Of a DNA stretch of 64,000 nucleotides, positions 1 to 64,000 are shown in pieces. Under the pieces are notes generated by a model. The model was not told where the DNA came from, did no database searches, and worked only from the letters and a program-made list of their open reading frames with translations. Each line of letters starts with the position of its first letter. Position 1 is the stretch's first letter. Source of the DNA: Basidiobolus meristosporus CBS 931.73 (lineage: Eukaryota > Fungi > Basidiobolomycota). The stretch covers positions 62,348 to 126,347 of the forward strand of contig MCFE01000216.1 of NCBI GenBank assembly GCA_002104905.1. The letters run 5' to 3'. The translations under genes and the position numbers were made by a program.

Positions 1-721
1 TAACAAGGATTGGAAGCCTGTGGAAGACGGATACTGGTCAGTAGAAATGAAGATTCCCCTCGATCGACTTTCGGCCAGAGTTTTCGATTCCCTCGGAATA
101 AAAAAAAGAGCCGAAGAAACCTCAGCGATGCCAACATATATGGGGCTCAACTTTTTAAGGTAAATTATTGAGTCTTTCGCCTGCTTAAACGCTACTAAAT
201 AGGGCAACCTCCTTTACAGAACAGGGTTCCCACCTAAAGGAGTAGTGAACATCCAAGCACAGTCTACTACCGTGCAAAGCACGGTTTCGAGTTTCTTTTT
301 GTTTGGGTTGGGTAACTTCAACACGTTGTTGAAGCGCCATGAAGTTGGGCCCAAGTACCAAACCTCCTGGTCACCGCTACACTCAAATGATATACATCAT
401 CCCGAACTTTGGGGACAAGTAATGTTCCGGAACACAACGAACACCTACAAGCCATTTGTCCCGGATCAAAGTTATCCAACAAGATTTGCCCTGATGCAGA
501 TATACTACGGAGAAAAAGCATATGCCGCGACACACGACGGAGTGTACACAGAAAACTACCAGGATTTGGATATTGATGTGCAGCTAGTCGAGGATTGCAT
601 TGGGCCGCTTAAAATTCGAACATCGGATGACGGTGTCTCATACGAGGCATCTATTAGATACCGAAAGCAAACAGGACATATACGAGAGGATAGATATCTC
701 CATTTTACTGATAACCACTAA
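1..721 (+). CDS. 3' part of a spliced carbohydrate-binding family 9-like (DOMON-like) protein; 5' end lies outside the window
   Basis: Frame from nt 2 reads NKDWKPVEDGYWSVEMKIPLDRL...PTYMGLNFLR up to a donor ag|gtaaat at 160. The downstream ORF (245-721) has WSPLHSNDIHHPELWGQVMF and ALMQIYYGEKAY..HDGVY. These match, from memory, bacterial CBM9-like proteins (W.VE..IP, NF.R, WSP....H.PE.WG...F). Internal splice sites are not fully resolved. Confidence 0.55.
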
Positions 722-1088
722 TCTTGAGGATCCACCCGTTTTCTTGACAAAAATGCCTCTGTATTCATAGCTTAAACATTCTATCAGCATCCGGTCCGTA
801 TCCATGTGTGCTCAACGAGTATTGTTATGACCTGAAGTCGTAGCATACTGCTTTATTAACTCATTTCAAAAACTGAATATCCGATAAAATATCGCAGGCA
901 TTCCATGTCCCAACCACTTTTACTTTTAATTATACTTCTGGCCATTCAACTAGCGACTAATTGTGAATGCATTGTGTTAATGCTAAGCAGCTTTTGTGTA
1001 ATAAATACTTGATGTAGTAGATATTGCTTTATTTTAATTTTACATGTATTGTAATTACAAAACCTAGGAAACATAATATTCATATAAA

Positions 1089-3302
1089 TTACTCAAACAT
1101 TGGTCCTTCTTTGAGTTCAAAGGTGAATTTGAATTGGTCGTTTTCTACTCCAATATGAACAATCGCATGTTCCAGAAGTTGGCCGGAGAGCAGAGCACGG
1201 CTCAATTGTGTCACTAGATGCTTCTCAAGGAATCTACGCACTGGTCGAGCTCCATACGTGGGGTCGTACGAGAGTCGGAGTACAAGGTCCGACGCTGCAT
1301 CCGACATCACCAGATCTATGTCCTTGTCCACCAAACGCTTCGCAATGCGCTCCACTTGGATCTTCACAATGTCACGTAGGTTGTCCTGTGACAGCGGCGA
1401 GAAGACGATGATGTCATCCAGTCGATTCAACAACTCTGGTCGGAAGTGTCCCTTCACCTGGTTCATCACAAGCTGCTTCGTTCCCTCGTCCAGCACGCCT
1501 GCATTCTCCGGATTCCCGAGTGTGTTCAGGATCAGCTCTTGACCGACATTCGAGGTGAGAATGATCACCGTGTTGCTGAAGTCCACCACCCTTCCTTGCC
1601 CATCAGTCAACCGGGCGTCATCCAACACCTCCAACAGCACATTCAGAACTTGTGGATGCGCCTTCTCCACCTCATCGAACAGCACCACCGAGTAGGGCTT
1701 GCGACGAACCACCTCCGTGAGCTGGCCACCGTCCTCGTGTCCCACGTAGCCAGGTGGTGCTCCAATCAATCTCGCCACGGAATGGGACTCCATGTACTCT
1801 GACATGTCGATACGCACCATGTACTTCTCGTCGTCAAAGAGCTCTGCTGCGAGACTCTTTGCAAGCTCAGTCTTGCCAACACCTGTGGGTCCAAGGAACA
1901 AGAATGAGCCGATCGGCTGGTTCTCACGCGCGAGTCCAGCCCGTGACCGAAGGATCGCTTCTGACACTGCAGTGACAGCCTCATCCTGGCCAATCACCCG
2001 CTCCGCCAATTTGTTGCCCAGTGAGAGTAGGCGATCGATCTGCGTCTTGGAGAGACGGGTGACCGGGATTCCGGTCCATCTGCTCACCACCTCCATGATC
2101 TGCTCCGGGCCAACTATCTCCGTGAGTAGGCGATCGTTCGTCTCCACATCCTTCATCTCCTCGTCTTCTTGCTTCTTCAGGTCCGATAGCTCCGCAATCC
2201 GTTTCTCGATATCTGGGATGGCATAGTACCGGATATCGGCCGCCTGTGCCAAGTCCCGATGACGCTCGGCCTCATCCGCCTTGTGGCGCAGCTCCTCGAG
2301 TCGCTGGTTGAGCTGGCGAATCTCGTCCAGACTTCCCTTCTCTGTTTGATACTTCAGCTTGAGTGGTCGAAGCTCCTCCTCGATCTTGAGCATCTCCTCC
2401 TGGACTCGGTGAAGTCGTTGCTGACTTGCTTGATCCTTCTCCTTGCTCAACGCTGTCGCTTCGACCTCGAGTTGCAGGTGTCTGCGCTCAAGCTGGTCAA
2501 TGATCTCTGGCTGCGAATCGAGCTGCACTCGAGTGTTGGCACACGCTTCGTCCATCAGGTCAATCGCCTTGTCAGGTAGGAATCGGTTCGTGATGTACCT
2601 GTCTGAAAGCTGCGCTGCTGCCACTAGCGCCGTGTCGAGGATCTTCACTCCGTGGTGTGCCTCGTACTTCTCCTTGAGTCCACGAAGAATACTGATCGTG
2701 TCGATCACGTTCGGCTCTCCCACAAGCACTTGCTGGAAACGACGTTCAAACGCCGCATCCTTCTCCACGTACTTCTTGTACTCGCTCAGCGTGGTGGCTC
2801 CAATGCAGCGGAGCTCTCCACGCGCAAGCATGGGCTTCAACAGATTCGCCGCGTCCATGGAGCCCTCACTCTTCCCTGCCCCAAGGACGAGGTGGATCTC
2901 GTCGATGAACAGAATGATCGGCGTCTCCGAGTCTTTGATCTCCTTGAGGACTCCCTTCAGTCTCTCCTCAAACTCTCCACGGTACTTGGCCCCTGCGACC
3001 AGTGCTCCCATGTCCAGCGAGAAGAGCTTGCACTGCAGGTTGGTGGGGACATCCTTGCGAACGATTCTGGCTGCAAGTCCTTCCACCACAGCAGTCTTGC
3101 CGACACCAGGCTCGCCGATGAGCACCGGGTTGTTCTTTGTTCTACGGGAGAGGACTCGGATCACTCGGCGGATCTCTTCGTCACGTCCAATTACGGGGTC
3201 GAGTTTTCCCTTCTCTGCCATTTCGGTCATATCAATGGCGTATTTGGATAATGATTCGTAAGGACCTTGTTGGTCTGCTTCAGGTTGTGTGTAGTTACTC
3301 AT
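1089..3302 (-). CDS. HSP104: Hsp104/Hsp101/ClpB-family disaggregase lacking the N-terminal domain (737 aa, intronless)
   Basis: NBD1 Walker A GEPGVGKT and Walker B LFIDE, coiled-coil middle domain, NBD2 GPTGVGKT and LFDE, pore loop GYVG. Starts [21 protein letters not shown], only ~15 aa before NBD1, with ATG in aaatcATG context. Confidence 0.92.
1194..3253 (-). repeat. Left arm of a 2,060-bp inverted repeat (partner 4432-6491)
   Basis: Line-by-line reverse-complement comparison gave 12 mismatches in 2,060 bp (~99.4%), all synonymous third positions, and no indels. Confidence 0.95.
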
Positions 3303-3403
3303 GATTTTTTAAAGTCTTCTTTAAGAGGATAAGTTTCTAACGTGATAATGTACAATGTAAGTGAAAGTGAAAGTGATTTTTCATCAGTCGATTTCTTGTT
3401 TCT

Positions 3404-3413
3404 TTTATATGAA
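3404..3413 (-). promoter_or_regulatory. TATA box (TTCATATAAA) of the short HSP104 copy
   Basis: Reverse complement of tcttttatatgaag; ~100 bp upstream of ATG 3302. The same 10-mer precedes the long copy. Confidence 0.6.
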
Positions 3414-3449
3414 GGGTTGGTTCCTTTTTGATATACACTAGATACCACG

Positions 3450-3464
3450 AGAATTTCCTCGAAT
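3450..3464. promoter_or_regulatory. Three-unit heat-shock element with one mismatch (aGAAttTCCtcGAAt)
   Basis: Fits nGAAnnTTCnnGAAn with TTC>TCC; lies between the divergent Hsp104 genes. Confidence 0.55.
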
Positions 3465-3489
3465 AGCCAGGAGCTTGCATGATTCTCCG

Positions 3490-3504
3490 TGAATATTCTG
3501 GAAC
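3490..3504. promoter_or_regulatory. Perfect three-unit heat-shock element (tGAAtaTTCtgGAAc)
   Basis: Exact HSF consensus nGAAnnTTCnnGAAn in the 657-bp divergent intergenic region of two Hsp104 genes. Confidence 0.8.
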
Positions 3505-3889
3505 CATTGGCTAAACAGAGTAGCCAAATTCCGAGGATATATTGAATGACGATTGGCTGATGACTTACCAGTAGCGATTTGATTGATATGCAAACGTTCA
3601 TTTGAACGCGCTTCGAGTTAGTCATTTTCTTTTTATGCTAAAATTCTACGTCACTCCTTGGTACTCCGCCAAGGGAGACGTCAGGCTTACGTTGCTTTAG
3701 GATGCATATAATCTAAACCCAACTCTTTACCATGAGTAAGCCTCTAAGCCACTGTGTATCTAAATCGATTAACACGTGGTTAAAATCCCCCAGTTGAGAT
3801 TGTATTATCCAATCATTATGAGAGAGAACCTTCTCAACGTAACTGGTGGTTTGTGGAATTTACCTGAATGAATCAAGGACTGCTCTTGA

Positions 3890-3899
3890 TTCATATAAA
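3890..3899 (+). promoter_or_regulatory. TATA box (TTCATATAAA) of the full-length HSP104 copy
   Basis: gattcatataaat, ~60 bp upstream of ATG 3960. Confidence 0.6.
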
Positions 3900-3959
3900 T
3901 ATGATTCCGAGCAGATACAAATAACTTCAATATTCGAAATTTCGTCAGTCTCTTAGAAA

Positions 3960-6596
3960 ATGAATCCAGAACAGTTCACAGAAAAAACTCTAAAAGTCAT
4001 ATCCGCTGCTATTGAACTAGCTCGCGAACATGGCCACATTCAGTTGTCACCGATACATATAGCCTGCGCTTTGTTTAGCGACACCGATAACTTTTTGAAA
4101 ATGGCCATTCAAAAGGCTGGCGGTGACCCCAAGGTACCTGAACGTACTTTCGGTCGGTTGTTGACAAAACTTCCGTCGCAAAGTCCCCCGCCCGACCCAA
4201 GTTTATCTTCGCAGGCATTACAAGTCATTCAAGAAGCTCAAAAGATCCAAAAGGAAAACGGAGATTCCCACGTCTCTATAGACGTGCTTATTCGGGCGCT
4301 GGCAAAACAAAAACAAATCTCGGACGTGCTACTTGATGCTGGAGTTAGCCAAAAATTACTGGAGGCTACCCTAGCTAAAATTCGTGGAAACCGTAAAGTA
4401 GACAGCGCCACTACTGAAAATTCATATGATGCATTATCCAAATACGCCATTGATATGACCGAAATGGCAGAGAAGGGAAAACTCGACCCCGTAATTGGAC
4501 GTGACGAAGAGATCCGCCGAGTGATCCGAGTCCTCTCCCGTAGAACAAAGAACAACCCGGTGCTCATCGGCGAGCCTGGTGTCGGCAAGACTGCTGTGGT
4601 GGAAGGACTTGCAGCCAGAATCGTTCGCAAGGATGTCCCCACCAACCTGCAGTGCAAGCTCTTCTCGCTGGACATGGGAGCACTGGTCGCAGGGGCCAAG
4701 TACCGTGGAGAGTTTGAGGAGAGACTGAAGGGAGTCCTCAAGGAGATCAAAGACTCGGAGACGCCGATCATTCTGTTCATCGACGAGATCCACCTCGTCC
4801 TTGGGGCAGGGAAGAGTGAGGGCTCCATGGACGCGGCGAATCTGTTGAAGCCCATGCTTGCGCGTGGAGAGCTCCGCTGCATTGGGGCCACCACGCTGAG
4901 CGAGTACAAGAAGTACGTGGAGAAGGATGCGGCGTTTGAGCGTCGTTTCCAGCAAGTGCTCGTGGGAGAGCCGAACGTGATCGACACGATCAGTATTCTT
5001 CGTGGACTCAAGGAGAAGTACGAGGCACACCACGGAGTGAAGATCCTCGACACGGCGCTAGTGGCAGCAGCGCAGCTTTCAGACAGGTACATCACGAACC
5101 GATTCCTACCTGACAAGGCGATTGACCTGATGGACGAAGCGTGTGCAAACACTCGAGTGCAGCTCGATTCGCAGCCAGAGATCATTGACCAGCTTGAGCG
5201 CAGACACCTGCAACTCGAGGTCGAAGCGACAGCGTTGAGCAAGGAGAAGGATCAAGCGAGTCAGCAACGACTTCACCGAGTCCAGGAGGAGATGCTCAAG
5301 ATTGAGGAGGAGCTTCGACCACTCAAGCTGAAGTATCAAACAGAGAAGGGAAGTCTGGATGAGATTCGCCAGCTCAACCAGCGACTCGAGGAGCTGCGCC
5401 ACAAGGCGGATGAGGCCGAGCGTCATCGGGACTTGGCACAGGCGGCCGATATCCGGTACTATGCCATTCCAGATATCGAGAAACGGATTGCGGAGCTATC
5501 GGACCTCAAGAAGCAAGAAGACGAGGAGATGAAGGATGTGGAGACGAACGATCGCCTACTCACGGAGATAGTTGGCCCGGAGCAGATCATGGAGGTGGTG
5601 AGCAGATGGACCGGAATCCCGGTCACCCGTCTCTCCAAGACACAGATCGATCGCCTACTCTCACTGGGCAACAAATTGGCGGAGCGGGTGATTGGCCAGG
5701 ATGAGGCTGTCACTGCAGTGTCAGAAGCGATCCTTCGGTCACGGGCTGGACTCGCGCGTGAGAACCAGCCGATCGGCTCATTCTTGTTCCTTGGACCCAC
5801 AGGTGTTGGCAAGACTGAGCTTGCAAAGAGTCTCGCGGCAGAGCTCTTTGACGACGAGAAGTACATGGTGCGTATCGACATGTCAGAGTACATGGAGTCC
5901 CATTCCGTGGCGAGATTGATTGGAGCGCCACCTGGCTACGTGGGACACGAGGACGGTGGCCAGCTCACGGAGGTGGTTCGTCGCAAGCCCTACTCGGTGG
6001 TGCTGTTCGATGAGGTGGAGAAGGCGCATCCACAAGTTCTGAATGTGCTGTTGGAGGTGTTGGATGACGCCCGGTTGACTGATGGGCAAGGAAGGGTGGT
6101 GGACTTCAGCAACACGGTGATCATTCTCACCTCGAATGTCGGTCAAGAGCTGATCCTGAACACACTCGGGAATCCGGAGAATGCAGGCGTGCTGGACGAG
6201 GGAACGAAGCAGCTTGTGATGAACCAGGTGAAGGGACACTTCCGACCAGAGTTGTTGAATCGACTGGATGACATCATCGTCTTCTCGCCGCTGTCACAGG
6301 ACAACCTACGTGACATTGTGAAGATCCAAGTGGAGCGCATTGCGAAGCGTTTGGTGGACAAGGACATAGATCTGGTGATGTCGGATGCAGCGTCGGACCT
6401 TGTACTCCGACTCTCGTACGACCCCACGTATGGAGCTCGACCAGTGCGTAGATTCCTTGAGAAGCATCTAGTGACACAATTGAGCCGTGCTTTGCTCTCT
6501 GGCCAGCTCCTAGAGCACACGATTGTCACCGTTAATGCACAAGGGGACAATTTCGTATTTGACATGGAAACCAAGCAAGTCGCTATGCTCGACTAA
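3960..6596 (+). CDS. HSP104: Full-length cytosolic Hsp104/Hsp101 disaggregase (878 aa, intronless)
   Basis: Clp N-terminal double repeat ([10 protein letters not shown]...HLL-like motifs, HVSIDVLI) followed by two AAA+ modules and a middle domain. Confidence 0.95.
4432..6491 (+). repeat. Right arm of the 2,060-bp inverted repeat (partner 1194-3253)
   Basis: As for the left arm; all mismatches lie between 4886 and 5927. Confidence 0.95.
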
Positions 6597-7061
6597 TAGC
6601 TTTACAAATGTAGCCACCCTCCAACATGATTTTGCCTTTATGTAAATTTTATCCGGTATATTATTGAATGTTATTTCTGATAATCATCAAGCATCATAAC
6701 TATAAATAAACATACACTATCTTGTAATTATTGAATACTCATAAATCTCGAGATGATTTTTTGAAACAAGACAGCTTCCGCAAGTTGATGTTTCAATATG
6801 CCCTTGGTTACACAACAGAGTAAAGTATATTCGGAAACTGTAACGTTACATTGGCTTGTGCATTACCTTTCACAAATTATCTCGTATGATACAATATCAA
6901 GCGGACAATTGGTTGATTTGGTGTTGATTATCTCTCTGTGAACCCCATCCTAAAGCGCAAGAACGTTGTTGTTTGTATCGTGTAGTACAAATAGTATATT
7001 TAGTTGCCTGAGAGATGATTTGGATGAATTACTGTTAGTTTATTAAGCAGGTAAAAGATGT

Positions 7062-8129
7062 CTAACACCATGGTCCAAATTTGAGATCCCAATAAGTCAT
7101 GTGGGAAATAATATCCACAGGTAAGTAACCACGGATACAATCTCTATCCTCAGTTAAGGAACCATCGTTACAATGGACAGTTTTACCGGTGAACCAATGA
7201 ATATAAACTTCATGAGGGGAATGTTGGAATCCAAAGGAGTCGGGAGGAAGATGGGGAACAGGGTCGTTCTTAGATGTAACACGAATCATGTTGTTACCAA
7301 TGGTGGAGTTGGAAAGTGTCTTGTATGCCAATTTAGCAAATTTTGGGTTCCCAACCCTTGGTTGCCCATAGGTACGCAAGAGGATATTCGCGGGATTAAT
7401 GGTTTTTGTTGGTGGTGTAATACAGCGTGGACTCTTCGGATTCAACAAATGGTTTTTGATCTCCATCGCACCAAGAACAGCTACTGCACCACCCTATGCC
7501 GTCCAAATACGTTAAAGAAATATTTTACAATGAAATAGGGATGGGTTCTCTTACCAGGGAGTGACCTGTCACTACGAGCTCATAATCCTCAGGATCACTG
7601 GGAAGTTGATCAACAACTTTCTTCAAGCCTTCAATGACATCTTCTGATACGCTGTTGAAGGCTTTTAAGAATCCGCCGTGAACCATGGTATCCTTTTCAG
7701 CACCAGGATAGGTAAAGTCCAACGGGAGGAAATCAAAATCGTGAAGCCAATTGCGAATGTTGGCTGATCTGTCAAGAGGAAACAATAAATATTGGTGCGT
7801 TGGTAGAAGTAGGAAACTCTTCGCACATACCCTCTAAATGCTACGATAATGGTCTTCTCTTTATGATTTACACCGACGTAGCCTGCTAGCCCGCTTAGCA
7901 AGTCAGAGAAATAGGAGGTTACTTTTACGTCTCCTACACAGCGACTGCCACAATCCCACTTCATTACACGGGACTTCAGGCAGTAACTGGCAGCGGCATA
8001 GTTACCATGGCGAATTAACATCTCCTTGGTCTGAGCGCTAACTACAGAACCATCACGTCTTGCTAGGGGAACTGCAGCTAGCGAAGAGATTACTGCACAG
8101 CAGAAAGTCAAGGTAGGAATAAGTCTCAT
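7062..8129 (-). CDS. Secreted class-3 triacylglycerol lipase (Rhizomucor-type), copy 1; exons 8129-7831, 7768-7555, 7493-7062
   Basis: Signal peptide MRLIPTLTFCCAVISSLAA; IVAFRG|S..NIRNW lid region; GHSL|GG nucleophile motif split by an intron; TYGQPRVGN; NDPVPHLPP; catalytic His in SHMTY. Two GT-AG introns of 62 and 61 nt restore the frame. Confidence 0.92.
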
Positions 8130-8372
8130 CGAACAGATAACCAAGTGTATGAGTTGTAGCTCTCTCTAGAGGTGACTATTTATAATAAAACGCGTTACCC
8201 AATGTTCCAAATACCCTACTTTCTACTTTCTTTTTCTTCCCATCTACATTCTCTGGATGTAGGTCAGGCTTTGATTTTAACGAATTCTATTGATGGTTGA
8301 AATGCACCTACAACTTGATTAAGAAGTTTGCGGCAATCTTCTCTGAGTTCGTTTATCTTGTAACCTTGAGAT

Positions 8373-8389
8373 TGCATATACACGTGAAA
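8373..8389 (-). promoter_or_regulatory. Conserved 17-bp E-box-containing element TTTCACGTGTATATGCA upstream of lipase copy 1
   Basis: Identical 17-mer at 54515-54531 upstream of lipase copy 2, in the same orientation relative to the gene. Confidence 0.6.
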
Positions 8390-9271
8390 GCACCCATATA
8401 ACCACGAAAACTGGTACGATGACCAGTTTGTCAACAATTGCTATTGCAGGATCATCAAGAAGCCCGAAAAATAAAAGACTCACGGAAAAACCATGAATAT
8501 ACTTTTGTGAAAGAAAATTAATCCGCTCGACGCTTTAGTGCTACTATTCTGAAATTTTTGCAGTAACGTAAGTTGGCATATTTGTTGTATTGGGATGTGC
8601 CGTCGTCGCCAATATCCATCTATGATTATAACTCAGCCCAGCTTGTTTGGAAGTTTATTATATAAATAGACCAGAAATTTAGATTAAATATTGGCCTACT
8701 TGACACAATAATATATGGCGTTGGTATTGGATCAATTCAAGGGTATTTTGCTAGCTCGCATTGTAATACAAGTAATATGCCTCTCCCCTGCCCAACTCAC
8801 CCAGAATTCCAAGTATTCTACCAACTGTTTCGAGAATCCCAAAACTTTGGCTTCCTAACTGTCGACTTTGCCGCTGAATTGTTTGAACGTTGCGTTTTCC
8901 GCTTATTGAAATACCCATTGCAGGATAACACTGATCATTTTGTCAAAGCTATGAGATTCATCACTTGAAAGTTTTAGTGCATCATGCCAGTACATCAAAA
9001 TCAAAGATATATCATAGGAGCCATCTGCCGCATCATATTTTCAGTTAACACGTTTCGATAAAAAAATGCTATTCCAGATGATTGAAAAAATCCCATGAAG
9101 CAAAGGTTAGCTCTTCATACTAGTGTTCTATCCTTTTCCCTTTCCCTATGTTGACAGGCTATTTCTGTTGATAATGTATGAGGTTGGTAGTGGTCAAGTT
9201 TTAAAATTTGCTTTGTGTTTATGCTATTCATAGTCTATGTTCCTTGAGTGCATCAACTCTCTACTTGATAG

Positions 9272-9609
9272 TGTTGTAGATTTCGTAATTACTCCTAAAC
9301 ATTCACCTAACTTAGTCGCTTAGATCATAGTCTACAAATCTTAGAGAATTCTGGCCAAATTCCTTGTTGGGATTTACTTGGAGTATTTCACCAAAGTACC
9401 AGGTACCCAGGGCATGAAAGTTGACCAAACAGCCTCAAACTTTGCGCACATGTTCTTGGGACCTTTCTAAACATACTCAACGTGTTTGTTTTGCCAAGAA
9501 CATGTAATAGTATAGATACTACTTTTACATTCAATAAATCATCAAGTGAAAACCACATAATCTACCTGTTCTCCCAATCACTTTCAGTATCTCCAAAACT
9601 TTTACAACT
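9272..9609 (+). mobile_element. Solo LTR (~338 bp) of the same Ty1/copia family as 56294-56625
   Basis: Starts TGTTGTAGA and ends TTTACAAC(T). Aligns over its length with the reverse complement of 56294-56625 (e.g. TACTACTTTTACATTCAATAAATCA..AAGTGAAAACCACATAATCTAC). Flanked by GATAG/AATAG, an imperfect 5-bp target-site duplication. Confidence 0.85.
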
Positions 9610-11595
9610 AATAGTTGGATAAATATTGTATTAGACTGTTTTTCCTACCTATTTTTGGCTTGAAGATGAATCAGTGACATATAAACATTGCTACTAATCA
9701 TTTATATCTCATGAATCTTCATTAGTCAAATGTGTGCAAATTTGGAATTAGCAAAAATACCATCACTGAATGACCATTACGGGTTCTAATATTTAGATCT
9801 ATAAAATTCTATCACGAGTATACCTGTGGTATTTCTGCTCAATCAATCTACAAATGATAGCACTTTCGTCCAAGCGCATAAAATTACCCCCAAGCCCCTG
9901 CTACTGCTTTCTTGACCAATTCCAAAGTTAGAACCTTTCTAAATGAATATTAGCTTGCAATAGGAGCTTCAATGTTCGATTTTGGCCAACTCTGAATTTT
10001 CGATCAGTGGATAGGGTATACAAACCAGAAGGATATCAATGGGACATGTGGCAATTAACTAGCTAAAACAGTGTATATTGAATGCGTGTAAAGCTGATTG
10101 TACTTATCGATCTGGATTTGAAGAATTACGTTCTAGAGTATAAGTAATCCGTATCACACATCTCAAAAGTGAATTTAGAAGAAAATCTGGAGGCTTGAAT
10201 GTCAGTGGAACCATGTGTAGAATGCATAATGTTCACTAGAGGATTTATTAAATGAAAACAGTGAAACTTGTAAGTGCGCCATGGACAATTTGGGAAAGCT
10301 TATGGGCTTTGGGACGACTGAAACTTTATTGCGAATGTGTTGAAGAGAAAGAGGTATCAATTACTATGCTGCGGAAGAAATTCTTGATAATCAATCGAAT
10401 TCGAAATCATGCTACACAGGCAGTTAAGCATAAGACTATCTGCAACTTGTTGCTATGCTCCAGATCCCGATGAGCAAGAATAATAAATTTCTATCTACGT
10501 ATATTCAAAGAACAAGATAATATTGTGTGATAAGCCTAACCATGATTGCTATGTTTGAGCGACATATCACATATTTAAGCAAAGTCTGGTTTCTATTGTT
10601 GATCGAATACATTTCTAAGCTTGGTTTCATTTGACTACTCTTATTTGGAAATAGTTACACTTGCCAAGCAGAGCTGGTGAAAGAGCTTCCACTGAAAATG
10701 GATCTACTGAGAGTATAAGTCAGAAGGGGTAAAACAGAATTAAAAATGCCTACGCGACAAAAAGGACCGATGGTGCCCACTTAAACGAGGGGATTGGGAT
10801 ATAAGGAGTGCTATTTGCGTCTCAAATCATGGGAAACTTTATTATAAACTTCTGACGTAATTGTGAGACAATGAGTTACTCGCTGATTTCCAACCAGATA
10901 GTACTTTTGCAGTGTTTATGGTAAGAGCTACTGTAATGAGTCATCCATACAGAACACATGCAACAGAGACGTAAACAAGATCATGTGGAGTGGTGCTAGT
11001 AGTTAGGAGAGCAGTAGTTAGTCAGTGCAGCTACATGAGGGAAAATTGTTATATACCAGGCAGATCGGCGGAGTATGGAGAGATTCCAAATCTATTCTAA
11101 ATATGGGTTGACTTTTTATGTGAGCCCACAGCAAAGCCTATACCCAGATTCTACATAACTTCGTCAAAGCCCTGGCTAGTATTTCACGGTAAATACGCAA
11201 ATTTTGAAACATTTGCTTGATTGTGCCGAATAGGTGGTATGTTCGTAGATGCCAACGATGTAATCGAAAATCAATCACTATACTATATTTGTAAATAAAT
11301 AGCAGTCAAGTTATATTTACCCGTGTATAATTGGATTGAAGGTAAATGATTGTGATATTCAGTATATAAGCCATGAAATATCCGATGATTGGGGCTGGTC
11401 GCATACTTTCCACACGATTAGGCACAGTTGCATACACATACCATCTTTCCAATTTCTCTACTTCATAGCCCTTTACCACAAACAACACTTGTTTTCCTTC
11501 TTCTCCGCAGGTTGGTTGCGATTGTCTTTTCTTGTTGGCATATACCTGTACTACCAGGCACTTGATACAAGCACCTCCTTCATGCAAATAACTAA

Positions 11596-14500
11596 ATGAC
11601 TACTCTTGACGATGCTAAAAACTATTCACCCACTTTGGTTGGAATTGCTACCCAATTTGGTTTGACAACGGCCCTTTCGTGCGCCAGTTTTGTCGCTTTT
11701 GAATGCCAAAGACGTTGGAGTCTCACACAGCATCTCTACAACACCCGTTGTCGCCTAGAAAGGTATTCAGCAAATTATATCGGGTTTTCAGCATTGTTTG
11801 CCTTTCTTAGCTTTGGTTTTTCAGAAACGCGTCTCCGGAACCACCCAAAACCCCATTCGCCTGGATAGGCACGGTATTATCCTTCAAGGAGTCGTTTTTC
11901 TTAACCCATGTAGGGTTAGATTGTGTCATATACCTGCGTTTTCTGAAAATGGCATTTCAATTGCTGCTGTTCAGCTCGTTGACAATAGCTACGATTCTAA
12001 TGCCACTCAATTTCTTTGCGCAAGAAACGGTTCTGATCGACGTAGAGAAAGTCTCGATCGGAAACATTCCCAATGGATCAAGTATGCTTTGGATTCATTG
12101 GATGCTGATCTATTTCTTCTCGCTTTCGGTCTTGTACCTACTTCACAGAAACACAAAAGACTACATCAAGCTTCGAATGAAGTACATTCAAAAACAAGCA
12201 TTGAAGGGTTCGGTTCGCACAAGGACGGTCATAGTCACTCATGTTCCTGATACGTTGAAGCACGAGGAAAGATTAAGAACGTACTTCAGTGACTTGGGTG
12301 TTGGCCCGGTTGAATCAGTCACTCTGATTCGCTTGACCACAAAAATATCACGAAAACTCAAACGGCGAGAGGTGATCCTACGGGATCTCGAACTGGCACA
12401 CATCCAGCTGCTACGAAAGCTACTAGCCGATGTGAGGAAGAACGGAATCAAGGCCCTATGTCCTGATGTTGATGAAGAAAATCCACCGGAGGAAATCATC
12501 AAGGCATTGCAAATACTATCGAGCTACACACAAAAAAATCCCGGCAGTAGTGGGAATCAGCAACTACCGCTCGACGACCAGACGCCAATATGGGATGTTC
12601 TCAATAGGATTGATCGTCAGCTACTTGATAAATATCAGCCTATACATAAAACAGGCTTTCTGAGAACCGGAATCAAGGTAGTCACTATTGACTGTTTGTT
12701 GGAGAAATTTAACCGACTAGACCGTCGGATAGCCGAATTACGACAAGTCGCTGCAAACGCGCATTATTACAAGCCGATGGGAACTGCCTTCATCACCTTC
12801 AAAAGTCAGAGGGCTGCCCAGCTCTGTGCCCAGAGTATAACCAGCCCCAATCCTCATCAATGCATCACCAAGCTAGCTCCTGAGCCACGCGACATTTTAT
12901 GGGAAAACCATTCGCGCAGCAACAAAAACAAGTTCATTCGTCAAGTCATCGTGAATGCTAGTATCTGGTATTCATCACTTTCCATTCTCACAAAAAAAGC
13001 GGCATGGATACTTACCTATACACCTCCTCCCCCGGAAATAGGGCTCTTACAATCCTCTGGCTATTTCCTTCAACCTACTTTCTGAGCCTGGCTTCATACG
13101 AAAAGCTATCGGAGAAGGTGCCTTACTTGGTGAACCTGTCAAAGAGCGCGCCATGGGTGATATCACTTATCAAGACCGTTCTACCTTCCATATTGACATC
13201 AACTTTCATGGTGGCCATGCCGAACATCTTCCTAGGTATGTTTCCCGAATCCTTAGATCCCTAGAAGCTTACTCACTGACATGATCTACAGGAATATCCT
13301 ATCAGCAATGCTATGTGTCTTATTCGGAGCTAGAGATTGCTACCATCAATCGATACTATAGATTTGTAATCTTCAATGTTCTCTTCGTTTTCCTCTTGGG
13401 TCCAGCATTTATCGACATAATCATCGGTGTCATCCAAGCACCAACACACATAACAAGTGTATTGGCGGTGAACTTACCAAAGGTTTGTGCACTCCACCTC
13501 GGCCATCAAGATGGGTTTTGTCACTAACAGCACATGAATCCATAGGGCGCAGCTTTCTTCATCAACTACGTAATATTACAGACATCCTCACATGGGTTAG
13601 AAATATTGCAGATCGGTGTTCCACTCTTCTATACATATCTATTTGGTAATCGGTTTGTGGTGAAAACCCCTAGAGATCTTCAAAATAGTCAAAAGCCATA
13701 TCCATTCCCTTATTACTACTACTTGCCGACGCACATCCTCATACTCGTTATATGTATCACATACTCCATGATCAACCCATTGATTCTGGTGTTTGGGGTG
13801 ATTTACTACGGAATCGCTATTGTGGTGTATCGGTACCAGTTTGCGTATGCTTACATCAAGCAGTACGAGACCAATGGACAATACTGGCGATATATGTTTC
13901 GATATGTCTCCGATGGCCTGATCATCTTCCAGCTTGCAATGATCGGTTTGTTGGCACTGAAGGATGCGGTGACTGCCAGTCTTGCGTTGTTACCCCTGTT
14001 GGTTGGAACTGTATATTTCAAAATCTACCACCGCCAGACCTTCCGAGCACTAATGAAGTACGTTCCTCTGGAATCTCTCAAGGATCATACCAGCTCTCCC
14101 GACGTTATTTCTCCACCCAATTCAAAACATGCCGAAAGCCAGTGTATGGACGACTCTCACGAATGGACTACAAGTGAATCCAGTCAGGAGAATTTTGGCA
14201 TCACCCTACCTGAGATTCAACCAACCGCTTTCAAGGAGACAAGGCTTGATAACCATAAGAGGGCCTGCAGTTCTGAAACACCTTCGCTTGTATTAACTTC
14301 ACCTACCTTCGACTCTACTGAGGACAACAATATCCCACAAGATCATCCACAAAGTAACGAAATTCCTGAGCCGACGGTAGAAGCTTTGGAAAGATCCCGA
14401 CCTGTGGGCTCAAGCTATCCACATTCAGGGACAGAAGGTGGTGAACAACGGCCTGTCCCTTACCGGCATCGATTTCAAAAGATCCAAAACCAGATATTTT

Positions 14501-15114
14501 CCAATCCTCTTCTTACTCTCTTTTTCAACCCATTTGCAAACACGGCACATATTCTTCCCGACTCGGATCAAGTGGTGCCAAATCCCATCCAACCTAGCCG
14601 TGAGCTATATCAGGATGAATCCTGTACGTTTGAGGCCTATATTCATCCCGACTTTATTCGCGCATTACCAGGGAAGATGTGGCTTCCGGTCAACCCTAAA
14701 GTCAAGCGATTCGATCTGGACAACGGTGTGCTTGAACATGAGGAGTGTGTTACTTCTTCACTTTTCCCGGTCAACGAATCTTCATTGATCTGCTATCGAG
14801 GCAGATCGGGAAAGAACGCACGCAAATCCGAAAATGTTGAGAATACGAATGCGCATATAAACGTTACTTACGACAAAGAGCATCGGCAACTTGTGTATGC
14901 CCCCGACCCCAACGCTACTGGAAGCGATTCTGGCTCAACCTATCAACGACGAGGTACCGTTCGTGGTGCCGGAGGTTCTTTCTTGAATCTACTGAGTGGA
15001 GCTTTTCGTGGCCTAGGGAGCTCTGAAGATGGAGAACCCCGGCCTCAATTATCTCCACATTTACCTAGCCAGAGCACTCGAAGATCTTCAGTATCAAGTG
15101 GGCGGAGCACTTGA
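11596..15114 (+). CDS. OSCA/CSC1 (TMEM63, DUF221) calcium-permeable stress-gated channel, multi-exon
   Basis: N-terminal TM then YNTRCRL; RTVIVTHVP; TAFITFKSQ..AQLCAQ; LAPEPRDILWEN; FFINYVILQ; NPLILVFGVIYY..VYRYQFAY.Y...YETNG..W. These are typical Rsn1/Csc1 motifs. Confidence 0.9.
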
Positions 15115-15525
15115 ACATTCATCGAGCCTGGAATAGACATGCATTATATAATGTGGATAATAAGCTCACCCTACTGATAGGATGAGGGCCAAATGGATTA
15201 TCAACGTTTCATTTAGATAGGATATCAAGAAGTACTCTGTACCAATACCCCACTCGAAAACATTGAGAATAATAGAATCAGTTCAGCAAGGTTTTGATGA
15301 ACAACCCCGTTTCCTATCCCTCCACGAGAGTATATATTCCGCGTCGCTTTCTTGTAATAAATTTGCTGCTCACTTTGCTTCAGAGCAATCACGAAAAAGA
15401 GAAATACAAATCAAACACATGAGAATTTATTTGCAGTAGTAAATCCCATGCATGTGGTATTTGGTGAATTAGTGAACTATGGACAAACTTCAGGTGATAT
15501 ATCTGGGAAGGGAACAGCAAACGAT

Positions 15526-17035
15526 TCACTTTAGGAAGACCACTGTAACTGTAATATCATCTCTAAAACGTCTTGAATAAGGGGCAGGGATAGTTAGTAA
15601 TTTAGCAACTCTATTTTCATCCTTCCCGCCTAATGCGCTTCGAATCAGATGGGTGGCCACGTTGGAGTCTTTCACTGAACTATCTTCACCGATCTGTGGA
15701 CCACTGCTAGAGGAGCTCTGATGATGACTCAAGTATTCTCCAACATAATTGACTACCTCATCATTAGTTAACTCGTCCCACAGACCATCAGTGGCCAACA
15801 CCAAGAATTCGTCGCCCTCTGCGATCTGATGGTGCATGATTTCTGGCTTTGCAGTTACATAAGGCGGACTAAGGTAGTTCCTTGGTGGGCCGCGCACGTT
15901 TGGAAGCAATGTGCTCTGGATCAACGCTTGGACTTTGATATCCCATTTATACCGGGAGTCGCCTAAAGATGCCTATTAAGTAAAATGCGCACGATCTGTC
16001 ATTACGATTAGTACTCACCAAAAGCACGGGTAGGAGCTGCGATGAATGGAAAATGACATTAATTCAGTGGCTTGCCAAAATTCTACTTGTGATATTAAAA
16101 TTACCTAGCGATCCCAAAATGCGGTTTCTGACCAAGACGGTCTCTTCTTCGCCGGGATGTTCTTGCAACATTCGTTGTCTTTCCTTTTCGTTCTTGGCCG
16201 TCTGATCAATACTCAGTGGCACAGCTTCAAATGTGCCGCTGGCACTCCTCCTTCCTAACAAAGCTCGGCTGTCGCCAGTACACGCTACATGTATCTCCCC
16301 ATTCTCGGTATCCAAACAAGCCACCAATGCGCAGGATCCAGACAAGGCTTCAGGCAAGTATCTTGCAACGGCCTTCTCAGGGTCTTGTACCATCTTCTCC
16401 AAAGCCCCCTTGACGATTTCCTCATCTAATTGGACAAACGTTTTATCTATCGCCTCGTTCACTTTTTCTTCCGTGGCTTTTGCGCGTAGTAACGGGAACA
16501 AAGAATCCTTCAGGCGGGGTAGAAGCTCTCTTGACAAACGATTGGAACACTGAGGCCCTGAGTGTCCATCGAACACACCCAAGAGAAAGTATTTCTGATC
16601 CTCCGATATGACTTCCTGGTGATGATCTTCAATTGGGTCGTTGGAGGCCAGTTGGTTGATCTCGATTTGGGAAATATGCTTCTTTCCTGGAAAGCTGAAC
16701 GCCGTCTCATTGTTACGTAACCTCTTATCAACAGCAGTCTTTGACAGCAGTCCGGAAGGGGTTGAATCATTTTCCAGCTGAGAGGTTGGGGTCGGCCCAT
16801 CTTTTATGACAACCACACGTTTGTTGGGTGTGGTATACTTTAGATAAGTATAGGTTCCAAAACTTCCAAATAAACTCCAGCCGAGGGCGTACTTTAACCA
16901 GTGACTTGAAGCGTTCAGGACGCCACGGGTACTACTTACGGAACGCTGCTGAACATGGAGTGCAAAACGTGTACGCTCAGTCGAGAGTATGGGTTTTACG
17001 TGCTTTAACGTAGAAGGAAACTTTGAGCGTATCAT
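15526..17035 (-). CDS. PTC5: Mitochondrial PP2C-family pyruvate dehydrogenase phosphatase (Ptc5/PDP-like), spliced
   Basis: Basic targeting-like N-terminus; QLASNDPIEDH, GVFDGHSG, ACTGDSRALLG, LVLATDGLWD, NVATHLIRSALG, FRDDITVTV. Confidence 0.88.
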
Positions 17036-17375
17036 TTCCAATAAGTTGGAATCTGTACGTCAACCAAAGATTATATAGGCATGAACTCCTGGATCGATCA
17101 ATCCACATTCGAATTTGGCATCAGCCGTGATGTTGCTTAGTTTGGCACAACCTCTCCAATTAATCCACAATGCTCATACCTTAACCCCATCCACCGATGA
17201 AATTCGCTGGATTGTACAAATCGAGGGTAACCCCCCCCCGTTTCTGCCTAAAATTCACTTGGGAAATCAATGAATGAAATTCAGCAAAAATTTTGAATTT
17301 GGAGAAACCTTTTTGTGTTGGCTCGACAACTGCGTACATTGAATCGCTCGAGTTCACCGGTTACCTTTTATCAAT

Positions 17376-19333
17376 ATGGCATCTACTTTTCGTTTGGTCG
17401 CACGAAACTCAGTTTCTGTTAAGCAAGCTGCTGGCTTCTTGACTCCTCGAGTCCAGATCCCCCGACTGTTGCCTGGCATGAATAATGCCACTTATGTCAC
17501 AGCCACCTCGGTTCTTGCTGCTAAGAAAAGTACGTTGGAGTTATCCCCGAAAACTCTTGTTCGCCGCGCCTTTCTAACACCCCCTCGCCTGCTTTGCTTG
17601 TAGTTGCCGCCCCTGCCAAAAAGAAGGCGTCCAGTTTCACCAAAAAGGGAAGAGGACCTGCGGTTGAGGTAAGGGCGACTCCCATTTCACTGTTTTCTGG
17701 GAGCGTTTGTCCTTAGAGTTTGGCCTATTTTAGAAAGAGGCTGTTTCCTCCTCTACCGGTAAACGTAATGAACTTTACTACAAGCCTTCCAAGGAAGTGA
17801 ACCTCAAGGAATTCCCCGTAAGCGCGAAATATTCTACTTTCCACTAGACTGCCGGCTAATTAGAGATATCCACCTTGCACTAGGACAAAGCGCTTGATAG
17901 TTGTGTTGGAAAGGTGTTCGCCTTGCCCGCCAAAGTAGTTGAGAAGTTGAGCGCCATCGGTTACCCTAACTATCTCGGGGCCGAGGTAGGTTTACGTGTG
18001 TTACTAGCTTCAGGAAGCGGGTTCTAACCGAAAACTTCATTAGTTCGAGTCGGCAAATCGTCAGGCTTTGCTTTACCGCAAGGACACAAAAGAGCTGTTC
18101 ACTCTGCTTGACGAGTCCGCCGAGCAACCTAGCCAGCCTATCATCCTTTGTATGCTTAGTTTCTTTATGGTGGAGTGTTTTTGTATGACATAGGCTTACC
18201 CCACTTTTGACAGCTGGTGAAAAGGGAGTCGGTAAGAGCGCACTTTTACTCCAAGCTGTTGCACGAAGCATCAGCTCCGGTTGGATTGTTCTATATGTAC
18301 CTGCCGGTTCGTTGTGATTCAGGATATTCTCCACCCCACCCGCGCCATTACTAACGAGTCTCCCTAGCAACTGAGTGGGTTAACGGAAGCAAGCCTTTTG
18401 CCAAGGTCGAGGATGGGAAATTTACCCAGACCGCTTTCACTTCATCCATCCTCGGACAAATCAAAGACACCAACTCTAGTATCTTGGCCGAGGTAAACAT
18501 CATTGATTGCGGGGGTAACGACGAGGTTGAGAACTCACCACGGACACTTCAATCATAGATTCCTTTGAAAAAGGCGATCAACATCGAAAACCACCAAGTT
18601 GCGGAAGGGGCCAATCTAGTCGAGTTGTTGGAGGTCGGTATCAAAGACCAGCAGGTTTCTCAGCAGGTCTTGGATGCTTTCCTAAACGAAATCCAGAGCA
18701 ACAAGACGTATGTGACTTCTATATGCCATTGATCCTTTAGCTTAACACTAATCGCTGCAACAACCAGCACCCCTACCCTCATCGCCGTGGATGAGATCAA
18801 TGCATTCTATACCCTAGCCGACTACAATGATGTCAATGGACGTCTCTTGCCTGCCCAACACTTGATGCTTGTCAAGTCTTTCTTGAACTTCTTCTCTCAA
18901 CGCAAGACCTTGGTAAGCTCGTCGGAAGTCAACCATCCTCCAGACATAGTGGACTCAACGTGGTTTTCTTTAGGCAAACGGAGTGGTCCTCGGTGCCACC
19001 TCTAAAACGTTCTCCAGATTCCAGAGCCCAGCCTTGGAAGCCGCCCTTGCCGAAGGAAAATCCCCCATGAATACACCCTTGCGAAACGTGGAGGTCAAGA
19101 CCTACACCAAGCCCGAAGCCAAGGGCTTACTACAATACTACAAGGATGCTGACATCATGTTCGAAGGTACTTTCCTCCACTGACCTCACCCTGTCCGCCA
19201 ACCATTTCAACTAAACCAAACCAAACCCCATCCCCCCTGTGTAGATGCTACGGAAGATCAGCTAAACCTCAAGTACACCACCACCAACGGCAACGGCCAG
19301 AAACTTTATCAAGCATGCAGACGCTTGGTGTAG
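17376..19333 (+). CDS. RSM23: Mitochondrial small ribosomal subunit protein mS29 (DAP3/Rsm23), multi-exon
   Basis: Targeting-like N-terminus; hand-spliced exons give ALLYRKDT, P-loop GEKGVGKSALLLQAVA...WIVLYVP, EWVNGS, LIAVDEINAFY, YTKPEAKGLLQYY and TNGNGQKLY; stop TAG at 19331-19333. Confidence 0.82.
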
Positions 19334-19553
19334 GCGCCATGCCCACTGAATATACATTTCAATCTTCATTCCATGCTCCATTTTTCCATCGACTTTTATG
19401 TGTTTTTTCAATACTAAGAGATCCAAGTACATTAAATGGGAAGAAATCCAATCCAATCCATTCCAAGCAAGCAAATCTAAAGATAGAATAAATAATACTT
19501 CATCGTTCTAACCATGCCCACGCCCACGCCCACACCCACTCCGCCTTGCCTTC

Positions 19554-20606
19554 TCACGAATGTCCCGATGCCCTGCGTAGGTAGCAAAGCAGCCCCATGG
19601 CACCGGTGATCAGCCACGTGGGGCGGATGGAGTGGCCAGCGGAGTTGGGCGGGAGTGCAGAAGCGCTGCACAAATTTTCGGTGTCTTCCTCCCCGGTCAC
19701 CACGCTTTTGTATGCATTCAGGGTGAGTGGAGCGGTCAGGTTCAAGTTACCGGTTTTTAGAAGATCCATTAGGTCGGATACCCGGTCAGCGGAGGCAGGC
19801 CAAACATTGTTGGGAAAGCAGCAGAGCAGCTTCCGCCGATTGGTCAGGAACCTTTGCAACCACAGGGGCTCGTTTTGATCGGCCAGCGGGCCGGTCAGGT
19901 TGATGAGCGAGAGCAGACTGGTTCCGTCGTCGAACTGCCAGCCGTGCTGCACCGCAGTGTCGTAGAAGATGGCCTTGCCCAGGTTGGTTTTGATGCCCAC
20001 GTCAGAGGCTATTTTCATCGAGGGAAGGAAGAACAAATAGTCGGCCATCTCGTCCTGCACCGTGCGGAAGAGTATCTGGCAGGAGTCCTTCTGCCAAATC
20101 TCCGGGAATCCCTTCAGCTTACTGATGTCCCCCCGTGGCACGCTACAGTCATTCGAGGTGGCGAGACGTTGTAGCTCCGGGATGTATTGGAACAACTCCG
20201 ACTTCCCACCCCGCGACCGGTATTCCTCGATCACGGTCAAAGCGTTGCTCGTGCCGGTGGAAAAGCCGACACTGCCACAGGTGTATCCTCTCCCATCCCC
20301 AATGTTCTCACAGAAAGCGTAATTAATGATTTTGGTGGCATGCTCGAACACGTTCGTCAGGGTCAGCATGACCTTTTTTATGTCACTGGGTGGGTTGTAG
20401 GTTGCAGAAAGGTTTTGGGGGTTGGGTGGGATCTTGGGTGAGCAAAGGGCTTGGGACACTACCGGGAATCTAAACTGGCCACAATTGTTGGGAGTGATAT
20501 CAAACTCGTTCTGACAGTACAAAAAGCTCACTAAGGGGTTGATGTCTTGCCCAAGACAGCAGGTGAATGACAGGAGGATGACGAACGTCTTGGATTTGCC
20601 ACACAT
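19554..20606 (-). CDS. GH46 chitosanase with signal peptide and hydrophobic C-terminal segment (350 aa, intronless)
   Basis: LTNVFEH...YAFCENIGDGRGYTCGSVGFSTGT carries the GH46 catalytic Glu, Asp and Thr; YDTAVQHG and FL..RR follow. Confidence 0.88.
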   Translation of the reverse strand: MCGKSKTFVILLSFTCCLGQDINPLVSFLYCQNEFDITPNNCGQFRFPVVSQALCSPKIPPNPQNLSATYNPPSDIKKVMLTLTNVFEHATKIINYAFCENIGDGRGYTCGSVGFSTGTSNALTVIEEYRSRGGKSELFQYIPELQRLATSNDCSVPRGDISKLKGFPEIWQKDSCQILFRTVQDEMADYLFFLPSMKIASDVGIKTNLGKAIFYDTAVQHGWQFDDGTSLLSLINLTGPLADQNEPLWLQRFLTNRRKLLCCFPNNVWPASADRVSDLMDLLKTGNLNLTAPLTLNAYKSVVTGEEDTENLCSASALPPNSAGHSIRPTWLITGAMGLLCYLRRASGHS

Positions 20607-21139
20607 AGTGAGTGGGTTGATTCTGTCGAACGGAGGGTGTCAGTGTGTGTGTTTGGAAACGAATCTTTGCAAGGTTCCAGGGAACAGTGGGCAACTTTAT
20701 ACTCGGTTGGGACGCATGCAACGTGGGTATTATCCCGTTCGTAGAAATGAATATTAAGTTTGTCGGGTGTAATGTATGGTACGCATAAGCAACCCGCCCG
20801 ATGGAGGTTCCTGCGATTTTTCCTTTCTGAGGATATTCAACGAAATCCCACTCATCACCCATCATCCCGCTTCGCTCTGATCGCGCGCCTACGTTGGATG
20901 AAATCCGCACTGTTCGGATCATGCATGCTACGTTGGTTGGAATCCGCTCCCCTCCCCTTTCAGCAGTTTGCAGTAACTGATCATGGCTTGTGTGGTATCG
21001 GAGATTTGTTTGTGAATGGGATGCATTTGTTGCACTTATATCCCATTTGGACGATCGTTGCTTCAATTCACTTTATTCATTGATCGGAAGGTTTACCATC
21101 TATAATACATTGCATGCTACTATGCCCGCTGTTGAATGG

Positions 21140-22181
21140 CTAACGGAACATTCTCATATAAGCTGTGACCGCGCACGGGAAATCAAGTTAGAAGAGGGTC
21201 GCAACGACGGTGGGTAGTGAGTGGCTTACCAAGAATTAGCGCTCCGGTACCGGTGATTGTACCTGGAATGATGAGCATGAGCATGAGCATTTTCAATTAG
21301 GCAGATGGTGTGATAGCGAAAGGCTTACCAATCATGTACTGCAGAATTTGGAACTTGATGGACTCCATCTGGGTTCGTAAGTTCGATATCTCCGCCTCCA
21401 GCTTGGTATCGGTCTCTTTGATCTTCACCTCCTGAACGCTGGCTTCATCCCGGATCCTTCCCTTCTCAAGGGAAAGGTCCAAACGAACACCGGCCTGGGT
21501 TCTGGCGATTTCGTCTCTAAGCTTGTGCTTGAGTTTCTCGATTTCAGCCAGCAACCGCTCGTTGTCTGCCTTCATCACTGCGAAGTCGTTCTTTTCCAGC
21601 ATCTGTATCTCGGACTTGAGCTGAGCAAAATCCACCTTGTATGTGTGGATGTTCTAGGTGAAAAGAGGGATGCATCAACGACTGGTGCTTTGTTTAACGT
21701 ATTGACGTTTGGCCCAAATTTACCTTCTCCTGTTCTGCTTTGGTGACCATGTTGTCCACTAGGTTTTGCATGCTGTGCATAGATGTTAGTTTCCCCCTTG
21801 GCCACGGTATTCTTAAATGACAATAAACCTTTCGGAAATAACATCTGCTAAGGAGATCAGGATCGCCTCTGATTGCTGTCTAGTAAATCCCTCAGCCTCG
21901 AGTCTAGTGACGAATTTGTTGGTATCAAAATGATATTGAGTATAAAGTCGAGGGTGGGTTGGGTCCAGCAGGCTTTGAATTGGCGAAGGGGCAAGGATTC
22001 TTGGGGACACTGCGAAACAGAAAGATGTTCAGAAAGTGTGGAAGGAACTTTCGGCACCCCTCACCCACCAACTCTTACCAAGGGTACGGCATATGGGTGG
22101 CATGGCTCTGGTCGCTTCCCTCGGGAGGATTCCTCCCCTGAGAAGGATTCTTGCGGTTGGACGCACTACGGAGGTCAGCAT
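21140..22181 (-). CDS. FMP32: Mitochondrial CCDC90/MCUR1/Fmp32 (DUF1640) protein, spliced
   Basis: Targeting peptide MLTSVVRPTARILLRGG; HFDTNKFVTRLEAEGFTRQQSEAI; DFAQLKSEIQMLEKNDF; RLDLSLEKGRIRD; C-terminal TM GTITGTGALILAYMRMFR. Confidence 0.88.
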
Positions 22182-22639
22182 ATTTGGAGGAATGGCTATG
22201 ACAAGGTAAACACCCGCTGCTTCGGCAGCGGGAACACCACTACTATAAGGAGGGTGGCTTTAGGTGAGAAAATTTAGGATCCACTTGATTGCGGAATTTT
22301 GTTGGTTAAAATGTTATGGAATACAGCCCACGGCCTAACCGCCTGAATAAGGATCCTATCACACTGGGGAAAATGCGGTTGATACGCCATACCATCATGC
22401 CACCACACAGCCCACCCCAACCCCACCCGACGCAAAAGATACAGGAGTGAATACTGTTATAATGAATGGTTCATTTTAAGGTGCTCTTTCAATTGGTTGA
22501 AACCCGTACACATGAATAAACTCATCAATTTTTATAGGGGAAAAGTATGAGTGAAAGAAGTATTGCAATGTTTAACTTGTGGGGTGAAGGGTAATAAGAG
22601 GACATGCTGTTATGAGGGAAGGTACAAGCTTCGCTCGAT

Positions 22640-23430
22640 TTAGATGGAATCGGTAAGCAACTTGTTTAACTTGGCAACCTTGGAGGAAACAGACATATCG
22701 ATGGTCTTGTCACCGAATTCAATCACAAGTCCACCGAGAATGGTGGGGTTGACCTTGTTTTGAACGGTGAGTTTCTTGCTGCCGGCAAGAGATCCCTTGG
22801 TGAGGGAGTCTTGGAGTTGCTTCAATTGAGCAGGCTTGAGGGACTTGGCAGAGGTGACAGTCACCAAAACCTCACCACGGTGGGCCATCATGAGAGAGTT
22901 GAAGGAGTTGATGATCTTGGAGGTCTCGTTGAGACGTCCGTTTTCAGCAAGAACGGTGAAGAGGTTCTTGGTGATGTCGGAGACCTTTTGGTCGCCAAGA
23001 AGCATATCAATACCGGCTCTCTTTTGCTCGCGCTTGAGGGTAGGGTTCTCAAGGAAGAATTGAACCTTCTCGCTCTTGTCGATGACTTGCTTGAGCTTGG
23101 TCAATTCACTTTCGACGGCATCAAGTTGGTTCTTCTTGGCAGCGGCGGTGAAAAGAGCGGTGGCGTAACGACCGTCAAGACCGAAGAGGGTAAGAGGGAC
23201 CTACAAGAAGGCGTGGTGTGAGCAGTCCGCTTCCAAGTTCAACCAACATCCGAGCACATGCTGAGGTTACCTTAATGTTTTGTGCGGTGGCAAAGGTGCG
23301 AACAGAGCGCTTTGGGTGGCAAGAACAATAGAGGAGGATTAGTCAATCTGCAGCTGACACAACCATGCAGTAGAACGCATAATAATAATAATAATACCAT
23401 AGGGGTGACGGCAACTCTAGCGAAGTTCAT
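22640..23430 (-). CDS. ATP5: Mitochondrial ATP synthase OSCP/delta subunit, spliced
   Basis: VPLTLFGLDGRYATALF; LAENGRL; VTVTSAK; VNPTILGGLVIEFGDKTIDMSVSSKVAKLNKLL. Confidence 0.95.
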
Positions 23431-23972
23431 GTTTCTCGAGAAATAAGGAGGAGTGGAAAAGCGCAACAACAAGGCGGTATTCACAAGCAGAGTTAAAAGG
23501 CAGGGAAGTAAAGCTTTTGTGAATATACGCTATGCCCCCGTTCCTATATCCAATCACCCCAAGAATCCGAGATTTCGCCCCACCTCGCATTCTTGAGGGA
23601 TGGAATTTTTCACTAGTCCGAACATTACATGGATTCGGTGCGGTCGTAGGGCTTTCCCCAAGCTTTCGCTCACGAATGAGTTACACCTCCCCTTTTCATT
23701 GGCTGCAGGCCGGATATTGCGATGGAATTTTTTTACTCTTTTATTGACCAATTCTACAAAACCCCACCCACAATGGACGTTTAATTCAGTGGCTATTTAA
23801 GGATGTTTGATGATGATTTTGCTTAGTAAATCCGCTGGTATATTTTTTGCAATAAACATGGAGTTACAGTAAGATTAAGGATTACTTCCGGCAGTTGAGA
23901 GTCAATCAACTCCACGGCAAAGGATGCAGAAGAGCAGGTGAAGTAAACTACGAATCACGCGCGAGCGGCGCT

Positions 23973-24656
23973 TCAGTAATCATAATTTTCTCTGTTGAAG
24001 TTTGGATCCTGGGTGAAGGGGGCCAGCACTTTGCTGCCAGTTTGTAGTAAAGGATGTCCAGCCACACTAAACAATGGTCAATCGAGTCAATAAACATGCT
24101 CCACTGGGGGTTGGGCACAGGGTTGGTCAGGAACACACTCACATTTGTAAAAATCTCTCCAGGCCCTCTCTACGCTGTTCGATGACTTCGTCGGAGAACC
24201 GATTGGTGAACACCTTGCCAGGAAGAGGTGGGATGTTGACTCTGGGACATTCTCTCTCGAGGACATCCCGGAACCATTCAAAATCTCGATAGCGTCTACG
24301 GACTGTAGAGGTCTCTAATTTAAAGGCCGGGAGGTTGGTCTACAGAAGGTGATTCCAAGATGAGTTTCCTAACCCTTTGCATCGAGAAAATTGCCAGAGT
24401 GTGCTCACTTACACGACACTGAATCTCGTAATCGGTATACATCTTGCGGCCATAGCCTTATTCGGGAAGCAAGTTTGAAAGTCTTGTTTTCAGCAACCAG
24501 GAAAGAACTGTGTTGAGTAAAAGGAGAGTTACCATGGGTTTGAGGATTACGGACTTCGATCTCCAGAAAATTCTCAGGAACCCCGTAGACATCATCGAGT
24601 GATTGCTCTTTTATTTGTGGCCTTGTACTGTCACCGAAAGCGCGAAAAGCTGCCAT
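23973..24656 (-). CDS. SNX3: Sorting nexin-3 (PX domain), spliced
   Basis: [94 protein letters not shown]. Confidence 0.95.
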
Positions 24657-24936
24657 CTTTGGAAGAGAGTAAGTTGGAGTACGGAAAAACAACGGTGGGG
24701 GAGCGTTTTAGAAGTTTTCCTACAGAGCTAGAAATGTAGGGTACCAAGTATCGATATCAATGGATATTCTCAATGGTTTAATGAATGAATGCTGATGTTA
24801 TTCACAGTTACAAATCTAACTAGTTTCAAGATGAATCAGGTCTATGTTAACCACGCCACCAATCAATTGTTAGGAACGTTTCTGGTTGAGAGTTTATACA
24901 TGATCAATGGGAATTAGTGTAATATGCCTCGACGAG

Positions 24937-25959
24937 TTATATGTCTTTGACAATTGAGTCGGGTGGTGCTGCCTTGTAGGTGATTTGGTACACTGTATTG
25001 ATGAAAGGGAACAGCTGAATCTTCTCCTTCTGAACCAGGTGGTTGTAGACTCTCTGTATGGTGACTGGCCCTTGAAGCTTTTGCCCGTTCAGGAGTTCGT
25101 CTTCTAGAACGTTGAAGGGCTTTCCTGTCTTCACGAAAGCCTCGCCTAGCTTGCGGTTGCGACCAGCATAGTAGAGCGAAATCATTTCCGCTATCCCACA
25201 GCTCTCGTAGAACGTCTCTTTTTTCACTTCAGGGTAGAACGTTTTCGCGAACTTTATGATTTCCATCAGGCCGATTCGAACTATGGCTGCCTTGGTATTG
25301 CCCCCAAGATCGAGGCCGTCCACAATCCCCGCGGCGATACCCAAAATGTGCTTCAAGGCTCCACATAGCTCCACACCGATGATGTCGTTGACTACGTTGA
25401 TACTAAGGTACGAGGTGCTGAAGAGCTTCTCGAAAAGCTTCCCGTGTTCGTACACCCGAGTGCCGATAGTGGTTTCGCAAAAGCTCTCGGCAGCCACCTC
25501 TGAGGCCACGTTGGCGCCGGACATAACGCTAACGTCGATGTCGAGAAGTTCCTCGATCACTTCGGAGAAGAAGCGAATACCACTGAAAGAAGAGTCAAGA
25601 CCCTTGATTAGAGAAATAGCTATAGCATCTGGTCGGATATGGCCAACCATTCGGCGAAGGATCTCTTTCAGGAATTGCGGAGGGAGAACAAAGACAAGCA
25701 CTGTAGCATCCTGGATACATTCGATGAGGTTTGAGTTGGCAACCACGTTCTTGGGCAGTGCCACGCCGGGCAAATATCTGACATTTTCATGTTTCGTATT
25801 GATGATATCAGCCAGGCTCTGGCCACCGACGAGCTCATCATGCACCCACATGTACACCTCATCGCTCAACTCCTCGTGCTTTGTGACATTGATGCCAATA
25901 ATCTTCGCAGCAACGGAGCCCCAGTTCCCCGACCCAACTATGCATACTCTTTCGGCCAT
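24937..25959 (-). CDS. GPD1: NAD-dependent glycerol-3-phosphate dehydrogenase family protein, divergent active site (340 aa, intronless)
   Basis: GSGNWGS, HENVRYLPG, SLIKG, GANVASEVA, ELCGALK, NTKAAIVRIG, ESCG, GRNRK, NGQKLQG. Confidence 0.88.
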   Translation of the reverse strand: MAERVCIVGSGNWGSVAAKIIGINVTKHEELSDEVYMWVHDELVGGQSLADIINTKHENVRYLPGVALPKNVVANSNLIECIQDATVLVFVLPPQFLKEILRRMVGHIRPDAIAISLIKGLDSSFSGIRFFSEVIEELLDIDVSVMSGANVASEVAAESFCETTIGTRVYEHGKLFEKLFSTSYLSINVVNDIIGVELCGALKHILGIAAGIVDGLDLGGNTKAAIVRIGLMEIIKFAKTFYPEVKKETFYESCGIAEMISLYYAGRNRKLGEAFVKTGKPFNVLEDELLNGQKLQGPVTIQRVYNHLVQKEKIQLFPFINTVYQITYKAAPPDSIVKDI

Positions 25960-26403
25960 AAGTAACAGCTAAGATAGCAGGTGAAAGTACTAAGCGAATA
26001 TTTTGGCATCCACCCGCCTTTATATATTCAAGGAAGGGCTCCGCGGTGCACAACCGCCGCTGCCTCGAACTCCGAGGGGACAATGGGAAATTATATGCAC
26101 AGAGTTAGAAAGGTATGCTATCATAAGAGAAACCCCGACTCCCAATTCAGGGCGAAAGGTTTAGGATTGTGTTGGTGAATGTGATGAAGAAATGACCCAA
26201 TTTGTATGGGAGGTCAGCAATCCTAAGATTGAATTTGAACTATTGGTCGAGGGGTTGGCTGCCTAGGCACGGATGAATATGCGGTAGGGTCTCCACTACA
26301 CGGATGCTCGAGTAAACCTTAATGGCTTCGAGGAAAATGTTTTTCCGTTTTATTGAAGTGGGTCATTTGATCAGTGGAGTGAGATGGATTTTCGAGGAGA
26401 TAT

Positions 26404-27192
26404 TCATTGGGTTGCTGATAAATAGGGATTGGCCTCCCAAGATTGAGGTTGCGTATCGACGATCGCCGAGGCGACGGGGTCCTCCCTACACCGATCTGAG
26501 CCACTTTCCCAGTACCAGCCATTCTTGCGCCAGAGTGCATATTTGTACCGGATGTTTCGCATCTCACTGCGTGCCAGTTCATTCACGCCTATGGATACCT
26601 CGTGGTGTGTCCCGACTGCTATAAGTTCTAAACCGGAGCTGGGAACCCAGTTGCCAAGTAATTCGTGGCCTCCACAAACATAGATTTTATCCTCGGCTTG
26701 CAGGGTGACATCGAGCAGTTTGAAAGTAAGGACTCGCACGTCCCGTGTGGCAGACTCTAGGATGTAATCCAAAGTTCTCGCGTAGTCTAGGTTGGGCCGG
26801 CTCTTCAGCCCACCCAGGCCATTTCCAATGAGGTCCAGAAATGGCTTGTGTTCTTCCAAGCAAAGTCGATACTTGTTCACCAATAGCTCGCTCTCCTCCT
26901 GGCGACGTTTATACTGGCCTACTAAAGACTCGTTCTCTTCTAGACGACGCTTGTAGGAGGCGATCAAGGTTTTGAGATCCCCTATTTCCTGCGTCTGATG
27001 GTGTCGGCTTTCACGGTGCTCACAGTCGGTGGTTTTGAGCTTCTTGTTCTCTGCTTCCAGCAGCAGCAGCTTCGCCTTCAACCGGTCTAATTCATTTTGG
27101 GCTTCGGCTAGGGGGGATGGGTTGGGTGGGAGATAAAGAGACTTGAGCCCTTTCCAAGTGTTGGCGAAGAGGAAGAAAAGTCCGTTAAGCAT
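26404..27192 (-). CDS. Coiled-coil protein with C-terminal CBM20 (starch/glycogen-binding) domain (262 aa, intronless)
   Basis: Heptad region 30-120; C-terminal LTFKL..T...DKIYVCGGHELLGNWVPSSGLEL...YKYALW....YWESGSDR matches the CBM20 signature. Confidence 0.72.
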   Translation of the reverse strand: MLNGLFFLFANTWKGLKSLYLPPNPSPLAEAQNELDRLKAKLLLLEAENKKLKTTDCEHRESRHHQTQEIGDLKTLIASYKRRLEENESLVGQYKRRQEESELLVNKYRLCLEEHKPFLDLIGNGLGGLKSRPNLDYARTLDYILESATRDVRVLTFKLLDVTLQAEDKIYVCGGHELLGNWVPSSGLELIAVGTHHEVSIGVNELARSEMRNIRYKYALWRKNGWYWESGSDRCREDPVASAIVDTQPQSWEANPYLSATQ

Positions 27193-27796
27193 CGATGGTC
27201 AGCAACGAGAAAAAATCTATATCATCGTCACCGCGAAGGCGTCTGAAATATGTTCCTTCTGCTGTGGCGAACATTGTTGATCAATCATATATTTATAGTG
27301 AATTCCTGAGATGAATCTGGATCGATCCTGTTGGAAGGCAGTGGGTGAACGAACATACACGACATAAATGGGAAGTCATCAAAAAATGGTGAAATCAGTG
27401 TATCAATGAACAGTGGAATCTGGTTATCTACGCAGATCTATCGAAGCCTAAATTCATCGGGGTCGCCACGAAATCCGATCAATTCTCAGGTAACATTAGG
27501 ATCATTTTGACAAGATAGTGGTAGTGGTACATCACTCATCACCCATCGCCCATCACCTATCACCTATCATCCATCAACCCAGAAAGCCCAGCCTAAGATA
27601 TATTCACTTGACATTGCCCCTCTTTTTGGCAAGAATGATGACTTTGATTCCGTATACACTGATTGTGCTCGGTGGACGGGCTTATCAATGTACTCCAAAC
27701 ACTTTTCTAGATTCTACGATAAGTGAAAACTCGGCTTGGGTGATTCGCCTTTATTGGGGATAGATTCAATGGGCGGCCTTCATAATTAATCATGGA

Positions 27797-30700
27797 TTAC
27801 GGTTGATGCGAAGCAGTCCCAGATCTGCTCAATTTCTCCTGTCGTTTTTGTTGTCTGAACGCCAGGATCTTCTCCTTCAATTCGGTGTCTGTCGACAGAG
27901 AGGTTAGATTGTTTGGCGACAATGGATCAAATCAACGGCACTTACTTGGTATCACCATGTCGATGGTCAAAGGCTTGCGGTTAAATGGATCAATGGAATC
28001 ACTTAGGAGATGTGATTTGATGGTAGATCTGTCAACAGTAATGTTGGATGTGGGCAGGATGACTGGGTCTTCCATGACCGAGTACATCAATGGATCCAGG
28101 AACTCATCAGGCACTTCGCCCAGCTCTTCCTCTTCATCCATTTCCGACATTCTCTTTGTCTCCACCTCGTTGACCAAGTTTCTCAACGACATGATTTCGT
28201 CTGGTAGCTTCAGTCCAAATCTGGACATGATTCCGGCGGCCTTGATAAACAGCTCTTTCTGGTAACTGCGTGTATCTCTGGCAATGGCTTGCACAAACTC
28301 AGGGCAATTAAGGTGCAAATACACCGACACGATGTCGGACAGCAATTGGCGTGGGTTGAATTGGTACTTCTCTGGATCGCGCACCTTCAGTTCTGTGCAC
28401 TTCGGCCCGACCATGCTGTTCAGGTTGTAGTTCAGCATAGCAGCCAATCTATCTACGATTTCGGGGGTCATGAATGGTTCGACAATGGATTCGGTCAAAT
28501 AGCACAACATGTTGACCGTCTCGTTTCCAAGTGCGATGCAAGATTGGGCTTGGCGTTCATCCTGCTGCAACAACGCCTCCCTTTCTGAGCGCTCTTGGTT
28601 CGGCCTCTGGTTCCACGCCTCCGTGTTGGCCATCTCCTTCTGGATAGTGTGTATCTCAGCGAGCTTGCTCAATCCTTCGTCCAACAGGTAGGTGGTATCG
28701 TTGATCAATAGATTCACGAATCTGACAAATGTTTCGCTTCTACTTTCCTTCACCAATTTCTCTCGGTGGAATTGATTTTTCCATGCTGCCTTCAGAACCT
28801 GCGATATGTTGTAGCGTATGTTGAACTTGTCGTAGAATTGTGAATGCAGCCCGGTTTGCTCGACCTCCACATAGAACTTCATCAAAGAGGGCATCAAGTG
28901 CTGCAGGGCCAGTGCGTTCGTATCGAAGTAGGCGGCCAGTCCGCCAAGAGGCTCGCCAGGGAATGGCAGGTGAAGAAGAAGAGAATCTCCACCAGCTTAG
29001 CCTTGAGGTAGGGGTTTTTGATGTACTTGGTATTTCCAATAAAGGTGACGATGAAGTTGATCAAATCATCGCATGAGGAGGACTGGGTGAAAAGACTTGG
29101 GTTGTATCTGGCAACAAATAGGAAGAATTCGGCGATGTCTTCAATGATGTACTCGGGAAGCATGGCAAATCTTGGTGGGATCTCAGCGGGCAAGGGCAGA
29201 TTGATACGGGTCCATGGGTGTTGTTGCTTGGGGTCCACGAGACGGATCAACCAATTCATCACAAAACTATAGAACCTCATTGAATCCAAGAGTAGTTGTG
29301 ACTCCAACAGTTGGGTATCTAAGCAGAGTTTGTGAGTCATTTGCTTCTCCAACTGGGCCTTACACCTTTTGAGGATCTCTTCATTCAAGGCCGCGGTGGG
29401 GGTGTTTGCCCAGCGTGGGGCGTCCTCCTTCATGCGTTCGTACTGTTTACGCATCTCAGAGAAGTCGCGAATGAAGTTGTTGTAATAAGCAAAGCTACGA
29501 AGCAAGCCGTAATGATGAAACTCGATCGTAAGGAAGAACACATCAGAAATGAAGTTCGGTGCTATGGAATAAGGTGTATGAGCAACCGCCATTTTTGCCG
29601 CACCATAATGGCACCTACCTTTACTATCTTCAGCGGACTGCTTATAGTAGCTGTCGGATTCATCTTGGGTGGCATTGATTTTGGTGGTTTCGGCAATATC
29701 GATCAGATCCGACTTTCGGAAGTAGTCCGGATCAACTCGATCTATCTGTTGATGTATTAAGGTTAGGGGGCTTCCACAAACAAACGCCATGCATGGTTAT
29801 TTACCTTGGAGGATTTTGCATCCAAAAACGGATCACAAAACTTGAGCAAGGTAGTGGTTAAGTTGGTCATATATCCATCTGAGGAGACGGTCTTTCTGTC
29901 GACCTAGTGTTTCGTTTGAAGCCTTAGTACCCGTCACCCTGGTAACGTAATCAAAGGGTAGCAGACCTGCATCTGTGCTCTCTTCTCGTTCTTCTTGATC
30001 ACCTCTGCATAATACTTCAACAGGCTCTGTCTAGACTCTGGGGATGCTCTCACAATGGAGTTCATGATGTTGAAAAGAGTGCTCTTTTCGAGAGAAATCA
30101 GCCAAGGTGATGGTCTAGACACCGCAATTTTGATGAACTCGTACCTGCAAGTTCTGAAGTGTCCCCCGAAGAGACATCATGGACGACTGAACATCCGCGT
30201 GAGTTTTTGTGCTTGGGTTGGAAAAATACAGATCGGCGATAGATGGCTTGATAGGAGGTCGGTGAGTATGTGGCTGCTTTCAGTTCAGCTACAAGTTATA
30301 TTTACATCATCCTCCGGGAACACAGATAGCTTGAAAAAGGGCCCAAGCAGCGTTGCCAGCTCTAATGTTCTGGGCGGCAAGTTTTCTGGATTCCAATTTG
30401 GCATTTTTGGAAGCTACGCCAGGTTAATACTGGGACTCACTCGTGTTTATGGTGCCAGTATACTACTTACTGCTACCGCCAAGGGCTTGATGCTAGTCAG
30501 TATAGAGAGCGTCTAGAAGGTACAAATTAGCGACCCCTCAACAAAGCGATCCACATCCAAGAAAGTAGTTACCCGCAGTGGGGTTCTGAATTCTGTCAAC
30601 AGCGTTTGTGAGCGCATCACTGCCGAAATTCCGGTGAACGCTGGCCCTAATACCTAAAGCTTAAGTATTAGTACAGGCCTAGTGACTGCAGGTAGACATG

Positions 30701-31562
30701 GTTTGCGAATACCTCTTCTATTCCATCTTCTTGAAATCTAACACACAATTCCTCCAAAAATTCCAATGGCACCCCTTCTGGACTATCCGGATCTTTCAGT
30801 AACTTGGGCACGATGATGGCCCCGCCAAGTTCAATAACGCTGAAGAGCATTTAGCGCAAAGCATTTCATAGCATCGAGTGACTCTCCATACCTATCTTGC
30901 TGTGGGAACATTTCAGGCATTTGCAACACGATTCCGGCATACGACACGCTCAATCTCTTAATAGCCTCGAGGACTTGTACTCTCTCTTGAGCCACTTGTT
31001 CGCCCAGGCTCTAGAACCAGACGTGAGTAACTAACCCTCGGGCGGTTGTTGAGCGAGGGAGGGAAATACCTTTTGTCGACTCAGTGTACCACGCTTTATT
31101 TCGCTGGCGCGCTTCCAACAACCCAACAGATAATCGAAAAGAGGGATGCCAAGTTGTTGTGGGGTGGGGGATTTTGGAGCATCCTCCTCCATCAAAGAAC
31201 TACCATTAGGATCATACGATAACCGTGCGATCATTGTTCTATCTAACAGATCTTGAGTAATCCTCAAGTTGGAAGTGCCTATACACTGGTGAGCAAATCG
31301 AGGTATTTCGGTGCATAGCAAGGGACCAACATACCCAACTCTTCTTGCAACTCCACCGATAGATCGTTTAAATAAAGTTTACTTTGGTCAGCTTCAGAAT
31401 GCTTACGCAAGATGTAAAAGGTTGGTAAGTTTCTCAAGTCGCCAGTAAGATATCCCATATAGAACAACCCCAAGAGATACTCACATTCAAAGTGACTTGA
31501 AGCACCCGTGAGATGGCGCTGTTTTGCCAATCCAAGAAATCTTTCACAGGTTTCTGCTCCAT
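27797..31562 (-). CDS. UFD2: U-box E4 ubiquitin ligase Ufd2/UBE4B, multi-exon
   Basis: Start MEQKPVKDFLDWQNSAISRVLQVTL; PNFISDVFFLT; IKNPYLKAKLVEIL; VEQTGLHSQFYDKFNIRY; FVRFVNLLINDTTYLLDEGL; U-box VPDEFLDPLMYSVMEDPVILP...DRSTIKSHLLSDSIDPFNRKPL. Confidence 0.95.
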
Positions 31563-32126
31563 ACGAAAGTGGTTGAGCGAACAGGCTTTTAAAAGTGGTG
31601 GTTGTGTTTGTGTTTGTGGTGGTTGTGTGGTAACAGGAAAGTGGAGCCGCTTCTAGACGTCAAGACTAGATTGACTAATAAATAGGAAATGAAATATGCT
31701 GTACCGCAACTTGATATTTCCTATTATTGATGACGACTCTCGAATATTAATGAGATATCATGGTTCTTGTTGCTCGGATGGATTAGGATGAAATATCTCC
31801 GTTTAAATATGGTTTAAATCGATTCAGAGCGACGCAACTTATTGACGTTCTGGCTATCCTGAGTCACCTAGCCAAAGCCAAGCCATGCTATCACCAATTC
31901 CCTCCACGAACACGATCATATCTGAGAAGGCCATAATTTATTTTCTGCCACAGAACAGTATCGAAGTGGATGAACAAGCCCGTATGAATTCAAACGAATT
32001 ACCGAAATGTTCGACACGCGAGGGGATATACTCCTCCCGACGCTCCCCTACTCTGTCCAAGGAAGAGAAAACGTAAAATGGAAACATGTGGATGGTCAGC
32101 ATTAAGCAAGATGCCGTTGTGCTGTT

Positions 32127-33476
32127 TTAAAAGAAGACGGCGCCCAACAAGAACGAGGCAACCGAGATCACTAGGACCAACTGCAGTGGGAAGGTTTGAT
32201 CGCTGTAGGGCTGAAGTAACAAAGAGTGCGTCTGGGCATGAGTCTTTTGTGCCGATACTTCCTTGCTTGCCTTTTCGGAGGTGGCTGGTTGGCGCTAGAA
32301 ATTCGAATGTATTTAATATACTGGTACAGATCCAGGAACAATAAATGATTTACATACGTTGCGAATGGATTGTTGGTTCAACTGGCTCTCTAATCTCTGG
32401 ATTTTGGCTTCGGCCTAGGAGGCAAGCGTCAATATCATTGACATACTGAGAATGCGGAATATCAAGTAGGATAGTTACTTCGATTAATTGTCTTTTTAGG
32501 TCCTGGTCCTCTTGCTTGGGGGAAACGTGTGCGCTCTAACAACCCAATATGTAAGTGAAACGGAGCACATTACCGAAAACATTGCCATAGTCACCTCCTC
32601 CCTGGTGGTCTCAGGTTTGCTGAGAGGGGCTTGGCTGAGTGTGCTCTCTGGGATATCAGACAGAGTTGAGGGAATAGCCGTTAGCGACTCAACTGGTGAA
32701 CCAATTATAGGGCTGGCGTTTGAGGATTGAGTTAGAGAGGCAGTGGCGGGCGTGATTTCCTGGTAGGACGGGGGAAGTTGAGAATCGTTCAAAGGATTAA
32801 TATCTCTCTCCTCCTAGCCAGACATAATATTTCAGAAATTTAAACGAAGACTAAGGAAATCGAGCTTTTTACCTCTTCGTGACCGGCAGGGGGAAGATAG
32901 GAGCATCGAAGTTTACGCTCATTAATACTACTCTTATCCGCTGTTTCAATAGAGCTCCACTAAGAAGCAAAAGTAAGAGACCAGGGGCTTTTAAAAAGAT
33001 ATGCTGAGCATTTCAGTACCAGCTCTTGAAGATTTTGTGTCTCCTTGTCAGGAGTGATGGCAATGCTTTGAACAAGGAATTTATCCTTGCATTTGAAGTC
33101 AAGTGGTGGATCCTCTTTCAGGGGCTGCAAGATGACTACGATGAGTAATGAGACAAGGTTTGTATGACTTCAATATGGATTCTGATGGGATGTTGAGCTT
33201 GGAGAATACCTTGCACTTGAACCTCTTGTCCACTTTCGATGCGTCCGGCATTGGGGCGTACACAATACTGCTTGGGTGCGGTGGTTTTTACCTTGAAGGC
33301 CACTGGCTCTTGTGAGGTGTTACGAAGAACTAGCACATCTTGGGTCAAGGTAGTCAGAGGTCCTAACGATCAAAGCACAACCAAAAGTTAACGCGAACGC
33401 ATCTAGATGGGAAGATGAAGGCGAACCACTTACTTCTAAAAGAAAGTTGAGTAGCTGGTTCAATTTGAAGTGACAT
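32127..33476 (-). CDS. SCS2: VAP/Scs2 ER membrane protein (MSP domain plus C-terminal TM), spliced
   Basis: MSLQIEPATQLSF; VAFKVKTTAPKQYCVRPNAGRIE; FKCKDKFLVQSI; last exon FPLQLVLVISVASFLLGAVFF*. Confidence 0.9.
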
Positions 33477-34466
33477 TCGAAGTGGTACAGCCGAGAATTG
33501 CTTGTGAAGGGAAGGGTTTTCAGACTTTCAAATAAACTGGAAAAGGGAGCTCTCGTTTATTGGGGATATAACGATTCACTACTTGTTGTGGAATGATGTA
33601 TTAGCATTACCAAAGATTCCTACCTGACTGTCTGAAAAATCTCAGCATCACCACATTGGATTCATCCAATTGGTCCAGATTCTCTGATTTGATTTGTTAA
33701 CATACATGGTATATTGTTATCACCACTCGACCATCATGTGAAGTTGGCTCTGATGGAAGGATCCGAGTAATATAAATAGACTAACGAACTGCATGATTGT
33801 AGTTAAATGGTTTTTTATTTATAAAATGACAATAAAAATAAAGACTCATCCTTATCACCACCATTTGGTTATCTTCGATGTCAGACACCTCAAACCATTT
33901 TAAAAAAACCCAGAACTTTACCTTATTTAGTGCTCATGACAAGGCACTCTTGGTGGGATATCTTACGTATTCGAATATATAGGAATATATGAATACTTAC
34001 TCTTTTCCAACTATACCGTACCTTTCGTAGAGAAAAGGAACTCAATTTCTAAGTGAAATTCTTGCACACAAACATGGAGTGACCTCCACGAATGTGCGCA
34101 GCTGTAATGCTCACCATAAGGAAGTGTTCGCATGTGTAATCATTGTTGGAAAAGGACACGGAACCTCTGGCATTGCTTTCATGATTTGGACTTACCAATG
34201 TACAGTGAATTGGTGTCTAGTGCCAACCCCTTGGCAACACTAGAACATTTGATTGTCTGGGTTTTCATACTCGACAAATCAATGAAGCAACTATAATTCA
34301 TCGATGAAGCTAAGCTCACACGATACTCAGCTAGGGGGTCGAGTCCGTGCAGAGCCGCTTACATCTAGTGAGGTCCGGAATGCTTGAATGAGGATGAGTG
34401 AAGAAGAATCAATGAAAAATGTACAAAATTGAGAAACAATGGTTAGACTTGATCAGCCAGTCTGAT

Positions 34467-34847
34467 CTAATAGGCAACGATGGAGTAGCGTTGAGTGGAT
34501 TTGAATCCGGATTTGATGATACTTGGGTATCCCTTGGGCATAATTGGCAGAATTGCGTTGTTCTTCTTGTGAAGCTTCAATGTGAATGGAACATCAGCGG
34601 TAGTAAGCGGCTTGTGCTCAGCTGGAGTGGCTCTGTTGTTGCCGAATGAGGTGAAGCGATTTGATTTGAGGCTTGATGTGAAGGTGGCAGAGGCAGCGAG
34701 GGTGTTAGTAATTGGTTTCGCAGGATTGGCTTTGATACTCAGTGTTGAGCCGGCAATGCGATCCTTCTGACGGCAAATCTCACTACAGTAGAGAAGTCCG
34801 GAAGTTTCAACATGCTTGCCACAGAAAGTACACCAGTCAGAATCCAT
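34467..34847 (-). CDS. Ecl1/2/3-family small zinc-finger protein (126 aa)
   Basis: MDSDWCTFCGKHV....LYCSEICRQKD fits the Ecl1 CxxC...YCSxxC motif, followed by a low-complexity tail. Confidence 0.75.
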   Translation of the reverse strand: MDSDWCTFCGKHVETSGLLYCSEICRQKDRIAGSTLSIKANPAKPITNTLAASATFTSSLKSNRFTSFGNNRATPAEHKPLTTADVPFTLKLHKKNNAILPIMPKGYPSIIKSGFKSTQRYSIVAY

Positions 34848-35533
34848 TTTGATAATTTGTGAATAGAGTATTTGAAACGAATATATGCTTTTGAGAAATA
34901 TCTCGGTGAAGAGCAATCAACCGGGAAGCCTGACTTTTATAAGGCTGAAGATCTAGGGTGCCCATGAGTTTTTTCTCTGATATTCTGGGACTTTCAATTC
35001 CTATCTATGGCATTTGCGTTCAATTCTGACAAATTACCCATCCACCTTAAGGGTGATTGGTTGCCAACCTTCTAAGAAATTCTGGCCACATCTCAATTAA
35101 AGTCCGATAAATTCCTCCAATTGACGAATCACAAGGAATTCTGAAGGGAATTGCGGATGAGCGATAGTGATGCAGTGAGTATTTTTGGCAGTAATCTGCC
35201 GAGTTCATTTAGTGCGCTTTTCTATAGCAGTCTATCGTCCCCAAAATTTGCTGAGATTTGAATCTTTTTTCAAGATTGACGAAACGTAGTACTAACCTTT
35301 CGATTGTCAGATGAATGACAAGCACAGTAACCAAAGGCTCCATCGGGATTCGCTGCATCACCAACCAACCTCACTGGTGTATCATATTGAAACATCAATT
35401 GAAACTTGACGAAATTGAAACACTCGGAGATTGTGGCTTGGCAAAATGTCAACTCCAACCTCGCATCAAATATGATAAAAAGGCTGTGTACACTCGACCA
35501 GCAACACTTACATTCTTCCTTGGCGTTTAGAAA

Positions 35534-35968
35534 ATGCGGGCCCCTACATGTCTAGCTCTTCTAGTGGTTTCCATGAGTGGTGTGGTTCAATCACTGTTAG
35601 ATGAGAGTTTACTATATCATTACTTGGCAAGCCAACACAAAGCGCCCAGCGCTTTATATTACGGTACAAAATCCAACCTGCCAGAATGGTCCTCTCTGCG
35701 TCCTGAAATAACGCTTGCTGATAAGATAGAGGACTTGAAGGCAGATATCTTGAAAAAAATGATCCTTCTTCAGGTTCATAAGGTGGCCCAGGACAGGCTG
35801 ACTCAGGATAAAAAGAACCGTGTAGCATATTTGAAGAAGACTCTTTCGAGGTATAGAAAATTCTACAAGGATGGTTACTCGACTAAGAAGGGGAAGAAGA
35901 AGTCAGGCAAGCCATCGAATGAGCCTCTTGACAAAGCGTTGGAGGTTTTGGAATCCTACCTATCTTAA
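35534..35968 (+). CDS. Hypothetical small secreted, lysine-rich protein (144 aa)
   Basis: ATG ORF with signal-peptide-like MRAPTCLALLVVSMSGVVQS, helical basic body and downstream AATAAA; no family recognised. Confidence 0.6.
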   Translation: MRAPTCLALLVVSMSGVVQSLLDESLLYHYLASQHKAPSALYYGTKSNLPEWSSLRPEITLADKIEDLKADILKKMILLQVHKVAQDRLTQDKKNRVAYLKKTLSRYRKFYKDGYSTKKGKKKSGKPSNEPLDKALEVLESYLS

Positions 35969-37072
35969 CAGTACTGATGCTATTGAGTAGGTGATGTAAC
36001 GAAATTCTTTGTAATAAATGTAGTATCGTATAGTCATTGCTTGTGACTGGACTTCCGGTAAATCACGTGATGCATGATCGAATCTCAGTACCAGTTGACC
36101 AACCAGCCTAGTTACATCTACCGTTGATTCCATGCCTGTTACAGTGAGAGCTGCATGCTAGTCTACGCGGGAGTAACCTCTTCAAATAATCGGTCTTAAT
36201 GACAGCCTCTACATGCATGGTGAATAGAAGATGGAGACATGACAAGAGCGATTATCAGCGAAAGAATTGATGATTTGCCAAATTTTACTCACAGCTTGTG
36301 CATGAAACAAGGGGGTGTAAGACTTGGCCAAGCACCAGGGTGATCACATAGTGAATTGACATTTGTCAGATTTTCCCCATGATAAACAAATAACCAAATA
36401 ACAAAATGCCTCCTGAAACTCAATATCAATTTACTTCGTGCTCGCTTGAAACCAGAATTCAGCCATTCCGCTTCATTAGTCTATTTCCTCTCCAGTTGCC
36501 ATACTCCATCTTTGAGGCCCATCGAGTGACCATGCACGGAGAATTGTTGCCCTCTTCCTCCAATGCTACCATACTTGATACATAATGGCCACTTCTTCTA
36601 CCAGGGTGCGGACAGGTAGCGTGACCCTGTACTTACATAAAGTAATGTGTTACGAAAGGAGGGTATCAATCACTCTCCTGAGTTCGGAAAAGAACTAATC
36701 TGGTCATGTTCTTGTGTACCAAGGAGAGGGTGTTTCGCCGAACCAGTTGTGACCAAAAGAAAGTTAAATTGGCAGTGCTGTAGAAAGTGGTTTACCAATT
36801 GTAATGTCCTCTTCATCTGGTACTCATTGCCTAGTTTGGTGAAATATTCCTCAATACTGCCTTCTCTCACCGCCAACCCCCCTCTGAATTGAAGCAATTT
36901 CAGCATCGCTGGATTCGAGCCTCCATAGCAATGTCAGACTGGTGAAGTTGAAATTGAAATCGAAGCCACGAATGGAAACATCTCCCTCCTATTTCACTCT
37001 TGCGTCGACTACATCGAGGCTATTTAACCAACCCATTCCACCTGGGGTTCTTGGATTTTTCGTTTCCTCGCA

Positions 37073-38476
37073 ATGGCACGATCCGCAGCCGGGGTTTCTT
37101 CAGTTGTGTATACCGCATATAGCATCTACCTTGTCTCGGTTCTTGCTACCAGCTTTTATTTCTGGAAGTATCGGGATCATCCTGGTGTACGATCAAGAAG
37201 TATTCCCATCACCTTTATTGGAGTGGTGGCCAGTTTTTTCCTCTCCAGTGTCTATCTTGTGGGCCCACAAACCCAATTCCTTCCCTGCTTTGTTACACTA
37301 TGGAGTGGCTCTATTCTCACTCCGATCATTCTATTGTCCACCATCGGGAAGTTTCTCAGAGTTGCTTTTCTCTATCGAACCTCCCTGAGCAAACTGAAGG
37401 CCGAACGTTTACGGTTTGAGGAGCAGAAAGAGAAGAACAAGGCTTCTTCCATCTCATCGCAAAAAGAACAACTATTCGAGCCTTCGGACATCCTGTTGAC
37501 AGTTGACTCCTCTACCAACCTAAAATCCAACTCCGAGGTGGAGTTCAATGGCTCGTGGCTGCATAATCACTCGTATATCTTTGAGGACCGGTTCCTAATC
37601 CGACTTCTTGTGGGCTTTACCCTTTTGCACGTGATCATGACCGTGGTGATTCAGTGCTTGACTGTGGACTACGGCTTCTCCGCTCCATTGAGAGACGATT
37701 GTCTATCCGGATGGGAGTTCATTCCGGTGTATGTCGTGGGGTCCTGTGAGATTTTCGTCCTGGGCCCGATTGTAATCCAGTACATCCGTGGTGTGACGGA
37801 TGCCTACAGCATTGTGAAAGAGCTGGTGATGGTTGTGTTGACCACGGGGGTGGGAATGTGCCTGTATCTGGTCTTTGCTTACGTTCCCCCGGTATACGAT
37901 GTAAGATACACCATACCCGTCGGAGTGTGGGGCTTCACTACTTTATGGAGTATCCATCTGTTAAACTGCGGGCTACCACTGCTTGAGATTTATATGACCA
38001 ACCAGCGCTCAAAGAACCTACCTCGAGATAGAAAACATCCATCCTTCGAAGAAGTCCTTGACCATCCGGTCCTCTTTGAGAAGTTCAAGGCTTTCTCCGT
38101 TAAAGACTTCAGTGTAGAGAACACGTTGTTCTACGAACGTTACGTACGACTCAAGACCACCCCCTCTATTCTGGTGAAGAATTTCCTTGCCAGGGGATTG
38201 CCGAGCGAAATTCAGAATGAACTATACTCGATATACAACACGTTCATCAGAGATGATTCCGAATACCAGGTGAATCTGCGGGGAGAAACGCTCCGAGAAA
38301 TTGAGCTTCGCATCCGGGACAAGGACTACTCCATAGATATGTTCGAGACTGCATTGACCGAGGTAAAATTGCTGATGTACCAACACACTTTTAAGCGATA
38401 CCTACAACAGGAGTTCCAGCCGATAACCGGTTATCAAAACAACCAGGATTACGAATTGCATAGTATATTAGTATAA
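37073..38476 (+). CDS. Seven-transmembrane RGS-domain protein (467 aa, intronless)
   Basis: Seven hydrophobic segments, then RGS box FEEVLDHP...FKAFSVKDFSVENTLFY...IYNTFIR..SEYQVNL...MF..A..EV..LM..HTFKRY. Confidence 0.85.
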   Translation: MARSAAGVSSVVYTAYSIYLVSVLATSFYFWKYRDHPGVRSRSIPITFIGVVASFFLSSVYLVGPQTQFLPCFVTLWSGSILTPIILLSTIGKFLRVAFLYRTSLSKLKAERLRFEEQKEKNKASSISSQKEQLFEPSDILLTVDSSTNLKSNSEVEFNGSWLHNHSYIFEDRFLIRLLVGFTLLHVIMTVVIQCLTVDYGFSAPLRDDCLSGWEFIPVYVVGSCEIFVLGPIVIQYIRGVTDAYSIVKELVMVVLTTGVGMCLYLVFAYVPPVYDVRYTIPVGVWGFTTLWSIHLLNCGLPLLEIYMTNQRSKNLPRDRKHPSFEEVLDHPVLFEKFKAFSVKDFSVENTLFYERYVRLKTTPSILVKNFLARGLPSEIQNELYSIYNTFIRDDSEYQVNLRGETLREIELRIRDKDYSIDMFETALTEVKLLMYQHTFKRYLQQEFQPITGYQNNQDYELHSILV

Positions 38477-38843
38477 TAGGACTTTTTTGGTAGCCACAAA
38501 TTTTGTTGGATAGCATTTAATCTCTTTGTCAGTCTTATTAATCAACCACCGTAACTCCCATATTGAGTTTCTAAGATAAAGCTTCCGGAAACATGCTGGG
38601 CTGCCTGCTGATTAGTGCGTCTCAGGATCACTGCTTTCCTTCCTGATTCAAGGGGTCACTTGAACATTGTGATGCATTGTAATTGTCATCCTACTCCATC
38701 ATGCTAGATTTGGCCTGACATTAAATTAAAGCGCAGCATTGCGGATGAGTTCTAATCATATTCTCAGAATATGGGGTTTATTTATGGACATTTCGAGCTA
38801 CTTCTCTATGTTTCTATATCTATTCGCCCAGACTGGTGGGTGG

Positions 38844-39434
38844 CTATTTGATGAAAGACGTGGTAGATCCAGCCGAGGTTCCTGAAAGGGTGGTTCTAAC
38901 AGAGCAGCCCGAGGAGGCTTGGTCTGAGTTCCTTAGAGGTCCATCCAGCAGGGTTTTGTAGAGCCATCTGTCGAGGATTTTCAGCGCGATCATCACGAAG
39001 AGTCCGCTGTTGAGCGCGCCTTCGTACAGATCTATGGTAAAAGATTTTCTACCGTAAATGACGACAGTGTTTATCTCCGCAACCAGGGTTCCATCGCAGG
39101 CATAACATTGTGGAGCAAGTCCGTCCAGAATCCAGCTGAAGTGTTCCTCGTCTACGGTGAAGTCACATTTGCTACTATTAGTCCACTGCATAACCACAGG
39201 ACTTTGCATTCCAAGTTGATCCTCCAATCTGGTGGAATCTAAACTACTCGTGCTTTGCCAGGCGACTACCTTTCCTTCGACTTTTGTGAGAAGGTCCCTT
39301 CCAGAGTTGTCCATATATCGTTGCTTGGTGTATAGTAGCTCCTCAGTCGCGGGATTGCGAAGCTCATAGAATCCCTTGAACACTCCCGGCTTGACTAGAT
39401 ACACGCTACTACAGGAGCTAGAAATGCTTGGCAT
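38844..39434 (-). CDS. Hypothetical protein (196 aa), possibly LURP-one/tubby C-terminal-like
   Basis: Intact ATG ORF with beta-rich pattern ending in an amphipathic helix (LFVMIALKILDRW); the fold assignment is only a resemblance. Confidence 0.5.
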   Translation of the reverse strand: MPSISSSCSSVYLVKPGVFKGFYELRNPATEELLYTKQRYMDNSGRDLLTKVEGKVVAWQSTSSLDSTRLEDQLGMQSPVVMQWTNSSKCDFTVDEEHFSWILDGLAPQCYACDGTLVAEINTVVIYGRKSFTIDLYEGALNSGLFVMIALKILDRWLYKTLLDGPLRNSDQASSGCSVRTTLSGTSAGSTTSFIK

Positions 39435-40058
39435 GGTTTCTTATCTAAAGAGATTGAATGAAGTCCTCCGGGGGATTTATATGATCACGACGGACGATAG
39501 CAGTTCCACGAGGCCTTTTAAATAGAATGAGTGTACACTTACCAAAACCGGTTTTACTTGACTGGTTTTGCTTTTTTGCCCCTGTGTTCTCTCCTATCTA
39601 ACACGCTTCCAGTCCATGATATGATGAAGGCATGCACGGAGCGCAATTGATGCAGCATTTTATTTGAATCCGATTCAGTTGTGCCTTCGCGAACAGCCAC
39701 ATCCAGCTTAACACCAAGTCTAATTGTCCAAAAATGGATCACACATCCTGCTAGCTACGTGTCAGCAAGGATTGTGTTCCTTGTATTGTACCATAACGTG
39801 GCTACAAAGGCGATTAATTTCTTAACAAGGTGACCCCACTACTTGGGATCTCAGACCCGGACTCTTCTTGGATCAACATGACCATCATGATCCGACACCT
39901 GATCACAACCTCAGCCCTGCATGACTTCATCTGGGTCCCAACGATTAGGTTCCCAGAGATCGGCAAGGCCGTTTGGCCGAATCGGTGTCCGTCCAATTCC
40001 GAAAATGGTTCCAACAAAGAGGGAGATCACCCAAAATAGGGAAGGCCATGCGACACTC

Positions 40059-41075
40059 CTACTGGGAATCATCGACTGTTTTATTCAGAATCAAGCATAT
40101 ACCATACAATTCACAAAAACGTTGAGAATTCAGTGAACCCACATACTTTTGGAATAGGTCATCAATGAGCGCTGGATGGTTGCCTTGTTGACATGTCTGC
40201 ACCCCAATCTCCATCCATTGAAGGTACTTCTGTATGTTGGATTCTCGGACCCCCACCAACTCGCATATCTCCTCCGTCTCCAAACATTCGTGCGCCCTTA
40301 GGATCATATGAGGCTTCCCCTTTTTAATCCCCTTGCCGTTGGAGAGGAAACGATAAGGACGCATGATAAAACTCATACCATGCTTAAGGTTGTTGGGTTT
40401 ACTTGAATTCAACGACAAGCCAATTCTAGGTGATTCCAGGAGTTTGGTCGGTTGTATTAGTTCACTGCTAGGGTTTAGTTCCAAGCCTAAGATATGAGTG
40501 GACTTGGGACTGCTACGCCAACCCTTCGGTAATATTGCCGAAAGCTCAGGGTCGAGCTGCTCCACCAAGTCACTGATCGACTTGTTTCCAGTGACTTTGA
40601 GTATGTGGTCCACACATAGTGAGGGTCCTTCAATAATCCCAAGTCCGCTTTTTCTGACACTTTTTTCTGCCCTTGGAACGTTTGATACGACCAATTCTAT
40701 ACTTCGTATCAGAAAGGCAAAGGTCACATTGGGATCAGTCGATAATGTGAGGTCGAGCCCCTTGTAGGTACCCCCACGATATTTTGCCGTATCACTGGAA
40801 CCAGCCCGGTGAAAATACCACCGCCCAAACAAACTTTGCAACGTTTGCTCGTGGGTAAACGGGTCGGGATGGTTCTCACTGCGGATATAAAACTCGCCTT
40901 CCAGGATTCTATAGGGGTTTCCCTTAATAAACAAGATAGACTTTCCCAGTATTATCTGAGCCAGTTTGTGCAACTTCTTCTGAACATTTCCTTTCGTGGA
41001 GAGTATACTGTCAACAAGCTTTTGCAACGAGGCTATGGAATTCGAAGGCATTTTAGGTTGTCCATTTCGCATCAT
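40059..41075 (-). CDS. Divergent AAG/MPG (3-methyladenine DNA glycosylase)-like protein, intronless
   Basis: YRILEGEFY (cf. RIVETEAY), DPFTH (cf. D.A.H), LIRSIE, EGPSLC, SPRIGL and PYRF occur in AAG motif order. Start codon uncertain (41075 or 41051). Confidence 0.65.
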   Translation of the reverse strand: MMRNGQPKMPSNSIASLQKLVDSILSTKGNVQKKLHKLAQIILGKSILFIKGNPYRILEGEFYIRSENHPDPFTHEQTLQSLFGRWYFHRAGSSDTAKYRGGTYKGLDLTLSTDPNVTFAFLIRSIELVVSNVPRAEKSVRKSGLGIIEGPSLCVDHILKVTGNKSISDLVEQLDPELSAILPKGWRSSPKSTHILGLELNPSSELIQPTKLLESPRIGLSLNSSKPNNLKHGMSFIMRPYRFLSNGKGIKKGKPHMILRAHECLETEEICELVGVRESNIQKYLQWMEIGVQTCQQGNHPALIDDLFQKYVGSLNSQRFCELYGICLILNKTVDDSQ

Positions 41076-41989
41076 CACCCAAAGGATTTTCCATCGAGCC
41101 AGTCACGTGTCCAATGTATCTGTAAACAAGAATGATGATAAATTACCACCATATTACCATTGCTTTCCGTATATGGGACTCGCAATGATCCTACCATGGT
41201 ATGCTGGTATCTATGGATTGGCCCAACCCTCCCCTCTCTCTTATTTCACACACCTATTTTTAGCCAAATGACTTCAATCTACAACCGATTCCACCGGGAA
41301 TATTACATATCCTTTTCCCCCTATAGTAGACAACAGCATGTATGTGTAAACTTCAAAGGTGTTGCTTTATACAGAAGTTGCTGTTTTACTGTAGCGCTTA
41401 CACCTAGCGTCAGTTGGTTGTTTTTCTCTCAAGAAGTAAATCAAAAAGGGGGATTTGTCTTACTGTCATTAGATTTGTACACATCTATTAATAACCTTTC
41501 AAGCTTGTGTCTCCCTTCCGCTCACAATAGTAGGCTAGGATTTTTAGGGACACTAAGCAGAGATGTGTCACAAGTAATCTCCATCGTATCATCCACTAGA
41601 GCAGTTTTAGTAAGGTATGTTCGCCGGCATCGGGTGTCCGGGAGGATGAAATTGTAGTTTTGGGCAGCAAGCTCCTTGGACTCTGTAAAATGCCAGGAAT
41701 ATCCATATTTATTCATACAGAGATGAGGAGCGTTCAATTGAAGAGGCCAACAGTGAGCAGGATATATTGTTGAATCGAGTCAACAATTGTCAGTGCATTC
41801 CCAAATTAGACTAATCGGGGTTCTTTCTTCCGAATCATGTTGTTGTGGCTTTCTGATCTTGAAGTACAGATATACCTCGAATGAGCCCCAATGCTACCGT
41901 CGAATCACTATAAAATGAGGCTGATCCCAGCGGTGGGCCCAACTGGACCTGATGTATTTATTGTTGTGCCTATTCTCGACCCCACCAAG

Positions 41990-42958
41990 ATGACTGAAAA
42001 AAGGATTTCCCTTGAAATCTATCCCTTGGAAGATTCCTTCACCCTCTCCAACCATTCTCCCCAGGAGACCAGTACACTCCGTGGCCAGGTTGCCCTGCGC
42101 CTCGAAAAGCCTACCAAATTCTATTCTCTGTCTCTTCAACTTAAAGGCTACACGGAAGCTTCAAGCGCTGGCTGGAAGCCACCCACACTAAAGCACTTGG
42201 CTCGGCACAAATTGGTCGATACCACCGTTAGCATCTTCAAATCCGTCAAAGATTCATATATGTTGAAATCGGGTACTCACGTGTTCGATTTCGAACTTCC
42301 CGTAAGTAACCATCTTCCGGAAACGGTCAATTCGAACTATTTCAACATCAAGTACAAATTGGTGGCGATGGCGAAACGTCCCCTGTCGGCCAACGTCATG
42401 GCCAGCAAGCCCGTCGTTATCTCCAGACTTTCCAATGAAACGGAGGAGGTCGAAACCTCCATTTCGATCTCCAAGATGTGGCAGCATGTAATGGGATACG
42501 ATATTTCCATGAATAAGCAAGTGTGTCTTGGAGAGAATGTCCCGATCGAGTATTCATTAAGACCAGTCAAAAGCGGAGTGAGAGTTATCAAATTTGCCTA
42601 TACCTTGTGTGAGACTGTCCGTTATGTGGACCCCAAAACCAACCACACGAAGGTCGAGCGTAAACGGGTGCCCCTCGAGACAGAGTCCCATCCTAGCGGA
42701 CCCAACACGAAGCTTCACCACCTCCAGATACCGAATGATCTGCAACCGGATGTGGCGAGCGACATGATCTGTGCTGAGCATAAGCTCGAGATCAAAATAT
42801 TCGTCGACGCTCGTGGGCAGAGGAAATCCATCACTGTCAGCTTCCCGATTAACCTCATGAGCGGCCAAGAATTGCTGCTCAATGAGCCATTGCCTCTGTA
42901 TGAGGCGACAGAATACTCCCGCTCACTCCCGCCTCTCTACAATGCCATCCACGCTTGA
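41990..42958 (+). CDS. Alpha-arrestin (arrestin N and C domains, PY-like motifs), intronless
   Basis: LRGQVALRLEKPTKF.SLSLQLKG, GTHVFDFELP...LPETV...Y.NIKYKL, VEHKL-like EHKLEIKI, C-terminal PLPLY and LPPLY. ATG 41990 preferred over 41891. Confidence 0.85.
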   Translation: MTEKRISLEIYPLEDSFTLSNHSPQETSTLRGQVALRLEKPTKFYSLSLQLKGYTEASSAGWKPPTLKHLARHKLVDTTVSIFKSVKDSYMLKSGTHVFDFELPVSNHLPETVNSNYFNIKYKLVAMAKRPLSANVMASKPVVISRLSNETEEVETSISISKMWQHVMGYDISMNKQVCLGENVPIEYSLRPVKSGVRVIKFAYTLCETVRYVDPKTNHTKVERKRVPLETESHPSGPNTKLHHLQIPNDLQPDVASDMICAEHKLEIKIFVDARGQRKSITVSFPINLMSGQELLLNEPLPLYEATEYSRSLPPLYNAIHA

Positions 42959-43617
42959 GACCTGCTGTAAAGTTCCGTTGTATATACCAACCTTCGTCTT
43001 CCATACATATTACCATAATTGTGCATTCACCAAATTAATTTCTAATAAAAATCGAATTCTAGCCATTACAAGACAATCCTCATGGTTCTGATGATTCTTA
43101 GGGATTAGCTTCATCCTGGGAAGTGCGGCCATGTGCACCGTAGCACACAGATGCAAAGAAAAAAATGCAATGCACAGCCCAAACAAATGAAGCGTCTATA
43201 TGTGACCAATGCACTGCTACCATTTACAGTCCTCCCCCATTCAGCAATCATGAATCACCGGACATGTGGAACGTAATACGGAGGTTATTGTCCTCTCCTT
43301 GGAAGAAATGTTCTATACATGTGCTTTAGCTATAAAGAGATTTATTCCAGAATAGATCTGGAGTTCTGTAGTCATTTGGGATTAGGTATGTATCGCCAAT
43401 TTCAGCGCATCTAACCCTTCGTAGAAATGCCCCACTCCGGTATCAAAGGTAATGGAGGATAGTGCGCATAAAATACCTTCGACATATATTTATTATACAT
43501 ATTTATCTAAGTAGCTGTATGTGGGACAAGATGGAAAAAAAGTCAAGACTGTAGCATGTAATTAAAGAAGTAAGAAGGTAATTTGACGAAGTGGTCCAAG
43601 TCTTCACGCATTCTATT

Positions 43618-46600
43618 CTACTCTTCGGTCTCCATGATTTCCATGCCAGCAGGACTGAACAGATCCATGGCATGAAGTGTATAATCCATGATGTATGAGT
43701 TGGTAATAAGTTGATCGATTCGGCTGAAGTGTCTTTCGGTGTATGGCAGAATTCCGTCAAGAAGCTAGATTAATCAACAATGTTAGGACTATTGATGGTG
43801 TCGCCTGCCTGGAGATTGTTAAACCTACCTCTTTGATGTTTTTGATTTCCAACAACTTCTCGGATGTGTAAGCTCTAAGAATGGCGTTGAGAACAGTCTG
43901 GGCAACGGCAGATTGCTTGGCATTCGTATTCCAATCACGAATGTAGGTCAAGAGCAACTCCAACTGTTCGTTCGATAGTTCGGCTAAGGTGTCATCAATG
44001 GCCGAAGCTCCGGTGATGCTCTCGTCGCCTACAATGAAGTTAGAATAGGAAACCCCGCGAGACGATGGTCGAGTCTAGTTTACCTTCTGGTCGGTTGTTG
44101 ATCACTTCGATGAAGATACTAAGGAGGCGCTTAGGCTGGTTAAGGGATAATGCTAATGCGATGGCGTTGCGGTAATCTTTCTTGACTAGGTAATTGGCAA
44201 GATCTTGTTCCTTCAATAGGGTCTCCTCTTGCTCAGCCAATAGTTTCTCTTTTTCTGCTTCGGTGAAATCTTCCCAGATGTTAATCACAGAATCCGCCCC
44301 GCCGGTGGTGATAAACTTTTCATCACTACGGACTTTCAGGGCCCAAACCTGGTAGGTGGCAACGAGTTAGTTTCCCATGGATATCACTCGCGAATCATGA
44401 GATGGATTACCTTCTCTGTGTGATTATCCAAGGTTGCCACACATTCATTATTTTTGACGGTCCAGATCTTCACAAGTCCATCGGAGGCACAAGAGGCCAA
44501 CTGGAGGCCGGATGTCAAGAAAGACACCTTCAAGACGGAGTTTGTGTGTCCCTCGAATGTCTAATTTGGAGATCCGGTTAGAAACTGCCATATCTGGTAG
44601 AAAAGATTCGCAAATAAAGTGACCTTTAAGCAAGAGAAGTCATTCATGGACCAGATCTTGATCGTTTTATCGCCTGAACTGGTAGCGAATACCTGATCAA
44701 CAGGGGAGAATTGCACACACCAAACACCTCTCTTATGACCACTGCAGGTAGCGACCAATTGACCGTCGGCAGCATTCCAGATCTTTCACCGCACGCATAC
44801 TTCATTAGCACAGAACGTACGGAAAACAAATCTATAATACACATACCTTGGCTGTCTTATCTTGGGAACCAGTAGCGAAGTACTTATCATTAGGTGCAAT
44901 AGCAACAGAGTTGATGTCCTTTTCATGAGCCTTGAACGTGTACATGGCATGTGGTTTGAAGCTGTCATCGGGGTTTTCGAAATCTATTGAAAGAATGAGG
45001 AAATTGTAGGAATGTACGTGGCTTCTTGTAACAACTCACCAAGTTCGGAGATATCCCAGCATTTGATGGTACGATCTTGACTTCCGGTGATCATGAAATC
45101 TGTAGACTTGCGAGAAATGGCCACAGCACCAATGGCCTCAGTGTGGCCAACACAAGTACCAACACACTTGAATCGGTCCTCAGCCTCTTCGGCATCCAAG
45201 TTTATACTCCAGATACGAGCAGTGTTGTCTTTGGAACCCGATACGAAGAACCCAGCATCCCTGCGCTCATCCATGCACAGAACAATATCACTGTGTCCAT
45301 AGAGAATGTCGCAATCGAATTTTTCCAGATTGAAAACACGAATTTGCTCACTGTTGGTGGCAACAGCAAGGTGGCTCTCATCCTCACCGAGATACGCCAA
45401 GTCAATGACCTCTTCATTGTAGCCAACAATTTGGCGTACTCGCTTCAAGCCGGAGGGAAGATCATAGATGAGGATGTTCTGGTCGTTGGTGACTGCAGCC
45501 AAGGTTTGGCTTTGTGTAGAGTAGATTACGTCTACTAGAGTGTGCTTGCTGTTCTGTTCGGGCTTTTGTGAATGAACTAACTTGCCGGTCTCGAAGTCCC
45601 AGAGACGAATCAATCCTGGTAACAGGCTTGTTAATAGAGGCCTCTTGAAGACGCACAGGTGATAACATACCTTTATCGCCGCCAGTGTAGAAGAGTTGTC
45701 TTCCCTTTGGAATGCTGGAATCGTTGAATTCGGTGTCCTCTTTGATCATACCCACAGTTTCAATGGTCTACCAACATACATCATGAGAATTACATATAAT
45801 GCAAAGCCACACGTCGACCACAAACCTCATAGATTGGTAAGGTTCTCTTCAATTTGTACTTTTTGAGGTCCCACACATTGACAACCTTGTCTCTGGAACC
45901 GGAGATAAGCTGAAGCCCATCGTGGGAAAAGTCCAGCCCACGAATGACACTGACGTGGCTTTCGAGAACGGCAAGACACCTAAAGAAGCACGCCAAGGTT
46001 TCAGTACAAAGGCAGTATCTCATGTCCTAAAGAAACACTTACTTGCGGCTCATCAAATCCCAAACTCGAATGGTGCAATCATCCGAACCAGACACCAAGT
46101 GCAGCTGGCCCTTATCGGGATGAAATTTGAGGGCACTAATAACACCACCATGGCCCTTGAAGTTGTGGGTGCAATAACCCTTATCGATATCCCACACTTT
46201 GACGGTACTATCGGCTGATCCAGTAGCCACCAGTGTAGAGGTGGGATCAATTGCCATGACAATTACAGGCGCTTCATGGCCCTGTGTATGAGGTTTCAAG
46301 CGATTATCAGAGTGTGCCCTGTGGTTGATGAAGGTGGTGGTGCTGAACTAACCTTGAAGCTTCTGGCTATGGTGAAGGTGCTCATGTCCCACACCTTGAT
46401 CGAAAGACTTCTACTGGCCGAGACTAAATGCTTTCCATCCGGCTTGATGGCAAAAGTGGTGACGACTTCAGAATCACCGGCCAGACGAGCAACACGTTTT
46501 CCACTCTCTAAATCAGTCACTTCCAGATCCTCGCCAACTGTGGTAATCAAGAGTTTATCGTCGTTTGTAACATCGCTTTTGCCGCCAGTATAAATCGACT

Positions 46601-46730
46601 CAATGGTGCGAACTGACTTGAAGCTTTAGGCAGAAGAGATTTAGATTTACCGCACCAACCACAAAGATACTTAAAGTGACCCGATTTACCTAGCTTTCAA
46701 TTGCAACTTTCCTTGGACAGGAGCAACCAT
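43618..46730 (-). CDS. UTP13: U3 snoRNA-associated WD40 protein Utp13/TBL3, multi-exon
   Basis: [16 protein letters not shown]; [31 protein letters not shown]...[12 protein letters not shown]; [13 protein letters not shown]; [10 protein letters not shown]; [23 protein letters not shown]. Confidence 0.95.
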
Positions 46731-47111
46731 TCTTCACTAAACGGTCTATGGAGAAAATCTAAGGTTCAACAAAGAGTATCCTACAAAACTTCCCAAAATT
46801 TCCAGGAAGTCCTATTCAGCAGGGAAAAAAAAGTCCTTGCACCGATGCAGATGTGAAGGAATAGTTTAAGCGCCGATCTAAACAGTTTTTTTTGGGTGAG
46901 GTGCCAAAGTGAAGTCAAATCTTTTTTTTTCTTTTTTTTTATTTATCAGGACATCGATGAAGCCCACTAGTCACAGTGTGATGAAAATGTGGATTAAATG
47001 CAATGCGGGAATCAAAATCTGACAATAACAATAAATATACAAGTAACGTTATAAAATAGCTTAAAATCACTCTAACTTATGCTTGTAATTATGATGTTTA
47101 TGGAGGAGAGA

Positions 47112-48193
47112 TTAATGCAGGCCAGTGGATTTCAGCAGTACACTTTCGGGCCGGCTTCTCGTGGTGTTTTGGGACTGACAAAAGCACTCGCACTCACACT
47201 CATGCCCTGTCTTCACCTCCACATGCTTCAACTCGTGCGATTCATGCTCGCCATTCTCAAGGCCTCGGTACATTGGGTCATTTGCTCGAGTGGAGTTACC
47301 GTGCTGATTGGATCGCTTGGAAAGCTCCTCGCTAAACATGCTTGTATTATTTGCCTGGGAGGTCCTGGTGGTGGATTTCCACAACTGGCTTGTCATAAGA
47401 CACGAGCCAATGACCGCTGAAATCGGAGGTTAGAGAATGGAATTGATCACCAGACACAGAGGTACTGCTTACCTGCGACAGCGAATAGGAGGACTCCAGT
47501 TTTGGCTGGCCCATTGATGATGGAGATGGTAACCAATAGAGTAGTAGAGAAGGTTATGCCAAACATGTAGATCAGCCCATCGTTTATGAGCGACTTCCAG
47601 TGAGTGGACTTTGCGCAACTCTGTTGTACTTTCAGCACCCAGAGAAAAATTCCAGAGTAGAACACGTTGAAGACGATGTCCAGCACTAGCTCCATCAACA
47701 GCCAGCGCTCCGGCAATATACTTAGGCAGATCTTTTCCACTTCTACCTTAATATGGGCTTCCCCAATGGCTGCCATTAATACCGACCCTATGAAGGCTAG
47801 CTCAAGTATTATGTGCATGATTAGCAGCCACAATGGCTTCTGAAGTGCGAAGTAGGCCTTGACAAACAAGAGGGAATGAAGGCCAATCAATACGCCGATC
47901 ACAAAGGTTTCTATGATACGCCCTTGAAGCCGACAGTCAGAAAGGGGGTATATGTAGCTGAAAAGCGCGGTGGTCATTAGTATCAATCCACACAGCGATT
48001 GGAAAAAGCACAGTATTGGGGCGGCAGCGAAGCGTTTCCTCTTTAAGATCAACCGAGTAGCATAGAAAAAGTTCGGTAGCATAGCGGTGAACATTACCGC
48101 ATAGATGAAGGTGAAGAGTTTGGATTGTTGAAATTGAGCGAACACAGCCGATGCGAGCTCATCAGTAAATTGATCTTCTCTTATCGGAGCCAT
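47112..48193 (-). CDS. Hypothetical multi-pass (probably 7TM) membrane protein, one intron (~47419-47472)
   Basis: Six hydrophobic segments in 48193-47473; donor gcag|gtaagc, branch ctctaac and acceptor tttcag join in frame to AVIGSCLMTSQLW and a polar tail ending at 47112. Confidence 0.7.
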
Positions 48194-51109
48194 GCTGCAT
48201 TTCCGCTAAGCAAGATTGTAATGGTGCCGTTCAAGAGAAACCAGCCGCCGCTCCCTACCGGTTATATAGGTAAATGATGGAGTAGGTGAATGCCCGCCAT
48301 ATCTCCGCGTCCAATGTATTTGTCTAGATGAAATGATTGTTGTGAACGGCGTGATCATGCTTTCCTAAACCGCATTGAAAGCGAAGTGAGACACAAATTA
48401 GAGGCTTGGGGTGTAGTAACCCGGTATTAAACTAGTTTCGTAATTGGTGCGGGAAGCCTAGTGGCAAATGGGAAGAAACAAACAAAGAATATTAAAAAGA
48501 TTGGGTTCCGAACTGTAATCCATCTATAGCAAATATCATCTTGGGTAGGACAAACCAGGCGATTCCAGGGTTTCTACTATGGTAATCTCTTGTCACTATT
48601 ATCAATCTTCAGCAAAATATTATCTGAGTGATCGTCCGAGGTAAGAGCTATGTTGAGCGATGATCAGCCAGATCCTGGTGCCGACTCTCGGTATTAGGCT
48701 ACTTTATTATGTTTCAGTGGCAATCCACGTGGAGTATAATGGGCTGGCTGTGTTTCTCCATTAGCTCAAGGAATTGTGGAATAATGGGGTGTAACATTTC
48801 CTCAAGTAACGATGTGTAACATTTAACGAGGCAGCGCTATAGTAATGATCACCAGAGTAAGTTGCCTATAGTCACAACCAGGTTGGGGGGACTACCATGA
48901 ATGACTCTATTTGAAACTGCAATGGTTGCCTTGATTCAAAGAAAAGGGTCAGCTTGTAAAGAGAATGTTCGCTTAATATTGAAGGCTGACGTAATTGAGG
49001 CCCTAGTATTTCATATCCACGGGAAAGTTGTAGAACGGACTTTGATGTAGTTTGTTACTTCTCTTCAATTTCACGCAACATTACTTCAGCAAACCCTAGA
49101 TACCACATGCTCACCAGATGTGATAAGAAAGGCGACTAGTATACGAAAACAACCACAAACCAAAGTACGAATTTCCTGCTTGGATTGTCTATGTAGGATG
49201 CCTTTAATGATTCCACCTAAACGGCCGGATACCTTGTACGTAGTTAGATCATCAGTATCATGCATAGAATATTCACATTATTGGACCAGCATGGAATACA
49301 GAGTCATTAATTAAAGCCACAACAACCAGTTTGTCACCATCATCATGGCTAGTATTAAGCAAGTATTCTCAGGGTAACAATTGATGTGTAAGCCCCAAAT
49401 ATGATGTAGGTAGTTGGCCAACATCAATCCAATGTGTGATATGATACGTCAATTACGGTGATCCATGCATCTATAGATTGACGGAATGGTTATCGGACAG
49501 TTGTGGTGATAGGTAAAATGCACCGTTACAATCTATAGCGAAGGGTGGGTGTAGGTAATATGTGTTGGACATATTGGGGCAGTGTGAAATCAGTGGTGAT
49601 TAGCGTTCGGTAGTGGTACAACTCTTCGTCCTCACTGATGTTAATCGAGATCGCTAGTATGATCGGGTGTTATTATCGCACAATTCGGTGAAAATCCGTT
49701 GGACCGAACTATTAATGCATTTGTATGTTTTCCAATAGAGGTTTTAAGAATAAGTATCCTCATATTGTGAAAGAAGCCAGAGTATTTTCAGCTATCAATC
49801 ATGTGTTCGAAGCGTATTGATGCTGTTTCTAGCTAGTTAACAATCATGTGTCTTCGAGGGTACTGGTGAGACAAGAATAACGAAGCATTTGTGATATAAT
49901 CGTTGTCTAACGCGAATCTTTATATCATTCTTGTTTACGCTATAGCATCATTCCTAGATAGCATACTAGTTCTTGCCTAGACTCGTGATTTATAGTTATC
50001 TATTTTGGACGATGTGAAGTACCTTAATTGAGACTATTCACTTTGGAAAATATTGGCAGTCACCCAAATGTCGTGCTCTGTAGTAATACGCATACTATGC
50101 TGCGACTCAACATCAAACTTCCCACAATTCCGAAGAATATGCAACATGAATAACGTCAATATTTTAATAAAGAAATATTTGGTCAATAATCATGAAGAGC
50201 TGTTGAAATCCTGAAAAGATGAATCCTTTGGAAGTATCCGAAAAGGGCACAACTGATTCTTTTACATGCTTTCTTCGCAACACACTTCCAACGTATTCTG
50301 GAGGTTTCCCATGGGGATCTATAATCCAAGGGCATACTCGACATATCCATATTAACATGATATATATCAGCATGAGAGTAGGAAATGTAGACTAACCAGT
50401 AAACACTTTTATTATCCAAATTGCTGAGAATATTAAGTATTCTCAAAGATGTCATGGACACATTATTGGACAGAGATGTTGAATAAAACTAGTGGGTTGT
50501 GGCTTACCGTAATAGCGGTGTTATAAGGTACCAAAATCTTATGTTCTTACTACATCTATTCGCGTCAAGTAATATGCGAATTTTTGCCTTTGGAAAGCCT
50601 TAGTTCTAGTAGTGTGAGTTGAAGTAAAACCTGCTGATTAATGGTAATTTGGGCTAGCCGGTGATAGGCACCTCTACTATTTTGATCAATTCCTATAACC
50701 GTCTGCATCTTCCACATTACCAGTGTAAGCAAACACAATCTAATCTTGACTACGAACAATTTCTCCCTCGAAGACGCAAACTTTGGTTGATCACAGAGCT
50801 ATGAATAGGATCCCAAGCACGCCATGGAAGAGTAGATTGAAAACCTGTCTCGTGTGTCACGAAACCCACAAACTCGTATTTCGGTATGATGATGCCAACA
50901 AAAAACAACAAAGCCAATTGTGCATTTGGCCCAAGAAATTGCCTGCTTTAATCAGGGTATGTTTGAAAAATTGCCGCAGGCCAATAAGATTAAGAGTAAC
51001 TTGTAAGTACAATGGTTACACTGGTAGTCAAGGTACATCGGAGAGGGAAATTCTAGAGGTAAAGTACAGGAGTTTGGTATCTACGGGGAACATATCGGAT
51101 TGCTTCGCT

Positions 51110-52949
51110 CTACTCCTCTTCTATTTTACTATCCGAATTGACTCTTTCTTTGCATTTTCTTACTTCTTCTGTCCAGTTGGTGAACAGAATAGCTGCCCCT
51201 TGCCCAACTGAAACTACAACTAAGGCAGTCAACAATCCCCACCATATGCCTGCCAAACCCATCTCTCGGACGAAGGCAAGGTAATATCCAATGGGAAAGG
51301 CAATTAGGTAGTAGGCCGCAATGTTGACATACGCTCCAACTTCCTGCTTACCCTGACCACGGATGATACCACCAGTGACGCCACCCAATCCGTCAAATAC
51401 CTTGTGTAGGAGTTAGATCATTATCGTGCTACCTTATGTAATCCGAATAGTGAACTTACCTGGAACATAGCACCGATGGGAAGAACGGCTGCTACGAGTT
51501 TGATGACTGCCTCGTCATTGTTAAACAAGTAGCCCCAGACATTTCTAAGGGAAAACAAGAGTGTGGAGTTGAACAGACCAAACATGATCGCCAGGAGTAG
51601 AGAGCAGTTGGAAGACAGTCTAGCATGGTTAGCTCTGCTGGCACCAAGTAGGTTCCCGATTCTGTTACTACAAGCAATACTAATGCCTAAAAGGGAAGAG
51701 CGTTAGCCAGCTATCAGCCGAGAGTTGACTACAAAGACATACCCATTGGAACAGTGTAAAACATGGAGCAGGTGGTAAGAATGATCGACTGAGCAGCCAA
51801 TGAAGTGGTTCCGAAATACGCAGTAGCTAGAGCAGACACTTCAAAGGCCCACCACTCGCAACAGATCATGACAGTACCTGGAAGGGCTGGAATAGAGACA
51901 AGTATGAATACCATTTTCAATCTCCAACAAGCCATAAAGATTAAATACCTAATTTGAGGAAAGGAGCCCATCCTTCCAACGCTTTTCTACTCCAACCACC
52001 CCAACAATCACCACCAGCAACGTATTTGGTATAAAGAATTAGAAGAACCAACATTAACATGTATGTACATGAAGTTGCCAAGGGAGCCCCAATGAACCCA
52101 AGATTGAATGGTTCTCCCCAAACGAACCAATAGTTCGTAAACATGTTCAAGGGGCTTGTAATTAAGAGTACGTAGGTGCTAGCATGCATAATTCCTACAG
52201 GGCCATATACGCGTTATTTGAAAGCCCCAAAAAGAAAGCTATTTTCATTCTTACCTTGTGCTTGTAAATATCTCTTAAGACATTCGAAGCAAACAAACGG
52301 GAATGCGCCTGGCAACAGATATCTCATAAATACTCCAGAGAGGGCGGCCAGCTCTGGGTCTTGGTTTAGCCAGAGCAGGAGATATTCAGCATTCCACCAA
52401 AGATAAGATATGGGAGCAAAGAGTAAAAGCATTATACAAAGGGCTCGCTGGAGGTAAATGCCCAAAGCATGAGGATCATCCGAGCCAGTGAAGGCCTGGC
52501 TGCCCAGAGTATCAAGTGCAGTTGAAATCCCGATGGACACGGACCAACAAGTTACGGCTGCGTACATACTCGCAAGGGCGGAAACAGCGAGTTCTGATAA
52601 GCATAAACACGAGGTAAGAAACTAATGAGTAACGGATGAATCAGAAGTGAAATGTACCGGTGGGTCCCTGTGAATTAACAAGAATCAGTATCCAGAACGA
52701 ACGTTAGGTGACACAAGAGGGTGGACTTACCAAATGGCCAAGAGAAAAGACACTGGCCAGTTGGATAGAGCTTTGAAGTAGGTATGTAAGAATTACTGGA
52801 GCCGAAAGCTTTAGGAGAGTCCAGATTTCAGACTTCCATGCCTTTAACTTTGGGTATCTATCAATATCATTTGCCAAGTTACTAGGTAAAAGTGGAGTGC
52901 TCTCGCTCAGAGAAGTAATCTTAGATTGAACGATATTGTCATTGGCCAT
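51110..52949 (-). CDS. MATE (SLC47/Erc1-like) multidrug and toxin extrusion transporter, multi-exon
   Basis: LLKLSAPVILTYLLQ; ALDTLGSQAFTG; GIYLQRA; CLKRYLQAQG; LGFIGAPLATS; MICCEWWAFEV; RIGNLLGA; GIIRGQGKQ.VGA.VNI.AYY.IA.PIG. Confidence 0.92.
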
Positions 52950-54514
52950 TTTTGTAAGGATTTTGAGCTAAAGGACGGAGGCAAATTGTAACTACCAACT
53001 ATTCCATTTATATACTAATAGAAATGAGGGCGAAAATTTTGCATATAATAGATACATTCATTGGACTCAGCGAACGTGAATATCTGTGGGCTACTGTATC
53101 GGTTATTGTATCGCCTAATGTACAGATGGGAAATTCCAGGTATGACTAATACTGATTGATACTCCCAAGCTTAGTGTCACACATGGCTCTGTCTCGCCCA
53201 TAAATGGTAGCAAATAATAATCTCCAAACCGGCATTTATCCACTATTTCCTTGTCACTTTTCTCCGCTTTTAGTTGACAAAGGCAGCAGTGGAAGAGATT
53301 TGAAAGCCTCAATGCCTGCGGTTCTGAGACTACTGCTGAAAACGTTCAGAGATATACTTTGAAGCTAGTAATACATAATGTTAGATCAGCTGATATGATT
53401 TTTGTTCATTACCATAAAATTGGAACAGTATCCATATTGAGAATTTGTGCCAAGAGTAGCTAATCATGATTAGATACACGCTACAAGATATCTGTGATTT
53501 CTCTACTGGTTTAGAAGTGTGCTCAAGTGGTCCTTTATAGAAATGTGCAACTGGGGAGGTTGGCGTATGGTATCCGTTGGATTCATGGACGTTCGGAGTA
53601 AGCCCTCGGAATATTGTCACCTGACAGAGACATTAATCATACTGTGTTGTTTGCTTCAAGCATTGGATTGTTCACTACTGGCAATAATGCCACCCAAGCA
53701 CATATATTTCATAGTTTACAAGTTTTTGAATAGCTTACTCTCATAGGTCTGTCAGCATGGAGCTTATCTTGGAGTTGACCAACATTTCCACTTGTTGGCT
53801 TATATATTATATACCAACTCTGTATATATCTTCTCATATTCTTTAACCACACATTTCTATAGCTAGTTGCTCAAAGCGGGGGGGGGTTCTGTCTTTTCAA
53901 TGTTTCTACAATCCTGAAGAATTAGAAATATTCTCTTATATCGACCTAGTATTAAATCGTAGTATGTGAATTGTCATGTGCTAAGCAAATTGTCTGCAAC
54001 ATAGATTGTATTTGAAACATCAAAATAAGTAAGATCTATCAAACTTGCCCGCATATCACGCAGTTCTAAAGGTAAGGAATATTCCAGCCCAATACATCAG
54101 CAATACAGCAATTTCTAACTCAATAGGTCCTATTGTTAAAGTGGGTACGGTTCGATCTTCCAAGAACGGGCGGATCTTGCTAGTCAAAATTAATCGAGTT
54201 TATTCTATTCCACTATATTCACATTTACACAAAAAATCTGCTCAATAGCAGCACACACCAGTCAATCGCTAGCTTCATTGGTAAGTGCCACTGGTGATGG
54301 CAAGGATCTACCACAGATTTACCATTAAAACTTTATCTTGGCGATAATTCGGCATCCAGAGTGATCTTTATCTCAATATAGAGATAATTTCAGTTGGCTA
54401 TGTATTGCTGTTTAGTGCACTGATCGGAATGCCTGCTGGTTACAAGCAGTTGTTGAATTTTCTTGAGAGCTCACTTTATGTTGCACTAGCATTTGTCCGC
54501 TTTCCCATGGATGA

Positions 54515-54531
54515 TTTCACGTGTATATGCA
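54515..54531 (+). promoter_or_regulatory. Conserved 17-bp E-box-containing element TTTCACGTGTATATGCA upstream of lipase copy 2
   Basis: Identical to the reverse complement of 8373-8389; followed by TATAAATAGT, also shared with copy 1. Confidence 0.6.
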
Positions 54532-54688
54532 TTTCAAAGGCCATGGCGGTGTTGAGGAACAGGAATTCATAGATGGTTGCGGTGTATCTCTTGCACAAGA
54601 AGGTAGCTATGAAAGAAGGTGCCATTTTTCAATATAAATAGTTTCGCTGGGATTTGTCCACAAACTATTCACTAGGGTTTTCCATTCA

Positions 54689-55744
54689 ATGAGACTTATT
54701 TCTACCTTGGCCTTCTGCTGTGCAGTTATCTCTTCGCTGTCTGCCGCTCCACTGGCCAAACGCGGCGGCGCTGAAGTCAGTGCTGAGACAAAGAACATGT
54801 TGATCCGTCACGGCAACTACGCTGCCGCCACTTATTGCTTGAAATCCAGTGTGTTGAAGTGGAACTGTGGTAGCCGATGTGAAGGAGATGTTCAAGTGAC
54901 CTCCTATTTTGACGATTTACTAAGCGGACTGGCTGGTTATGTTGGCGTCAACCATAAAGAGAAAACTATCATTGTAGCGTTCAGAGGGTATGGTCTCACT
55001 GCTTCTAATCAAGACACTTTAACTCACACTACATCTGTTAAGAACATCCAACATCCGGAACTGGGTTCACGATTTTGATTTCCTTCCGCTGGACTTTGCT
55101 TATCCTGATGCTGAAAAGGGAACCATGGTTCACGGTGGGTTTTTGAAAGCATTCAACAGCGTGTCTGAAGATGTTATTGCTGGATTGAAGAAGGTTGTGG
55201 ATCAGCTTCCTATCAATCCCGACGAATATGAACTTGTAGTGACTGGTCACTCTCTGGTAAGTCCACTTTTCAGTAGTCAGCCAGAAAATACGAATTGACT
55301 CGGAAAATATAGGGTGGTGCAGTTGCAGTCCTTGGTGCCATGGAGATCAAAAACCACTTACTGAATCCAAAGAGTCCTCGCTGCATTACTCCACCAGCTA
55401 AAACCATTAATCCTGAGAAAATCCTTGTTCGTACCTACGGCCAACCCAGAGTTGGGAATCCCAAGTTTGCCGCATTAGCATACAAGACACTTTCAAACTC
55501 CACCATTAGTGACAGCTTCATTCGTGTGACATCCAAGAATGATCCAGTACCACATGTTCCACCTGAGTCTTTTGGATTTTTGCATTCTCCACATGAGGTG
55601 TATATTCATTGGTTTACTGGCAAAACCATGAATTGTAATGATGCCGGAATGGCCGAGGATAATGACTGCATTCGTGGTTACCTTCCGGTGGATGTTATCT
55701 CCCATATGACTTATTGGGACCTTAGATTTGGCCCTTGGTGCTAA
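54689..55744 (+). CDS. Secreted class-3 lipase, copy 2; exons 54689-54987, 55043-55256, 55313-55744
   Basis: Paralog of 7062-8129 with the same intron positions and phases; GHSL|GG, NDPVPH and SHMTY triad motifs intact. Confidence 0.92.
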
Positions 55745-56293
55745 ACATTTGCCTTCCGCACTACATTTGCGTACCTCTCCAATAAACTAAATGTTACACG
55801 TTAATCCTGTGTCACCGTAAGTTGTGCAATGGGGACTATTTGTACTCCTAACAAGTGGTGTAAGTAAGTGTGAAGTTTGCGTTAAGTGGCAAAGCTTTTG
55901 CTCCGTTTGGTATGATGCCTTATATGCTGTATTATATTACTGACACGCTGCAGTGCTTCTGATTATTCATAGATACAAGCCTAAAACTTACTCTCGTGAG
56001 TGGATTCTAAACAATGAAATAACTAAGCTACTATAAGGTGCACTTGGAACGTTTTAGCTTATTATCCTAATGGAATGATTGTTTAAGAGAATTTAATCAG
56101 ATCAAATATCTTATATCCCCATGGCCCATGATTAAGTTTTCAAAAATAGGCCGCTATTGGTTTTTTGACCAGGTTGCTACATGAGAGTGAGTTGTCAAAG
56201 CTTGTGAAATCTCTATTGGAATTGGCACCAGTCATGTCATGGTTTGTGTCATTCATTGTCCCATCAGCAATGAATTTGATAGTATCCCATATG

Positions 56294-56625
56294 TGTTGTA
56301 AGAGTCTTGGAGATATTGGAAGTGATTGGGAGAACAAGTAGATTATGTGGTTTTCACTTAATGATTTATTGAATGTAAAAGTAGTATTTATACTTTTACC
56401 TGGTCTTGGCATTACAAACACGTAGAATAGGCTAAGGAAGGTCTCAAGAACATGTGTGCAAAGTTTGGGGCTGTTTGGACAACTTATCTAATTTTCATGT
56501 TCTGGGTAAATATTCTAAGTAAATCCCGACAAGGAATTTGGTCAGTATTCTCTAGGATTTGAGGGTAATGATCTAAGTGACTAAGTTAGGTGAATATTTA
56601 GGTGGAATTCCGAATTTTTACAACA
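56294..56625 (-). mobile_element. 3' LTR (332 bp) of a Ty1/copia element
   Basis: On the minus strand it begins TGTTGTAA immediately after purine-rich GAGTGGAG (PPT-like), which follows the pol stop, and ends TTACAACA (8-bp terminal inverted repeat); contains AATAAA. Confidence 0.85.
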
Positions 56626-56635
56626 CTCCACTCAG

Positions 56636-58330
56636 CTAAATGTTTATACTGACTAGTCCTAATTTTGACCTAAGATATTCAAACTTGTCTCTAGCTAATG
56701 GTTTGGTAAATATGTCTGCAATCATTTCATCTGTAGGACAGTAAACTAAGCTAACTAAGTTATTCTCTATAGCTTCACATATGAAATGCTGTCTAATAAC
56801 TATGTGCTTGGTTCTAGCATGAAAAGTTGGATTTCTACGTAATTGTATACATCCTTGATTATCTTGAAATAAAGTAATAGGTGTTCTTTGACATAGGCCT
56901 AAATCTGTAAAAAGCTTTCTTAACCACATTGCTTCTTTTGTAGCTTCACAGGCTGCCATATACTCTGCCTCTGTGGTGGAAAGTGCTACGGTTGGTTGCT
57001 TTCTTGAATTCCATGAAATTGCTCCTTTACAGTAAAGAAAGGTGTATCCTGTGGTAGATCTTCTGTCTTCCAAATTTCGTCCCCAATCAGCATCAGAGTA
57101 TCCCACAAGATCCTGTTCTGAATCCTTATAAGTGTATCTTAAGCAGATATCAGCAGTTCCTTTTGGGTATCTAAAAATCCACTTAACTGCTGTAATATGA
57201 TCAGATCCATAATTCTGATTATGTTGGCTGACAACTCCCACTGATTATGAGATATCTGGACGTGTTCCAAGCATGATATACATCAGACTGCCGACCATAG
57301 ATTGATAAGGAAAGTCAGGGCTTTCAGATGGCACCAAGTTCTCTGGATTTGGTTGAGTTTTGACCAAGTTAAGGTTTGTCTCCATTGGGGTAGCTGCCGG
57401 TTTACAGTCTTCCATTTTGTACTTCTTTAGTATATCTTGAATATACTTGGATTAGCTTAGGGTAATAGTCTGGGTACTTCTGTCTATGGAGAACTTAATC
57501 CCTAAGTAGTAACTAAGTTCTCCTAGATTGGACATCTTGAACTCCTTAGATAGGCTGGATTTAGTCTCTTCCAATGTTTCTAGGTTATTGGCGGCTATAA
57601 TAAGATCATCCACATATAGAGCTAATAGAACTGGATTTGCTCTATCTGGCTTATAATATATACTATAGTCAGCATTACTCCTTTTGAAACTCAAAGATTC
57701 CAAATAAGAATCTATCTTGCAATTCCAGGCTCTTGGTGATTGTTTGAGACCATATAGTGACTTTTTAAGCTTGCAGACCAAATGGGGGTTATCTTGGTCA
57801 GCAAACTCATCAGGCTGGTCCATATACATGTCCTCATCAAGTTCTCCATTCAAAAATGCAGTTTTTACATCCATTTGATGAATAAAAAACTTATATTTTG
57901 CTGCAATAGCCAATATTAATCTGATGGAATTAAACTTGGCTACTGGTGCAAAGGTCTCAGTATAGTCAAGTCCTTTTGTTTGAGAGTATCCTTTGGCTAC
58001 AAGTCTTGCTTTGTATCTTTCAATTGTACCATCAGCCTTGTATTTTGTCTTGAAGACCCATCTGCATCCAATTGATTTTTGGTTGATTGGTAATTTGACT
58101 TAGTCCCAAGTTTGATTTTCCATTAGGGCCTGATATTCCTCAGTCATTGCAGATCTCCAAAACTTTGTCTGAGGGCTATTTAGGGCCTCTTTTACAGTCT
58201 GGGGTTCATCAATATGGACTGAATAGGCATAGGCTAAGTTTGTACCCTCATTGATATAGTAATTTGGGCTATTTCTTGTCCGATTGGATCTCCGGGCATT
58301 TGAAACTGGAATGATCACTTCTGGGATATT
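56636..58330 (-). pseudogene. Ty1/copia pol fragment (integrase C-terminal linker, RT, RNase H), 5'-interrupted, three in-frame stops
   Basis: RYKARLVAKGYSQ..GLDY.ETFAPV, HQMDVKTAFLNG, LKKSLYGLKQSPRAW, YVDDL, YSDADWG, VALSTTEAEY, RTKHI.IRQHF, ADIFTKPL. One frame with TAA stops at ~58100, ~57452 and ~57250. Confidence 0.92.
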
Positions 58331-58980
58331 TAGGGTGTAGGTGTTATAGTAAGGGCTAGAAAAAGGCTAGAAGAGCAGGGGGTCTGGGGAATGCAGTCCC
58401 CTAGAGAATAAAAAAGCAGGGGGTTTGGGGAATGTAATCCCCCATACTACTCCCATACTGTTTAAATTCCCTTTGGATTACTTTTCTCTCATTCTTGGTT
58501 CTGGTCCCTTAGGGTTACAATGCCTCCTCCTAACCCTTATCACCCTAACCATAAATATTTTTACCCTTCAATTGGCACATTGTCTGGTCATATAGTGGGC
58601 ATGTCTGGGCTGATATTTGTCTCCCTACACATTCTCTATGCTCTGTATAGGTTTTGATGATTATTTATTTAATAAAATGTTACTTTTAATGCTATGAATA
58701 ATTATTTATGGGAATCATCCCAATCTGGCCAGAATCTCATATCTTAATAAGCTTTGGGCACCATAAATTGTGCAGCCCTAATATGATAAAAAATTCATGG
58801 CCATTGCAAATTTTCTGTAACCCAATTGCTTTTACCAAATTTAAAGTGTATCCCAAGTTCAATACATTTTATAGCTATAATAGAAACTTTGTTTGACACC
58901 ATTGCAACTACTACATGTTAGGGGAGAGACAGTCACCAACAGGTGAAATCTTTATTTCAGTTGAAACAAAGAAGCCAACA

Positions 58981-60837
58981 CTACTGTTGTAGCTTTGATA
59001 CAAGAGTGTGTAGCTGAGGGGAATTTGTAGGTAAGTTAATAAGAAGTGATGATAGTTCTTCAGTGCTCAAGACACTGTTCAGTGGGAAGGGGGGTAGCAA
59101 GTGAGGTAAGAATGACTTGTGAACAACATTAATGAGGGGAATGTGATAAGGATTGATATTCATCATAAAGGGAGTGTGTTGCTGCAGATATTGCTGCCAA
59201 AGGTCTCTCAAGTACTTCAGGTAGGACAGCTTGGGTTTTTCTGACTGCAGAATATAGTGAGCAAACTTCTTGACTTCAGGATCTCCAAGTATAGTTCTCC
59301 AGCAGGAGCCAGGTGTAGTGTGGTGTGTTCTCTTCCGGGCCTTAATCAATGGGTTGTTGCAGTGGTGAAGTTGGAGATATAATCCGGTTCTAAGGTAGAG
59401 AAGTCTGATCTTATAGGGCATAAACCCAAAAGCACCAAGAATAGTATGTCTGTAGGGGCATTCAGGCAAATGAGGCACCAAGGAGGTAATGCACCATAAT
59501 GCAAACTTGTCAAGCTTAGTGCAGTCTCTAGAAGTGAGAGAGAGAAGTGGTAAGCCAAATTCCAGGACAGGGAAGACAAACTGCTTGAGTAGAAGGAGGC
59601 AGCTGGGAGCTGAAGTTGTAGGAGGAGTAACAGCCAGTAGCTTGTGGAGTGCCTGTCTTGCCAGGATAATTCTCTTCTTCAGGTGTGCTCCAGAGTCTAG
59701 TCCAGTAGGAAGGAAAGGAAAGTCAAGATATGTAGCAGAAACCTGAGCAGGTAGAGTGGAGTTCTTCAAGTTGATGGGAGAGCCCAAAGGTACTGTCTTT
59801 GCAATGGAAAGCTGGAGATTATTCTTCTGCAGATACTGGTGGATGCTCTGGGAGTCTTGTTGCACATTGGAGGAAGATATTCTGATGTCATCAGCAAAGA
59901 GAGTAACCAGGCAGTCAGCTGAGAGTCTTGGGAAATCATTCAGGAAGATGGCAAACAGTATAGGACCAAGCACAGAGCCTTGAACCACTCCATTAGGAAC
60001 TGAGAACACAGCTGATTGCTCACTTGGGTGAAGAGTTCTTGCTTGTGGATCCAGAAACAGAGACCTGACAAGGAGGGTGAGAGAGGTACTGGAGAAGCAT
60101 TGCAGCTTGGACCAAAGCAGATTTCTGTCAACTGAATCAAAGGCCTTAGTAATATCAAACTGAACAGAGGGATACTTGCACTGGGGAGAGTGATCTTGGC
60201 TAAGTATGACTACATATTCCAAGGAAAGGCCAGGAACAAAGCCAAACTGTGCAGGGTGAAGCTTGAGGGAGTCAGAGTAGAGCTCCTGAGCAAGCAGAAG
60301 CTCAAACACCTTTCTGCAGGTGGGCAGCAGAGATATTGGCCTGTAGGAGCTAGGATCCAGGTGCTTTCCTTTGCCCTTGTACAGTGGCAGAACATTTGCA
60401 AAGGACCATTCCTCAGGAGTAGAAAGCTGGGCTGAGCATTGTTGAAACAGTGGAAGCAGCAGTGCAGACATGGCCTTGGTACTAGTCTTCAGAAGCTCAT
60501 AGGAGATTGTGTCCACACCTGGAGCAGTAGAGTTGGGAAGCCTCTTGAGCACATTATGGATTCTCCCTTGATCAAGTGCAAGTGGGATGGGCAGAGTCTT
60601 GAAGTCAGGATGAAAGCCAGGAGTTGAGTACTGCTTTGTAGAGAAGAAGATGTTAGCCAGCTGTTCTGTTAAAGGTAACTTCCTGGAAGAGGGCCTCATT
60701 GCCCTGTATAGTCTTGATACTGTTCTTGTTATAGAGTTGGAAGATAGCAGAGGCAAAGAACTCAAAATATGATCCCAGAGCTGAGTATGCAGAGTGTGGT
60801 GAATTGCCTTTGAGTGGTGTATGGCTGTCAGGAGGAG
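58981..60837 (-). CDS. Reverse transcriptase region of the LINE-like element
   Basis: APGVDTI, YRPISLLPTCRKVFE, QFGF, DITKAFDSVDR, GVVQGSVLGPILFAIFLND, LFADDI; in frame with the endonuclease region after a TAA at 60838-60840. Confidence 0.9.
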   Translation of the reverse strand, partial: LLLTAIHHSKAIHHTLHTQLWDHILSSLPLLSSNSITRTVSRLYRAMRPSSRKLPLTEQLANIFFSTKQYSTPGFHPDFKTLPIPLALDQGRIHNVLKRLPNSTAPGVDTISYELLKTSTKAMSALLLPLFQQCSAQLSTPEEWSFANVLPLYKGKGKHLDPSSYRPISLLPTCRKVFELLLAQELYSDSLKLHPAQFGFVPGLSLEYVVILSQDHSPQCKYPSVQFDITKAFDSVDRNLLWSKLQCFSSTSLTLLVRSLFLDPQARTLHPSEQSAVFSVPNGVVQGSVLGPILFAIFLNDFPRLSADCLVTLFADDIRISSSNVQQDSQSIHQYLQKNNLQLSIAKTVPLGSPINLKNSTLPAQVSATYLDFPFLPTGLDSGAHLKKRIILARQALHKLLAVTPPTTSAPSCLLLLKQFVFPVLEFGLPLLSLTSRDCTKLDKFALWCITSLVPHLPECPYRHTILGAFGFMPYKIRLLYLRTGLYLQLHHCNNPLIKARKRTHHTTPGSCWRTILGDPEVKKFAHYILQSEKPKLSYLKYLRDLWQQYLQQHTPFMMNINPYHIPLINVVHKSFLPHLLPPFPLNSVLSTEELSSLLINLPTNSPQLHTLVSKLQQ

Positions 60838-61749
60838 TTACTCTGTTTTTGGGTTAGGGAAACTCAGGTAGCTTTGCTGCAGGGCTGAAACAATGGATTC
60901 CCATTTTCTTGAAGTAACAGCAGTAGTCTTGCATGGCAGTGAGAGGGAGGCAGAGACCAGAATCAGATGCTTCACAAAGAGCCAGGTATAGTTGCAATCA
61001 TCTGGCAGAGAAAGTAGCATACTGGCAAGCTTCAAGTAGTTCCCTAAGTCTTTCTTCTGATTCTTGGTAGCTTTGTGGGTGAGCACAGTAAGTTTTGGCA
61101 GCTTCTTCTTCACAACTGGTTGCATAGAAAGGGACCAGGCTAGGTGGTCAGAGGCTCTCAAGGATCCTAGCTCAGCTCCAGAGAATTGCTTAACTTCATT
61201 CACAAAGTAGAGGGCAGCAGCAGAAGGGCAGATCCAGTCAACACATCTTTTCTCAGATTGAGCACCTAGTGCTAGCAGATGGCTTTCTCTCAGGAAGTTC
61301 AGTAGGAATGTAGACCTTGGCTTCATTCTTGCAGTCAGAGTAGTCTTGTTCTCAGGATGGGGAATGTTGAGATCTCCAAGCAAGATAACAGGTGTTGATA
61401 TAGATTGCTGGTATTGCTGAACTTTCTGGCATATAACTTGCACTTTCTGAAGGGCAAGACTTGGAGGCAGATAGCAGAGCACCAGACTGATAGTTGGCAA
61501 CTGGAGAGCAGCACAGTAAGGGGAGTAAAGAGGAACACAGAGCTGGGGAGTATTGATGGTAGAAGAGATGAAGCAGATAGAGGAGGTATTCTTTGTTCTA
61601 GGAGTAGAAAAGCAATATAGATTAGTCAAAAGTATAGACGGTAGCTGGACATCAATCAAACACAGGAGAAAAAATCTTGAAAGAAGTCTCTCTAGAGTTG
61701 GTCTTGATGGCTGTATGCTGTTGCAGTTAAGCAACAGAACTTCAGGTAG
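60838..61749 (-). CDS. Apurinic-like (EEP) endonuclease region of the LINE-like element
   Basis: VLLLNCNS, CYLPP, ILLGDLN, VDWI and SDH motifs in APE order; the usual Glu appears as Asp (LCLIDVQ). No AUG start. Confidence 0.75.
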   Translation of the reverse strand, partial: LPEVLLLNCNSIQPSRPTLERLLSRFFLLCLIDVQLPSILLTNLYCFSTPRTKNTSSICFISSTINTPQLCVPLYSPYCAALQLPTISLVLCYLPPSLALQKVQVICQKVQQYQQSISTPVILLGDLNIPHPENKTTLTARMKPRSTFLLNFLRESHLLALGAQSEKRCVDWICPSAAALYFVNEVKQFSGAELGSLRASDHLAWSLSMQPVVKKKLPKLTVLTHKATKNQKKDLGNYLKLASMLLSLPDDCNYTWLFVKHLILVSASLSLPCKTTAVTSRKWESIVSALQQSYLSFPNPKTE

Positions 61750-63207
61750 TCAGGCAGAGGTTGTAGCTTCTTCAGAGGCAGCATTGACAATGTGACCTGC
61801 AGAGTCCCAGAGCTCTTCAAATGGTGCATCACTTAAGTCAGCAAGGAGGGAAATGGCATGGTTCTTGAGGAAGTATGCCACATCATAGGAGGGGGCTTGT
61901 CTCTTGATGGCAGCAAAGAAATACAGAATGGCAACATGAGCTGGAGGCTTGTTGAACAGTAGAGAGTCAGAGGATTCAGATTCTTCAGGCACTATGTTGA
62001 AGTCAGTTTTCAGCCAGTTAAGGTTCTTCTCCACAAAGGCAACAAATGGGTCAGCAATGTTTTGGTCTAGGATAACCTCCAGAATCTTCCCTTTTCTCCA
62101 GGCCAGGTTGACAATTCTTGAGAGCTGAATATTGCATGCCTTGAGTGCTTTCCTGATGTTGGAAATGGGAGTCCAGGGAACTTGCTTCAAGTACACCACA
62201 GCCCAGGTAGAGGCTGGTGGTAGGTTTGCTGGGGGCTTGTAAGTCCTTCTGTGTTGCAATGGAGCTGCAGTAATCAAATTGGAGTCCACATTCTCAGTAG
62301 AGGGTTTTCTTGATGTGTCTTGCTGAATAGTACTGGAGCTGAATGTGTTGATAATTCTTGCTAGAACCTTGCCTGCATAAGTCTGAGGTATGGCTGAGGT
62401 GACTGTAGAGGTGGTAGCAGCTGGTGCAGGTGGAGGGGCAGAAACTGAAGCAGGAACTGAGGTCACCTGGGAGAAGGCAGTAGAAGCAGGTTTTCTGGGA
62501 GGAACAGAGTTCACTATCCAGTTGTTCTGTAAAATACTGGAGTAGCTTCTCTGTGGAACAGGATCTTGCTCTTGAACAGGAACAGAAGCAGGAGGCTGGG
62601 GCTGAGCAGTAGTGGTAAGGCAGTGGCACTCCAAGGAAGCTTTTTGCAGGGCATCTCTGGCAGTTTTCAGGGCAGTATTGGCTTCATTCTTGAGCTTCTT
62701 GCATTGGGCATCCAGTCTCTTGTTTTCAATAGCCAGGGCAGTATTGGCAGCCTCTAAATCAGCAACTCTCTTCTCATTTGCAAGGAATCTCTGATGAAAT
62801 GCATCAGTAGAAGTGCTGGCATCTGGGAGAGCAGTGGCAGGAATAGAGTCCATTGACAGTGGGCTTCTTGGAGGCAAGGAAAGTGGACTGGCAGACTCAG
62901 GCACAAAAGGAGATATCCTGGCAGGAGGAGAAGGAGTATCCAAGGCAGTAACAGAGGCAATTCTTGTTGGTGAAGCAGCAGCAGGGGAGGCAAGCCTGTT
63001 CAGAAACTGGGCAGGAGAGAGTGCTTGAGGAGAGTGAGTCTTCAGCCTACCAAGCATGTCTTCCATCAGAGTGATACCAATATTCCTGGTGCATTTGCAG
63101 AGAAAAGTAAGCTTCCTGAGTCTGCCAGCTCTTCCATTCCTTCTGATAGTTCCTTTGTTTCCACAGTTGGGGCAAGAAATCTTCTTAGGGGGGGAGACAG
63201 TCACCAA
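61750..63207 (-). CDS. ORF1 of the LINE-like element (Cys ribbon, Pro/Ser-rich linker, coiled coil, C-terminal conserved domain)
   Basis: CPNCGNKGTIRRNG...FLCKC; coiled coil RVADLEAANTALAIENKRLDAQCKKLK; VYL..VPWTPISNIRKAL..CNIQLSRIVNL domain. Confidence 0.75.
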   Translation of the reverse strand: MVTVSPPKKISCPNCGNKGTIRRNGRAGRLRKLTFLCKCTRNIGITLMEDMLGRLKTHSPQALSPAQFLNRLASPAAASPTRIASVTALDTPSPPARISPFVPESASPLSLPPRSPLSMDSIPATALPDASTSTDAFHQRFLANEKRVADLEAANTALAIENKRLDAQCKKLKNEANTALKTARDALQKASLECHCLTTTAQPQPPASVPVQEQDPVPQRSYSSILQNNWIVNSVPPRKPASTAFSQVTSVPASVSAPPPAPAATTSTVTSAIPQTYAGKVLARIINTFSSSTIQQDTSRKPSTENVDSNLITAAPLQHRRTYKPPANLPPASTWAVVYLKQVPWTPISNIRKALKACNIQLSRIVNLAWRKGKILEVILDQNIADPFVAFVEKNLNWLKTDFNIVPEESESSDSLLFNKPPAHVAILYFFAAIKRQAPSYDVAYFLKNHAISLLADLSDAPFEELWDSAGHIVNAASEEATTSA

Positions 63208-64000
63208 CAGGTGAAATCTTTATTTCAGTTGAAACAAAGAAGCCAACACTACTGTTGTAGCTTTGATACAAGAGTGTGTAGCTGAGGGGAATTTGTAGGT
63301 AAGTTAATAAGAAGTGATGATAGTTCTTCAGTGCTCAAGACACTGTTCAGCGGGAAGGGGGGTAGTAAGAGAGGTAAGAATAACTTGTGAACAACATTAA
63401 TGAGGGGAATGTGATAAGGATTGATATTCATCATAAAGGGAGTGTGCTGCTGCAGATACTGCTGCCAAAGGTCTGTCAAGTACTTCAGGTAGGCCAGCTT
63501 GGGTTTTTCTGACTGCAGAATATAATGAGCAAACTTCTTGACTTCAGGATCTCCAAGTATAGTTCTCCAGCAGGAGCCAGGTGTTGTGTGGTGTGTTCTC
63601 TTCCAGGCCTTAATCAGTGGGTTGTTGCAGTTGTGAAGTCTGAGGTGTAATCTGGTTCTAAGGTAGAGAAGTCTGATCTTATAGGGCATAAACCCAAAAG
63701 CACCAAGAATAGCATGTCTGTAGGGGCATCAGGCAAATGAGGCACCAAGGAGGTAAAGCACCATACTGCAAACTTGTCAAGCTTAGTGCAGTCTCTAGAA
63801 GTAAGAGAGAGAAGCGGTAAGCCAAATTCCAGGACAAGGGAAGACAAACTGCTTGAGTAGAAGGAGACAGCTGGGAGCTGAAGTTGTAGGAGAGTAATAG
63901 CCAGTAGCTTGTGGAGTGCCTGTACTTGCCAGGATAATTCTCTTCTTCAGGTGTGCTCCAGAGTCTAGTCCAGTAGGAAGGAAAGGAAGCCAAGATATGT
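63185..64000 (-). mobile_element. Unit 2 of the LINE-like tandem (3' end only; continues beyond the window), frameshifted
   Basis: About 96% identical to 58918-59730, with several 1-bp indels that break the RT frame. Confidence 0.9.

What the first reader, a model, noticed from the sequence alone, without database searches (positions are those of the whole stretch)
1194..6491. Hsp104 gene pair as a homogenised inverted repeat around a potentially flippable 1.18-kb promoter/N-terminus cassette
Seen: the two 2,060-bp cores differ by 12 synonymous substitutions only. Identity stops abruptly at both ends, and the same-length C-tails are heavily diverged ([27 protein letters not shown] vs [27 protein letters not shown]), as are the N-termini. 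So this is an old duplication whose core is still being homogenised. Established: close inverted repeats undergo gene conversion, and crossover between them inverts the spacer. Inference: inverting 3254-4431 (both promoters plus both N-termini) would leave both ORFs intact and swap C-tails, giving four Hsp104 isoforms (NTD+/- x tail A/B) from one locus. That would be an invertible chaperone-isoform switch, which I do not know to be described in fungi.
Basis: partly seen in the sequence, partly recalled or inferred. Interest (0 to 1): 0.8.

Follow-up and report, generated by a model that had tools for sequence, protein, structure and literature searches.

The report
Homogenised head-to-head Hsp104 gene pair
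Two back-to-front copies of the protein-disaggregating chaperone Hsp104, one full length and one lacking its first domain, keep 2 kb of their coding sequence almost identical by repeatedly copying it from one to the other; this is a clear example of a known process, and nothing shows that the DNA between them works as a flip switch.

Summary
Arms 1194-3253 and 4432-6491 are a 2,060-bp inverted repeat with 12 differences, all synonymous. They sit inside two divergently transcribed Hsp104/ClpB genes: 878 aa with the N-domain, and 737 aa without it.

"Old duplication, core still being homogenised" is well supported.
- Synonymous divergence jumps from 0.025 in the core to saturation at the first codon past it.
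- A relative about 9% diverged has the same architecture, with its own collapsed, double-depth core.
- A second contig of the same assembly shows polymorphisms shared between the paralogues.
- GC3 is 0.68 in the core and 0.40 in the N-domain of the same gene.

The "invertible isoform switch" is not supported.
- Inversion would keep both reading frames, but both available contigs have the same orientation.
- There is no recombinase nearby.
- The swapped 27-aa tail is the least conserved part of the family.
- Earlier notes of this scan report many similar homogenised head-to-head pairs elsewhere in this genome, so the scan has found this kind before on other DNA.

The neighbouring LDH pair is inverted between the two contigs. 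Repeat-mediated flipping therefore appears to happen here as ordinary structural variation.

Verdict: a new member of a known kind.

The parts
3960..6596 (+). Full-length Hsp104/ClpB gene (878 aa): Clp_N, AAA, AAA_lid_9, AAA_2, ClpB_D2-small
   Evidence: ORF and translation. Pfam domains. Aligns end to end with solved Hsp104/ClpB structures, E = 0.
1089..3302 (-). Short Hsp104 gene (737 aa). It has a 14-aa unique N-terminus and then matches the long form from its residue ~156. It has no Clp_N domain.
   Evidence: ORF and translation. Pfam finds no Clp_N. The spacer holds no remnant of the N-domain. The collection's gene call P0003 is only a fragment of this ORF, residues 15-721.
1194..3253 (-). 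Arm A of the homogenised core (2,060 bp)
   Evidence: In run X2 it forms one collapsed contig with exactly these ends.
4432..6491 (+). Arm B of the homogenised core (2,060 bp). It differs from arm A at 12 synonymous sites: 4886, 4940, 4961, 5147, 5258, 5303, 5360, 5468, 5507, 5642, 5837, 5927.
3254..4431 (.). Spacer (1,178 bp): 5' end of the short gene, the intergenic region, and the N-domain plus linker codons of the long gene. This is the segment that a crossover between the arms would invert.
   Evidence: In-silico inversion keeps both ORFs. A single spacer contig is found in X1 (3224-4461) and in the diverged relative X4 (3202-4483).
3303..3959 (.). Divergent promoter region. Heat-shock elements lie at 3451-3463 and 3486-3503; the latter contains the only perfect 3-unit HSE of the 64-kb window, at 3491-3503. 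A further HSE lies at 3856-3868. TATA-like boxes lie at 3403-3409 (for the minus gene) and 3894-3900 (for the plus gene).
   Evidence: Pattern scan. Contigs of run X3, which look like RNA, end at 3361 and start at 3943 (weak evidence).
6492..6596 (+). Tail B with the transition zone: codons 845-878 of the long gene, plus the stop codon
   Evidence: tail dS about 1.65, dN 0.43. This is the least conserved stretch of the family.
1089..1193 (-). Tail A with the transition zone: codons 704-737 of the short gene, plus the stop codon

Best explanation
This is an ancient head-to-head (divergent) pair of Hsp104/ClpB disaggregase genes. One is full length. The other begins just after the N-terminal domain. 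Each has its own TATA box and heat-shock elements in the shared 657-bp intergenic region. The 2.06-kb stretch that encodes both AAA+ modules and the middle domain is kept nearly identical by repeated, still active, non-reciprocal copying between the two arms (interlocus gene conversion, i.e. concerted evolution).

On the N side, the tract stops where homology itself ends. On the C side, it stops where the fast-evolving last 27 codons have diverged too far to support heteroduplex.

The practical result is a two-gene version of the long/short ClpB isoform pair, with identical motor cores. A crossover between the arms would invert the spacer and swap the tails. That is a possible by-product of the same recombination and not a demonstrated or regulated function.

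Shown: the repeat, the synonymous-site pattern, a collapsed core in a relative, polymorphisms shared between the paralogues, and the GC3 step. Inferred: the conversion mechanism, heat inducibility, mixed hexamers, and the cause of the boundaries.
For: 1. Core dS is 0.025 with dN 0 over 686 codons. In the 12 codons immediately outside the core (704-715), pS is 0.8 although the amino acids are conserved, and tail dS is about 1.65. Protein-level selection cannot explain identity at silent sites.
2. In run X4, a relative whose core differs from the window at 177 of 2,054 positions, the spacer is one contig (3202-4483) that reaches into both arms. The core is one 2,064-bp contig at 62.5x against 28.2x for the spacer. 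The two arms are therefore alike within that organism too. Their boundaries are shifted by about 23 and 27 bp relative to the window, which indicates independent events.
3. A second contig of the same assembly (L003, about 99.5% identical) carries the same locus. Among the four arms there are 20 variable sites, all at third codon positions: 3 fixed paralogue differences, 2 sites polymorphic in both paralogues (5468, 5642) and 15 singletons. Pairwise distances are 8-13 for paralogous and allelic comparisons alike. Contigs X1/X2 carry the L003 alleles in the unique flanks (1025, 1051, 3540), so that haplotype is real.
4. Allelic differences are denser in the cores (19 in 4,120 bp) than in the unique sequence around them (5 in 3,028 bp; P = 0.04).
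5. GC3 is 0.68 in the core and 0.40 in the N-domain of the same gene (P = 1.5e-10; four-fold sites 0.62 vs 0.41, P = 0.001). It ramps up and down inside both edges of the core, as GC-biased conversion would produce.
6. The tail is the least conserved 27-aa stretch of the family: column conservation 0.35 against 0.79 for the core.
7. The same kind of homogenised inverted pair is known for hsp70 genes in Drosophila (PMC6995229, PMC3924832) and for a yeast sporulation gene pair (PMC9731477).
Against: The cross-species evidence rests on contigs of one run (X4) and on depth ratios. I could not retrieve the sequences to build a tree. The phase of the variable sites on the small contig L003 could be partly scrambled by long-read polishing. 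The alternating pattern of fixed and shared sites (5360 P, 5468 X, 5507 P, 5642 X, 5927 P) needs several short events or a phasing error. The GC3 contrast could in part reflect different codon constraints in the N-domain. The most recent events left both edges identical and the centre different, which is not what a single simple tract predicts.
Confidence: 0.85

Rival explanations
1. Unregulated flip polymorphism. Homologous recombination between the arms occasionally inverts the 1.18-kb spacer, so both orientations, and hence all four N-terminus x tail combinations, exist among nuclei, haplotypes or strains. This would be without regulation or a dedicated function. It can coexist with the best explanation.
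For: The geometry allows it, because both ORFs stay intact after in-silico inversion. The neighbouring head-to-head LDH pair (L002 arms 1173-2095 and 3737-4660, 98.2% alike, 1.64-kb spacer) is inverted between the two contigs of the assembly. Its flanks are colinear and the exchange point lies inside the arms. Two Hsp104 sites (5468, 5642) show a reciprocal pattern (A2=B3, A3=B2), which a flip followed by a flip back would also give. The yeast chromosome XIV flip/flop region behaves this way (PMC9731477).
Against: Both contigs carrying the Hsp104 pair have the same orientation and identical tails and N-termini. The protein clusters contain no chimeric form (one member sequence each). Short-read graphs cannot tell the orientation. 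The LDH inversion itself could be a mis-threading of the assembler through 0.9-kb arms.
Confidence: 0.25
2. Programmed invertible switch. Inversion is frequent or induced, for example by heat, and is used to change which tail is attached to the long and the short Hsp104.
For: Only the permissive geometry and the existence of regulated inverted-repeat flip/flop switching in some yeasts (PMC5720833).
Against: Only one orientation is seen. No recombinase, transposase or RNA element lies in or beside the locus. The promoters travel with the N-termini, so expression control would not change. The swapped part is the least constrained 27 aa of the protein, and both tails keep the same terminal Met-hydrophobic-acidic ending. 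Dozens of notes describe similar inverted pairs of unrelated genes in this genome.
Confidence: 0.03
3. A recent partial duplication and not conversion. A 2.06-kb piece was copied once, about 0.6% divergence ago, and nothing has happened since.
For: The N-side boundary coincides with the end of all detectable homology, as a duplication breakpoint would.
Against: The tails are homologous, of equal length and saturated at silent sites, so the two genes are far older than the core identity. A relative about 9% diverged has the same pair with its own identical arms and shifted boundaries. Polymorphisms are shared between the paralogues and the differences are clustered. There is a long-term GC3 signature.
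Confidence: 0.03
4. An assembly or polishing artefact makes two diverged genes look identical.
For: Long-read polishing can homogenise repeats. The assembly is a long-read one (PMC7466969 says the strain I take this to be was sequenced with PacBio).
Against: Contigs built independently from other runs collapse the core exactly at 1194 and 3253 and branch there. At sites where the four copies split 3:1 those contigs carry the majority allele, and at 2:2 sites they vary between runs. All variable sites are synonymous third positions, which errors would not be.
Confidence: 0.02

Closest known systems
Inverted hsp70 gene pairs of Drosophila (hsp70 at 87A7 in D. melanogaster; the hsp70 A/B pair of D. 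subobscura), which evolve in concert by ectopic gene conversion (PMC6995229 citing Puig Giribets et al. 2019; review PMC3924832)
   Same: A heat-shock chaperone gene pair with heat-shock elements, whose coding regions are homogenised within a genome by gene conversion. Polymorphisms are shared between the two paralogues.
   Different: Here the family is Hsp104/ClpB. The two genes are not equivalent, since one lacks the N-domain. The conversion tract stops inside the coding sequence, leaving different N-termini and tails.
The 24-kb flip/flop region of Saccharomyces chromosome XIV, bounded by a continually homogenised 4-kb inverted repeat of sporulation genes (Salzberg et al. 2022, PMC9731477)
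   Same: A fungal inverted repeat made of gene pairs and kept alike within strains and species by repeated homogenisation. Inversion of what lies between is an unregulated by-product, stable on laboratory timescales.
   Different: There both orientations are documented in many strains, and whole genes lie in the arms. Here only one orientation is seen at the Hsp104 pair. The spacer is 1.2 kb, and the breakpoints would lie inside two coding sequences.
Flip/flop mating-type switching in Ogataea polymorpha (PMC5720833)
   Same: Recombination between inverted repeats inverts a chromosomal segment and changes what is expressed.
   Different: That inversion is induced by starvation through a defined pathway, and it changes expression through position next to a centromere. 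None of this is shown or suggested here.
ClpB95/ClpB80 of E. coli: a long and an N-domain-less isoform that form mixed oligomers and cooperate (summarised in PMC6941012)
   Same: A full-length and an N-domain-less disaggregase with otherwise identical sequence. The short form starts at the same place, just after the N-domain. Solved N-domain-less constructs align from residues 142-149 of the long form.
   Different: In bacteria both isoforms come from one gene by internal translation initiation. Here they come from two genes with separate promoters, whose cores are kept identical by conversion. Mixed hexamers are inferred and not shown.
Gene conversion with raised GC content in mammalian Hsp70 paralogues (Kudla et al. 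2004, pmid 15084682; only the reference was seen, and the content is from my memory)
   Same: Silent-site GC is raised in the converted part of chaperone paralogues.
   Different: Different family and lineage. Here the contrast is seen within a single gene, between the converted core and the unconverted N-domain.

Membership tests
Concerted evolution of paralogues by interlocus gene conversion | Silent-site identity inside a tract is far higher than in adjoining homologous sequence of the same genes | tested here: met
   Core dS 0.025. In codons 704-715 pS is 0.8, and tail dS is about 1.65.
Concerted evolution of paralogues by interlocus gene conversion | Paralogues are more alike within a genome than orthologues are between species | tested here: met
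   In run X4 the core is one 2,064-bp contig at 2.2 times the spacer depth and differs from the window at 177 sites. The spacer contig enters both arms. This rests on contigs and depth only. No tree could be built.
Concerted evolution of paralogues by interlocus gene conversion | Polymorphisms shared between paralogues, giving incompatible site patterns | tested here: met
   Sites 5468 and 5642 are polymorphic in both arms, while 5360, 5507 and 5927 are fixed differences. Phasing on the small contig is not independently verified.
Programmed invertible DNA switch (flip/flop) | Both orientations present in one strain or population | tested here: inconclusive
   Two contigs show the same orientation. 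Short-read contigs cannot resolve it. No long reads were available.
Programmed invertible DNA switch (flip/flop) | A dedicated recombinase or a regulated induction of the inversion | tested here: not met
   The neighbours are LDH, CBM9, lipase, a PHM7/RSN1 channel and PP2C. There are no recombinase domains. The spacer ORF has no Pfam match, and there are no Rfam matches. Induction is not testable here.
Programmed invertible DNA switch (flip/flop) | Orientation changes the product or its expression | tested here: met
   In-silico inversion swaps only the 27-aa tails and the 3' flanks. The promoters stay with their N-termini.
Hsp104/ClpB class-1 AAA+ disaggregase | Clp_N domain, two AAA+ modules with a lid/middle region, and the D2-small domain | tested here: met
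   The long form has all of them. The short form has all except Clp_N. The long form aligns over its full length to solved Hsp104/ClpB chains, E = 0.
ClpB95/ClpB80-type long/short isoform pair | Both isoforms are made from one gene by internal initiation | tested here: not met
   There are two separate ORFs on opposite strands, each with its own upstream region. It may work like the bacterial pair but is not a member of that arrangement.
ClpB95/ClpB80-type long/short isoform pair | The isoforms co-assemble and cooperate | not testable with these tools
   Inferred only from the identical cores.

The most novel reading that the evidence does not exclude
The Hsp104 spacer really does flip by homologous recombination at an appreciable rate, as the neighbouring LDH pair appears to have done. 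A culture or population would then carry both orientations and all four N-terminus x tail combinations. Selection for compatible mixed hexamers of long and short subunits would be what keeps the conversion tract intact.
Probability: 0.15. Interest if true: 0.6.

Novelty: new member of a known kind. Interest (0 to 1): 0.4.

Why it matters
This is a very clean natural example of concerted evolution. Several independent signatures are visible in one 5.5-kb locus:
- a one-nucleotide-sharp jump in silent divergence;
- a GC3 step inside a single gene;
- polymorphisms shared between the paralogues;
- a relative with its own homogenised arms.

It also shows a eukaryote encoding the long and the N-domain-less disaggregase as two genes with identical motor cores. 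Bacteria obtain the same pair from one gene, so the role of mixed Hsp104 hexamers becomes testable in a fungus. Together with the many similar pairs noted in this genome and the LDH inversion between contigs, it suggests that Basidiobolus is a good system for measuring conversion and inversion rates at inverted gene pairs. It does not establish a new kind of switch.

Tried and rejected
- **Orthologous loci.** The word-based protein search found no relative above 69% identity apart from the window's own two proteins. The metagenome scan found nothing above 64% (those loci, some from gut metagenomes, were not used further). No paralogue tree across species could therefore be built.
- **Top foreign hit.** The 'Albugo candida' protein P0002 scores high only because its gene model repeats an internal segment. 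It is 61% identical and irrelevant.
- **N-domain remnant upstream of the short gene.** Only chance-level matches.
- **RNA families in 1-9000.** None.
- **Pfam on the 108-aa spacer ORF and on flanking ORFs.** Nothing but a lipase fragment.
- **Homology beyond the stop codons.** None detectable.
- **Literature.** No paper holds both Hsp104 and Basidiobolus. The assembly accession was not found in the paper library. The organism name (Basidiobolus meristosporus CBS 931.73) therefore rests on my memory of the accession and on another agent's note, not on a tool result.
- **Spacer orientation or SNP phase from the laid contigs.** Impossible, because 31-mer contigs break or collapse in the repeat.


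Full report
**What is there**

The window holds a single large inverted repeat: arms 1159-3260 and 4425-6526, 2,102 nt, 99% complementary, 1,164 nt apart.

Base by base, the near-perfect core is 1194-3253 against 4432-6491. It is 2,060 bp long with 12 differences, every one a synonymous third-position change.

The arms lie inside two divergently transcribed ORFs.
- 3960-6596 (+) encodes an 878-aa protein with Clp_N, two AAA+ modules, the lid and the D2-small domain.
- 1089-3302 (-) encodes a 737-aa protein with everything except Clp_N.
- The long form aligns end to end with solved Hsp104/ClpB structures.
- The short form has 14 unique residues and then runs in register with the long form from about its residue 156.
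- The spacer holds no remnant of an N-domain.

**The 657-bp intergenic region**

- It holds the only perfect three-unit heat-shock element of the 64-kb window, at 3491-3503. That element is extended to four units from 3486.
- Two further one-mismatch elements lie at 3451 and 3856.
- A TATA-like box faces each gene, at 3403-3409 and 3894-3900.
- It has no Rfam match, and the 108-aa ORF in it has no Pfam match.

**Where the DNA comes from**

The window is the last 64 kb of contig MCFE01000216.1 of assembly GCA_002104905.1. From memory this is Basidiobolus meristosporus CBS 931.73, and another agent's note names the same species. I could not confirm the accession in the paper library. The closest foreign proteins are only about 69% identical and come from Zoopagomycota and other early-diverging fungi.

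**Is the near-identity real?**

Contigs made independently from two runs of one sample (X1, X2) support it.
- They collapse the core into one contig with ends exactly at 1194 and 3253.
- They give a single spacer contig (3224-4461) that runs 30 bp into each arm.
- They give flank contigs that stop 30 bp inside the core.

A second contig of the same assembly (MCFE01001241.1, L003, 12.5 kb, about 99.5% identical) carries the same locus. The alleles that distinguish it in unique sequence (1025, 1051, 3540) are the ones the X1/X2 contigs carry. It is therefore a real second haplotype or very recent duplicate.

At sites where the four arm copies split 3:1, the short-read contigs carry the majority allele. 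At 2:2 sites they differ between runs or break. All variable sites are synonymous third positions. An assembly artefact is therefore very unlikely.

**Old duplication, young core**

- Silent divergence is 0.025 in the core, with no amino-acid change in 686 codons.
- In the 12 codons just beyond the core, 8 carry synonymous changes although 11 amino acids are kept (pS 0.8).
- Over the tail, dS is about 1.65 and dN 0.43.
- No homology is detectable beyond the stop codons.
- On the N side, identity drops to chance within seven bases. That edge is probably where homology itself ends.

**Conversion is ongoing, not a single past event**

1. In run X4, a relative whose core differs from the window at 177 of about 2,054 positions, the spacer is again one contig (3202-4483) reaching into both arms. 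The core is one 2,064-bp contig at 62.5x against 28.2x. The arms are therefore alike within that organism as well, with edges shifted by about 23 and 27 bp.
2. Among the four arms of the two contigs there are 20 variable sites: 3 fixed paralogue differences (5360, 5507, 5927), 2 sites polymorphic in both paralogues (5468, 5642) and 15 singletons. Paralogous and allelic distances are the same, 8-13.
3. Allelic differences are about 2.8 times denser in the cores than in the surrounding unique sequence (P = 0.04). This is the expected side effect of conversion.
4. The 12 differences of the window are clustered in the middle of the core (P = 0.004), so more than one event is needed.
5. GC3 is 0.68 in the core and 0.40 in the N-domain of the same gene (P = 1.5e-10). 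It rises and falls gradually inside both edges, as long-term GC-biased conversion would produce.

**Why the C-side boundary sits where it does**

In an alignment of 57 family members, the last 27 residues are the least conserved 27-aa stretch of the protein (0.35 against 0.79 for the core). No window inside the core is as low. Fast divergence there would by itself end the homology that conversion needs. Both tails keep the family's terminal Met-hydrophobic-acidic ending, so both look functional but not obviously different in function.

**The flip hypothesis**

The geometry is right. Inverting 3254-4431 in silico gives an 878-aa ORF ending in tail A and a 737-aa ORF ending in tail B. This means two states of the locus, with two isoforms each.

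Nothing shows that it happens at this pair.
- Both contigs have the same orientation, with identical N-termini and tails.
- The protein clusters hold no chimeric member.
- No recombinase lies nearby.
- The promoters would travel with the N-termini.
- Contigs from 31-mers cannot tell the orientation, and no long reads could be laid.
- The two reciprocal-looking sites (5468, 5642) are interleaved with fixed differences. They fit short conversions, shared polymorphism or phasing error at least as well as a flip followed by a flip back.

One observation does speak for repeat-mediated inversion in this genome. About 1.4-4.9 kb before the window's first base, 2.5 kb from the short Hsp104 gene, lies a head-to-head lactate dehydrogenase pair (L002 arms 1173-2095 and 3737-4660, 98.2% alike, 1.64-kb spacer). 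It is inverted between the two contigs. Its flanks are colinear on both sides, and the exchange lies inside the arms near their outer ends. This is what a crossover between inverted repeats gives. An assembler mis-threading through 0.9-kb arms would look the same, so it needs read-level confirmation.

**Context**

Notes of this scan list many other head-to-head pairs with homogenised cores in the same genome: hexokinase, LEUNIG-like, cullin, LEA-like and others. Two follow-ups reached the same verdict as here. The Hsp104 pair is thus one instance of a genome-wide habit.

Known parallels are:
- the inverted hsp70 pairs of Drosophila (PMC6995229, PMC3924832);
- the homogenised inverted repeat around the yeast chromosome XIV flip/flop region, where inversion is recurrent but unregulated (PMC9731477);
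- the regulated Ogataea mating-type flip/flop (PMC5720833);
- for the long/short protein pair, E. coli ClpB95/ClpB80 (PMC6941012).

**Verdict**

This is a real and unusually well-documented case of concerted evolution in an inverted Hsp104 long/short gene pair (confidence 0.85). Occasional unregulated inversion is possible (about 0.25). A programmed isoform switch is unsupported (about 0.03).

Noticed in passing
L002 1173-4660 (about 1.4-4.9 kb before the window's first base) versus L003 468-3955: A head-to-head lactate dehydrogenase pair (arms 923 bp, 98.2% alike, 1.64-kb spacer) is inverted between the two contigs of the same assembly. The flanks are colinear, and the exchange point lies inside the arms near their outer ends. 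This is either a real repeat-mediated inversion polymorphism or an assembler mis-threading.
   Followed up: partly
window 2148-3361, 3943-4444, 5438-6491 (run X3): Run X3 covers only genic parts, at very high depth. It does not cover the intergenic 3362-3942 or either tail, so it looks like RNA although it is recorded as 'DNA?'. Its contig runs from the core straight into the short gene's 5' end up to 3361. The N-domain contig starts at 3943 and is about 7 times shallower. This hints that both genes are transcribed and that the short form is the more abundant. The missing tails are unexplained.
   Followed up: no
window 3960-6596: There is a sharp composition step inside one gene. GC3 is 0.40 in the N-domain and 0.68 in the converted core, and overall GC is about 0.36-0.48 outside the arms against 0.52-0.59 inside.
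   Followed up: yes
window 1140-3260 (protein P0003): The public collection's gene call for the short Hsp104 is a 707-aa fragment without start or stop codon, covering residues 15-721 of the 737-aa ORF. The N-domain-less gene is therefore not properly annotated.
   Followed up: yes
L001 10001-13787 (GCA_040437565.1, labelled Albugo candida): The 1,200-aa Hsp104 model there repeats an internal segment: residues of about 232-555 of the family appear twice. This is a tandem partial duplication or an assembly/annotation artefact. It is unrelated to the window.
   Followed up: partly
window 4061-4090 (run X2): X2 contigs break inside the N-domain at about 4061-4090, with a 21-letter loose end, although the two assembly contigs do not differ there. 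This may be a third variant or a read artefact.
   Followed up: no
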